NCBI GenBank assembly: GCA_030295235.1
Contig: AP026144.1
Location: 1 to 64,000, forward strand
Reading direction: 5' to 3'
DNA: 64,000 bases
From: Fistulifera solaris
Lineage: Eukaryota
This document shows, piece by piece, positions 1 to 64,000 of the stretch. Numbering within the stretch: the first letter of the stretch is position 1; each line of letters starts with the position of its first letter. The position numbers were made by a program, and so were the translations under genes. The notes below the pieces were generated by a model that worked only from the letters and a program-made list of their open reading frames with translations, did not search any database and had not been told where the DNA came from.

Positions 1-10021: not shown

Positions 10022-12602
10022 ATGCTCGGCTGGATCAATGATTGCGCTGAAAAGCTGATTATTCACAAGTTTGGATTAGAAGCGTGGCATACTGTCAAGT
10101 CCAAGGCGAAGTGCTACGTCGAGGATGGAGGATTCTTGAAACTCGAAAGCTATTCGGATCAGAGCACTATCGACCTCGTTGTTGCTGCAAGTGAAGTCTC
10201 CGGACTCACCGTTGATCAAGTCCTTGAAGCGTTGGGTGAGTTCTGGGCACCATATGTTGCTGGTGAAGGCTACGAAAATCTCCTTTGGTGTCAAGGATCG
10301 ACATTTAAAGACTGGTTGACGAACATTAACGCCATACATTCCCACCTACAAACGACATTTCCCAACAAGATGACGATGCCGGAGTTTTGGGTGGAGATGG
10401 ACGATCACGACGAATCAATTATCTTGTACTATTTGTCTTCAAGAGGAAATCTTCTCGCTCCCATCGCCGAGGGCATTGTTAAATCTGTGGCCAAGACTGA
10501 ATTCGAACTTAATATTATCTTCGAAAAACTGACAACTCAAGGAGTAGATGGTGCAAAGGTCACCAGGTACGTAATAAGTTGCCGAAACGAAGAACAGCAT
10601 CAACTTTAGCTCGATCTTACAACGCTTTACTTCCGTCCCGCACAACAGTTGGAGGATCACCACCGAGGATCCGCTCGACATGTACAAGCTTACGCAAAAG
10701 AAAAGTTGCTACGGAGAAATTCATCCCGTCTCTGAAATCAAATGTCCTTTTACCGGTGTCGTGTATACCACTCCTTCCGAATTCAATGTTGAAAGCCACG
10801 AGGAAAGTCGTCTCAAGACAGCCAATCTCGTGCCCCGTCACTGGAGTGACGTTTTCCGAGGAAGCCCGCGGCCCGATGCAGAGCTGTGAAATTAATACAT
10901 CTGCGGACTTGATGGCTGAAAAAGACTTCATGACCCACATTGAAGAGGAAGAAGACGAGCCCAAATTTTCGCGACGAACCTCTTTCAGTGACCAATCATT
11001 AAGCACGTCCGTCACAAAAAGCTATTCTTCAACAACTTCTGACCCGAATGGCGGATTGTCGGCAAGGGTTACCAAGAAATTGTTTCCCTACCACATTACG
11101 TTGGGCCCTGATTTGTGCATTCTTCAAGTCGGCAAAGCGCTTCCCAAACTGTTGAATGTGTACGAAGACGACCTTCTTGGGATGCCTGCATCGCAAATAT
11201 TTGAAATCCAAAAGCCTGCGGCAGCCGTCTGGAGTTCTAGTTGGCTTCGGAAACTGGAAGATCAGTCTTTGACAGTCAAGCCGACCATGTCAGCTGCTCA
11301 AAAGCTCGTATTCAAAGGCAGCGCAGTTCGTCTCAACGATCGAAAAGCAGCAGACTGGATCGTTATCCTGTGCCCAGATGCCAATAACTTGGACGAGCTG
11401 CGCGACATGGAGTTGACACTGAGCGATCTTCCCGTACACGGATCGCACCGCGATGCTGTGTTCCTCCGAGAGCACCTCAGTAGCCAAATGAACGATGCGT
11501 TGAAAATGGAAAAGCTTAGCAAGTCCTTGCAAAGGAAAAAAAGCTGCTCGAGTCGCTTCTTCCCGAGCACGCTGCCGAAGGCTTGCGAATGGGTCGCAGT
11601 GTAGAGCCGCGTCTTCACAACAATGTCACCGTCTTCTTCTCAGACATCGTGGGCTTTACAAATATTTGCGACCAGATCTTTCCGTGGGAGGTCATCAACA
11701 TGCTCAATCAGCTCTACTGCATCATGGATTGCTTAGCCATGAAGTTCAATTTATTCAAAGTGGAAACGATCGGAGACGCCTACGTCTGCTGCAGTGGCCT
11801 TCCGGATAGTGACGAAAACCATGCCCGCAACGTCGCCAATTTCGCTCTTGCCGTCAGTCATTGTTGCGGGCTAGTTAAGTCTCCTATGGACGGAAAGCCT
11901 ATTCAACTGCGTATCGGGATTCATTCCGGATCTTGCGCAAGTGGTGTAGTTGGTGTGACCAACCCACGTTATTGTGTTTTCGGTGACACTATCAACACTA
12001 CTGCTCGTCATGAAAGCACTGGCGAAGCAGGTAAGGTACACTGTTCTGAGGTGACTCGAAAGGAATTGGAAAGAAAAGCCCCCGAGCTGTTTGCTTTTGA
12101 AGACCGCGGTTTGATTGAAATGAAGGGCAAGGGTCAGCAAAACACCCACTGGTTGTACGCTTCCGAAATGAACGAGTTTGCCAACCAAACTGGCTTGAAA
12201 GCTCTGGTAGATCTCGTGAAGAAGGACTTAACAAAGATGGAATCGTTCAAAGCCGAAGATACGGTTCGCAGCGACACCCAGGACTTTCTTCATGGAAGTG
12301 AGTCTCCCCTTTATAGTCCCAGGAAGCACATCGTTCGACGAGTGTCAGCTACTCTCACTGAAACGTCGACGAACAGTGAGTCCTCCGATGGGAACGACGA
12401 TATGCATTCTCTCCGGATTGCTCCCGACTTGCTCGAAAAGAGTCCTTCAACGAAACACATTCATAGCGTTTCATTAGTTCACGACCTTTCCGAGAGGGAG
12501 GTCATTTCTCTCTTGTCTCCCCTCTCTCGAGCTGACGAGAAAGAACTTTTATTTCATGTGAAGTCTCGCTACCGAATCGTGGTTATAATAAACTTATCAT
12601 AA
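10022..12602 (+). CDS. Soluble guanylyl cyclase-like protein: H-NOX + HNOBA/PAS + class III cyclase
   Basis: MLGWIN start, proximal His (NAIHSHL), YxSxR (YLSSR), LFPYHI, FSDIVGFT, KVETIGDAY, PRYCVFGDTINT; intron 10567-10648; frameshifts near 10810-10830 and 11532. Confidence 0.92.
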
Positions 12603-12993
12603 ATTAGAGAATTGACCCATTATTGCGATAGATCATTTCTCCGTATTGGTGTTTTGTTGCCGACGAAAAGTATTGTGCGTCTCGTCGTTTTTACGGGACC
12701 GTATTAGCATTGAGTTTCATTCGATGTCCTAAGGACAAATTGCAACTGGCGAACCGCAGTACCGGTACTGGTACGGTACTTGTATAGGGGCATGAGGCAT
12801 GAGTGTGGAGGAGGAGTCTCTTTATTAGGGAGAGCTAGTAGTTATCGTTTGTGGTCTGTCCGTTGGTCGATAACTCTTTCGCATCGTTCATCGATCGCAA
12901 TAAAAACAATACTCCAGATTTGCGTATTATTGTAAGTCTTGTAGTCTAGCCTTACATTCTTTAATCGTATAAGCAAGCAACGAATGATAAAAC

Positions 12994-14673
12994 ATGCATT
13001 CCATACGAGCATTCAGTCATTTGCTCGCCTTTTTTCTCGTTGCTTATGGCTGGCAAGAAGGCTGGAGTTTTGCGCTAGTACCTTCGTCAGTCACCTCTAG
13101 TGCCCTCAACGGACGTCAATTTAAGTCTTTAGCACGCAGCAACACTATTTGTTGGGCAACACCCAAAAACGTTTCTTCTTCAACGTCGTCGTCATCTTCC
13201 TTGCCGGAAACTCCCCTGGCTCAGCCGCAGCAATCGCTAAAAGATGAAGTAAAAGCATCAACTGTATTACAGCAAAGAGACGCAAGAATTGCTAAACGAA
13301 TGCAATTGCAATGGTGCAATAATGGCTTTTGTCAAGATGTCCTTCGAGAAAAAGTTGTAGGAACGAGAAATCAAATTGTTCTTCGAGGTCCAGCGACAGG
13401 TCAGGTTGTTTATCACTGGCAATCGTTGACGCAAGAGACTCGAAACAACAACAAGAAAAGCGATTTGTATCAAGAGCAGACAGACACGGCCACTGTGATA
13501 AAAGACCCCTTTGTTTTGATACTCATTCGACCTGGTGATGATACTCTCATACAAGCAGCTGCCAAAGCGATTCAAGCGCTGAGCGAGTTTGGTGTGCAAG
13601 TCTTACTAGACCCGAGTACGGCCGCGCGTGTGAAGTATTACTTCGGTGTCGATAGTGACAATGTTCATCTCTTTGAAGCAACGTCAACGCCCGGTTTCGG
13701 TGATGATATTCGGGACGAGTCAGATACGGATACTATTCGTGATCACGATTCATACTTGTACGGTCAGTCACATCCTACTGGAAACCCTGTGGCTGCTCAC
13801 GCGCCGGATCTTATCTGCACACTCGGTGGTGATGGCTTGTTGATGCATGCTGGCATGATGTTTCAAGGCGCGGTACCGCCCATTTTGTGTGTTGCGGGTG
13901 GTAGTTTGGGATTCTTGACGCCGTTCCGACAAGATGAAATGGTGGAGGCTCTTTTGATTGCACTGGGACTGCAAACAAGTAGCAGTATTGCCGATCAAGA
14001 CAGTACCCCACTCATACTGCCCGATATCGATGTATTTCCACCGAATATGCCCACATATGCATATACTCCGAAAGAAGTCAACGGTGATCGCACTCGACCC
14101 AAGTTAAAGTTTGGACTCGGCAATCGCATCTACCTTTCGATTCGGATGCGATTGGAATGTGCGGTAGTGAGCAAGGATGGGTCCATCCGGTCCCGGTACA
14201 ACGTCCTTAATGAGGTGGTTGTAGATAGGGGAAGTAGTCCTTACCTTGCGGCGTTGGAGTGTTTTTGCGACGACTCTCATTTGACAACAGTCCAAGCCGA
14301 TGGAGTAATTTTCGCGACACCGACGGGCAGTACGGCGTATTCGCTCGCAGCCGGATCATCTGTGGTTCATCCGGCCGTGCCATGTATTCTACTAACTCCA
14401 ATATGCCCCCATGTATTGTCTTTTCGGTCTATGATTTTTCCCGATCATGTCATTTTGCGATGCTATGTACCAGAGGACGCGCGCGCTGGTGCGTCCGTCG
14501 CCTTTGACGGGAAACATCGACAAGAATTGCGCCGAGGCGAATCGCTCCAAGTCAAAATGAGCCCTTACCCCGTCCCTACGATCAACAGGGTAGATCAAAC
14601 CGCTGACTGGCTGGGTAACTTGAAAAGTAATTTCAATTTTAACGCCCGTCCACGTCAACGTCCTCTCCGTTGA
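12994..14673 (+). CDS. NAD kinase, probably plastid-targeted
   Basis: LGGDG, GSLGFL, LNEVV, ADGVIFATPTGSTAYSLAAG; signal peptide followed by WSFAL and a Ser-rich transit-like segment. Confidence 0.95.
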   Translation: MHSIRAFSHLLAFFLVAYGWQEGWSFALVPSSVTSSALNGRQFKSLARSNTICWATPKNVSSSTSSSSSLPETPLAQPQQSLKDEVKASTVLQQRDARIAKRMQLQWCNNGFCQDVLREKVVGTRNQIVLRGPATGQVVYHWQSLTQETRNNNKKSDLYQEQTDTATVIKDPFVLILIRPGDDTLIQAAAKAIQALSEFGVQVLLDPSTAARVKYYFGVDSDNVHLFEATSTPGFGDDIRDESDTDTIRDHDSYLYGQSHPTGNPVAAHAPDLICTLGGDGLLMHAGMMFQGAVPPILCVAGGSLGFLTPFRQDEMVEALLIALGLQTSSSIADQDSTPLILPDIDVFPPNMPTYAYTPKEVNGDRTRPKLKFGLGNRIYLSIRMRLECAVVSKDGSIRSRYNVLNEVVVDRGSSPYLAALECFCDDSHLTTVQADGVIFATPTGSTAYSLAAGSSVVHPAVPCILLTPICPHVLSFRSMIFPDHVILRCYVPEDARAGASVAFDGKHRQELRRGESLQVKMSPYPVPTINRVDQTADWLGNLKSNFNFNARPRQRPLR

Positions 14674-15081
14674 TGAATTTGAATGAAAAAGGAACGAAAT
14701 TACATTGAAGAAATGGTACGTGTCTCATAAGTGCGCTTTTATCGATCAGTTCCTATGATTCAGATTTTTATCGAGAGACCCTTTGCCGCTGCAGTTTGTC
14801 TAGCATGTCTAGATGAACGTGATAGTGTCGAGGATCCGGTCCAGAAATTGTTGCTTCGCTCTGTGGATAGAGCCTATTCTGTTGCACAACGGAAGGACTG
14901 GAGCGACTTGTGATTACACGAGTCGGTTGATGTATCGTAATGGATTATGAGATATGAGGGATGCTTGCTACCTTAATGTTCGTCTATGTCTTTTTGAGGC
15001 ACTTGATCTCACACTTTATAAGTGACTTGTCTCTTTGCAGTCCAAGCAAGTGCACTTGTGAGCTCACAAGGAGTTATCGCA

Positions 15082-17277
15082 TTAAACGGAGCGCTTATGA
15101 TAATCATCCAAATCGATTACTAGCAGGCCTTCATGGAACGGAATGGCGCCTTCCGACAACAGATTTCCCGTTTTTGTGCTGACTATAATATACCGTTCAT
15201 TACACGTCATTTTCAAGCTTTCATAATCTTCAATGCCTCCCAAAGCGGCGTGTCGAATGCGATTGACAAACCGGACACGGGGACTCGTCCCGGGTGCACT
15301 CAAATCAAATACACCCCCATCGAGCTGTTTTCCTGTGAAGCACTCCTGATGAACCGGATGATCGATTAACGCTATGATTTCGTACACCAGTATAATCAGT
15401 GAAATATGATCCTGACCAAACACAATCAAACGCCTTCCGTCGTAGTGAATTTGGGGAGTGCGTTGCGTGGAGAGGGGAAGGTGAATCATGGTGCGAGTTT
15501 GGAATTGCCGATTTTGCGTCTCGTTGTGAATCCCATAATGCCACACGAGAAGCGTACTACCGTGAATTTGGCTTTTATGGACCGTGCAAAAACCGCGTTC
15601 TTCGATAGATACACTCTTGGGTGGGTGAATCGACTGAATCGGTGATTCGGTAGCAAACGGCACGACGTCATTGAGCCCTATTTCTTGGACGAGGACAGGA
15701 GTTGCTGGCGTTGTACACACACTCCACAGCATGAGTCGAGCTGGAAGAGTTGCTACAATCAGGTAATTCCCCGAGGCACAGATGCCCAGTGCCGAAACCC
15801 GACTTTGACATTCGATGATAAACTTGGCAGCTGGAAAATACCGACTAGGATCGACAATGCCATCGGAGTCACTCTGGGACGAGGCAGAATACTCCACCAT
15901 AGGATATACAAGCACCTGCGAATTTCCCAGAGGTTGATTCCAGTGTCGAATGAGGTGATCGCCATTCGGCATAGACGGATTGAGATACACCAGTTTATTA
16001 TTGGCGCACAATTCGACCCACTGAAAATCTCCTCGCACACGACAAATCCATTGCGAGAGCGTTTGATTCTCTTTCCGGAACCATGACATGATTTCAAAAC
16101 ATTCTAACATCGATTCATCATGATTAAGACGTTCGGTATAAAGCGCCCGTCCGACTGACAACATAGTGGTACTACCCATCGATTCGTTCTCACCGTCTAC
16201 AGTAAGCAAGACGGGCTTCGCATCCAAACCAATGTGTGCGATTTCAACCTGTACTTCACCGGACTCATCTTGCTCATCCATGGGAAAGAAACGTCGGTGT
16301 CCATTTTGTTGTAGTCGCGAAGCATGCGTCCAAAAGTAGTTCATCCAATCCACGTCCAACATAGGATCATCGTGAGAGATGAGGACATGCTGCGGATCTT
16401 TGTGATACTTGCTGTTGTAAAGGGAATGATTACGTCGTACTCTATCTTCAAACGCGACTGCTGCTAATTCAATTCGTTCATCTTCTTCCTGTTCTGGTGT
16501 CCACATGTTACTGCTGGTCGTCGCAGTTAGAGGATGAATCAAAGTAGAAAGTGGAGGCGAATGAAGAGGCGTTGAGTGAGTGCTCGTCATCGATGATGAT
16601 AACGATGACGACAAGAAAAATGTCTGGTCGCTGCTATACAGCAAGCCAGCACTTTGTGAGATAATGCAACCGGCCGCCTGTTGCATGGCCTGTTCCATCA
16701 TTCCTTCGTCGGAATGAACGGCATTGTCGAGTACCGATGCATAGAGGGACAGACTGTGCGTGAAGGGATTGAGTAATAAAAATTCACTCCCTGTCGCCGT
16801 GGAAGTAAGTACAAATGAATCACATGCAAAATTGACCGGTGGGGGATCGTTCCACCATATAGTCTCAGGCTCACCAGCATTATCATCGGGTAAAATAGGA
16901 AGAAAACTGAAGAGCCGATTGGAAAACGACAAACTGCTGCCGGTGCTACGACGACGAAGATGACGACCCCACAGCATCTTTTGCAGCAAAGTACGATATT
17001 GCAGCTCCTGCAAAATCGTCTCAACGGAACCGTCGTGAGGAAAGTCTTGAAGAGAGAAACCTTGTTGACGAAAGAAATTTCCCCAGACGTGTTTGAGGGA
17101 CGGCAATGTCAACCGTAACTTCCAAGACGAGTTGATCAATTCTTTCCACCGTATTGCGGAAGAGAGGTCCAAGTAAGAAAGAACAATGGCTAACAAGTCT
17201 TCTCCCAAGTCTTGGAGAGAGAGCAAAGAGTCATTGCCGTTGCTGATGCAGGGCGAAGAAAAATTGTCTTCTGTCAT
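15082..17277 (-). CDS. Hypothetical protein with N-terminal F-box-like motif and possible beta-propeller C-terminus
   Basis: 731-aa ORF; LQDLGEDLLAIVLSYLDLSS F-box pattern; beta-strand-rich C-terminal half. Confidence 0.65.
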   Translation of the reverse strand: MTEDNFSSPCISNGNDSLLSLQDLGEDLLAIVLSYLDLSSAIRWKELINSSWKLRLTLPSLKHVWGNFFRQQGFSLQDFPHDGSVETILQELQYRTLLQKMLWGRHLRRRSTGSSLSFSNRLFSFLPILPDDNAGEPETIWWNDPPPVNFACDSFVLTSTATGSEFLLLNPFTHSLSLYASVLDNAVHSDEGMMEQAMQQAAGCIISQSAGLLYSSDQTFFLSSSLSSSMTSTHSTPLHSPPLSTLIHPLTATTSSNMWTPEQEEDERIELAAVAFEDRVRRNHSLYNSKYHKDPQHVLISHDDPMLDVDWMNYFWTHASRLQQNGHRRFFPMDEQDESGEVQVEIAHIGLDAKPVLLTVDGENESMGSTTMLSVGRALYTERLNHDESMLECFEIMSWFRKENQTLSQWICRVRGDFQWVELCANNKLVYLNPSMPNGDHLIRHWNQPLGNSQVLVYPMVEYSASSQSDSDGIVDPSRYFPAAKFIIECQSRVSALGICASGNYLIVATLPARLMLWSVCTTPATPVLVQEIGLNDVVPFATESPIQSIHPPKSVSIEERGFCTVHKSQIHGSTLLVWHYGIHNETQNRQFQTRTMIHLPLSTQRTPQIHYDGRRLIVFGQDHISLIILVYEIIALIDHPVHQECFTGKQLDGGVFDLSAPGTSPRVRFVNRIRHAALGGIEDYESLKMTCNERYIIVSTKTGNLLSEGAIPFHEGLLVIDLDDYHKRSV

Positions 17278-17630
17278 TCTCTATAACCGTAATAACCTTT
17301 GCAGTGGCCACAGTGTAATATTGCGTCGGTCTGCTGTGCAAAGAATATTTTAATGAAGGAAACAGCGAAAAGCGACAATACTTGAGAAGAAACTTTCTTG
17401 AATTAATAAGAATGTTGTTGACGTTTGTTGAAAATAAAAAATAAAATTGTGTGTTCTCATGTTCTTTTTCTCGTGTGTGTGAGAACGCGAGACGCGAGGA
17501 GACATCGCTCCAAAGAATCTCCAATGTCGCTGCGGCAACCACAGACAATCCGAAAATTATTACCAGTACCAGTATTGCTCCTTTTCGTTTTGTTGAAATA
17601 ATGGGGGCATGGGGCATGGGGATATGGGTG

Positions 17631-18286
17631 AAACGGGTGTGACTAAGTAACGATTAATTTTACTCAAAGACTGGGTACCGATGCGCATGAGTGAGAGACG
17701 AGCTAGGATGATCATGAATCATTTGATAAATCCCGTGTAGAAAAAATAATAGTGTGTGGTGGGTGGTGGCGTGTGGTGTGTGCGGTGTGCGGGGGAAAGG
17801 ATTTCATCTTTCATCGACAAAAATTCGCTTTTTGTGTGTGAAAAGAGTGTAAATAAATGACGACTCCTCTTGGCGGGTCATCTCCTACTACAATTTTTCT
17901 GATATATTCTGGTGGACCTTTTGGACCGTCCGTCGTTGAACTTACTTAGGAAGAAAGACATTCCTAAGCGACATGCCATCCTCCAAAACTTCTTGGATAC
18001 AGCCAATCAGAACTCAGAACGCTTTGATCCACGTTTCCAGAAAATGTGGAGACGTCGTGTTTTCACGTCTCCAGAAAATAATGTGGACACGTGGGGTTTT
18101 CACGGGTCCAGAAAATGTGGACTCGAGATCTTTTACGTGTCCAGATAATGTGGACTCGAGATCTTTTACGTGTCCAGAAAATAATGTGGACACGTGGGTA
18201 AACGGGTGTGACTATGTAACGATTAATTTTACTTAAAGACTGGGTACCGATGCGCATGAGTGAGAGACGAGCTAGGATGGTCATGA
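17631..18286 (+). repeat. 87-bp direct repeat (17631-17717 and 18200-18286)
   Basis: AAACGGGTGTGACTA...GAGCTAGGATG.TCATGA twice, 3 mismatches. Confidence 0.93.
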
Positions 18287-18497
18287 GGTGTTTCCACGTG
18301 TCCAGATAATGTGGACACGAGATCTTTTACGTTTCCAGAAAATGTGGAGACGCGATCTTTTTACCTGTCCAGAAAATGTGGACACGAGATCTTTTACCTG
18401 TTCAGAAAATGTGGAGACGCGATCTTTTTACCTGTCCAGAAAATGTGGAGACGCGATCTTTTTACCTGTTCAGAAAATGTGAAGATATCTTTTTACG
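18030..18497. repeat. 33-37 bp minisatellite, about 11 units, each with an internal inverted repeat
   Basis: Unit approximately CCAGAAAATGTGGA(C/G)ACG(A/C)GATCTTTTACGTGT; interrupted by the 87-bp insert. Confidence 0.92.
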
Positions 18498-18823
18498 AGT
18501 ACTTGTACCATAGGTATTAATGAAAGATAAGGCGACGTAGGATGAATGAACTTCTTTTCGTCGCGCCTACAAAGTACTCGCGCACGCAAATGGAGAAACA
18601 CCGCATCATCGCATCGTCCCATTTACTCTGTTTCTGTTGTATCTATTTTGCTTTACAATGCTCATTTAAAAAAAAACGGAAAGCCTCTAGTAGTCTGGTT
18701 GGATGCTAATGCGGAATCCAATCTCTTAATTGCTGTGTTTATAATTGTAATTGTTATCGCGAAACTGACAACAAAGCTAAAACCGCTCTCATCTTACAAT
18801 ACTCGCAATCTGCTAACAATAAC

Positions 18824-19579
18824 ATGCTAGAGGAGGAGGAAGAAAACGAACTTATACAATCACTCCTGCGAGACCAGTCTATTTCTTTTGATTCACCAGA
18901 CGGCATCACGATCCTTCGAACTCACGTGAGACAAAGAGAAACATGGGATTGCGGTATTTCCTGTCTGGAAATGATTCTTTCTAATGACGGCAATAACTCA
19001 GAGCTTTATAGTGCTTTACTAGATCGAATAGGAAAGAGCACACAATCAATATGGACGGCAGATCTGGTGTGGTGTTTCTATCATCAATACAACAACATTG
19101 ATAAAGAACGACATCGCTGTTGTTTGTTTATGACAAAGTCGCTGTGGCCGAATCAGGAATGGGAACAATTAGATTACTATCAACAAGCGTATGCGAGCGA
19201 TTCGCAGCGTGTGACATATCGTGTTCACGAAATGCAGCAGCAGCAACATTCACGAAATCATGTGTTGTTGTGTCCTCGGACTGAATCCTTATCTATAAGA
19301 GTTGTTAAAGACTTGGTGAAACGCGAGGACTGTGTCGCCATGGCGTTGGTAGATCATACTTTGCTGTTGAGCCAACCGCTCGCCCGCACCGGACATTATG
19401 TTGGGCATTACATTGTGCTGACAGGAGTGCTTCCGAACAATATGCTGGTAGTCCACAATCCAGCCTTGGATGACGGGCCGACTTACGTCTCGCTTGAGAT
19501 CTTTGAACAAGCTTGGAGAGCACAGGGGACAGACGAAGATATTGTCTTTTTCTTTACTCAACAACAGCGTGCACATTGA
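18824..19579 (+). CDS. GUCD1: GUCD1-like protein (Guanylate_cyc_2 family, C39-peptidase-like fold)
   Basis: HVRQRETWDCGISC, SIWTADL, YVGHYIVL, AWRAQGTDED. Confidence 0.85.
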   Translation: MLEEEEENELIQSLLRDQSISFDSPDGITILRTHVRQRETWDCGISCLEMILSNDGNNSELYSALLDRIGKSTQSIWTADLVWCFYHQYNNIDKERHRCCLFMTKSLWPNQEWEQLDYYQQAYASDSQRVTYRVHEMQQQQHSRNHVLLCPRTESLSIRVVKDLVKREDCVAMALVDHTLLLSQPLARTGHYVGHYIVLTGVLPNNMLVVHNPALDDGPTYVSLEIFEQAWRAQGTDEDIVFFFTQQQRAH

Positions 19580-19589
19580 GCACGCATTT

Positions 19590-21983
19590 TCAATATTCAC
19601 AAAGGAGCACGTCGGGCACTGACGGCGGAAATCGTCCTAATTTCCAAATTACTTCGCGGCGTTGATACACCAGACTTTCTCGCAATAAAGAACTCACCGA
19701 TGTCATTAAACCCTCGCGGGGTCCGGCAAAGGCTGACCATGTGGGATCGCGTGACAGTTGCAACAGATCGGGTAACATTATTGCTTGTACTTCAATGATC
19801 GTGCAAGTGGGAAAATAATTCGAAATAACTTTCACCTGATCCGAGTCGCCTTGTGCTTGTAAGAAAGTTATTTGGCACGCGTCAGTTGCGTTCGAGAGGA
19901 CCGGCTCCAAACAACGACTAGTCTCCTGCAAAATGAACGTCATATGTCCATGCAAGTCCCCGGTGTCGTACCACAACACTCTTATCCCTTGAGGATCCGG
20001 AGACAAAGTGGTCTCAAAGGTTGATCGCAACTGGATGCTCTCATGCAACAATGCACCGTATAAAAAGTTTGTTCCTTCTTTGTACAGCATGTCGAGAAGT
20101 TCGCTAGGGGCTGTTATGACCGAAGAATTCTTCTTTGCTAATAGAGTTTTCAATTCATGTTTGGCAAGTGAAGTAAATGACGTTCGGTTTGGTTTTAAAG
20201 AATTGCCACTCAGCTCACGCACAGGAAAAGATTCTTTCCATTCGTCGTATGATGGCAGCCACTCTTGAACAGAAATCGCAGGCCGACTGCAGATTGTCGT
20301 TTTGTTGGTGTATTTCACTAATAGGGTTCGGTTTGTTGCGATAGCAAGAAGAAAATCTGACAGTTCAAACGAAGGCAAGCACGGATGGCTTCTTAGAGGG
20401 GCTTGGAAAGAAGGAGAATGAGATCGAGCGATTATCAATTACGTACCATGAAGGAATGAACGCAGTTTCTCTTCAATAGAATCGTCCTCTAAAGAACACG
20501 GCAAATACCCTATAAGATAGGACTGATTTGAAGGATTTTCCAACTTTTTCAAGGCATCGTCAGAATGTTCCGACTTGTATTGCTGTAAAACTTGTACCGG
20601 CTCCAGCAGCTGATTGTGCCAATGGGCAATAAAACGGGGCGTCCCGGGACCATAGTTGTAGCCTTTGCCATAACGACCCGGCAGTTGACAGAAGGGGATC
20701 GTTTCCGGACTATCTCGGCCCCATCTCCAGTCATCAATCCTACGGTCATAATCCACAATTTCTTGAAGCAGCATAAACGAACTTCTACCAGGATCGCCTA
20801 CGAGTGCCGACCGCGCCTGACTGACCAAAGCCAAATCTCGAATGAAACCAACTCCTGGATTGGGTCCGTGCTCATCGCGAAACAGCAAGGGCGAAGACGC
20901 CATGGACGCATAGTCGTCGTTACTGACGCCGGTGCAATTGCGGTCTTCCAGCCACTCTTTTAGTAAATGCACAGTCGACGGTCTGTCGGACATGAGATAA
21001 ACGATACACTTCGCCGACTGTGTCCGATTGAGGAGCAAAGTCTCGAGACACCTGGTTTCATCGGTAATAAACGACCCATCATCTCCGACCACAGTGTGAC
21101 GACTATGCAAGGCCACTGTGAAATCATCTGCTTCTGTCTGGAACGAGACAGGGGCGTGTATCGTAAAGAATTCACGAAACAGCATGCCTTTGTTACGCGC
21201 GCAAATAGACTTCGGTGTGAGGACGACTACGTCTGAATGATCCCTTCCTTTTCAAAACTTACCTAGCAAGTAATCAATTCCGTAACGATAGAGCCTACCC
21301 GTCCTTCGAATTGCCGCATCATCCATAGCCATAATGTATTGTCGATGATTTCGTTTGTGCATAGGATCATCTCGCCAATCGACTCGAAAGAATTGCTTGT
21401 GTCGTGACATTTGATCGGGAATCATGGGAAACACCACAGTTTGATATTGCTGATATTCCTGTATTCGCAATGGATCCATTTCAATCGGAATTGGCTCGGT
21501 CAAATTCAATCGCGGCGCCCATTCGTCCCAACTTGGCAACCATCTAGCTCTTTGTAAAATCTTCTGACATTCGTGTACAGTATTGGGGTCGGAAAAATCC
21601 GTATCGTACTTCCATAATATGGTACGATTGTGAATAATGGCCCAGATAGCCGTATTGAACATGCTGTGTAAAATATTTCCAGCTCGATTGGGGCAGTAAT
21701 AATAAATGAGTGCGTATTGTCGATGGTTGTTGTCGGTTAGCGTCCTCTCAGAGTGCCATTGAATGTACTGCTCGAGTACTTGATCGGGTAAGAAGGGTGG
21801 TCTGATTCTTTCTTGCGTAAGGACTGCTTCTGTTTCGTTGACAACTTTCGAATCGCTCTTGACATTTTTCTGAGTATTCGTATCGATCATAATTTGTTTC
21901 GTTAATTCACGATGGTCTACCACGACAAGAAAAATTGTCAAGGCAACGATACATTGTGAAAAGAGAAGACTCGCTCGTCCCAT
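19590..21983 (-). CDS. Type II membrane fucosyltransferase-like (GT-B) protein with internal duplication, two introns
   Basis: N-terminal TM; CPNRAGN...AIIHNRT, VALHSR, YLMSD, SSF motifs; GTAAGT and GTACGT donors near 21262 and 20446. Confidence 0.65.
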
Positions 21984-22535
21984 TGTGTCACTCTTGTTTT
22001 CGGAAAGAAAATAAGCACTTTTGTATTTCCTGCTATTTTCGTTTCAAGCCGAAATAATGGTGATCGGTGATCGAGACAAATGAATGAAGGAATAATCTCG
22101 TTATCTTTAAGAAAAAATTACCCGCTTATTCGTTAATTGCTCTGTATCACTGCTGAAGAAAGAATCACGAACATTGATTGAATCGAATGCAATTGTTTGG
22201 AATTAATTATGATGATAATATGAACATGAAGAATCATGAATCATCATTCATCATAAAAACCGGCCGGTCGCATCAATATTTTTTCAAACTGAACCGTTGA
22301 AGGCCGGCTGGCGATTGTTGTCCGAGTTCAAACCCACAACGGAAAATATAAAACGGGTACCGGTAAGACTATTTCCACGACCACGAGTCACAAATAGAGG
22401 AGAGAGGAGTCTTTGCAGTGTACCGGTCCCTGGTACCAGGTACCGGTACGGGGTACATTGTACCTACTTTCTTTCCTTGCAACAACACGGAACATCATTC
22501 GAAGAACTAACTGGTCATAAACACTATTGCTACGG

Positions 22536-23316
22536 ATGAGCGTTTCGCAACCACAACGAAAACAGAGAAAAGGATTTCCATCTTATTATTATTCCATTGC
22601 TTTCGCTTTTGTTGGGTGTTCTGTGTTGCTGCGGACGTTCCAGAGAGGCAACGTAGACCTTCAAACAAGTGGCTATCGTGATTCAAATGATGATTCTTTA
22701 TCATTGAATGCAATGAAATACGTACAAATCGAACAGGGGCAGCTTGATGGGAGAAACAACTCGTTTCTCAAATATAAGGTGAATCAGTCGTCAACAGGAA
22801 ATGATATGTCGATGAAAGAATGGGCTCAATCGCTCCATAGCGACTACGAATCCTTCAATACTCTTTTGTCTTCCTGTCCCTTTGATGCCTTTTTTCTGGG
22901 AATGTGCACCCACAATCGATGGCTCGAATCGTATGGAATTCGTTCTCGTCGATGCTCCGGCACTAGCACAATTTGCACGGAATGCACCCGATCGACAGGC
23001 CTTTCGAGCTCATTTTCCTTCCGAGCATAACGAGGTTGCTGCGTTTCCCAGTTTAGGAAAAGATGCTCTCTTGTTGGCTCCAAACACACAATCAGCGCAA
23101 CCTTTTACGGACTTTGCCTATTTTACTCGACACGCAGCTGCTTTACAGCAAAAAGCAATGTATCAGCGTCTCTCTCAAGTCTTACAAGAACAGATTTCTA
23201 ACCCGGAGAGGAAACCTCTTTGGTTGTCGACCTCCGGAATGGGAATTGCGTGGTTACACATTCGTATGGATTCCCGACCAAAGTACTACAGTTACAAGCC
23301 CTATACAACAGTGTAA
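22536..23316 (+). CDS. Conserved hypothetical protein (DUF6940-like) with N-terminal TM; one frameshift at T-run about 22890
   Basis: FFWE..P, EFVL, DALLLAP, WLSTSGMGIAWLHIRMDSRPKYY motif. Confidence 0.7.
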
Positions 23317-23396
23317 TATGTAATATGTATCATACAACAAATGAAAAATCAATGTAATTCGTACGTGTAATTACCCACAGCACACATTTTGTTGCT

Positions 23397-24803
23397 TCAG
23401 TAACTCCGAGCGAGTTGCATGGAGCAAAAACGACACTGCCCTCTTCCTCCACAAACTCGAAGTTTCTCCGCATCATTGCCACTTGTACATTGCGCTAAGC
23501 GATTGTTGTGTTCCATTCGGGCCCACAGTTCGACTTCTTCGGGGGACTGCCCTAATGGCATCGACGTTCCTCCGTATTCAGGCGGCAAGTGCTCCAGTGC
23601 GATTCGCTGTTGCATCGTCTGACGAATCTCTTCGGCTCCCCGAAGAATGTGAATCTTCTCCAGCGTGACTGGGTCCACCCAGGGCTTGACGACACTCCAA
23701 ATCATCTTGAACCAACTTGGAACGTTGATAATGTACACCGTCCCCGCTCGTTCGGGATAATGTTGATTGCAAAAGGCACTCGCGCGCTTGACAAAATCCA
23801 TAACATCGCCCATGAAATCACCAAAGCGAATCCCATGCAGATCGATAATATACAACGACTTGGCAGAGTCACTTCGTTCAACAATTTGCCATTGATATTC
23901 AACAATCATGGCATAATGCTGCAACAAGTCTTCGACCGACACGCCGCCTTCCCGCAAGGCTTTCAAGTTTGTCTTGGCTGGTATCTCATAAAAACAGGGT
24001 TCGTTGTTTTTGCCCCGCATATGAAAGTAATGCAAGTAATGTTGCTTGATCAAAGCGAAACGAGGATTCGGTCGACGTAAAATTGTATCGATTCCCATTT
24101 CTTTTCGCCATTGTAGAGTAGCGCGATATCGGCGCCAGCCTTCTTCAACATTGCCTTTGCCGGCTCGTAAAAATCGTTCGGGTAATTCCGACGGAGGAGA
24201 CGGCGGTGGTAAGGGTGCTTGCCAGATGGCCCGACATGACGTCGGCCGTTGACCAGGTGATAACGATGCCGATGATGTTGATGCAGTGGGCGCAAGCGAC
24301 ATGGTTTCCGTATGTCCCCCACGGGGTATCATTTCGGTCGATCCTTCTTCGGAGCACGAATCGAATTCATCAAGTGTTTTACCATTGCCGTATTCGTGAG
24401 CATCGTAAAAAGTAGTCTCTACGCCATTTCCTTCCGGATCCAGTGTTCCTAGTACAATTCTTCCCTGATAGCAATGTCCCTTTTTCGGTTTTCGAAGAGC
24501 ACGTGAATTCTCTGACTGCAAAGATGATGGGGGCACTAAAGGCTTGCTCTTGTTTGTCGCTTTCGTTTTGACGTTGCTGTTTTGATTCTTGTTTTTAGGT
24601 GACTTGAGAAAATGAATCGGTTCAAAGGAGAGAGCTGCGAGTAAATCATCGAGGTGATGTTTATGTTTGTGCTTGTCCTTTGCATTCGCAGTAAGAGATT
24701 CCGAATGGTTCAAGAAGAGAAACATGATGCTTTCTGTTCTAATAGATTGCTGTTTTGTGAGAAATGGTAAAATCAACCAGGAAAAGAACCTTGTTGAGAG
24801 CAT
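23397..24803 (-). CDS. CRAL-TRIO/Sec14 lipid-binding protein
   Basis: RFLRA..G, TLQWRKE, IIDLHG, HYPERAG.VYIINVPSWFKMIWSVVKPWVDPVT, LPPEYGG. Confidence 0.93.
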   Translation of the reverse strand: MLSTRFFSWLILPFLTKQQSIRTESIMFLFLNHSESLTANAKDKHKHKHHLDDLLAALSFEPIHFLKSPKNKNQNSNVKTKATNKSKPLVPPSSLQSENSRALRKPKKGHCYQGRIVLGTLDPEGNGVETTFYDAHEYGNGKTLDEFDSCSEEGSTEMIPRGGHTETMSLAPTASTSSASLSPGQRPTSCRAIWQAPLPPPSPPSELPERFLRAGKGNVEEGWRRYRATLQWRKEMGIDTILRRPNPRFALIKQHYLHYFHMRGKNNEPCFYEIPAKTNLKALREGGVSVEDLLQHYAMIVEYQWQIVERSDSAKSLYIIDLHGIRFGDFMGDVMDFVKRASAFCNQHYPERAGTVYIINVPSWFKMIWSVVKPWVDPVTLEKIHILRGAEEIRQTMQQRIALEHLPPEYGGTSMPLGQSPEEVELWARMEHNNRLAQCTSGNDAEKLRVCGGRGQCRFCSMQLARSY

Positions 24804-25534
24804 GCAAAAAAGTGCGTTAAACGAAAGAAATTAAGTCGTGATTCATTCACTTCAAATGCAAACTGGGTCGTAGACAATCATCGGGTGTATGTAAGCTCTA
24901 ATCGCGAAGGATGACAAAATAAATGTTATTGTGATTGAATTCGACACCAGAAAGGTACGTAAAAGGTACGTATTTTCAATCGTCGCGAAAAAAAATAATC
25001 ATCGCAAAACCGCTCCAACAATGCCGGCGTTCAAAATTCGGTAACCAGATTTCACTATGGTTAAAAAGTAGTCTTGGCACTTATGTCATTTAAATCCAAA
25101 AAGCGTTCCTTTCGTTGCGACATGTACAAAGATTCAACTCAAGACTCATGACTGAAAACCAGTCATCTTATTGTACTCGCGTATTTGCCATCTGTGAACT
25201 ATGATTGTAGGTATTCACATTGGAAATGTAGACTTCAGCGAAGAGCTACTAGCAGACTTAACTCAAAATCATCGATGATCATGAGTGCTAGATCTGTTCC
25301 CCATTTTTGGCTTCAAAACCGTAAAGAATGAAGAGGGGAAAAAGAAGAGGAGGCAGTCAAGCTAATGATTAAGAATAGATAAGAGCTTTTGTTGACACCA
25401 ATGACGTATCAAACTAGTTTACGATGGCTACCGTACGTGTGAGATTGTACATGAAATAGATAGACCGTCTTCTGCGAAACAATGAGAAAGAGCACAATGA
25501 AAGCAATTGGCCATTTGCTTCAATCATTAGTCGG

Positions 25535-28500
25535 TCATTCAGTTAAAGCTTGACCACTACCAGTACTTTCGGCTTCCGTCCACTTTCTCAACGTAGGATC
25601 ATGATCGGAAGGCTTTTTCCAGGCTCCTTCGAAAATTTCCGGTGGAAAAGATGTTACACTTTCCTCGACAGCCGTGGCAACCTCTGTCGCTGCTTCACTT
25701 TCAACCGAGAAAACCACAGCATAATCAGTTTCCGAATCCACGATCCAACTCGACCAGTGATTGGCAGCGAGTCGCTCTGCAAAAGTTCTTCCACTTTGTC
25801 CCATTTCAGGTGGAGCATTGTCATCATTGTCGATCACTTGCTCCAATCGCTCGTCGATAGCCAAATGTGCAAGGCGCAAAACGACCGCAACACACGCGGA
25901 ATTTAGAAGCACCGCTACAAGTAAGAAAGCACTATCCCACGAAACAGACGCATTGACCGAAAAGCATGAATCGATCTGCGCTTCACTTTGGTCTTCCAAA
26001 ATCTTATGAAGAAGATCGCATCGGTTGCCAATCATGAAAGTCGAAAACGTCGATATTTGCAGCAAAGCTGCCACAATGCTTAGCGCAAAAACTTCAACAG
26101 CGCTCCATGCATTGGCGATCTCGGCCAATGTAATCAATGCGAGCTGGCCATGCGTCGTCATGGGGACCGCAATGAAGGTAGCCAAGAATAAAAGAGTCGC
26201 GAAGGGCGTAAAAGCAGCATAGAAATAGTAGGCACACCTTAGAAGAAAAATGCCAGCGCCGTCTGAGTTCTCCACACTGTTCGCTAAGGATGAACCCAAG
26301 CTCAAAAGCGAATACGATTTTCTGCGCTTTTCACCAAGAACTATCCCCCCAAGTCCGTCAAATTCAAAATGAAAACATTTTCTTGTCATACCTAATCCTA
26401 ACAAAAACAGCGTGAGCGTTATAGTCGACGCGACGCAAATGCAGAAATTTTGAGAAAGCCTGAGTTTGTGACCTTCAATAAAATATCGATGATTGATCAA
26501 TGTCTCAGTCTCGTTACTCGATGCCCCCTTATGAGACAGCCGTACACGCCGGTGATAGTAGACCAGCAAGTGACCAGCAATGAGTGACAAAGCAGTTGCC
26601 AGCAAGAAACCGTAGAATCCAAAGAGCGGGGTAACATAGACATCTAAAGCCAGGGATTCGTTTTGCTCTGGAGATAGATCCAAGTGGTAACGGAATGCGA
26701 CGACGAAAAGTACCAGGACGTAAGTGTCGACCAAGGAGAATTTGCTTAGGGCATCCAAAGCCAAAAGGAGCCGCTCTCGTCGTGTGACCGATAGAAAGCT
26801 TGTCTCCGTGGCCCAAGATATGAGCATCAAAATCAACTTGCAGTAAGGCCAAATGCCGCTAAATGCGACCACAAGAAAGAAAAGGGGATAAATCTTAGCG
26901 TGCAGCATTTCTTTAGCCGTATTGACCAGAGAGAATTCAAAGAGTGGCGGGAAACGTATCGCCTCGTCACCAGACCTTATAACCAGATCCACTGCAGCTC
27001 CAACGTTCAGGTTGCTCGATACTAGCAAGAGAGTTGTTGACAAAATGAGGACAGGAACAAAAACTCGGAAGAAATACGGTACATTTGCTGAATGCATCAA
27101 GCAAGTTCTGGGTAACGTTTCGGAAACAGTCAACCCATCATCGCTTTGATCAAACATAATGGATGGGTCGTTGAACAGAGGTTCCTCCAAAGCGGGTATG
27201 GTTTGGCGATGCAATGACCTTTCGTCTCTTGTTACTGGGGCTGTCTTCAAAAGCAACAAAACGGGTTGTGCAAAAATCAAAACGGCACCGATGACCAAAA
27301 AGATTGAAGAGTAGCTAATCGGTTCGACTTCATTGTCGTCGGAGTGATTCGGTGGTGGCGTTACACCTTCACAAGAATAAGTGGCATGTGTGAGAAGCGA
27401 TTTCGACGTACTTGCCAGTAAATCCTTTGTAGATGTAACTGCCCAGTTGAAAAGTTGAAAAATGCTTTTCTGTACTTCCGGGTAATCGTCCGAATCGAGA
27501 GATATCATGAATGTTCGATTCCAATTAGGACTTTGCAGAATGACGCGCACTTTGGTCTGAAATCGTCGTAAGGTACTATTCGTGGGGTCGAATGACATGG
27601 AGAGGGGCATCAGTAAGCACTGATCGTGTTTCAAAACGTGCGACAAACTGAGCCGTCGTAACTCGGACATATTGTACGACAGTGCGGACTTGAACCAGAG
27701 AAAGATGCCATCCAAGTTGGTCTCCCAATCAATTGCAGCTGTAATGTTGAGCGGCGCGAAGAAAAAAATTCCAGCGGCGGTGACTAGTGGCTTGGTACCA
27801 ATATTGAATGTTGAACCATACATTGTAGACGTGTTGAAACGCTGACCACCATCAGGAGCTAAAACCTGCATTTCTTGAAAGCGACCAAGACTTTCAATCA
27901 GAAACGATTCCAGTTCGAGCAACTTAGACTTCACGGCTAATGGTGAACTAGCCCAATGCAGCTCAACCACGCGAGCCATGAAGTTGCCAATGCAATCCAC
28001 ATACTGGTTCAAATTGCCAATCGTACGCGGTTGATTGAGAAAGTCATTGAGGGAAGCCAGATATTCGGTGATGTTGACGTCATCCCCCGCATCAAATTGC
28101 TCTATATGTTTCCGAGCACTCTGATTTGACAAAGTTCCATCTCCCGAAGAAATTGTGTTATTCAAGAATTCGTTCAAAGCTTCTTTGGCAAAACCATTCA
28201 TACTCGCCTTGATAAGTGCTTGTACGAGCGGCTGGTAGTCGCTCAAAATGAGCCGAAATAGATTGTTCAGTGCGCCATCCAGATCTTCTTCCAGCGTTCG
28301 TACCGGCATCGATGAGTTGACACGAGGTATTAGTAACAAGGATGATAGACTCATATCAGCATTCAGTTCTGAAGCCTCGAGACGATCTACTCCATGAAGA
28401 AGGTCATCGAGAGGTTGCCGTGTTCTTGTTTCGTTCTTCGCAAGAATTCCATGAATGAGGTCGATGATAGTGTCCATGGTCAATGCCTGCAAAACTTGCG

Positions 28501-29791
28501 CTTGATAATCGAGTTGCAAATCCAATAGTACTTTCAACGACTCCGCATGTAATTGAACGGAAAAATACTCGATCAAATCATCTCCTTGAAAGATGCCATC
28601 GGGTATCGTTTGAATAATTATTTTCATATCACACCGTACAGTTAAATTCCGATTTTCCAGCAAAGAAGTGATTGCGTTGAAGCTCTGGATTCGCAACAAA
28701 TCCATATGCTCCCAGTGATCCAGCCCTGACACGATGGATAAGTTGTGCATTTGCAACTCCAGCTGTGCATATTGCGGCACAAGTATGGAGATATTCTGAA
28801 AGGGCAACGGGATCGTGACCCCGTTCGGTCGATGAATCACGATGAGAGATTGCATGACCCCATTCCAACCATCGAAACAAAAACCACAGGAGTAAGAGTC
28901 CTCCGTCTGATTATTCGGTAACCAGTGATGCGGTAACAGTCCTTCGTTTAAATGAGGTTGAATGAGTACATCGTTGAGCCAATCCATCGAATTCTTCAAT
29001 AATGGAACGTCATTTTGTAAGTTCACAAAGTTCGATTTCGTTGAATGTATTGTTTCGTCCGATATTTGTTGGTCTGGTATTACAAGGAGCGGTGTCAATT
29101 CTTTGGATGTCAATCGCGACGACGGCATCAAGATACGATCAATCCACTCATTGACTTTCGATAGTTGCTGTGTCATCCACGGATCGACTTGTGTGGAAAA
29201 CAAGGGACAAATTTGTTGCTGTATGGCGCCTGTCACATAATTGGATATTTGTTTCGCGAATACGTTTACAATTTTGGCCGAAATGCTTCCCGTAAATTGC
29301 AGATCTTCGAGTTGAATGTTGGTTTGACACTTTATTGTATGTACTGCTCGAGGTCGCAGAATGGTAGAATTAGGTGTTACTGCATCCGATGATGATGATA
29401 TCTGCAACGCAATATCCATTGCATGATCAGTACTGTTAATTTGTGCATATATTTCTCCTGCAATGATAGCTCCGGTCAGTTGATACGATCCTTGACAAAT
29501 CGCGGATACATTTTGTGCATTCCATTGAAGCGTGGAAGGCGCTGAATAAGTAGAAAGCAAAGCCCCGACTGTAAAGTTCGTACAGTGCAAATGACTGATT
29601 TCGATTGAAACAAGACCGGAATGAAATGATTGATCGGGAATGTTAACTTGCAAATGCCACAACCAACACGCGAGAGGATCATAATAACGGCCGTCCGAAG
29701 AATGCCAGCATTCAGAGGGAAATTGCCATAATTTTTGCCCAACAGCGATGCGGCGGAATAAAAAGAAGAGAACTGCAAGAGAGGGACGCAT
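25535..29791 (-). CDS. 1418-aa membrane protein: signal peptide, BPI/LBP(TULIP)-like domain, C-terminal double PqiA-like domain
   Basis: FSGIWPYCKL, LSKFSLVDTYV and WSAVEVF PqiA-type motifs; KCQTNI...FAKQI...QQICP BPI-type pattern. Confidence 0.75.
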   Translation of the reverse strand: MRPSLAVLFFLFRRIAVGQKLWQFPSECWHSSDGRYYDPLACWLWHLQVNIPDQSFHSGLVSIEISHLHCTNFTVGALLSTYSAPSTLQWNAQNVSAICQGSYQLTGAIIAGEIYAQINSTDHAMDIALQISSSSDAVTPNSTILRPRAVHTIKCQTNIQLEDLQFTGSISAKIVNVFAKQISNYVTGAIQQQICPLFSTQVDPWMTQQLSKVNEWIDRILMPSSRLTSKELTPLLVIPDQQISDETIHSTKSNFVNLQNDVPLLKNSMDWLNDVLIQPHLNEGLLPHHWLPNNQTEDSYSCGFCFDGWNGVMQSLIVIHRPNGVTIPLPFQNISILVPQYAQLELQMHNLSIVSGLDHWEHMDLLRIQSFNAITSLLENRNLTVRCDMKIIIQTIPDGIFQGDDLIEYFSVQLHAESLKVLLDLQLDYQAQVLQALTMDTIIDLIHGILAKNETRTRQPLDDLLHGVDRLEASELNADMSLSSLLLIPRVNSSMPVRTLEEDLDGALNNLFRLILSDYQPLVQALIKASMNGFAKEALNEFLNNTISSGDGTLSNQSARKHIEQFDAGDDVNITEYLASLNDFLNQPRTIGNLNQYVDCIGNFMARVVELHWASSPLAVKSKLLELESFLIESLGRFQEMQVLAPDGGQRFNTSTMYGSTFNIGTKPLVTAAGIFFFAPLNITAAIDWETNLDGIFLWFKSALSYNMSELRRLSLSHVLKHDQCLLMPLSMSFDPTNSTLRRFQTKVRVILQSPNWNRTFMISLDSDDYPEVQKSIFQLFNWAVTSTKDLLASTSKSLLTHATYSCEGVTPPPNHSDDNEVEPISYSSIFLVIGAVLIFAQPVLLLLKTAPVTRDERSLHRQTIPALEEPLFNDPSIMFDQSDDGLTVSETLPRTCLMHSANVPYFFRVFVPVLILSTTLLLVSSNLNVGAAVDLVIRSGDEAIRFPPLFEFSLVNTAKEMLHAKIYPLFFLVVAFSGIWPYCKLILMLISWATETSFLSVTRRERLLLALDALSKFSLVDTYVLVLFVVAFRYHLDLSPEQNESLALDVYVTPLFGFYGFLLATALSLIAGHLLVYYHRRVRLSHKGASSNETETLINHRYFIEGHKLRLSQNFCICVASTITLTLFLLGLGMTRKCFHFEFDGLGGIVLGEKRRKSYSLLSLGSSLANSVENSDGAGIFLLRCAYYFYAAFTPFATLLFLATFIAVPMTTHGQLALITLAEIANAWSAVEVFALSIVAALLQISTFSTFMIGNRCDLLHKILEDQSEAQIDSCFSVNASVSWDSAFLLVAVLLNSACVAVVLRLAHLAIDERLEQVIDNDDNAPPEMGQSGRTFAERLAANHWSSWIVDSETDYAVVFSVESEAATEVATAVEESVTSFPPEIFEGAWKKPSDHDPTLRKWTEAESTGSGQALTE

Positions 29792-30315
29792 TTTTGATAA
29801 TAGTTAATGCTCTTTACCGTCTTCGTTCCTTGACATTGTAAAGAGTATGTGTTAAGATAACTGTCGACGGCGACGATGTAATATCCGGGTTTCCTTCAGT
29901 CAATTTCCTACGAGAGCTACGTAAAATTACGTAGCAATTTTATGCCCTTTCCTCTTTACGCTCCGTTTTTATAGTCAAATGAATTAATGACGGTTGCTGT
30001 TCATGGGTACGAAGAAAAAGAGTTCGTCTCGGTTAATATGATATTGGGACCAAGGAATGCAAATATGCACAACGATTCTCAAGAAGAGCAAAGCGTGAAG
30101 CTATTACTTGCGACAGTTGTGAACGCCGGACGCCCCGAGCCAAACATTGTCGGCGTAGATGTCTACAGAGTGACAGCAATATATATTTATATGCTAATGA
30201 TGTAACAGATTGAAGTGCGTTCAAAGGTGATGTGCTATTCGCGGACGTCATTAGTAGGGAATGTAAATGTATCGGAAGACGCGAAAAAGTCGTGAGAATC
30301 GTTCGTGGATAAATT

Positions 30316-31923
30316 TTACTCGTTGTTCCAGCTGGGGAGAGGAGAACCGAAGGATAAACTCATGGGAGAGAATACTGGAGACATCGCGTTGAGTTTACGC
30401 GGCATAGGCGTATCGTTCATCGAACTGACTGACGCCATGGATGAAACGGCAATTGTTGGAATTTTGACGTTTACATGTTCATTGATGTCGGAGACCTCGG
30501 AAAGCCAGGAGAGGACGTCTTTCGTATTGCACTCGAACGGATCGGGACGATCCAAGAATAGCTGAACCCAGTAATCAGGAATATCTACTGATGGCGAATC
30601 GCAACCGCAAGGCGTCGTCGGGTAGTGTGCTTTGTCGACAAATGGAGTACCGGGGAAATAACCGCGTGCACTAGGATTCAATGGAACTGTCTTGCGGGGC
30701 GTTGGTTGGCTTGCTTTCCAGTGAGGCGTCTTGCGGGGGGAAGTTGCAGCCTTATTCATGGTTGTCGGCGATAAAGAGTCTTTAAACGAAACCACCTTTT
30801 CGATTTGCTCGGAGTTTGGAGAGTCTTTGCCTTCCGGAAACATTGATGCCATCGCGTCCAAAACACTCGAATCCTTTTCCTCTTCGTGCGGGTTGGCCAC
30901 GATATCTCCGCCCGTTTTGCAGCCGCTCTTCCCTTCCGAATAAATGATTTCCTTGCCGTCCGTCTCCACCTTCGTCTTGCTTTCCAAGGATACAGGTGAC
31001 GACTCATCTTCATCCAACAAAGTGCCGAGGAAGGATGCCAACGCGGCGTCGTCAACGACATCATCCGTCTGTAAAATGCTCATATCACAGGTCGAATTGA
31101 TGTTCGAAGCTTTGGTCCAACTGTCGAGACGGCTCTTTTCAGGCTTGACGACCGAGAGCGGATAACGAAACGCTGTGTCCCGAACTGCGTCTAACCATTT
31201 CCAGACCGAGAACTGAGATCCCATTTGTGGGCGAGAGAGGTAGAGCTGATTCCATTCTTCTAGTCCAGGAATGATTTGAGTCGAAAGCAGAGACGGCGAA
31301 GAGCGGGTTTCGGAAGGAGTAGGAATGATCGGCAACGACATGAGAGAAAAGGGCAGCTTCTTTTCGAACATTTGATTCGTAGAGAGCGAGTTTGACATGG
31401 CACTCTGAATCATCACGTCAAATTCGGGGCTTAGAAACGTTGAAATGTCGTTGCTTGTCATCTTGGGAGTCGCCATCGACGAGGCCCTTAGCTTGAGGCG
31501 TTCCTCCGTTGCTCGCGTTTTCTTTTGCGTAGAAGTGCGCTGGCTTCGACGCAATGACGATGTGGGAGACTTGGTTTTCGGTGTCATTTTTGGAGTCAAA
31601 GATTGTTCGAAATCGACGGTGACTTGAGACTTTGTTGAGCTGGGCGGGAACGACAGACTCTTTTTTAATTCCCGAGAGACGCTACTCTTTTTGATGGATA
31701 AGGGTGATAATTTATCAGCGCGTGTTGTTGAAGAGGATTCATCCAAGAGATCGGGCATCTTGTCAATTTCACGAAAGAATGCAGCGTTGTTCTTGTCGTT
31801 GTCATTGATATCGCTGCGCGGATTGAGGGAAGGATCATTCTCCAATTCTTCCGTAGCGAACCAAGTCTCCCAATCCTGGACTACACGCTGGTTCTTAAAA
31901 TAATAATCGTATGCGTCGCTCAT
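30316..31923 (-). CDS. Hypothetical Ser/Thr/Pro-rich protein
   Basis: 535-aa ATG-initiated ORF, low complexity, no recognised domain. Confidence 0.65.
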   Translation of the reverse strand: MSDAYDYYFKNQRVVQDWETWFATEELENDPSLNPRSDINDNDKNNAAFFREIDKMPDLLDESSSTTRADKLSPLSIKKSSVSRELKKSLSFPPSSTKSQVTVDFEQSLTPKMTPKTKSPTSSLRRSQRTSTQKKTRATEERLKLRASSMATPKMTSNDISTFLSPEFDVMIQSAMSNSLSTNQMFEKKLPFSLMSLPIIPTPSETRSSPSLLSTQIIPGLEEWNQLYLSRPQMGSQFSVWKWLDAVRDTAFRYPLSVVKPEKSRLDSWTKASNINSTCDMSILQTDDVVDDAALASFLGTLLDEDESSPVSLESKTKVETDGKEIIYSEGKSGCKTGGDIVANPHEEEKDSSVLDAMASMFPEGKDSPNSEQIEKVVSFKDSLSPTTMNKAATSPRKTPHWKASQPTPRKTVPLNPSARGYFPGTPFVDKAHYPTTPCGCDSPSVDIPDYWVQLFLDRPDPFECNTKDVLSWLSEVSDINEHVNVKIPTIAVSSMASVSSMNDTPMPRKLNAMSPVFSPMSLSFGSPLPSWNNE

Positions 31924-32390
31924 GTTGAAAATGTTTAATGATCAATTGATTGCTTGATTGTTTGTGATTGTTGTAATGAGTGCTTGTCGATGAAGAACAA
32001 GGAAGTCGGGATCCTTTTGATTTTGGCCGTTTTCTTTCAAAGAAATTCGCAACAACTCGCAACGTCCATTTGCGCGCGTGACGGTCAAGTTGTTTAGGTG
32101 ACATCCGGGCAACACTACACTTTGAGTCGTCATATGGATGATATTATGAAGAAAGATACAGTTTCAGTCACACGAAGCGTCCAATCAAAATCATCAATGA
32201 CAAGTCTCGTCCGTTCGTCGCTCGATAGCTTTTTTGGGCTCCTCCATCTCCACCCAACACCCAATAACCTCTTCTGAGATGAAAAAGATTAAGAGAGACT
32301 CGCTCCATCCTTTATTGTCTATAATAGCATTCCATCTCTTCTATGAGATTACTCTAATCTGTTCTCTTTTACACTCTTAGTAAATTCAAA

Positions 32391-34238
32391 ATGGCGGAAC
32401 AAGTACAAGCGACGCTCGACCAGATGGTCGAACCATTGCAAGATCTGCAGCAAAGAAACGTCTTCACTCCGGCGGAAATACATGCGATTGTCGAAAGACG
32501 ACGCGATTACGAGTACATGTTGCGTCGACGTAATGTGCGTAAAGTCGATTGCTTGAAGTACGTTGATGATGAGGTTAAGTTGGAGCAGTTAAGGGAGTTA
32601 CGCACACGAAAAATTCAACGTGAAGCACGTGAAGCTCTACAGAAACTGCCCCGGGAGGAACGAGAAAGGCAAGCCCAAAAGATGATCAAGAAACATATCG
32701 GCGATCGACATGTCTTGCAGCACATCCATTCATTATGGACAAGGATTTTTCGAAAGTTTCGTGCCGATCAGGATCTTTATTTACAGTATGCAGATTTCTT
32801 GAAACAGCGAGGGGCACATGGAAAGCTATCTCAGCTCTTCGCAAGTGTGTTGGCGATTTTCCCACGAGAGTCCGCTTGGTGGATCCGAGCAGCCTCGCAT
32901 GAGTTTTTTACAAACAACAATGTACAGGCGGCTCGAGTCATGCTACAAAGAGGTATCCGTGTCAACCCGAAATCAAATGATTTGTGGGTGCAATCGTTCG
33001 TCCTCGAACTACACTTTGTTCAGAAAATCCACGGGCGTCGTCAATTGCTAGAGTTGCCAACAGCTTTGAAAGACGATGACGACATTTATAAATTAGCGCG
33101 ATTAGTGCACGATAACGCGATTCTTTCAGCTGAGGACGATGGAGCGGCGGGTCTCGTGATGTGGCAGCATTGTCAGTATTTTCCGCACACCGAGGAATTG
33201 CAGCAGCACATTTTGCAAGCTTTGCGAAAGCGTTGTAATGATAAGCCACAAGCGTGGATCGCCATGGCGCGATGCAGTCTGAAGTCACCAAGTCAGAGCC
33301 TAGAACAGAACGAAAGGAACGATGATGACAATGAAAGTGATCATGATGAAGAGAATGCTGAGACGCCATTACCTCCACCGAAGAAGAAACAAAAGCTAGT
33401 CACAAAGATAGATTCTGTTCTTGATATTGTGAATGAAGCCATTCGGACCATTCCCACCAGTGAAATGTATGTAGAATCTGTTCGCTTCTTAAGAGGCATT
33501 CCTGATACTGAAAGTCGGCGACAATTTATTGAAAAGATCTTCGCAAAGGCTAGTGGTCAAGATAAAGTCACAGTAGAGTTACTCCTGGAGCATGTTGACT
33601 TTCTAGAAGAGAACGATCAAATAAAGCAGGCGCTGAAAAAGTTACGCAAGTATACCGGGAACAATAAAGTCTCGGACGCGCGAGTTTGGACCCGATGGGC
33701 AAAAATTGTGTTTCCAAACCCGGAATCCGCGACAATTTTATTCAAAGCATTAAAAGTGATTCCCATGGCCTCGTCGGATCACTACATGACAGTATTGTTA
33801 CAACTTTTGGGGGTAACGATGGCGTTAAAGCGTCACGAAGACTGTTGGGCGCTGTGGGAACAAGTCCTCTTGTTAGCTCCGGGATGCCAAGGGGTGGTTG
33901 ATGATGCGACTCTATTTGGCATCAAAAGCATCGCTGATGGCTGTTTGCAGTTCTTGACACATATTTCATCGTTGAAGGTGCTCGCCGATGTTCGGAAAAT
34001 ATACGAGGCCGTCTTATTTCAATCTTCCATGATGGATGGAATGGACGAGTCTAACGCTCATTTATTTAAGTCTTTCGTCGACACGGCCACCGAACGCGAG
34101 CGTTTGAGCTTCGACGACAATTCCAGTAAGAAGCAACGTATCTGTCGCATTTTGGACGTCGCGTTGAGAAAGTTTCAGAATTTTGTCGACCTTGCCGATG
34201 ACCTTCGACAAAAGCGAGAAGATGCACTATATGGGTAA
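32391..34238 (+). CDS. UTP6: U3 snoRNA-associated protein 6 (HAT repeats)
   Basis: MAEQVQ..L..M...L.DL....F...EI..IV.RR.DYEY N-terminus; WIRAASHEF, ARVMLQRGIRVNP...LW. Confidence 0.92.
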   Translation: MAEQVQATLDQMVEPLQDLQQRNVFTPAEIHAIVERRRDYEYMLRRRNVRKVDCLKYVDDEVKLEQLRELRTRKIQREAREALQKLPREERERQAQKMIKKHIGDRHVLQHIHSLWTRIFRKFRADQDLYLQYADFLKQRGAHGKLSQLFASVLAIFPRESAWWIRAASHEFFTNNNVQAARVMLQRGIRVNPKSNDLWVQSFVLELHFVQKIHGRRQLLELPTALKDDDDIYKLARLVHDNAILSAEDDGAAGLVMWQHCQYFPHTEELQQHILQALRKRCNDKPQAWIAMARCSLKSPSQSLEQNERNDDDNESDHDEENAETPLPPPKKKQKLVTKIDSVLDIVNEAIRTIPTSEMYVESVRFLRGIPDTESRRQFIEKIFAKASGQDKVTVELLLEHVDFLEENDQIKQALKKLRKYTGNNKVSDARVWTRWAKIVFPNPESATILFKALKVIPMASSDHYMTVLLQLLGVTMALKRHEDCWALWEQVLLLAPGCQGVVDDATLFGIKSIADGCLQFLTHISSLKVLADVRKIYEAVLFQSSMMDGMDESNAHLFKSFVDTATERERLSFDDNSSKKQRICRILDVALRKFQNFVDLADDLRQKREDALYG

Positions 34239-34322
34239 ATAAGCTATCGTTGTCGTTATCAATTGATTTATTTAGAACGGGATCACAAATACTCATGTAT
34301 TCCTTTGCTGTGTCTAATACAG

Positions 34323-35337
34323 GGATTTTAGTAGATTTCGCGATCGACCGAGTTTTCCTTGTTTCGACTATGAAACCTCATCTGCCGACGATATTCTAAA
34401 TGCTTACAAGCAGATGTATGTTGTCGTATTACGCAATGCTGCGCCAAGTGCAGTGAATCGGTTCCAATGGAGAGATGTTGGTCCTTTGTTTGAATCTCTG
34501 AATGCTGAAGACCAAGTATCATGGTGCATCGAACAGAACGAATCAAATAGTCCCGATCCGCGGCCCTCTGCGTTTCTTTCCCCTCTTGTGACCGAAGATC
34601 GTGCTTATTGCAGTTTTTTGGTACAGAAGGATACCGTGCACTACGAATCTGTTTTACAGCAACTTCCGTTTACGAAAGTCAAGGGAGCCGAGTGCTATTA
34701 CGAAAAAGCCCTATGGATCTTTTTTGGACGAAATCCATTGGGTCATACAGCACTTACAGGCCGTCCCGAGCATACCGATTCGGTGTCACATGATGGCACG
34801 TGGCACTATCAACTTTCTGGTTGCAAAGAGTGGTACATTCGTCCATCTTCTCAGTTAGTGGACCTGTGTCGGGAAGAAGGAAAGGAAAGTGGCTTTACTT
34901 TGGGTAGTGACACTGAGTTTCACATTGTTTGTGAAGAAGGAGACGTCATTTTGATCAATACTCGTCTGTGGTTCCATCGTACCGAGCTTCCTGCTGGTAT
35001 TGTACCGTCCGTTACCTACGCGCGTGATTTCCGTTGGCACGGTCCTTCTCATCAAGATGGTGGAATGACCAATGTCGATGGATTGTATGCAACCGAAGAT
35101 ATTGAAGCGGGGACGATCGTTTTTACCGAAAAGGACATGCCAGATTGCGAACTCCATCGATCTTCGACGAATCCGAATTGTGAAGTGATTGAGCTGGAAG
35201 ACGGAACAGGTGCGATAGCCGCAGTACGCAACATTCAGGCGGGTGAATTCTTTTGCATTGCCGAATCGGATGACGACAGCAACGTCGACGACGAGGACGA
35301 TGACGCAAAAGAAGAAGGTGATGAAGATTGTGAATAA
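34323..35337 (+). CDS. JmjC/cupin 2OG-Fe(II) oxygenase plus degenerate SET-like C-terminus; probably a second exon joined to UTP6
   Basis: PEHTD, QLSGCKEW, GDVILI...WFHRT; GLYATEDIEAG, SSTNPNC, AVRNIQAGE; frame open from the acceptor at 34322. Confidence 0.8.
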
Positions 35338-35369
35338 CCATTCGACGTAGTTGCTATAGTTTCCTGATG

Positions 35370-36200
35370 CTAGGACGCATCATCAATTATCGATTCCAAA
35401 TTCAATGCCTTGGCTAATCGTTTCGATGATTCCTTACCAATGTTGTTGTTGTCGACATATAGATGTTGCAGTTTGATATTAGAGCGGTCGCGTTCAAGGG
35501 CATTGATAAAATGCTCGGCCCCTTCAATTCCGATGCAATTCCCTTCTAGATAAAGCTTTGTGATGTGTGAATGCGGTAATATGTGTGACAACGCTTGTGC
35601 GCCAGTTGGACCAATCCGATTGGCTCCCAAAAAGACTTGTTCGACATTCGAAGATTCAAGCAATGTCGCGAGTGTAGCGGCACCCGCATTTTGTAGATTG
35701 TTTCCCTCTAGATAGAGAAATCGTAACGTAGTTGGTAATGAAGGCCATGCTAGCAAAGCTGCTGCGCCGATATCGTTATAACGAAGATCGATCTTAATCA
35801 GTTGTGTCGCCGACGACAGAAACTGTGTCAAAGCAATTGCACCTTCGTCTCGTAAACCGAGTCCTCCGAGAAACAGATGCTGAATGGAAGAAGAGACTTT
35901 GGCTAGAATATTCATTACCTCAGCGACCGGCAAATCCGTTCCTCCTAAGTTCAGCGTTTGCAAGTAAGGAAAATGATTGAATGCTGTTATATCAATGTTG
36001 CGGATTCGTTTTGTTCCCAAGTTTAAAGACACGACATTCTGCTGGTTGTTGTCGAATTGAATGACAGGTTCTTGAAACGAAGGCTCACACGCGGAAACAT
36101 AAACGGCATCTAATGATACAATGCCGTCGTTTTCTAGTTTCTTCAAGCCATGAAGAGACTCATCGCTAATAGTTTTGCTATCGCCTCTTATTGCTGTCAT
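35370..36200 (-). CDS. Leucine-rich repeat protein (RNI-like)
   Basis: Repeated LxLxxNxIGxxGAxxL units. Confidence 0.9.
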   Translation of the reverse strand: MTAIRGDSKTISDESLHGLKKLENDGIVSLDAVYVSACEPSFQEPVIQFDNNQQNVVSLNLGTKRIRNIDITAFNHFPYLQTLNLGGTDLPVAEVMNILAKVSSSIQHLFLGGLGLRDEGAIALTQFLSSATQLIKIDLRYNDIGAAALLAWPSLPTTLRFLYLEGNNLQNAGAATLATLLESSNVEQVFLGANRIGPTGAQALSHILPHSHITKLYLEGNCIGIEGAEHFINALERDRSNIKLQHLYVDNNNIGKESSKRLAKALNLESIIDDAS

Positions 36201-36749
36201 TTTGATCGATTAATCGTTTACAGACGACGCATTTTAAAAAGAACGACAGCGCCGACGATCTATTCATTGCGGAAAACTGCGATGATATTTCACACCAGTA
36301 AAGATTAGGGATTCGGATAATTTGAACATAAAAAACCTTGAACCGACCCAACGCGTGACTAAACGCAGTCGTGGTTTCGTTTGACCCAACACTTCAGCTT
36401 ATAGTGAAAACGGAAGTCAGTGTTTCGCAATTCTTTTGACGTCTAGCATCGTGGCATGCAACATGCAACTCAAATGCTGTCGAAGGTAGTTCTACTGCAT
36501 TTATTGGAAACAATTTTGAGACAACAAAGCTAAAGGAGTGATCGCTAACTGGAAACTGGGTAACAATCTGACTCCGAATTTTTAATTCATGATTGAGATA
36601 CTGCAGTCGTGAGAAAGTTTCGTCAACACTTAGCGGCATAGTACCTGGTAGTACGGGAGGAGTCGTCGTCGTCGACATTGAGCTGCAATAACGACCAATA
36701 AAGCATTAACATCATCCTGTTGCATTCAATCTACAAATCAATCAGTGCA

Positions 36750-37802
36750 ATGATGAAGTTCACTATTTCTATTTCACTCTTTGTTTTCAATTCTATTGCG
36801 GCTTTGCGTGTTGAATGCTTCTCGACAAAATCGTTTGTTCAATTGTCAACAAAAGCTTCATTAATTCAAAGATATTTTGCAACAACATCGACGACATCTT
36901 CCACCGTCGGAGCTCCTTTGCCGATTAACACTTCCTTTAACGGCTTAGATAAAGTTCATTCTGATCCTGATATTTATATTCTGCGTAATTTTTTACCCGA
37001 TGAAGCTTGTCATGACATGATCGAACAAGCAAAAGCCAAAGGCGACATGACACTGTCTCCGACCGCGTACGCTGGCTGGACACAGGATAGTCGTGATTTA
37101 ATCGAATTGGCGGCGAAAGGACCCGTAGTGTGGCTTGCGGTCTTGACGGCATGGTATCAAACGATACAACAACCCGAACAAAAGCAAATTGTGACGTTAA
37201 TATTTCATGCTCTGCAGAATTATATCGTCTTTTTTGCTCTGGCTCTGGCAACCGTGGCTACCTATACTCAATCGAGAGCCAAAGGACTACAAGCGCTGCG
37301 GACGAGTACTTCTACTACTTTGGATGATTTAACAGATCCAAACTCGGGTGCTAAATTGTTTGTTCAACAAGCGGCTCGGCTCTTTTCTTCGTCTTCTTCT
37401 GCTTCTTCGTCACTCAAACAACAAGCACGTTACTTCGAAGCGCCGACTATCATCCGCTATGAACCTGGTCAACTACTGGCTCCCCATTACGATGCCAATT
37501 TTTCTGCAGCAACAGAAGATGCGAATCGGGGAGGACAGACGTTGGCGACTTTGCTGGTGTATTTGAACAATGTCCCACAAGGAGGTGCGACCCGATTTGG
37601 GAAACTGGATTTGATGGTGCAACCGACTCGAGGCGATGCCTTATTGTTCTTTCCTGCTGATGCAAATGGATGTTTTGATGAACGAACAGAACATGAAGGA
37701 TGTCCGGCGATCGATGAAAAGTGGATTGCTCGGATTTGGAGACACGAAGCGAGAGCACCGCCGCCTTATGGTTTATCGGAGAAAATGCTAGGTTTTTTGT
37801 AA
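36750..37802 (+). CDS. Prolyl 4-hydroxylase-like 2OG-Fe(II) oxygenase with signal/transit peptide
   Basis: PDIYILRNFL, RTSTS, RYEPGQ...PHYD, TLLVYLNNVPQGGATRF, GDALLF, HEGCP, EKWIARIW. Confidence 0.9.
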   Translation: MMKFTISISLFVFNSIAALRVECFSTKSFVQLSTKASLIQRYFATTSTTSSTVGAPLPINTSFNGLDKVHSDPDIYILRNFLPDEACHDMIEQAKAKGDMTLSPTAYAGWTQDSRDLIELAAKGPVVWLAVLTAWYQTIQQPEQKQIVTLIFHALQNYIVFFALALATVATYTQSRAKGLQALRTSTSTTLDDLTDPNSGAKLFVQQAARLFSSSSSASSSLKQQARYFEAPTIIRYEPGQLLAPHYDANFSAATEDANRGGQTLATLLVYLNNVPQGGATRFGKLDLMVQPTRGDALLFFPADANGCFDERTEHEGCPAIDEKWIARIWRHEARAPPPYGLSEKMLGFL

Positions 37803-37890
37803 ACAAAATCGACGAATTATTATGGAACTATAGCGCTTTTGAATAGAGGAGAATATTCGGAAAGGCAGAATGATCATTTTCTAACCAAAT

Positions 37891-40800
37891 TCATGACCAA
37901 TTGGCGGGCAGCTGTTCCTTTGAAAATCCTTTGCTGCTATTGCCATCAAAGCTTGCCAGACTGTCTTCATCGTGTTTCAGAATAATGCACTTCGTAGTCC
38001 TCTGAGATAAAAAAGTACAATTTCGGATTGTGGCACAGCCTTTGGTCCTTAGCTCAATACATGCTGTTTTGATTTGTGTCATCCGGCATTTCGTCAGATC
38101 GATTATCCCAGCATCCGTACAAAGAATACCCTTTTGCAGCTCTGGATGTAACACTGTAAATTCATGAACCCACCAGGGGGGTTAGTGACGATGCTAAAAA
38201 AATTCAGATACAGGAGAGCGCGTGCAGAATCATACACTTACTCCTTCCAAATAAAGAACCCCCGCATTTGATAGGACGACGCCGCCATCACCGTTTCTCA
38301 GTAAAGTATTTTTCCATACACCCTTACAATTGCTGGCGACAGCGAGATGATCGTTTCCGCCCTCATTGTCAAGTACACATTCGAGTACGTCCAGCCTGCT
38401 TCCATTCTCAAGCCTTAATAGCGTTTTCTTCGAAGAATTATTAGTACCAAGTTTTGGCCTTCGGAACGTAATGCCCTCACAAAAACCACCCCTAGCTTTC
38501 CAAACAAGAGTCCCGCCCATTTCCATCGTTACATTTGCAGGATTGTGTTCATCACCTATTAAGCGAACAGGGTGGTGCAGCTCTAAGTTGTCGTTCACCC
38601 AGTAATGGCCATCGCCAAGTTCTAAAAAAATTCAAGAATTGCTCTGAGAAACCATATCTAGTTCAATGCAAACAAGTTCACATGATCGACTCACCTATTG
38701 TGTCGCCAGGAAGTGAAGCGGCAACCGCATCTGCAATGTTCCGGTAATGGTTTCGTTCAATCTTACTGTCTTCTCTAATGTAAGCGCCCATCTCCACGGG
38801 GTACACATGTCTGACAAACGAGAGATCACATGCTGCTTTTTTTCCAATGGCGGCACATCAGCGAAGCGTTCTGCCGGTCGGGGAATGGAACGAGATAGGT
38901 CATAATGTGGACAAGCGTTTGATGAGGAAGGGCGCCCCATTTTTCGAGAATAGCTCGGTCAAGAGCTTCTAATGCAATGAGTGCCTTCGGCTTATCCCAC
39001 GTGGCTTCGCCTGAATCCACGTTGTACCAAAACGGAGCCTGAGTAAACGCATCACAACGAGGCTCCCAATCTTGACCGGTTATCTTTCGCAGCTTTTTAT
39101 TCGCTCTTAACCGTGCCCTTTCTCGAAGAAACATCGATCGTTGGCGTACTAAGTCGTCGGGCTCGGGAAACGTTGCTAGCAAATCCCCATCCTCCATGGC
39201 TCGTTGCTCATCAAGGATTTTTTCCTGGTGGATCTCATCCACGTTTACCTCTTCCGATTGTTCTTGCGATGCAGCATGCAATCTTTGATGTTCCGTGATA
39301 GCATAAATTGAATAGAACGGATCCACATTCCTACGAAAATTCAAACCATATCTTTCCATCGGTGACAGCGAAGCTTCCACTGACGCGGGGTCAGCGCCTA
39401 CTTGATTTTGCCATGCTGCAAACTCTTTCTCCAATTCAACCTCGTCTGATCTACCATCTTCTGTATGCTCATTTTGTTCTTTATCTTTTTTTTTGCTTTC
39501 CGGAAGCTTGTTTGCAGGGTCATCATCGGGATCTGACTCGGTCGCATATTCAATTGATTCATCAAACTCTTTCAATTCATCTTCAGCCTCTTTTTGCGCA
39601 CCTTTCAAGGCGTTCACGTCGTCTGCATCTTCCAAACAAGCCATGGCTGACTCCATTTGTTCTTTGGTTTTTCGTCAACAAGTTCCTTTTCACTATCGTC
39701 CTCTACAACATCTTCCATCTCCGGTTCAATACCCAGAATCGCTCTCAGCCCGCCTTTCGAATAGATGCCATTTAATTCGGAATTCTTCGTTCGGTCCTCT
39801 CTATTGCTGAGTGTTGAGGCATCGAAATATCCTTCATCCATGACCAGCCTGTCCAAGTTCTTTTTCTGTTTGGCTTTGAGCAATATATTCTCTTCTATTG
39901 TGTGCTCCGTAATTAGCCGATATATATGAACTTCGCGTGTTTGGCCGATTCTGTGGGCGCGATCCTGTTTGCAAAACCTGTTAGACAAATACATGGAAAA
40001 TACTCGGACAGAGGAAAAGTTAACTCACTGTAGCTTGTGCGTCCATCGCCGCTAGAAAATGAGAAAATCAAAGTGAGGTCTATGAGATATGATCATAGCG
40101 CTCACCCCGATGCTTTTACACTCGCGGTTCAAAAATACTTACGATTCCTATTGAACACGTCCGATAAAGTAGGTAGTCGATGAGGTAAAGATTTCAAAAG
40201 CAATAAAACAAGCAATGAGCAAAAGAACACTCACCAGTCGTTGTCATAGAAGATCACTGTGTCAGCTCCAGTGAGATTTATCCCCATCCCACCGCTTCTG
40301 GTGCTTAAAATGAAACAAAAGACTTTGGGATCATTGTTGAAGCGGTCCATCAACCGCTGCCGCCGGTCTACGCCAGTCGCCCCGTCTAAGCGGAGATACG
40401 AGTGACCATTCAGATTCAAAAATGCCTCCAAAATGTCAAGCATCTTACTCATTTGAGTAAAAATTAGAGCTCTGTGGCCGCCTCGTTTAAGCTCCCGAAG
40501 AAGCTCTGCTAGTGTTTGAAGCTTCCCAGAGTCGAACTGCACCAATTTTTTGTCAGGGAAAGAATGAGGTTAATCCTGTATGCGCCCGTTGAAAGGGGAA
40601 AGTTTCTGCTCTAAAGCATGTGCAAGCTCCTCTTTCGCCTCCTTTGCTGGCTGAACATTGCGTGAAGCACAAAGTAATTGTGCAGGCTGCCCGCCTGCTT
40701 TGGGTACACAAAAAACAAACTTTCGAATAAGTATATCTAAATCATCCGCCCTTTCTTGTTGTGTGCGTCGCAACGAAAGAAGCTGCGATGGTGAAGACAT

Positions 40801-43800
40801 CTCATCAAGCTGCCAAATTTTGGAGGCTGCGCAATGATTTGTGACCAGACGGATAAGTCTCTCCGTGTAAGCAAATTCGAAAGCCGAGCATCTTCGGTTG
40901 TTGATTTTCTTCAGAAATATCCTATGCTCTGCTTTCTCTGCAAGTTCAGCTTCTCTCATCTTCTTTACAAGTTGTATCAAGCAAAAGGACTTTCTGCATC
41001 GTATTCTTCAAGTGTATCGGATGTCTGTTCAAAACTTTCTTCAAGCTTCAATAGCATGTCTGATTCGATGCGAGTATGCTGAGTTGCCGCTGCGAGAGAA
41101 GGAAGCCCATTGCTGCCACACCATAGTGGTCTTGTCAAGGAAACCGTCACTGTATCGGGCCCATCACGAGTTGTGATAGCATTGAATGCAAGAGCTGGTG
41201 CTTCCATCAAAATCGGAGCAAGTACAAATGGAGTAATAACAGATCGTGGCTCAAAAAGATCAGGGTGATTACACACCTTGCAAATAAAGCTCAACAATAA
41301 GGAAAGAAGGTGCACAGTGCTTAGGTAGACAAGAGTATTACCGATACTTACCTTCCGAAGTTGCATCAAAACATTCATCATACCCATGTAATTTCCACCT
41401 TTTTCAGTGCCTGCCTGGTTGACGATCGCGCCATGAACTCCTCATAAATAAACATCTTCGACAAATGTAAGGACGACCTTTCGACCAACGACTCTGAAAT
41501 CACGATAGCAACTTACCTGCCGACGTGAAAGCTGACATTTTACTATGTGTTCGAATTTACCGGGCATTTGGGTTTCGACATCCTTTTTCAGACGTCTTAG
41601 AACAAAGGGACGGATGATTCCGTGTAAGCGATTCATCATGTCGTCATTTTGATTAGATTTTCCTTCGATCAAATTGTTCATAGGGTTTGCGAACCAAAAT
41701 GAAAATTCTTTTCGCGAACGGAAAATGTGTGGCATGAGGAAATGCAGGAGAGACCACAGCTCCATTAAGTTATTTTGAAGAGGCGTTCCAGTCAATAGAA
41801 GTCTTCTCTGCGTGTTGAAAGTTATCAGCGTTTGCCATCGCTGCGACTGGAAATTCTTGATGTTTTGTGCTTCGTCCAGGACAAGGTAATACCACCGCTT
41901 ACGTTTAAAAGCAAATGCATCTTGCACCGCAAGTTGATACGAAGTTATGACAACATGGTACCAATTGCTTTTTGTCCAACCTGTTCTAAGCTCCTTTCTT
42001 CTCTTTGCCGATCCGTAGTAACAAAGAACCTTAAAGCCGGGCGCGAATCGCTTTAGCTCCGTTTCCCAGTTTAAAATTACCGAGGTTGGAACAACAATTA
42101 AGTGTGGACCCCAGATGCCTTTGTAAGACGCAAGATACGCCAAAAGAGATATCGTTTGTAGTGTTTTCCCAAGACCCATCTCTGAGCAACAGAAAAATTA
42201 AGAAGTCCGCATCACCGAAAAATACAGATGAATCGTCACACGTACCATCGGCAAGAATTCCGTTCAGCATCCTAGCTTGAAGGGATACCAACCAACCAAG
42301 GCCCGCATGTTGATATTCGCGAAGCTTGACTGAAGGCGACAAGAGAAAAGGTCGGCTCACGCTAGCCATAGTAGTAGCCCCTTCTTCGAAACGGCTTCTC
42401 TTGTTCGACTTTTTTAGAATTGATTGGGGTCGTTTTTCACCTACCCGTTGTTTCGTCTCATCTTGTGGAATTCCGTATAATGTTCTGAGTTCTGCCAGTG
42501 ACATGTTGTTCTCGTCATTTAGCCTGGATATTTCCTCTTCGACCGTCATTTCTCGTCCTAGAAGCTCCTCAGCAGCAATGGTCGTTTCATCGTCTATCTC
42601 CATTGCATCCGGTTCAAATTCACCATCAGATTTCGAGTTTTCACCAAGTTCGTCGTCATCTCGCTGCGAAGCTTCACCGCCACTGGAGCTATCTTTTACG
42701 TCAACATACATCGCCCGCAACTCCTCAATGGACATTTGGCTTTCTCGTTTCAGAATGTCAAGTTCTTCCTCATACGTCATTTCCCGACCCAACTTTTCCT
42801 CCGCCTCCATTGTCGTCTCATCATCTACGTCGTGCTCCTCTGGTTCATAATCATCGTCTTGACTATCACCCTCCCGAACTGGGCCCACCAACGAATGAAG
42901 TGTTGTTTTAACATTCTCATCGACGTCGCTACTGCTCTCGTCATCCTCACCGCTTTCGTCACCATCATCGTCATCTTGTTCACGTTCAATTCCAGCATTG
43001 TTGCTACTTTGATACATTTGTCTTAGTTGCTCAAGAGGAATTTCACTTTCGTTGCGAAGAAGGGCAAGTTCCTCCTCATACGTCATGTCCCGACCCATCT
43101 TTTCTTCGGCTATTAAAGTGGTCTCATCATCTAAAGCTTCTCCATCTGGAAAAAACTCACCATCGTCATCCAGGTTGTCTTCTTCTATTTCTTCCAGATC
43201 GGGCGATGATTCTGCTTCGTCAGTCTCTTGTTGCGCAGCAAATGCTTCTGCATATCGTCGCCGCAACTCTTCTACTGACAGCACACTTTCACGTTGCAAC
43301 AATGCAAGTTCTTCTTCCGAAGTCATTTCCTGTGGTAGTCGCTCTTCTTCCATCATGGTTGTTTCGTCATCAACGGGGTCTTCGGTCATTTCATAATCGT
43401 CGTGATCGTCGTCATTGTAATCCTCCACATCACTGGCATCCCGATCGTCGTCAGCATCTTCTCCTGGATCAAGCTTCGCTGATAGAGACCCCGATCCGGA
43501 AGATGACCTGCTGGAAATGCTTTGAATGTCAGATTCTGCCGCAAAATGTACTTTTCTCGAGGGTCGATCGCTTTTCTCATCTCTAGTGCTACTGCTGTTC
43601 TTGTTAATGTTGGGTTCTAACTGACCAAATTCCCTCGCTTCTTGTTCAAATCGTTGCAATACTTGCTCAATCGGCATCTCCATTTCTTGTCGTAATTTTT
43701 GAATTTCCTCAGGGTCGGGAACAAAGGCCCCAGTTCCCAATTGTCGTTCTCGTGCTTCTTCTGTTTCTGCTTGTAGCAATGTCGTTTCATCATCCGACGA

Positions 43801-44519
43801 ATCAGTTTCCAAGGTAAAAGTCGCATCGGATCCCGAGTCATCTGTCGATTCTCCATATAAGATATCCGGTTGCATACGGAATTGCGCATAATCCTTGATT
43901 CGTTGCTTGGATCGTCGTGATCCTTTTGCAAGGCTTGTTCCATGATTCCATCGACAACACACGCATTTCCCAGTTGTTGCGTATAGCTCTCCGTCAATTG
44001 TACTAATTTGACCAATTGGTGATTCATTTCACGTTGTCGTTGTTGATCTGCCTTTATTTTCTGTTGATAGGCAATGACTTTTTCCAATTGCGTCCACCAC
44101 TGCTGGACTCGCGCAGCATGTCGATTAGCGACTTTTCGTTGTTTTTGCCGCGCCGCTTGACATTGGCGCTGTCGTCGTTGCTCACGATTCGCCAAGTCTT
44201 GTACAACCGCATTCGCAATCTTCTTCCGACCCGCTTTGTGTCGTTTTCGTTCGGCAGTGAAATCGGCCGCGAGCCATTGCATTTCTTTGATTAAATAATC
44301 CCAATGTGTGTCGGTCTTTTCGACTGTCATTACAACATCTACAATGGACGATTCGGTATGACTAGCTGTTGTAGTACTAGTAGTTGTTTTGTTATGGTTG
44401 GCTCGTTTGACGAAAGGCTCTACCGTGACAGCTGGAAGACGTTCCTGTAGAACAGATTGACGATACAAGAGTTCATCGTACGTCCAATCGCTCCAGTCCA
44501 TCGCGTTAGGATCGCTCAT
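37891..44519 (-). CDS. SWR1: SWR1/SRCAP-type H2A.Z-exchange ATPase with C-terminal WW, F-box and beta-helix extension; multi-exon, several frameshifts
   Basis: HSA (THWDYLIKEMQWLAADF..ERK), LREYQ..GL.WL, NGILAD/EMGLGKT, LDEAQNIKNF, LLLTGTPLQN, QLRKVCNHPDLFEPR, DSGKLQ, DRAHRIGQTREVHIYRL. Confidence 0.95.
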
Positions 44520-44987
44520 TGTTGTAAGTTAATGTGTATTTCTTGATGAAAGGTGATTATATTATATCTAGAGTACGCAACAAAGGAATAAGTACTAACA
44601 ATAACGCATCATTTCGATCGCATCGTTTCGTCTTTCATCGTCGCCCCTTGCGTCGCCTCACCTTTTTCGACCGTCCGTCGTCAGAACTACTACCAGTCTA
44701 CTTTCACAGTGAGGTTTGCTGTCATTGTGACGTTGCTTACAAGACTGAAACCTCTAACCGCAGTCATGAAAAGGGATGCTTGCACTTGGGAGAGCAGTCC
44801 TATAGTTCATAAATATGTCATAACAGTAGAGCGTCTGTCTTCGTACGCAACTGGACACGCAGTCGCAACAAACAGTAACAGGAAACAACAACAACGGCAG
44901 TCTATAATATTATATACTTTGTACTTGCAAAATAAGACTTGCGGAGTATTTCCTTTTAAAAACAAACAAAGAAAGGAAGAAACGAAT

Positions 44988-45713
44988 ATGTTTGATATAT
45001 CGTGGGGAGAAATGGGCATACTCATCGGCGTTACGACATTCTTCATCGGCAAACAAGACTTGCCCAAGGCCGCACGATACGCTGGAACGTATGTAGGACG
45101 TTTTGTTGGATTTATACAAGGAGCTCGAGCGCGAGCGGATCGTTTTGCGGCGAATCATGAATTGAAACAATTACAGAATGAATTGCGATCGGGATTGCGA
45201 GAATTGGATGTTGTCAAATCGGAATTAGCGACGTCCTTGTCTTCGCGAGGGATGATGGGGCGCACATTGGGGAGTACTGTGAAGGGAGTCAATCGCACGG
45301 ATTTAATTACCAACACACAGAGCAATGTACATCCACAAACACCATTGTCGTTGCCTTCCGTAACTTCACCAGCGATATCAACTACACAATTCAATCCGAC
45401 AACGACACCACTAGTTAGTCCTACAATACCACTTCCACCGCAAAGACAAACTATGGGTGCGGTTGCCGAAGAAGAATGGAAGCGACAAGGGATTGATTTT
45501 ATTTCCAGAGCAGAACGTGGTACTAATAGTCGAATGAATGTCGAAAAATCAGGATCGGCGACACTGGCGTTCTTGTTAAAAGAAAGTTTATTGTTTTCGC
45601 AATACGATCGCATGGTACAAGAGCAAGAGCAAGCTTTGCAAAAACGAATGACAGCTACGGAAGAACAGTTTCAAGCACATCGGGATTTAACCAAGGAAGA
45701 GAAACGAGAATGA
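44988..45713 (+). CDS. tatB: TatB-like protein, probably mitochondrial Tat subunit
   Basis: MFDISWGE + TM + IGKQDLP + amphipathic helix, matching the bacterial TatB N-terminus (MFDIGFSE...GP..LP); no presequence. Confidence 0.8.
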   Translation: MFDISWGEMGILIGVTTFFIGKQDLPKAARYAGTYVGRFVGFIQGARARADRFAANHELKQLQNELRSGLRELDVVKSELATSLSSRGMMGRTLGSTVKGVNRTDLITNTQSNVHPQTPLSLPSVTSPAISTTQFNPTTTPLVSPTIPLPPQRQTMGAVAEEEWKRQGIDFISRAERGTNSRMNVEKSGSATLAFLLKESLLFSQYDRMVQEQEQALQKRMTATEEQFQAHRDLTKEEKRE

Positions 45714-45763
45714 CGAAGCTCGCACAATTTATTAACAACGCTGAAAATTGCTCTGAGTCACGA

Positions 45764-45832
45764 ATCAGAAATTCAGAACTTCCTCATTCACTCATTGTTC
45801 ACGACTGAATGTCGAAGTTCTGAATTTCTGAT
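45764..45832. repeat. Perfect 19-bp inverted repeat, 31-nt loop
   Basis: ATCAGAAATTCAGAACTTC (45764-45782) and GAAGTTCTGAATTTCTGAT (45814-45832). Confidence 0.9.
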
Positions 45833-46056
45833 GGCGTTGTTCGGAAAAGAGAAACGCAAAACAAAAAGCATCGCATCACAGAAAAAAAAGAAAAAAAAGA
45901 TACCATTTTGAGTTCCAAAGGTGACAGCAACGCAATTCAAAGAAAGAGCGAACACTGTTACAGAAGGCGGTTCTGATTTCTTCGACTGTATTCGTTTTCG
46001 GCGTGTCTCGTCCTGTTTTCATTTGCATTCAAAAGATCAAAAGAAGAGAGGAGAGG

Positions 46057-46785
46057 ATGTTCGTAACTAGAATGTTACCATGGCTTCTTCCCTTCGCTTG
46101 GGATGGAGCATGGAAAAGAGGCGTCTATGGAGGATTAGAAGTTTCCATCATGACAGTTTTCCTTACGTTCATTCTCGAAATGTGTTCACTGCCGACCGTA
46201 CGACAGGTTCTGAAACAACCGGGCGGATTGCATCTTTACCAAACGGCTCTCTTCTACAATATACGCAATCATTTTGGCTGGGGTATTCCGACGTATGCGA
46301 TTGCCGTCGTTTACTTGTGTCCTACTTTAGAACGGCCGCTTTGGTCGATGGCGTTGCACGTGCTGGCGCTGATTGTGTTACACGACCTTATGTACTATTA
46401 TGCGCATAAAACCTTTCATACCGCACCCGGGTGGTATCAGTACCACAAATTCCACCACCAATTTCATTTTCACACACCACCCGTGACAGCCAACGCTGTC
46501 ACCAGAGTCGAATACATGCTCGCTTATGTATTGCCGTTTGCCTTGGCGGCGGCTTTGGTTCGACCGACGGAATGGGAATTGCGTGTCGCTGTGTCGATTA
46601 TAAGTGTATTCAATCTGTTGGAGCATACACCGCGACTGGATGGGTTGTCGTGGCCGCGTTGGTTGGTGAGTCCTAAGCAGCACTTGGAGCATCATCGCAA
46701 GGGGACGCTGCACTACGCGGCACCAGTGTTTAACATGGATTGGTTTCATGAATGTTGGAAGTCAAACATGGTAAAAGGTCTGTAA
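46057..46785 (+). CDS. Fatty acid hydroxylase/sterol desaturase family protein (copy 1)
   Basis: His boxes YYYAHKTFH, YHKFHH, HLEHH; hydrophobic segments. Confidence 0.9.
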   Translation: MFVTRMLPWLLPFAWDGAWKRGVYGGLEVSIMTVFLTFILEMCSLPTVRQVLKQPGGLHLYQTALFYNIRNHFGWGIPTYAIAVVYLCPTLERPLWSMALHVLALIVLHDLMYYYAHKTFHTAPGWYQYHKFHHQFHFHTPPVTANAVTRVEYMLAYVLPFALAAALVRPTEWELRVAVSIISVFNLLEHTPRLDGLSWPRWLVSPKQHLEHHRKGTLHYAAPVFNMDWFHECWKSNMVKGL

Positions 46786-46879
46786 AATTTACGTCAATTG
46801 TGGAAATAAAGTAAAGTAACCCTGTAGAACGGATTTGGGAATACAATTTCATAGCTTAGTGAAATATGTTGTCCATCCA

Positions 46880-48733
46880 TTAGGTGTCTGATACCAAGGA
46901 TCGATACTCGTCCTCCGACAGAGCATCTAAGCGGATATCTTTAATGGCAATCAAATGTTGCTGTGTCATTCTTTGAAGAACCAAAATGCGAGAGAACGAT
47001 ACCTTCCATTCCAAGCCGCAGGGTTGAGTCCATTGCCAGTCACCGCAAGTATTGGGTACATCAATTTGACGTTGCTCTTGTCCTTTCCAACCAATCTGCA
47101 AAGGATCGACATTGCGTTTGATGACGCATATGCGCAATGAAACTTTGTAATGCAAATTGACATTCTCCTGATTCGAGGGAATCTCGTATTCCAAGGATAT
47201 TGGACCATTTAATAATAATTGCATTCCACCCAAGCAGCTTTTCGGAAACCACGCCTTGTTCGGAGGGCGCTTTAATGGAGAGGCCGCCGGTATGATTATG
47301 GTACCCGAATTCTTGTCCACGTGAGCGTTTTCATCCATAATTGGAGCATCAACCAACATTTGAATTTTGTTGCGGAAAACAGAGGACGAACGAGGATACG
47401 ACACACCCATGGAGGTGCTCGTCGACGATGCGTGTTGGACAAGTTTTTGACATTTCATCAACGCTAAAGACAGCCAGATATTTTGTCCAGACGGCTGAAA
47501 GTCCATTTGAACAATCGAATCACGATCTCCTTTGCTTGCTTTGGAACGAATAGCGTACCAAGTCATGGGCACTATTTGTCGAAAGAAATCCATCTCGCCC
47601 AATAAGTTACGTACTTGCGTCTCCAATTGGAAATGCAACCCACAACGACCTTCCCAAAAGTTAGCCCGAAAACCTCCTCCCAAATTGGTTTCCCACCCGT
47701 GTTCAGTCCAGCGTGCCATAGCGGCGTGTCCCTGCTGCTTCGCACCCCAAGTAGGAATGCCGAATGCTTTGCAAATAAAGCGACCGTACCAAGCCCTCGG
47801 TCCGCATTTCCCCCCACCTTGCAAGATTTGATCGTAACTTTGGTATCCCTTGTACCAGTCCGGTGCTTTGTAGGGAACGTCCGTTTTGACCATTTCCGAG
47901 TAGCGCCATTGCGGTGCCGATGCGTACAACAATTGCGGTCGAAAGTTCCGTAACGCCTCTCGTCCCCAATTTAGTGACGCTGAATCTGCATCACTGTTGA
48001 TGACATACCGCAATTCGAATACTGAAAAATGCTCAAAATAAGGATCAAGATCGCCTTGTAAAAATGCATTTTCGTAATGACGATAACGTTCGATGGGATC
48101 GACGAATTGGTCCGGTTGTCCAAATATAGGTAAAGGTACACACAATTCGAGTGCCGCCGCCAAGGCTAATTTGTCCCACAAGGCGGCATGCGCTGGAGGC
48201 GATTCGTCTTGTATGATTTCTTGCAATTGCATATAAATAGCGAGTGCCTGACTCGTCGCGTCTTGCAAAGGACCTCCCGCCAGAAGAATTTGTTCTTGCA
48301 ACTCGAAATCGTGTTGCAAAAAGTCGAGACACTGCTCTTGTAACGGCGCTTTCGCCCAGTTAGCGGGAGTATGTGATTTCAGTAAGATATAGGTCATCCA
48401 TTCGTTTTTTAGAGAAGCTGGTAGAGGAAATTGAGAATCGAACTCATCCGCGACAGCTTCATATTCGTGCTGGACTTCTTTCAGGGCTTTGTCGACAAAC
48501 ACGGTTTGTTCTTCGACTCGCGCTTGTGCTGCTGCAATATCGTGTGTCGTAATAGCGTTGTTCTGTCGTGCTTTAATCTGCAAGACACCTTTTTCTTTGT
48601 CGAGTCTTTGTTTCGCAATTTGGGCTTCTTCGAGTCTTTTGAAAGCATCCAGTAACGACGAAGGAATGATAGGAACCGCAAGTTTCGCTTCCAAATCCTT
48701 CATCCATTCATTGTAGAACTCTATTTCCGGCAT
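46880..48733 (-). CDS. Hypothetical protein with transglutaminase-like Cys/His motif and beta-sandwich C-terminus
   Basis: 617-aa intronless ORF; GGKCGPRAWYGRFICKAFGIP...QGHAA...W. Confidence 0.65.
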   Translation of the reverse strand: MPEIEFYNEWMKDLEAKLAVPIIPSSLLDAFKRLEEAQIAKQRLDKEKGVLQIKARQNNAITTHDIAAAQARVEEQTVFVDKALKEVQHEYEAVADEFDSQFPLPASLKNEWMTYILLKSHTPANWAKAPLQEQCLDFLQHDFELQEQILLAGGPLQDATSQALAIYMQLQEIIQDESPPAHAALWDKLALAAALELCVPLPIFGQPDQFVDPIERYRHYENAFLQGDLDPYFEHFSVFELRYVINSDADSASLNWGREALRNFRPQLLYASAPQWRYSEMVKTDVPYKAPDWYKGYQSYDQILQGGGKCGPRAWYGRFICKAFGIPTWGAKQQGHAAMARWTEHGWETNLGGGFRANFWEGRCGLHFQLETQVRNLLGEMDFFRQIVPMTWYAIRSKASKGDRDSIVQMDFQPSGQNIWLSLALMKCQKLVQHASSTSTSMGVSYPRSSSVFRNKIQMLVDAPIMDENAHVDKNSGTIIIPAASPLKRPPNKAWFPKSCLGGMQLLLNGPISLEYEIPSNQENVNLHYKVSLRICVIKRNVDPLQIGWKGQEQRQIDVPNTCGDWQWTQPCGLEWKVSFSRILVLQRMTQQHLIAIKDIRLDALSEDEYRSLVSDT

Positions 48734-49006
48734 TATGAATCAAAATAGTTATGAATGATAACAGTTAGCATACAAGGCAACAACAACAAAGAATAATGTC
48801 GAATGAAAGAGGAATGACTTATTTTTCGTTTTCGGATCTATCATTTGCTCTCATGGCTGAAATCTGAAATCCAGTCGTGGTGAAAAACAGACTACATTCT
48901 ATCTTACAGTACAATGAGAAATATACACAGTTTGAGTTGACGAAATAGCATACCGGTTACCGGTACTGGTACTGGTAATTAATTGACGTCAGATCAATTG
49001 CACCGT

Positions 49007-49043
49007 TTTCAGAATTTCTGGAGCCTGCACAGAAATTCTGAAA
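49007..49043. repeat. Perfect 14-bp inverted repeat, 9-nt loop
   Basis: TTTCAGAATTTCTG and CAGAAATTCTGAAA. Confidence 0.88.
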
Positions 49044-49275
49044 GATCTACTCAGATTTATTGGAGAATACACAAAATTTCTGTATGCTCTAAAACACTCG
49101 TAGTTGCAAGTAGATCTCGTTGAGAGCAGCAAGAACAAGCAAATTGATTTTATTTTAATCGATTAGATCTACAATACTTGTGGTATTAGTTGAATTGGCA
49201 AAAGCTGTAAGTGTTGGGATTTGCCGCATTCTTCATGTAATAAGCAGGTTTCATAATTCTCTGTTTATGAAAGAG

Positions 49276-50043
49276 TCAATTCTTCGGATCAGCGATAAAG
49301 ATCGGACGCAACAAAGATGTACACTGTTCAACAAACCAATCGACATTGCAAAATGGAGATGCGTAATGCACCGTGACTTTACGATGATGATCCAAATGTT
49401 GATGGGGACTCACCAAGCAGGCCGGCCAATACGGTAGAGAATCGAGACGGGGCGTGTGCACCAATAGATTCAACACACTCAGTACAATCACAGCAATCTT
49501 CATCTCCCCTTCCGTTGCCCCTACTAGTGCTGCAATGCCCCCGAAGGGTAAGACGTAAGCCACCAGATATTCAACGACGCTGACTGCATTCGCTGCCGAT
49601 GGAGGCGTATGCACGTTGAAACGGTGATGAAATCTATGATATTGGTAAAGTTCGGGTGACGAGTGGAAAGTTTTGTGAACCTGATAGTAAACAAGGTTCT
49701 GCAAGAGAATGACGGATAGTATATTGGCGATTGTTTTTAAAATGTTGTTGTGGCTCTGTGACGTAAGAGGAGCGCACAAGAAAGCGACGGCCACAGCATA
49801 CGTCGGAATACCGAGTAAGCAGTGATTCCGGAAGTTATACCAAATGGCCGTAAGATACAAAGACGAACCGTCCGTTTGTTTCAAAACGCTCTTGACGGTA
49901 GGCAATGAACAAAGCTCAAGCACGACCGTCAAGACAATCGTTCCTACGGCCACTTCGCAACCGCCGTACGCTCCATCAATCAACTTAACCATCCATTCAT
50001 GGTGTGAGGACGACAATATCGTACTGTAAAATGATTGCACCAT
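49276..50043 (-). CDS. Fatty acid hydroxylase/sterol desaturase family protein (copy 2)
   Basis: YYQVHKTFH, YHRFHH, HLDHH; clear paralog of 46057-46785. Confidence 0.9.
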   Translation of the reverse strand: MVQSFYSTILSSSHHEWMVKLIDGAYGGCEVAVGTIVLTVVLELCSLPTVKSVLKQTDGSSLYLTAIWYNFRNHCLLGIPTYAVAVAFLCAPLTSQSHNNILKTIANILSVILLQNLVYYQVHKTFHSSPELYQYHRFHHRFNVHTPPSAANAVSVVEYLVAYVLPFGGIAALVGATEGEMKIAVIVLSVLNLLVHTPRLDSLPYWPACLVSPHQHLDHHRKVTVHYASPFCNVDWFVEQCTSLLRPIFIADPKN

Positions 50044-50407
50044 GGCGATGAGGACTACCAGTTATCAGAACTATCCACAGAATACTTTTTATGTTCGTTT
50101 AGCGAAAGAAAACATGCAATGAAGGATCTTCACCTTCCTTATTCTTTGCGCGTTCTACGCGTTTGACTGACACTCATGACTCGAGTAGTTCATTCGTGGT
50201 TCGGGAACTGGACTGACTATCAAACAAATTGCAAAGGATACACGACTCATTTCAGTCCCGATTCCCGATAAGCAGTTATGCTTTATTATACTCCGTACGT
50301 TCTTTCTTGCTTGCCCTTTCATTTCTGCAAGCGGCTGCAAAATTACTTTGCGACTTGCTCCTACTTTTTTACATGGAAGTGTTGCTTACTATTTTAATAC
50401 ATGGAAA

Positions 50408-51103
50408 CTACTTGACACCAGTAAGGTTCACTGTACTAGGCACCCAATTCTCCTTATGAATGTCTTCCACAATCCAATTTGCCAAATCGGCGCGATCGGT
50501 GTGAATGCTGGGTGACTTTTGCGTATCACCAAAGGTCACTAGCTTTCCAGTGGCACGATTGTCGGTCAATGCCGTAGCACGGACAACAGTCGTGCGAGAA
50601 CGGAGTTCAGGGCTCCTAAAGACAGCTTCCTGTTCCGAATGATCGACCAAAATGTGACGAAGATAGAAGGTGATCAGTTGACCAATACCCATACCGACAA
50701 TGATTTTGGACGGACCAGCACCTGTACTAGAGACCACCACCACACGAATGTGCTGGAAGGCGGGCTGCAACAAGACGTTGTGAATTACCTTGGCCGAGAC
50801 GGCTCGAATATCATCCTTGGCAACACTTTCACCATTGCCAATGGCAATAATAATCCAATTGGCGTTGCTACTAATTAACGCAGATTCAATATCCCTTTCT
50901 TCACGCGCATTTCCCGCAATAACCGATGTGCAGAGAGCTCGTACGCTTGGATCCAACTTCGTCGGATTGCGACAAAAGCCGTGAACCTTAGTGCCTGCTT
51001 TCTGACTCAAGGCACGGACACAAGCCACACCCGTGAGACCCGATGCACCAACGACCAAGACGGAGCAAGGTTTGAGTTGCTGTTTTGAAGAGGATGGGCT
51101 CAT
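50408..51103 (-). CDS. NAD(P)H-binding flavin reductase/BLVRB-like atypical SDR
   Basis: VLVVGASGLTG, RNPTKL, TTVVRATALTD, RADLANWI. Confidence 0.85.
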   Translation of the reverse strand: MSPSSSKQQLKPCSVLVVGASGLTGVACVRALSQKAGTKVHGFCRNPTKLDPSVRALCTSVIAGNAREERDIESALISSNANWIIIAIGNGESVAKDDIRAVSAKVIHNVLLQPAFQHIRVVVVSSTGAGPSKIIVGMGIGQLITFYLRHILVDHSEQEAVFRSPELRSRTTVVRATALTDNRATGKLVTFGDTQKSPSIHTDRADLANWIVEDIHKENWVPSTVNLTGVK

Positions 51104-51628
51104 TTTCCATTTGTTCTTTTGCGGATTTATGAGAAGAGACACACATGATAGGCGCAAACAACCGATCGAACATTCGATGCATGGTGTCAAATGGATCCCA
51201 GTAAGTCGTGATGTTCCAGAACTTTCTTGTGACTACAAAGTACTTTGGTTTTACCAGGGACCTGGTACTGTACAAGTATGTTTCTTGTTTACGAGTAAGT
51301 CCGGGCCAAGTAAAATCCTGTAAGGATAAGGCTTACTTATCACCGGTTCGCCTGACGACGGATAGTCCACTTCTCAGAAGCGGAGATAGAGATCGAGTAC
51401 CAGTATCCTCAGGCGCCGATGTTCTCATCGCGATGTTGTTGTTACCAGGTCCTCTTGCTACAAGTAATCATTTATAAACATTCGATTATTTATTCAATCC
51501 TTTCCTCTTTTTCTTGTAAGATCAAATTGTTTGTGTTTCTATAGAAACGGGCTGCCAATCTAGTCCTTTCATCTTAATAAGAGAAACCGAAAACACTTCC
51601 GACGCAACAAACAAACTCATACAACAAC

Positions 51629-52177
51629 ATGTTCTATGTCAAAACTCTTTCACACGAAATTGTCTTGGAACCAGTCCATTTCGGACAAAAATTACGCGCA
51701 ACACTCGTACGGTTGCTAAAAGAGCAAGTGGAAGGACTGGCTTTGGCGAACTATGGCTACGTCGTCAATGTCATCGAAGTACCCGAAGATCAAATCAAAT
51801 CGGGTGTCATCGAATACGATACTGGTAGTGTCATATTTACCGTCCAATACACGGCACTCTTGTTGCGCCCCTTCATTCATGAAGTACTCGATGCGGTTGT
51901 CAGTCAATGCAATCCGTTGGGCTTCTTTGCCTTTGTGGGGCCTCTCCGAATCTTTGTCAGTAAACACTCCATGCCCGAAGACATGTTCAATGGTTTTGAT
52001 GGAGAAAAGGATGCTTGGATCTCAGATGACAAGGAAGTTGTCATTGCATCAGGATCGGGAGTACGACTGAAAATCAAAGGAAGGACTGTAGAGCAGGGAA
52101 ATATTACAGCCATTGGTACTATCAAAGATAACTATTTGGGATTAATTGATGATGGAGAAGCGCAAGGCCCTGTTTAA
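51629..52177 (+). CDS. RPB7: RNA polymerase II subunit RPB7
   Basis: MFY...L.HEI.LEP.HFG, VEG.....YGYVV, RPFIHEVLDAVV, GFFAFVGPL.IFVS, AIGTIKDNYLG. Confidence 0.96.
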   Translation: MFYVKTLSHEIVLEPVHFGQKLRATLVRLLKEQVEGLALANYGYVVNVIEVPEDQIKSGVIEYDTGSVIFTVQYTALLLRPFIHEVLDAVVSQCNPLGFFAFVGPLRIFVSKHSMPEDMFNGFDGEKDAWISDDKEVVIASGSGVRLKIKGRTVEQGNITAIGTIKDNYLGLIDDGEAQGPV

Positions 52178-52299
52178 CGCAAGCGATAAATAAGTAACAA
52201 AGAATATTTCTAGTATCATCTCTATTACTCCATACCATCAATTTTTACGAAAGATAATCCGTATTGTCTATTTGTTCTTTAACGAAGTCACTTTTGCAA

Positions 52300-53242
52300 T
52301 TAATTGACTTTGAAGAGCTCGACTTCAAACTTGAGTGTTGCACCGGGAGGAATCACATCACCAGATCCAGCGTCACCATAGGCAAGATCCGAAGGAATTA
52401 CTAAAGTGGCTTTTCCACCCTCTTTCATCAATTGCAGACCTTCTTGCCATCCCTTGATGACTCCACCGAGAGGGAAACTAATCGTTTGCCCACGTTCCAC
52501 CGATGAATCAAACACGGTACCGTCGATCAACGTCTGTCGAAATAAAAGAAAGAAGAGAAAACGAAACATGCATGAGAATTTGTCGTCTTCGCTATCTTAC
52601 ATTCCCAGAATGCTTCGAGTCAGACTTACTCCGTGATAATGCACTTCGACATTCGACTGAATGGTAGGTTGCTTGCCATCCCCCTTTTCATCTCACAAAA
52701 GACCATCCCGGATGCTGTTTTGATCGCATCTTCGTTGCAATCCAAGAAATTAGCAATAAAGTCTTCTCCTTCCTGCTTGATGCGATCGGTGATACTTTGT
52801 GTTCGCTCGCCGAGGAGTTTGTTGAGCGCCGGTCCGTACGTTGTGAGCACTTCGCGGGGATCAACCGTCATTTCTTCCTTAATAGTGTCAACGAATGCTT
52901 CTAAAACAATGTCAATCTCTTCTTTATTGAGCAAAGTCTTCATATTGACACTTCCACCAACTTGAATGGCCAAGTTGGTACCCAAGGCATAAAATCGCAT
53001 CTTGTCGTCGTCTAATGTGATGCGTAAAAGAGGGTCAGTTGAATATTTGATGCTTCATTATCCTTTCAAACCATGATTTATAGCTTACCGTACGGCATAG
53101 GTGGTCGGCCTGTGGCCATGGAACGAGCCGTCGTCGATTGAAGTGCATGTTTCGCACCGAAAAGGTTTTTCGCAGTGGCGGGTACGAAAGCGCGTGCCGA
53201 AGAAAGAACAGCAGTGAGGAGCGTCATGGCGGAGATTCTCAT
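52300..53242 (-). CDS. FKBP-type PPIase with FKBP_N-like region, probably plastid-targeted; two introns, one frameshift
   Basis: [44 protein letters not shown]; signal peptide followed by ARAFVP. Confidence 0.92.
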
Positions 53243-53883
53243 TTTTGAATAATAAAGAGAAAGAGTGAGAGCAGAGACGAAGAATCGAAACGAAATAGAA
53301 AGAACGCAAAATGCCGACTCTCTAGAGAACCGAGTTTTTAGCAATTGTGTGAACAAGAATGCAACATCTCAATCGGCTTCACTCTTTGGCGCACAGAGTA
53401 TCTTTGTACGGTGGACGATGAACGTTCGACATCGCGTCAGCAACAAGCGTCCCATCGGCGCGCACCGAACTCTCTGGCGATCCTTTTTTAGTGTGAAAAA
53501 GTACAGTCCATAAATTTGATAGATTTGAGCACGTTTTGGCGGGGGCTAAATGAACAGAGAGTAAGTATACTGAGATCAACTTTTCTAAAGGTATAGCTTT
53601 GAATGCGTTATCAAATATCCGTTGGCTTCTACTGGCATCGAGAATGTGGTACTCCTCTCTATCTAATTGATTGCGGTTCAACAAACACACGCGTCTTGGC
53701 TTTTTGCATTCGATCCTCTCTCTCGTTTGATGGAAAAATAGGAGACAAGGAGAAAAGCCATGTTGTTGACTTATCTTTACAGGAAATAAAAGCTTGGATA
53801 ATCAAAGACGTCAATGAGATCTCATTTCGACTAATTAGCAGAGCCGCAAAGACTACTGAACCATCAGATAACAGACTACGACG

Positions 53884-56800
53884 ATGACAACGCAGACGCT
53901 TTCGGTCGACACATCGGCGACGCAACCAACAAGGGAAGACAAATCAAAGCAATCCAAAATGATTCCAAGTCCTCAACACAGCTTATTATCGCCTTTTTCG
54001 GATGACATGAACGAGATTTTGGCACCTTCTATGGATGATGATGAATACGCGACTCTGATCGATCATCCGAGTACCTTTTTGAACCATTATGCCAGCTCGT
54101 TCTCCATCAACAATACTTTTCCGTAGATGAATCCATTCTTCGACGTGTGGAGCAGGAAATATCTGCCGCAAGAGGAGAATCCGGCAAGGATAGCTTGAAA
54201 CACATCATTTTAAATAGTACTATCAGCAATGATGACATGGCGCAGATCTTACAGACTCTCTCGTCAACCGACAAGGAGGAATCGGAGGATCGAAACCCAC
54301 AAGCAGCTCTGGATCGTAACGATTTGTGTCTCAGTGACAATGCACAACGCATGGAGGTAGAAAGTCAATCGTCATTTGATCGTGTCATGGATATGATTGA
54401 TAGTGAATTCAAAGATTCTGTCAGCGCGGTTGGGGAAATATCTTTGGAAAAATTGAGCTCGTTCTTCATCAAGAAGAAGAAGACGCTCAGGAGGTTAATC
54501 AAGCAAAGCCGTGTCCTCTTTCCAAAGAAAACGAAGATTTACCCTCGACGCGTGACATTATGGATGGATTTGTCGAATTGTTGAGTCAGGGGTTGATGGG
54601 AGTTAAGATAGGAGAGCAGCAAGAGGATAGCCCTAAAAAAGTAAAAGAGCTCGAGCAGTCAGATGTGCGCAAACAAAGTGATGATGATGTACAAGATTTA
54701 GCCGTCGCTGATGCCGGTCCTTTGTCAAAGGCACGACATGAAATGGAAGCGGTTGAACACGTTTCTCGAAATGAGGTGCCCAGTGAAATTACAGGCAACT
54801 CTTATCATGAAAGTGTTGCCAGCGATCACAGTGACGAAGAGCAAGCTGTTGCCAAATGGGCACAACTTCTGGCGGAGTCTTCACCTGAAGGAGACGACGT
54901 TGTGTCATCAACAATTGCTGGAGAAGATGACGAGGCGTCGACACACTTTTCTGCCGTAGAGCCCGACGACGTGTCAACAACAGGGTGTGGTGATGAGTCG
55001 GCAACTTTCACGGCAACGAAGGACATTGAGTCCGACAGGGCCACGAAGAGTATTATTCAGCTCGAGAGCACCGCGACATCCCCCCGTAATGTCAAGGCTT
55101 TAACGAACGCAACCGAGCAAGAAGCCGATTGGGCAGCAACGACAAAGACACAATCAGTAGGGGTCACAATTATGACAAACGACGTCGTTGTTCCTGCAAC
55201 ACCATCAGACAATGTGCAGGAAGCTGACGAAGTTACTCCAGCGCCGGAAGCACCGCCAGTAGAAATTGAAAAAGACGACAACGAAGCACTTACTGTTGCT
55301 ACACAGACCGCGCTATCAGTAGAAAAATCACCTGGAGGTGGCAATGGTACTGCGAAAACAACAATAGAAACAGACGAATCAAATCCAGCTCAGCCAGCCA
55401 CACCGGAAAGTACCCAAGAAGATAGCAAGCCGACTCCGCTGGAGAAGATTCCGGAAGAGAAATGTGTGAACGCAGTCTCCACTAAGCCACCACTCGCCCC
55501 TTCTCCTCGTCTATACAGCGGGATGGGTTCACCGTCCTTGATGTCAAGAAGTCTTCGAGAAGCTCGGATGTTTTTTACTCAACGGGAAGCAAAACATATG
55601 GAGAAAGACACAAATGAACAGCTCCTTGAAAGTGATGACGAGCAATCTCTATTGATATCTTCTCGGAAACTGCGCTTTCGCAAAAGTTTTCCTGTCCTAA
55701 AGCCTGCTCGGGGTCCACGAGTGAATGAAAAAATCATCCAATCTCATTCTCATGGAATACCCTCCCGGCCAACAATGTGGGTCAAGCCCCAAGCAGAGTT
55801 GAAGCAGTTGATTGTTGCGGCTATGGGTACATCTCTACAACGGCGCTCGAATGCATGCGGGGCGCTCAAAGTTCTTTCATTAAATAAAAAGAATCAATTG
55901 TCCTTGGCAAGAACGGATACATTTTTGACAGCCCTAGTTTTTGCCATAAGCCAAGAAATCTCTGATACTGATCATGACATTGCAACCACAGCCCGAGTTC
56001 GCGCCTTGACCTGTCTAAGGAATGTTTGTCGTCCGAAGGAGAACCGAGTTCATGCTTTCACTCAGCCAGGGCTGATGGAATGCCTCATTAATGTGATCAA
56101 TGAAGATAAAGGAGAGAGCCGAGTTCTGGCATGCTCTACGTTGGCACTCCTTGCAAAGTCTGCAGAGTGCCGCGAAGGTCTTGGAATTATGAATGGCTTG
56201 GTCGATTGCTTGTCGCGCGTTGTTGGACAAATTGCCTCGACGTTAGAACACGATGAAGAGCGTGAAGCCGTCGACAATGTGGATGATAGCTCCTCGGAAA
56301 GCGACGCCGATACATCCAGTGATAGCGATTCTGAATCGTCTGCTGAATCATCTGCCGAATCTTCTACTGGCTCGTCGGAGTCTTCCGAGGCATCTGATGG
56401 TGATGAGAGCAGCTTAGAGTCAAATGACAATGACGACAGTGATACAAAGACAGTCGTAGTGGATACTGATATTGAAAAACTACACCAAGACGCGCGACTG
56501 AACGCTTGCGCTGTTCTCGTTCATCTATCTCGATCATGCGCTATTTCGGTACGTTTATTGGTTACATACAGACACGCGTGATTCTCCACTATTGTACTAA
56601 CGAACCTGGTCCCGTTTTACCAGCACGTTCTGGCGAAAAACAAACTATTGGTGCGGACATGTGTCAAAGTAATGGTGGAGATTATGAACCCAGTTCATAG
56701 CAAATGCCTGGAGATTTTGAGGAATCTGACACTTCTTCCCAGCAACTGCTCAATATTATCTCATGCGGATGGAGTAATCACCAGTTTTGCCGCGAGCGCC

Positions 56801-57214
56801 AATTCCCAATACCCCGAGAACCGAATCTCGGCTCTTCGAGGTCTTCAAAATCTGTCGGGTGATCCTTCCAGTAAATCTGTTTTGACCAGCACTCATGTCC
56901 TCCACTTGCTCACTTCCTGTGCCATTCGTAGTGATCCCAACGAAAAAGAAGCCGCTGTAGCGACCTTATACAACATCACTACCGAACCGAGCACAGTCGT
57001 AGCCATCACCAACACTCGCAACGTGATTGCAACGTTAGTTCATATCGCTCATCATGCGGAGACGGCTTCGCACGTGCGTTTGTTAGCATGTGAAGCCCTC
57101 GCCACGACCAGTTTGTGGTTGCAAACACTCGCTGGAACTGGAACGTGTCCCGAAAATGTACCGAATGTTCTTTTGCCGTCTCACAAGACGTACGGGTGGG
57201 AACGCTGGAATTAA
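53884..57214 (+). CDS. Armadillo-repeat protein with long acidic disordered N-terminus; frameshifts in the 5' part, intron 56549-56623
   Basis: ARM-like units NACGALKVLS, RALTCLRNVC, ACSTLALLA, ALRGLQNLS, AVATLYNIT; the intron joins the last two ORFs in frame. Confidence 0.75.
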
Positions 57215-57517
57215 TTTTATTTTGTATAATGAAACGTAGATGTGTCATGATAACATTATTTTAACTGTAACTGGTACCAGGTAAACGGGCGCCTAATTTG
57301 ATTCTTCATTATTTGTAAAACTATCGCTTTGCTGGCAGTCCCGAACAGCGACAATCATTTTTGAGTCACGTGACACGTGACACCGAGTGCCGCCAGCAAA
57401 AACGCAATGAAAGTGAAAAGAGAAAAGGAAATACTCCTAACAAAAAGGCAATGCGATGATAAACAATGATACTACTTACTGGTAAGATGAATGTGAAAGG
57501 GCCGATCTCAATCAACA

Positions 57518-58483
57518 ATGAATCTCGTGGCTTGCAATATCTACATAACAGCAGGGAGACTGCCGCAACACATCCCAGTGCTTTTGAATTTATTGCAACA
57601 GGCACAAACGCAATGTCGTGACGATCCCAACGTTGTCGTCGTCGTACATGCCTTTGCAGATCGAATCTACAATCGTACATCCTTTCATTTTGCTGCCAAA
57701 TCAGCTAACAGTCTAGTTTCAGTTACATCCGCATTGGCAAAAACAGCCTTGTAGGAGTTTCAACATCAGCAGCAGCGAACAATGAAAGAAACACCCACAA
57801 CAAATTCCAAGTACCGGTACTTTCATCCGCATGTAGGTGTGGTAGATCACATCTCTGTCATGTCTCTTGCCGAATCCCAAGACATGAACACAAACATTAC
57901 GTGTCGTGCTGCTACCGAAATGACGCAATCGGCTCACGAGATTGGAAAACGATTGGAAGACATGGGTCAGATCGTTCATTACTACGGTCACGCTCATCCC
58001 GACAATCATTCTCTAGCGCAAGTTCGTCGAGAAAAGACATCGTTTTTTCATCATGAAAAGAATGATACGAGTAACTACTCGCAATCGAAGGAAACGCAGT
58101 CGGGAATATGCCTCGTCGGCGTCCCGAAACAGTTTGTCGAGAACTACAACGTGCGTGTACTATGCTCTGGCAAATCCCTCGTCAGCCGGACTTTGACACA
58201 ACGTTTGAGAGAATGTGATGGAGGCATTGTTGGCGTAGAAGCCTTGACGCTGCCTTATGGTGACGGTTGCTGGGAGGTAGCGATGAATCTTTTGCTTCCA
58301 AATTTGGTTCCTTCTATTCAACAAATTGTAAGTGAATGGAAGGAGGGTACATTGCTGAAAGAATATCAGGTTGGAACCACTCTCGAGCAATGTCAAAGAT
58401 GTTTGCAGATGGAGGACCGAGAAAGTCACGATGCATTCGTGATGAAGCAGCTTGAAATGTATTTGGAGTCCTCCGATTGCTGA
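57518..58483 (+). CDS. Glutamate formiminotransferase-like (FTCD N-terminal) protein with an in-frame TAG at 57752-57754
   Basis: LVACNIYI, HAFADRIYNRTSF, HPHVGVVDHI, YNV, GVEAL.L, EVAMNL; both ORFs are in the same frame. Confidence 0.85.
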
Positions 58484-59042
58484 GGCGAGAGCCAGATATA
58501 CCAGTAAGTACATCGCAATTCACTTTTTCGACACAGAAATACCCCAAGGAGGATAATAAGTAGTCGTCTGGATTGAAACCAACTCTCATAACTAACGGCG
58601 AACGACATTACCACTCGATGTGACAAAGGCTAGTATCTTGACTCAATCTTTCTAGGTACATCGTAAAATAGTGCATTATTTGCAATAAACTGAGAGGGAA
58701 TAGTTTTTGTGGAAGCTGTCGCTTTTTCATGAAGTTTTTGGGAAGTAAGCGCAATCTTTTGCATTTATCAAACTGTACAAGCTACAACCCAAAATCTAGA
58801 GACGGGAGGGAATGTTATACGACTGCCGATATAGTGCTGAGTCATGAAGCACACGTCACTCCCTTCTTTCCTCTTTCGTCGTCGTTTTTCGCGTGCGGAT
58901 CTTTTTCGAGCGTAAAAGCTTCGAATCATCTCGAAGCAAAGTTTATGTTCGTATTCTCATTGCTGCTCGTTGTGAATCTTTTGTGCTTGAAACATTTTCT
59001 TTTGTTAGCCCTTTTAAGCGCAGAAACAGCACGCAAATAACC

Positions 59043-60665
59043 ATGTCGTCACAGGAGGATGCTGAAAAGCTACTGAAAGAAACGGCTTATTTCAAAGAGG
59101 CACCCAAAGCCTTCGTTCAAGAGCTTGCTCGACATATGAAATGCCTCAACGTCAAAGACGGCCACAATTTCTTTGAAGAAGGAGAGGAAATTCACAGTGT
59201 TCTTATTTTAGAAGAGGGGATGCTTGTTCGCACGAAAATGTCCGTCGATGAGAGCGACGTCGCCGAATTACGCAGCAGTCTGCGTGAAATGCCTTTGGAG
59301 CACAGCGAATCAGCAAGTAGTGACGATTCGTCTGTGTTAATTGACATGATCAGCGGACGCGCGCAAGTCACGGGATTGCTGCACAATTTCAAAGCGGGGG
59401 CTGTAGCGTACGCGACAGTATCTGCGAAAGGATCTGTCAAAGCTTGGTTGATCGAGGGCGAAAAGTTTCGCGAGGCTATCACAAAAGAACCCACATATGC
59501 CTTGGAGATGATGTCGGCCTTATCTCGAGAACTTCGGGTCGGTACCAAGTCACTACAGGCGTTGGTGCGTCACAGCAAGGCTGGTCATCGAGAAGGAAAC
59601 GCGACATCAGAGCAAAAAGTGTGCAAAGTCTTATGCTATGATGCAACGAGCTGGACGATTGAGGGATTTCAACCGGCGATTGAAGAGTTCAACAAGCAAC
59701 ACGAACAAGAAGGTATCTCTATCGAGATGGAGTTTACGACGGAACGGTTGTCCGAGCATAGTGCAATATTTGCCGCTGGATACAGTGCCGTATGCCTGTT
59801 TGTCAACGATACGGCGAACAGCAATGTCATTCAAACATTGAGTGTCTTGGGAGTTCGCATGATTGCCATGCGTTGTGCCGGCTTTGATCGTGTCGATACA
59901 AAAGCAGCTCGTGCGTTTGGATTGACTGTCGCTCGTGTCCCGGCGTATTCTCCATATGCCGTGGCTGAAATGGGAATTGCCTTGTTGATGAGTGTAAATC
60001 GCAAGATTCATCGAGCGAACAACCGCGTTAGGATGGCGAACTTCACGTTGGACGCCGGTTTGATGGGTGTGGATATACACGGCAAGACAGTGGGTGTCAT
60101 GGGAACGGGCAAGATCGGAGCCATTTTGTGCAGTATTCTACGGGGATTTGGTGCCAATGTCATCTGTTACGACGTGCACGAAAATCCAGAAGTTATTGAA
60201 AAAGGTGCGATCTACGTCAGTAAGGAAGAGATACTGAGCCAGTCGGATATCCTTTTTTTGATGATGCCATTATTGCCCCCAACGAAACACACCATCACTT
60301 TTAATACGCTGAAGCTGCTCAAGAAGGGTATGATTTTGATTAATACGAGTCGCGGTGGCCTAATTGATACCAAGGCACTACTGAAGGGACTGCAGGACGG
60401 TACAATTGCGGGAGCCGGACTGGATGTGTACGAGAACGAGCAAGAGTATTTCTTTCAGGACTGGTCAGCTAAAACAGTTACAGACGCCGACCTTGTTGCC
60501 TTACTCGGAAATAACAAGGTTGTATTAACCGCTCATCAAGCATTCTTCACACAAGAAGCCGTGGATAAGATTGTGAGTGATACGATTCAGAATCTGACGG
60601 ATTATTACCATTCCAACAAGTCGGGTCTCCGTCATCCAAATAATTGTATTCCCGTTCATCATTAG
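59043..60665 (+). CDS. ldhA: D-lactate dehydrogenase (LdhA-type) with N-terminal cyclic-nucleotide-binding-fold domain
   Basis: VCLFVND, RCAGFDRVD, RVPAYSPYAVAE, GVMGTGKIG, INTSRGGLID, DVYENE, HQAFFT; N-terminal FEEGE...ILEEG...ATVSA...LIEGEKFRE. Confidence 0.92.
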   Translation: MSSQEDAEKLLKETAYFKEAPKAFVQELARHMKCLNVKDGHNFFEEGEEIHSVLILEEGMLVRTKMSVDESDVAELRSSLREMPLEHSESASSDDSSVLIDMISGRAQVTGLLHNFKAGAVAYATVSAKGSVKAWLIEGEKFREAITKEPTYALEMMSALSRELRVGTKSLQALVRHSKAGHREGNATSEQKVCKVLCYDATSWTIEGFQPAIEEFNKQHEQEGISIEMEFTTERLSEHSAIFAAGYSAVCLFVNDTANSNVIQTLSVLGVRMIAMRCAGFDRVDTKAARAFGLTVARVPAYSPYAVAEMGIALLMSVNRKIHRANNRVRMANFTLDAGLMGVDIHGKTVGVMGTGKIGAILCSILRGFGANVICYDVHENPEVIEKGAIYVSKEEILSQSDILFLMMPLLPPTKHTITFNTLKLLKKGMILINTSRGGLIDTKALLKGLQDGTIAGAGLDVYENEQEYFFQDWSAKTVTDADLVALLGNNKVVLTAHQAFFTQEAVDKIVSDTIQNLTDYYHSNKSGLRHPNNCIPVHH

Positions 60666-60760
60666 AAGCAAGGAACTACTCGATCAGTTCTTAAAGATTC
60701 GTTTTGTGCATGAAATAAACCTACGTAGTTAATAACTTTACAATACTTCGTACAACAGAC

Positions 60761-63335
60761 TTAATGCGATGTTGTTATCGATAGCTCTTCATCCTTTCCC
60801 GGAGAGATCGAAGTCGATTTGACGTTCTCAGGACCAAACATCGACAGAACAACAGGCAACAAAATCAGCCCATGGGTAGCACCCAACAGAACCAATCCTA
60901 AGAATGCGACAAACACGGTACCAAAAATTTCGCTTGTGCTGAACGCTAGGGGTAAGATGCCCAGAAAAGTCGACGCGGCCCCGATGAGAATTGAAGCACC
61001 CATGGTGCGAAGAGTCTCGGTTACCTTCTGGCTGCGGCTACCTTTTGCCTCGTAATAGCGAACAAGTACATGGACAATATAATCAACCGTCAGTCCGATT
61101 GACATCACCAACGTTACGTAGCTGACAGGATTGACAGCTTTCCCGAACCACTGCAGCCAGCCGAGAAGTTCCACATAAAGGACACACACCAGGGGCAAGA
61201 TGAAAACGGCAGCAGACCAATGCGGGATAAGCAATAGCGCAATGCCTGTTACAGCAACAACACCGGTGATGGTTGTAAGAATGAGCTCGTTCACAGAGAC
61301 AGAGTAAAACTCCCAAATGTCATACACGCCATCGTATGTGAAGAAAAACCAATCGTCACTTCCTTGATTGATGGGCTGTGAGCTGGTTACGTCGCGCTGA
61401 CTCTCCAAAGCATCAATCTGCTCCTTAACGTTTTCGATATCAACATTATCCATGTTAATCGAGCATCGAGATTCGCGAATATTTCCCGTCTCATCCAACA
61501 CAATATGATCTGCATACAATTCCCGGTACACTGGATCTTGGAGAAACAATTCCAATTGCTGGGAAAACGTCAGCCCTGTGACACTATCTTCAGCCGCAAA
61601 AAACTTGAAATCGCGTAGCCAAAAGAAGTCGGGGCCCGTTTCGATAGCGTCGATCGATACAAGCTCTTCGATGTATCTCTCCATTTGGTCTTGAATCACA
61701 GGATCTGACTGGTCAACACCGCGGAAGTACACCGCAGGACTCACAGACGAGCGAACGGAGCGCTCATTATAAGCATTGAAGAAATCGGCGACGTATGAAT
61801 CATTCGGAACAACTTCTGTGAACTTAAACTCCTGCTTCAGCTTAGAAGCACTGAATGCGCTGGCAATAGCCAATGCGGTAAAACCAACAATCACGACGCC
61901 TTTCACTACTGGCTTCATGAGGCACTCAGCATAGCGGCCCATCAGCTCCGTCGCAAAATCCTCTAAATCGTTATGTTCGCCGTCCGACTCGCATTGATCA
62001 TCGCGGGCTTTAAAGCATACTAGGCAATCGCGACGTCGATCCGCAATCCTTTTCTCATCCACCACAATGCACCCAACAAAGAAAGTGAGCTGGAACATGA
62101 GAACGATGAAGATGGTGAAACAAGCGTAGAGGCAGAGCCAGAAAACGGCCGGCACGCTCGAAAGGCAACCCAAGCCAAAGGCCAGCGTGGAAGTGAGTGT
62201 TGTCAGGACTATGCTCATACCAATGTCATCCATGGTGTCGAGAATACGATCAACGGGCGTCTTTGACTTGTCGGATCGGCTGAAGGCACCGCTAATGATA
62301 AATGCATCATCAAGGCCAATGCCAAAAAATGATAAAGGGCAATATCTGGGTCATCGATGTGAAAGGAACTTCGCACACAAACATAAATCCGAATCCACAA
62401 AGTAAACTGAGCATGACAGAGACGACGGCACCGAATCCGACAAGACTCTGAGAGTAGACCCAGTTGCGCTGCGCGAAAGCTACGCAACAAAAGATTGACA
62501 TAATAATGAAGATAGCAGGAACCAACGGAATGTCTGCTACAATAGCTCGACCGAATTCATCATCAAAAGAACGCTCCGCTTGAACTTCCAAACGTAGAGC
62601 AGTAGACGAACCCCCTTCCCACTCATCGCTGAGTTCAAGGATGACGTCTAATGCATCTTCCTCAAAGTCTTCAGCCTCTGAAGTATCTGGAAGGTCGATT
62701 TGAATCGTAAATGACTCTGCCGAGACTAGTTGCCCCGAAGCATCGCGAACTGGTTTCCCCATAATGTCATTTTCTGAAACGGGGCGTCCGTCCGAGTATA
62801 CTAATGCCGACAAGGCCGCCACGGCGTCCGCATCCGAAGAAACTTGTTCTTGAAAGACAATTGCGGACTCGTTAAAGAAATCAACAATCCCATGCACTTC
62901 ACACTTCTTCGAACCGATGGTGTCTGCGCAGACCTCATTGTATTTCGGAAGCGACCGAACAGCATCCAAGGCCTGAAAGACACGGTCGATTTGGTCTTGA
63001 CCGATGACATTGCCTCCGCGTTGGTGAAAGAACATGACAAAAGGACGAGGTTCTCGAGGAAATCCCGAAACATTGTCGATCCACTTTGAGTGTTGAATGG
63101 GCTTGGAGCTTTGGGGCGTCCAAAGCGCTTCACCATCAACTTCTACTTCAAAGTTGGTGAAGAGACCCAGCACGAAGACACCCAACGAGAGAACAATTAC
63201 TGCCACAATGGTGCGAATAGGATTCCGTGCACTAGCCCCACTGACGACGCGAAGCGAGGTCATTATCGGCCGCCGTGCGTTCTTGACGACGTCTTCCCAT
63301 TTCTGAGCCAAACTTTTGTCTGCTTTTACATTCAT
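60761..63335 (-). CDS. Patched/NPC1-like sterol-sensing RND transporter; one frameshift at A-run 62324-62329
   Basis: PFIIFGIGLDDAFII after repair, SIVLTTLT, MSIGLTVDYIVH, GATHGLILLPVVLS. Confidence 0.92.
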
Positions 63336-64000
63336 TGATATGAGAGGCGATTTTTTGTCGGAGGATTTCTTGATCGTAAAAACGGTGGCTTACCTTTCTG
63401 ATTTTCCGACATCTTATTGCAGAAACTTGATGCTGAATACTCTCTATAATACCTTGCAAGATTTTCTTTCAAGCAATAGAACAATTTGTGAGATAAAGAT
63501 GCATGATCCCCAAGTCTTTTATCAATGCAATGTGTCTTTCGTCGCAATTGGATCTCTGAATTCTCAGGAACAACACGTTTTACATTTCGAAGCTCCAGGA
63601 ACCGCTCGCTTGCTCGCTTCGATGGTTTTGACGGCTCCATAAAGTCTCTGGGCTACTTTAAAGCTTATACAGACGTCTTCCCACGTGTTGGCAGTACATA
63701 GTTTCTGATAATTCGACGTCACTTGTGACTTGTGAAATGAGTGACTGGTATCATTGTATCATGGTGCGACAAAAATTTCTATGGTGGTTGGAGTCAAAGG
63801 TCGAAGTGCGATTGCGATGTGTATCCTTCATTTTTCTGTGTTTCAATGGTCTATTGTCTATTCAGACCAGCCCAGTCAAACGTCAAAGGAATTTTAGACA
63901 GTCAGAAACAAAATTTCCCACAAACAAGTTGTCTTTAAAAGATGTTCCAGGAACATGCCGTCTTTTCGGATGGGCAAATTACGTTGCTTCCAACTTCTCT

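What the first reader, a model, noticed from the sequence alone, without database searches (positions are those of the whole stretch)
59043..60665. Fermentative D-LDH fused to a cyclic-nucleotide-binding fold; possible NO-cGMP-fermentation link
Seen: an uninterrupted ORF with about 170 aa of CNB/CAP-type pattern before a complete LdhA. The phosphate-binding cassette is degenerate (TGLLHNFKAGAVAYATV lacks the usual Glu and Arg) and there is an acidic insertion. Established: LdhA normally has no regulatory domain. Inference: allosteric control of dark/anoxic lactate fermentation by cNMP or another ligand. The H-NOX cyclase 47 kb away suggests a gas-sensing-to-fermentation circuit, but co-location alone is weak evidence.
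Basis: partly seen in the sequence, partly recalled or inferred. Interest (0 to 1): 0.7.

Follow-up and report, generated by a model that had tools for sequence, protein, structure and literature searches.

The report
Diatom lactate dehydrogenase with sensor domain
Diatoms carry a lactate-making enzyme fused to a cyclic-nucleotide-type sensor domain that has lost its cAMP/cGMP-binding residues and probably responds to something else, and the model diatom's gene for it appears to have been annotated and studied as two separate halves.

Summary
Confirmed: window 59043-60665 is one intronless 540-aa ORF. A CNB-fold domain (AlphaFold pLDDT 90; Z 16.7 to a PKA regulatory subunit) precedes an NAD-dependent D-lactate dehydrogenase. 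The fusion occurs in pennate and centric diatoms, and the CNB half is under purifying selection as strong as the enzyme's (dN/dS 0.046).

Across 199 non-redundant homologs the cNMP-binding Glu and Arg are never present. Arg63, Asp101, His114 and Tyr/Phe123 replace them, so direct cAMP/cGMP control, and with it the NO-cGMP circuit, is unsupported. The H-NOX cyclase is real but lies 46 kb away. One bacterial metagenome fusion keeps a canonical cassette, suggesting a cNMP-gated ancestor whose pocket was rebuilt.

Best reading: an allosteric module sensing a small anionic metabolite (about 45%); rival: ligand-free or phospho-controlled (about 35%).

In Phaeodactylum tricornutum the annotated LDHA (313 aa) and the adjacent 189-aa model are exact halves of one 539-aa protein. 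A published overexpression primer starts at residue 227, so that construct likely lacked the CNB domain. Reported induction follows low nitrogen, high CO2 and lactate; anoxia data are equivocal. This scan earlier noted a similar degenerate CNB on an L-LDH in another genome (unchecked).

The parts
59043..60665 (+). Whole gene: CNB-homology domain fused to NAD-dependent D-lactate dehydrogenase, 540 aa, 59.4 kDa, no intron
59043..59582 (+). CNB-homology domain (residues 1-180): two N-terminal helices, beta-barrel, hinge helix, long C-helix
   Evidence: dN/dS 0.046 between homeologs
59229..59231 (+). Arg63, near-invariant (192 of 196), at the position of the purine-packing Val of canonical CNB domains
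   Evidence: conservation; register; role of the Val is recalled knowledge
59238..59336 (+). Variable beta4-beta5 insertion (residues 66-98), partly helical, low model confidence; enriched family-wide in S[LIMV][RK] and RRxS motifs
59373..59417 (+). Rebuilt phosphate-binding cassette G111-L-L-H114...A122-Y123-A-T125 (no Glu, no Arg)
59490..59582 (+). Long C-helix (150-180) with conserved R165 (180 of 188) and K169 (180 of 187), leading into the linker
59583..59618 (+). Flexible, non-conserved linker (181-192; pLDDT under 50 at 182-188)
59619..60614 (+). D-LDH (LdhA-type): RCAGF 277-281, GxGxxG 354-359, D377 (NAD-type), catalytic R437, E464, H498, with Y302 and F501
   Evidence: residue roles from established D-2-hydroxyacid dehydrogenase knowledge
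60618..60641 (+). C-terminal tail KSGLRHPN; a GxxxPN-like tail occurs in 133 of 169 full diatom-type fusions, and a related strict motif marks the 3 fused but none of the 158 unfused non-diatom LDH frames
   Evidence: motif drawn after seeing the sequences
10022..12602 (+).

Best explanation
A NAD-dependent D-lactate dehydrogenase (pyruvate + NADH to D-lactate + NAD+), probably cytosolic, that acts as a reductant and carbon overflow valve. It carries a CNB-homology domain that no longer binds cAMP/cGMP. SHOWN: the fusion, the fold, intact catalytic motifs, loss of the cassette Glu/Arg in the whole family, a new conserved polar set (R63, D101, H114, T125, R165, K169) and strong purifying selection. 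INFERRED: the rebuilt pocket (cassette Gly111 backbone, His114, Arg63) binds a small anionic central metabolite, such as a 2-oxo/2-hydroxy acid (pyruvate, lactate, 2-oxoglutarate). Binding would move the long C-helix and, through the linker and perhaps the fusion-associated C-terminal tail, tune LDH activity to carbon:nitrogen or redox imbalance. The ancestor was probably a cNMP-gated LDH like the bacterial fusion L146.
For: Fold. Glu 0 of 199 and Arg 0 of 199 at the cassette positions; R63 192/196, D101 187/198, H114 196/199, T125 194/199, R165 180/188, K169 180/187. Conservation of new polar pocket residues from centric to pennate diatoms, and of R63/H114/Y123/T125/R165/K169 in a distant AT-rich relative L104, is what a functional site looks like. 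dN/dS 0.046 for the CNB versus 0.050 and 0.037 for the LDH halves. CRP-family CNB domains are known to have switched to other ligands: 2-OG in NtcA, chlorophenolacetate in CprK (PMC12937710, passages). The P. tricornutum ortholog rises 5.6x (low N) and 4.5x (high CO2) while lactate and 2-OG are among the top rising metabolites (PMC9153171, passages and supplement rows). The bacterial fusion has a canonical G-E...R-S-A-T cassette and a Shine-Dalgarno site.
Against: R63 and D101 lie on neighbouring strands and may simply pair and fill the cavity, as salt bridges do in non-allosteric CRP/FNR members (PMC12937710). NtcA binds 2-OG with the cassette Arg and a C-helix Arg; the first is absent here, and the second maps (by recalled CRP numbering) to a variable E163. 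K65 is K/R in ordinary CNB domains too, so it adds nothing. One transcriptome study found minimal ldhA expression under low N (PMC12789813). An AU test on the LDH domains rejects one clade for all fused enzymes (p 0.019, quick tree, 28 rows), against a simple single origin from L146-like genes.
Confidence: 0.45

Rival explanations
1. Ligand-free CNB-homology domain: R63-D101 and Tyr/Phe123 fill the old pocket, as in KCNH CNBHDs (recalled) or non-allosteric CRP/FNR proteins. The domain acts as an assembly or autoinhibition module, perhaps switched by phosphorylation of the beta4-beta5 flap, which could give indirect cAMP/PKA control.
For: Opposite charges R63/D101 on adjacent strands and aromatic 123 in 197 of 199. 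Precedent for salt-bridge-filled cavities (PMC12937710). Flap motifs: RRxS in 19 of 149 long inserts versus 2.6 shuffled; R[RK]x[ST] in 15 of 71 after 60% de-replication versus 3.5; S[LIMV][RK] in 32 of 71 versus 9.8.
Against: D101 is not kept in L104 although R63 and H114 are. The flap is short or absent in 47 of 196 homologs, including the Thalassiosirales type. The window's own flap has RSSLR, not RRxS. Shuffles do not remove relatedness fully. No phosphosite data were seen.
Confidence: 0.35
2. One reading: the domain binds cGMP or cAMP in a non-canonical way and links an H-NOX cyclase to anoxic lactate fermentation.
For: CNB fold, with G111 (185/199) and the A-T of the cassette kept. A bacterial fusion with a canonical cassette exists. 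H-NOX cyclases flank the gene at 46 kb and about 95 kb. With 6 H-NOX loci in 51.7 Mb, one within 50 kb has a chance near 1% (arithmetic), before allowing for the partner being picked after the fact.
Against: Both nucleotide-anchoring residues are lost family-wide, and the Ser/Thr position holds Tyr/Phe. 24 ORFs of 200 aa or more lie between the genes, and there are 72 cyclase-domain matches in the genome. The P. tricornutum neighbour named in print is a GPCR. The anoxia proteome results show no LDH change.
Confidence: 0.12
3. The enzyme prefers another 2-oxo acid (for example 2-oxobutyrate, hydroxypyruvate, 2-oxoglutarate) or works mainly as a lactate oxidiser, so 'fermentative' is the wrong label.
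For: Identity to characterised D-LDHs is only 38-42%, and no NCBIfam cut-off is reached. The top PDB sequence hit, Fusobacterium D-LDH, prefers 2-ketobutyrate (PMC4230899 abstract). The transcript is induced 28x by added lactate.
Against: The top 10 sequence matches and the top structure matches are D-LDH/pyruvate reductases, well above other 2-hydroxyacid dehydrogenases. Lactate accumulates when the protein rises.
Confidence: 0.08

Closest known systems
LdhA-type NAD-dependent D-lactate dehydrogenases (E. coli, Pseudomonas, Fusobacterium, Salmonella; Chlamydomonas pyruvate reductase 4ZGS; Dictyostelium 7WN9)
   Same: Two-domain fold, 38-42% identity, all catalytic and NAD-binding motifs. The Gram-negative enzymes are allosteric tetramers (PMC4230899, abstract).
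   Different: These solved chains are 329-386 aa and match only the LDH part. None of 80 GTDB LDH loci examined had a CNB domain upstream.
CNB domains of CRP/FNR regulators, PKA and PKG
   Same: Same fold; best Foldseek matches are apo GlxR, DNR and apo M. tuberculosis CRP, with the long C-helix aligned (TMq 0.67-0.70). Z 16-17 to PKA/PKG domains.
   Different: Cassette Glu and Arg lost; Val replaced by Arg63, Ala by His114, Ser/Thr by Tyr/Phe123; insertion in the beta4-beta5 hairpin; no DNA-binding or kinase partner.
NtcA (2-oxoglutarate-binding CRP family member) and non-allosteric CRP/FNR members (SdrP, HB099, DdrI)
   Same: CNB fold used for a non-nucleotide ligand, or for none (PMC12937710, passages).
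   Different: NtcA keeps the cassette Arg (Arg88), which is absent here; those proteins are transcription factors.
CNB-enzyme fusions (mycobacterial acetyltransferase Pat, PycTIR, trypanosome PGKL)
   Same: A CNB domain fused to an effector or enzyme domain; Pat and PycTIR appear among profile hits, PGKL in PMC7729029 (passages).
   Different: Different effectors. PGKL is reported as apparently catalytically dead, while this LDH keeps its active-site motifs.
Bacterial CNB-D-LDH fusion (locus L146; ESM Atlas cluster of 74 members, commonest taxon Myxococcota)
   Same: Same domain order and similar length (485-489 aa); related C-terminal tail.
   Different: Canonical G-E...R-S-A-T cassette, no insertion. 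LDH-domain trees do not unite it with the diatom group. That L146 belongs to the Atlas cluster was not checked. I found no paper on it.
Phaeodactylum tricornutum LDHA (B7S4E4 / PHATRDRAFT_bd1469)
   Same: Ortholog: the 313-aa model equals residues 227-539 of a 539-aa fusion protein, and the neighbouring model XP_002176438.1 equals residues 1-189.
   Different: Studied in print as a plain LDH; the passages read do not mention a CNB domain on it.

Membership tests
[quoted passage not shown] | Catalytic and NAD-binding domains (PF00389, PF02826) above cut-off | tested here: met
   82 and 161 bits versus cut-offs near 25; 67 of 67 family members
[quoted passage not shown] | Arg-Glu-His catalytic triad, GxGxxG, acidic residue for NAD | tested here: met
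   R437, E464, H498, G354/G356/G359 invariant in 67 sequences, D377 in 90% or more
[quoted passage not shown] | Curated D-LDH model above its cut-off | tested here: inconclusive
   Best NCBIfam models are D-LDH but under their cut-offs (211 versus 356 bits); the closest PDB entries are all D-LDH
[quoted passage not shown] | Pyruvate as preferred substrate | not testable with these tools
   needs an enzyme assay
CNB-fold (cyclic nucleotide-binding homology) domain | Helix - beta-barrel - hinge - C-helix fold | tested here: met
   pLDDT 89.8; Foldseek E 3e-11; Z 16.7, rmsd 1.9 A, 118 aligned
Canonical cAMP/cGMP-binding CNB domain | Cassette Glu after Gly (ribose 2'-OH) | tested here: not met
   L112; Glu in 0 of 199
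Canonical cAMP/cGMP-binding CNB domain | Cassette Arg (cyclic phosphate) | tested here: not met
   A122; Arg in 0 of 199 at this column, in 11 of 199 one residue earlier; register
cGMP-selective CNB domain (PKG, CNG type) | Thr/Ser after the cassette Arg | tested here: not met
   Tyr/Phe in 197 of 199
Canonical cAMP/cGMP-binding CNB domain | Measured cNMP binding | not testable with these tools
   needs ITC or affinity capture
NtcA-type 2-oxoglutarate sensor | Cassette Arg (Arg88) binding the 5-carboxylate | tested here: not met
   PMC12937710 passage against A122; it may work like NtcA but is not a member
NtcA-type 2-oxoglutarate sensor | C-helix Arg129 and trans Glu134 with a CRP-type dimer | tested here: inconclusive
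   conserved R165/K169 lie off the expected register (alignment; CRP numbering recalled); oligomer state unknown
NO-sGC-cGMP pathway target | Conserved linkage or co-occurrence with H-NOX cyclases | tested here: inconclusive
   linked only on the two homeologous contigs of this genome; other diatom contigs were too short

The most novel reading that the evidence does not exclude
Diatoms, and some other eukaryotes, took a bacterial cNMP-gated D-LDH and rebuilt its CNB pocket (Arg63, His114) into a 2-oxo-acid sensor. This would make LDH a direct carbon:nitrogen receptor: a 2-oxoglutarate or pyruvate sensor, analogous to NtcA but wired to an enzyme, that opens a lactate overflow valve under nitrogen limitation and so feeds the reported lactylation response. 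A possibly mitochondrion-targeted paralog would extend it to a second compartment.
Probability: 0.2. Interest if true: 0.85.

Novelty: new variant of a known kind. Interest (0 to 1): 0.6.

Why it matters
Both halves are familiar, and automatic annotation already tags some homologs as CNB-domain proteins. But I found no paper on the fusion (open-licence library only).

How diatoms sense carbon:nitrogen imbalance is described as unresolved (PMC9153171, passages). A conserved, repurposed sensor domain on the enzyme thought to make the most strongly rising metabolite is a concrete, assayable candidate.

It also bears on published work. The P. tricornutum gene model is split. The overexpression primer starts at residue 227, omitting the CNB domain and the first 37 residues after it, including the first LDH strand and helix. 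Larger-than-expected Western bands, put down to multimers, fit a 59.5 rather than 34 kDa chain. The 'pkA' gene said to lie between GPCR and ldhA is probably the CNB half, which would remove the genomic basis of the proposed GPCR-PKA-LDHA chain.

A canonical bacterial version offers a natural before/after pair for studying how a CNB domain changes ligand.

Tried and rejected
Homodimer prediction of residues 1-181: no verdict (0.31 against a mark of 0.32, controls not folded), so no evidence either way.

RNA search: no holder on record as RNA was listed. In four runs guessed to be RNA, one 872-nt contig with 55 differences (a homeolog or paralog) bridges 59366-60237, but no piece spans the gene; not used as evidence.

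Prokaryotic fusions: not found in the 80 GTDB loci kept of 188 relatives, in 5 genomes behind those loci, or in 301 genomes sampled from the phylum of G003 (43 matches in 41 genomes, none reaching the CNB part). A metagenome scan confirmed against a stand-alone CNB found nothing. No Myxococcota genome could be reached. Two long bacterial frames (L058, L088) had no CNB, only high-GC open frame.

'Acidic insertion' as a family trait: rejected. K65 as a novel pocket residue: rejected, ordinary CNBs have K/R there. Upstream GTG start at 58893: rejected, the upstream frame is not conserved in the homeolog and homologs start near 59043. Synteny with two short diatom-type contigs: only short scattered tblastx pieces, none credible.

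Single origin of all fused LDH domains: the first tree separates 43 diatom-type rows from 18 bacterial rows (SH-aLRT 100, unrooted; the intended outgroup rows dropped out). The second groups L104, L118 and L146 (92) but leaves the diatoms apart. The AU test rejects one clade.

Literature searches without a relevant hit; one search returned only general H-NOX papers. Earlier-findings look-ups by sequence, place and one word set were empty. Figures 3, 10 and S15 of PMC12512433 and the supplements of the bioRxiv preprints could not be seen; they bear on the band size, the identity of 'pkA' and the anoxia response.
Full report
OBSERVATION. Window 59043-60665 (+) reads as one 540-aa frame with no intron. 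Residues about 193-525 are an LdhA-type D-lactate dehydrogenase: PF02826 E 3e-47 and PF00389 E 4e-23. The best solved relatives are the D-LDHs of Fusobacterium, Salmonella, Pseudomonas and E. coli and the Chlamydomonas pyruvate reductase, and R437, E464, H498 and GxGxxG are invariant in a 67-sequence alignment. Residues 1-180 score below the Pfam cut-off alone (17.2 of 27.5 bits), but 51 of 67 homologs match PF00027 at E<=0.01. A 20-sequence profile retrieves 56 PDB sequences led by PKG, PKA and CRP. The AlphaFold model (pLDDT 89.8) matches CNB domains: Foldseek E 3e-11 to apo GlxR, Z 16.7 and rmsd 1.9 A over 118 residues to yeast PKA-R. The full-length model has pTM 0.66 and a disordered linker, so the domain arrangement is not resolved. 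The closest named protein is a Fistulifera solaris D-LDH at 95-96%; the window is diatom DNA.

DISTRIBUTION. The fusion is not a one-off. 78 of the 141 proteins then held had both domains nearly full length. Named carriers include Fistulifera, Nitzschia, Amphora, Seminavis, Cylindrotheca, Ditylum, Thalassiosira, Cyclostephanos, Skeletonema and a record whose name is cut at 'Minuto'. Several are complete transcript models of 504-540 aa, and UniRef labels some 'Cyclic nucleotide-binding domain-containing protein'. An N-terminal fragment is labelled Vaucheria litorea (one transcriptome record, contamination not excluded). Three were diatom-type with introns and two were AT-rich (L104, L118) with the same kind of degenerate cassette. 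The sixth, L146, is 64% GC with a Shine-Dalgarno site and a canonical G-E...R-S-A-T cassette (PF00027 74 bits). The ESM Atlas lists two CNB + 2-hydroxyacid dehydrogenase clusters, 111 members (commonest Bacillariophyta) and 74 members (commonest Myxococcota). This is a lead that I could not check genome by genome.

THE POCKET. 312 of 341 held proteins matched a profile of the domain. I dropped 3 unrelated hits and collapsed 309 to 199 at 90% identity; the set is biased toward relatives of the query. The register was fixed with PKA/PKG alignments and with L104, which has no insertion. The cassette Glu position is L/F/M (Glu 0 of 199), the Arg position A/S (Arg 0 of 199; 11 have Arg one residue earlier), and the Ser/Thr position Tyr/Phe (197 of 199). 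New conserved residues are R63 (192/196, where canonical domains have Val), D101 (187/198), H114 (196/199), R165 (180/188) and K169 (180/187); T125 (194/199) is kept. The roles of these positions in canonical domains are recalled knowledge. Between homeologs the domain has dN/dS 0.046 (7 non-synonymous, 34 synonymous differences) against 0.050 and 0.037 for the LDH halves, so it is not decaying. The beta4-beta5 insertion is 5-64 residues with median net charge near zero, so 'acidic' is particular to this copy. Across the family it is enriched in S[LIMV][RK] (70 of 149 versus 20.7 shuffled) and RRxS (19 versus 2.6).

MECHANISM. Shown: an enzyme with intact catalytic motifs and a selected, rebuilt CNB-homology domain. 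Inferred (0.45): the pocket binds a small anionic metabolite through Arg63, His114 and the cassette backbone, and the long C-helix relays this to the LDH. CRP-family domains have switched ligand before: NtcA binds 2-oxoglutarate and CprK chlorophenolacetate (PMC12937710, passages). The same paper gives the main rival (0.35), cavities filled with salt bridges and no ligand, which R63-D101 could be; flap phosphorylation could then be the switch. NtcA itself uses the cassette Arg that is missing here, so this is not an NtcA member. Gram-negative D-LDHs are allosteric tetramers even without an extra domain (PMC4230899, abstract).

PHYSIOLOGY. In P. tricornutum, LDHA protein rises 5.6x in low N and 4.5x in high CO2; lactate is the top rising metabolite and 2-oxoglutarate second or third (PMC9153171, passages and supplement rows). 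The transcript rises 43x in low N and 28x with lactate (PMC12512433, tables in text). A third study saw minimal expression in low N and a rise in high CO2 (PMC12789813, passages). In T. pseudonana dark anoxia, the results report no detectable LDH change while the discussion lists it as upregulated (bioRxiv 10.64898/2026.07.20.739533, passages). A novel T. pseudonana D-LDH rises 5x in phosphate deficiency (PMC10077189, passage; identity with this gene not checked). An overflow valve for nutrient imbalance fits these data better than an anoxia-specific role.

H-NOX LINK. The cyclase gene is real: HNOB at 10028-10516, with HSHL and YLSSR where the heme His and YxSxR motif are expected (motif recalled), then HNOBA and cyclase. 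It ends 46 kb upstream, with 24 ORFs of 200 aa or more between; a second lies near C22:154-155 kb. Six H-NOX loci in 51.7 Mb make a neighbour within 50 kb about a 1% event, but the partner was chosen after the fact and the genome has 72 cyclase-domain matches. Above all, the domain lacks the residues needed to read cGMP. I give direct cNMP control 0.12.

SPLIT GENE IN THE MODEL DIATOM. The cluster of the 539-aa fusion P0037 contains B7S4E4 (XP_002176437.1, 313 aa) and XP_002176438.1 (189 aa, partial). They are exact substrings, residues 227-539 and 1-189, with 37 in-frame residues between them. The T. pseudonana model EED94263.1 is likewise a partial LDH-only piece in the cluster of a 507-aa fusion. 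The overexpression primer in PMC12512433 (supplement Table S1 row) encodes MEFTTE, which starts at residue 227. The paper notes larger-than-expected Western bands (size not stated, figure not seen); the predicted masses are 59.5 versus 34.2 kDa. B7S4E5, a 'fragment' with the next accession, rises 4.6x and 4.1x alongside B7S4E4. The paper places a 'pkA' between ldhA (XM_002176401.1) and a GPCR (XM_002176403.1). That B7S4E5 and 'pkA' are the CNB half is inferred from accession order, not shown.

ORIGIN. A putative diatom D-LDH was called a bacterial transfer (bioRxiv 10.1101/2020.01.24.918219, passage; identity with this gene not checked). A C-terminal G[KRL]xGxx[HL][PT]N tail marks exactly the 3 fused among 161 complete non-diatom LDH frames (motif drawn after seeing them), and a looser form marks 133 of 169 diatom-type fusions. 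L104, L118 and L146 group at SH-aLRT 92 with the tail trimmed. Against this, forcing them with the diatom group is rejected (p-AU 0.019; quick tree, 28 rows, long branches). A cNMP-gated bacterial ancestor is plausible, not shown.

OWN GENOME. There are four copies: this one, its homeolog on C21, and a tandem paralog 7.9 kb downstream on each contig. On C22 the two are identical in DNA over residues 191-380 but very different over 1-96, which points to gene conversion or an assembly artefact. The paralog has an 80-aa Arg/Ser-rich extension open in both homeologs (dN/dS 0.69), resembling a mitochondrial presequence (inference). The C21 paralog has a one-base loss in an A run, absent from the named F. 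solaris protein.

NOVELTY. Five searches of the open-licence library found no paper on the fusion. CNB-enzyme fusions are known (Pat and PycTIR; PGKL, PMC7729029, passages), so this is a new variant of a known kind. If right, CNB domains joined lactate dehydrogenases of two unrelated families. PMC3660698 (passages) added only that sediment diatoms respire nitrate in dark anoxia. Interest 0.6.

Noticed in passing
L009:6649-8514 (G000:C22, about 66.6-68.5 kb) and L012:2455-4316 (C21): Tandem paralog of the fusion with an 80-aa Arg/Ser-rich N-terminal extension kept open in both homeologs (dN/dS 0.69), like a mitochondrial presequence; on C22 it shares an identical DNA tract with the window copy (gene conversion or assembly artefact).
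   Followed up: partly
L012:3840-3850 (G000:C21, about 71.8 kb): One-base loss in an A run frameshifts the C21 paralog near residue 387; the named F. solaris protein is intact there, so probably an assembly error.
   Followed up: partly
window 10022-12602: H-NOX + HNOBA + cyclase gene with the proximal His and a YxSxR motif, resembling soluble guanylate cyclase; the HNOBA and cyclase frames overlap with a frame change near 11520-11604 (intron or frameshift). Six H-NOX loci in the genome.
   Followed up: partly
L146:901-2355: Bacterial (64% GC, Shine-Dalgarno) CNB-D-LDH fusion with a canonical cAMP/cGMP cassette; candidate cNMP-gated lactate dehydrogenase; no paper found.
   Followed up: partly
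L104:156-1625 and L118:3-1500: AT-rich metagenome contigs, probably non-diatom eukaryotes, with the same kind of degenerate cassette and no insertion; L118 is frameshifted between the domains' frames.
   Followed up: partly
proteins P0183, P0185, P0259: Reference gene models of P. tricornutum (split in two) and T. pseudonana (partial) omit or separate the CNB domain.
   Followed up: yes
window 60761-63335 (-): Patched/sterol-sensing (NPC1-like) gene lying between the tandem LDH copies, in two frames here but one 854-aa frame in the C21 homeolog (intron or frameshift). Its 3' part is far more deeply covered than the LDH in runs X2-X4, though contig depth cannot rank genes.
   Followed up: no
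window 57782-58483 (+): Formiminotransferase N-terminal-like protein (PF07837) just upstream; contigs in runs X3 and X4 end in poly(A) at 58618.
   Followed up: no
protein P0017 (GAX11663.1, 1008 aa): Public model that merges the LDH paralog with the downstream 4-hydroxybenzoate polyprenyltransferase gene; probably an annotation fusion.
   Followed up: no
L169:2526-4358 (-): Membrane protein with two CNB domains, apparently transporter-like, on a contig with an unfused bacterial LDH about 5.6 kb away.
   Followed up: no
G000 C3, C4, C25, C26: Clusters of tandem class III cyclase domains (72 matches genome-wide), several with identical scores.
   Followed up: no
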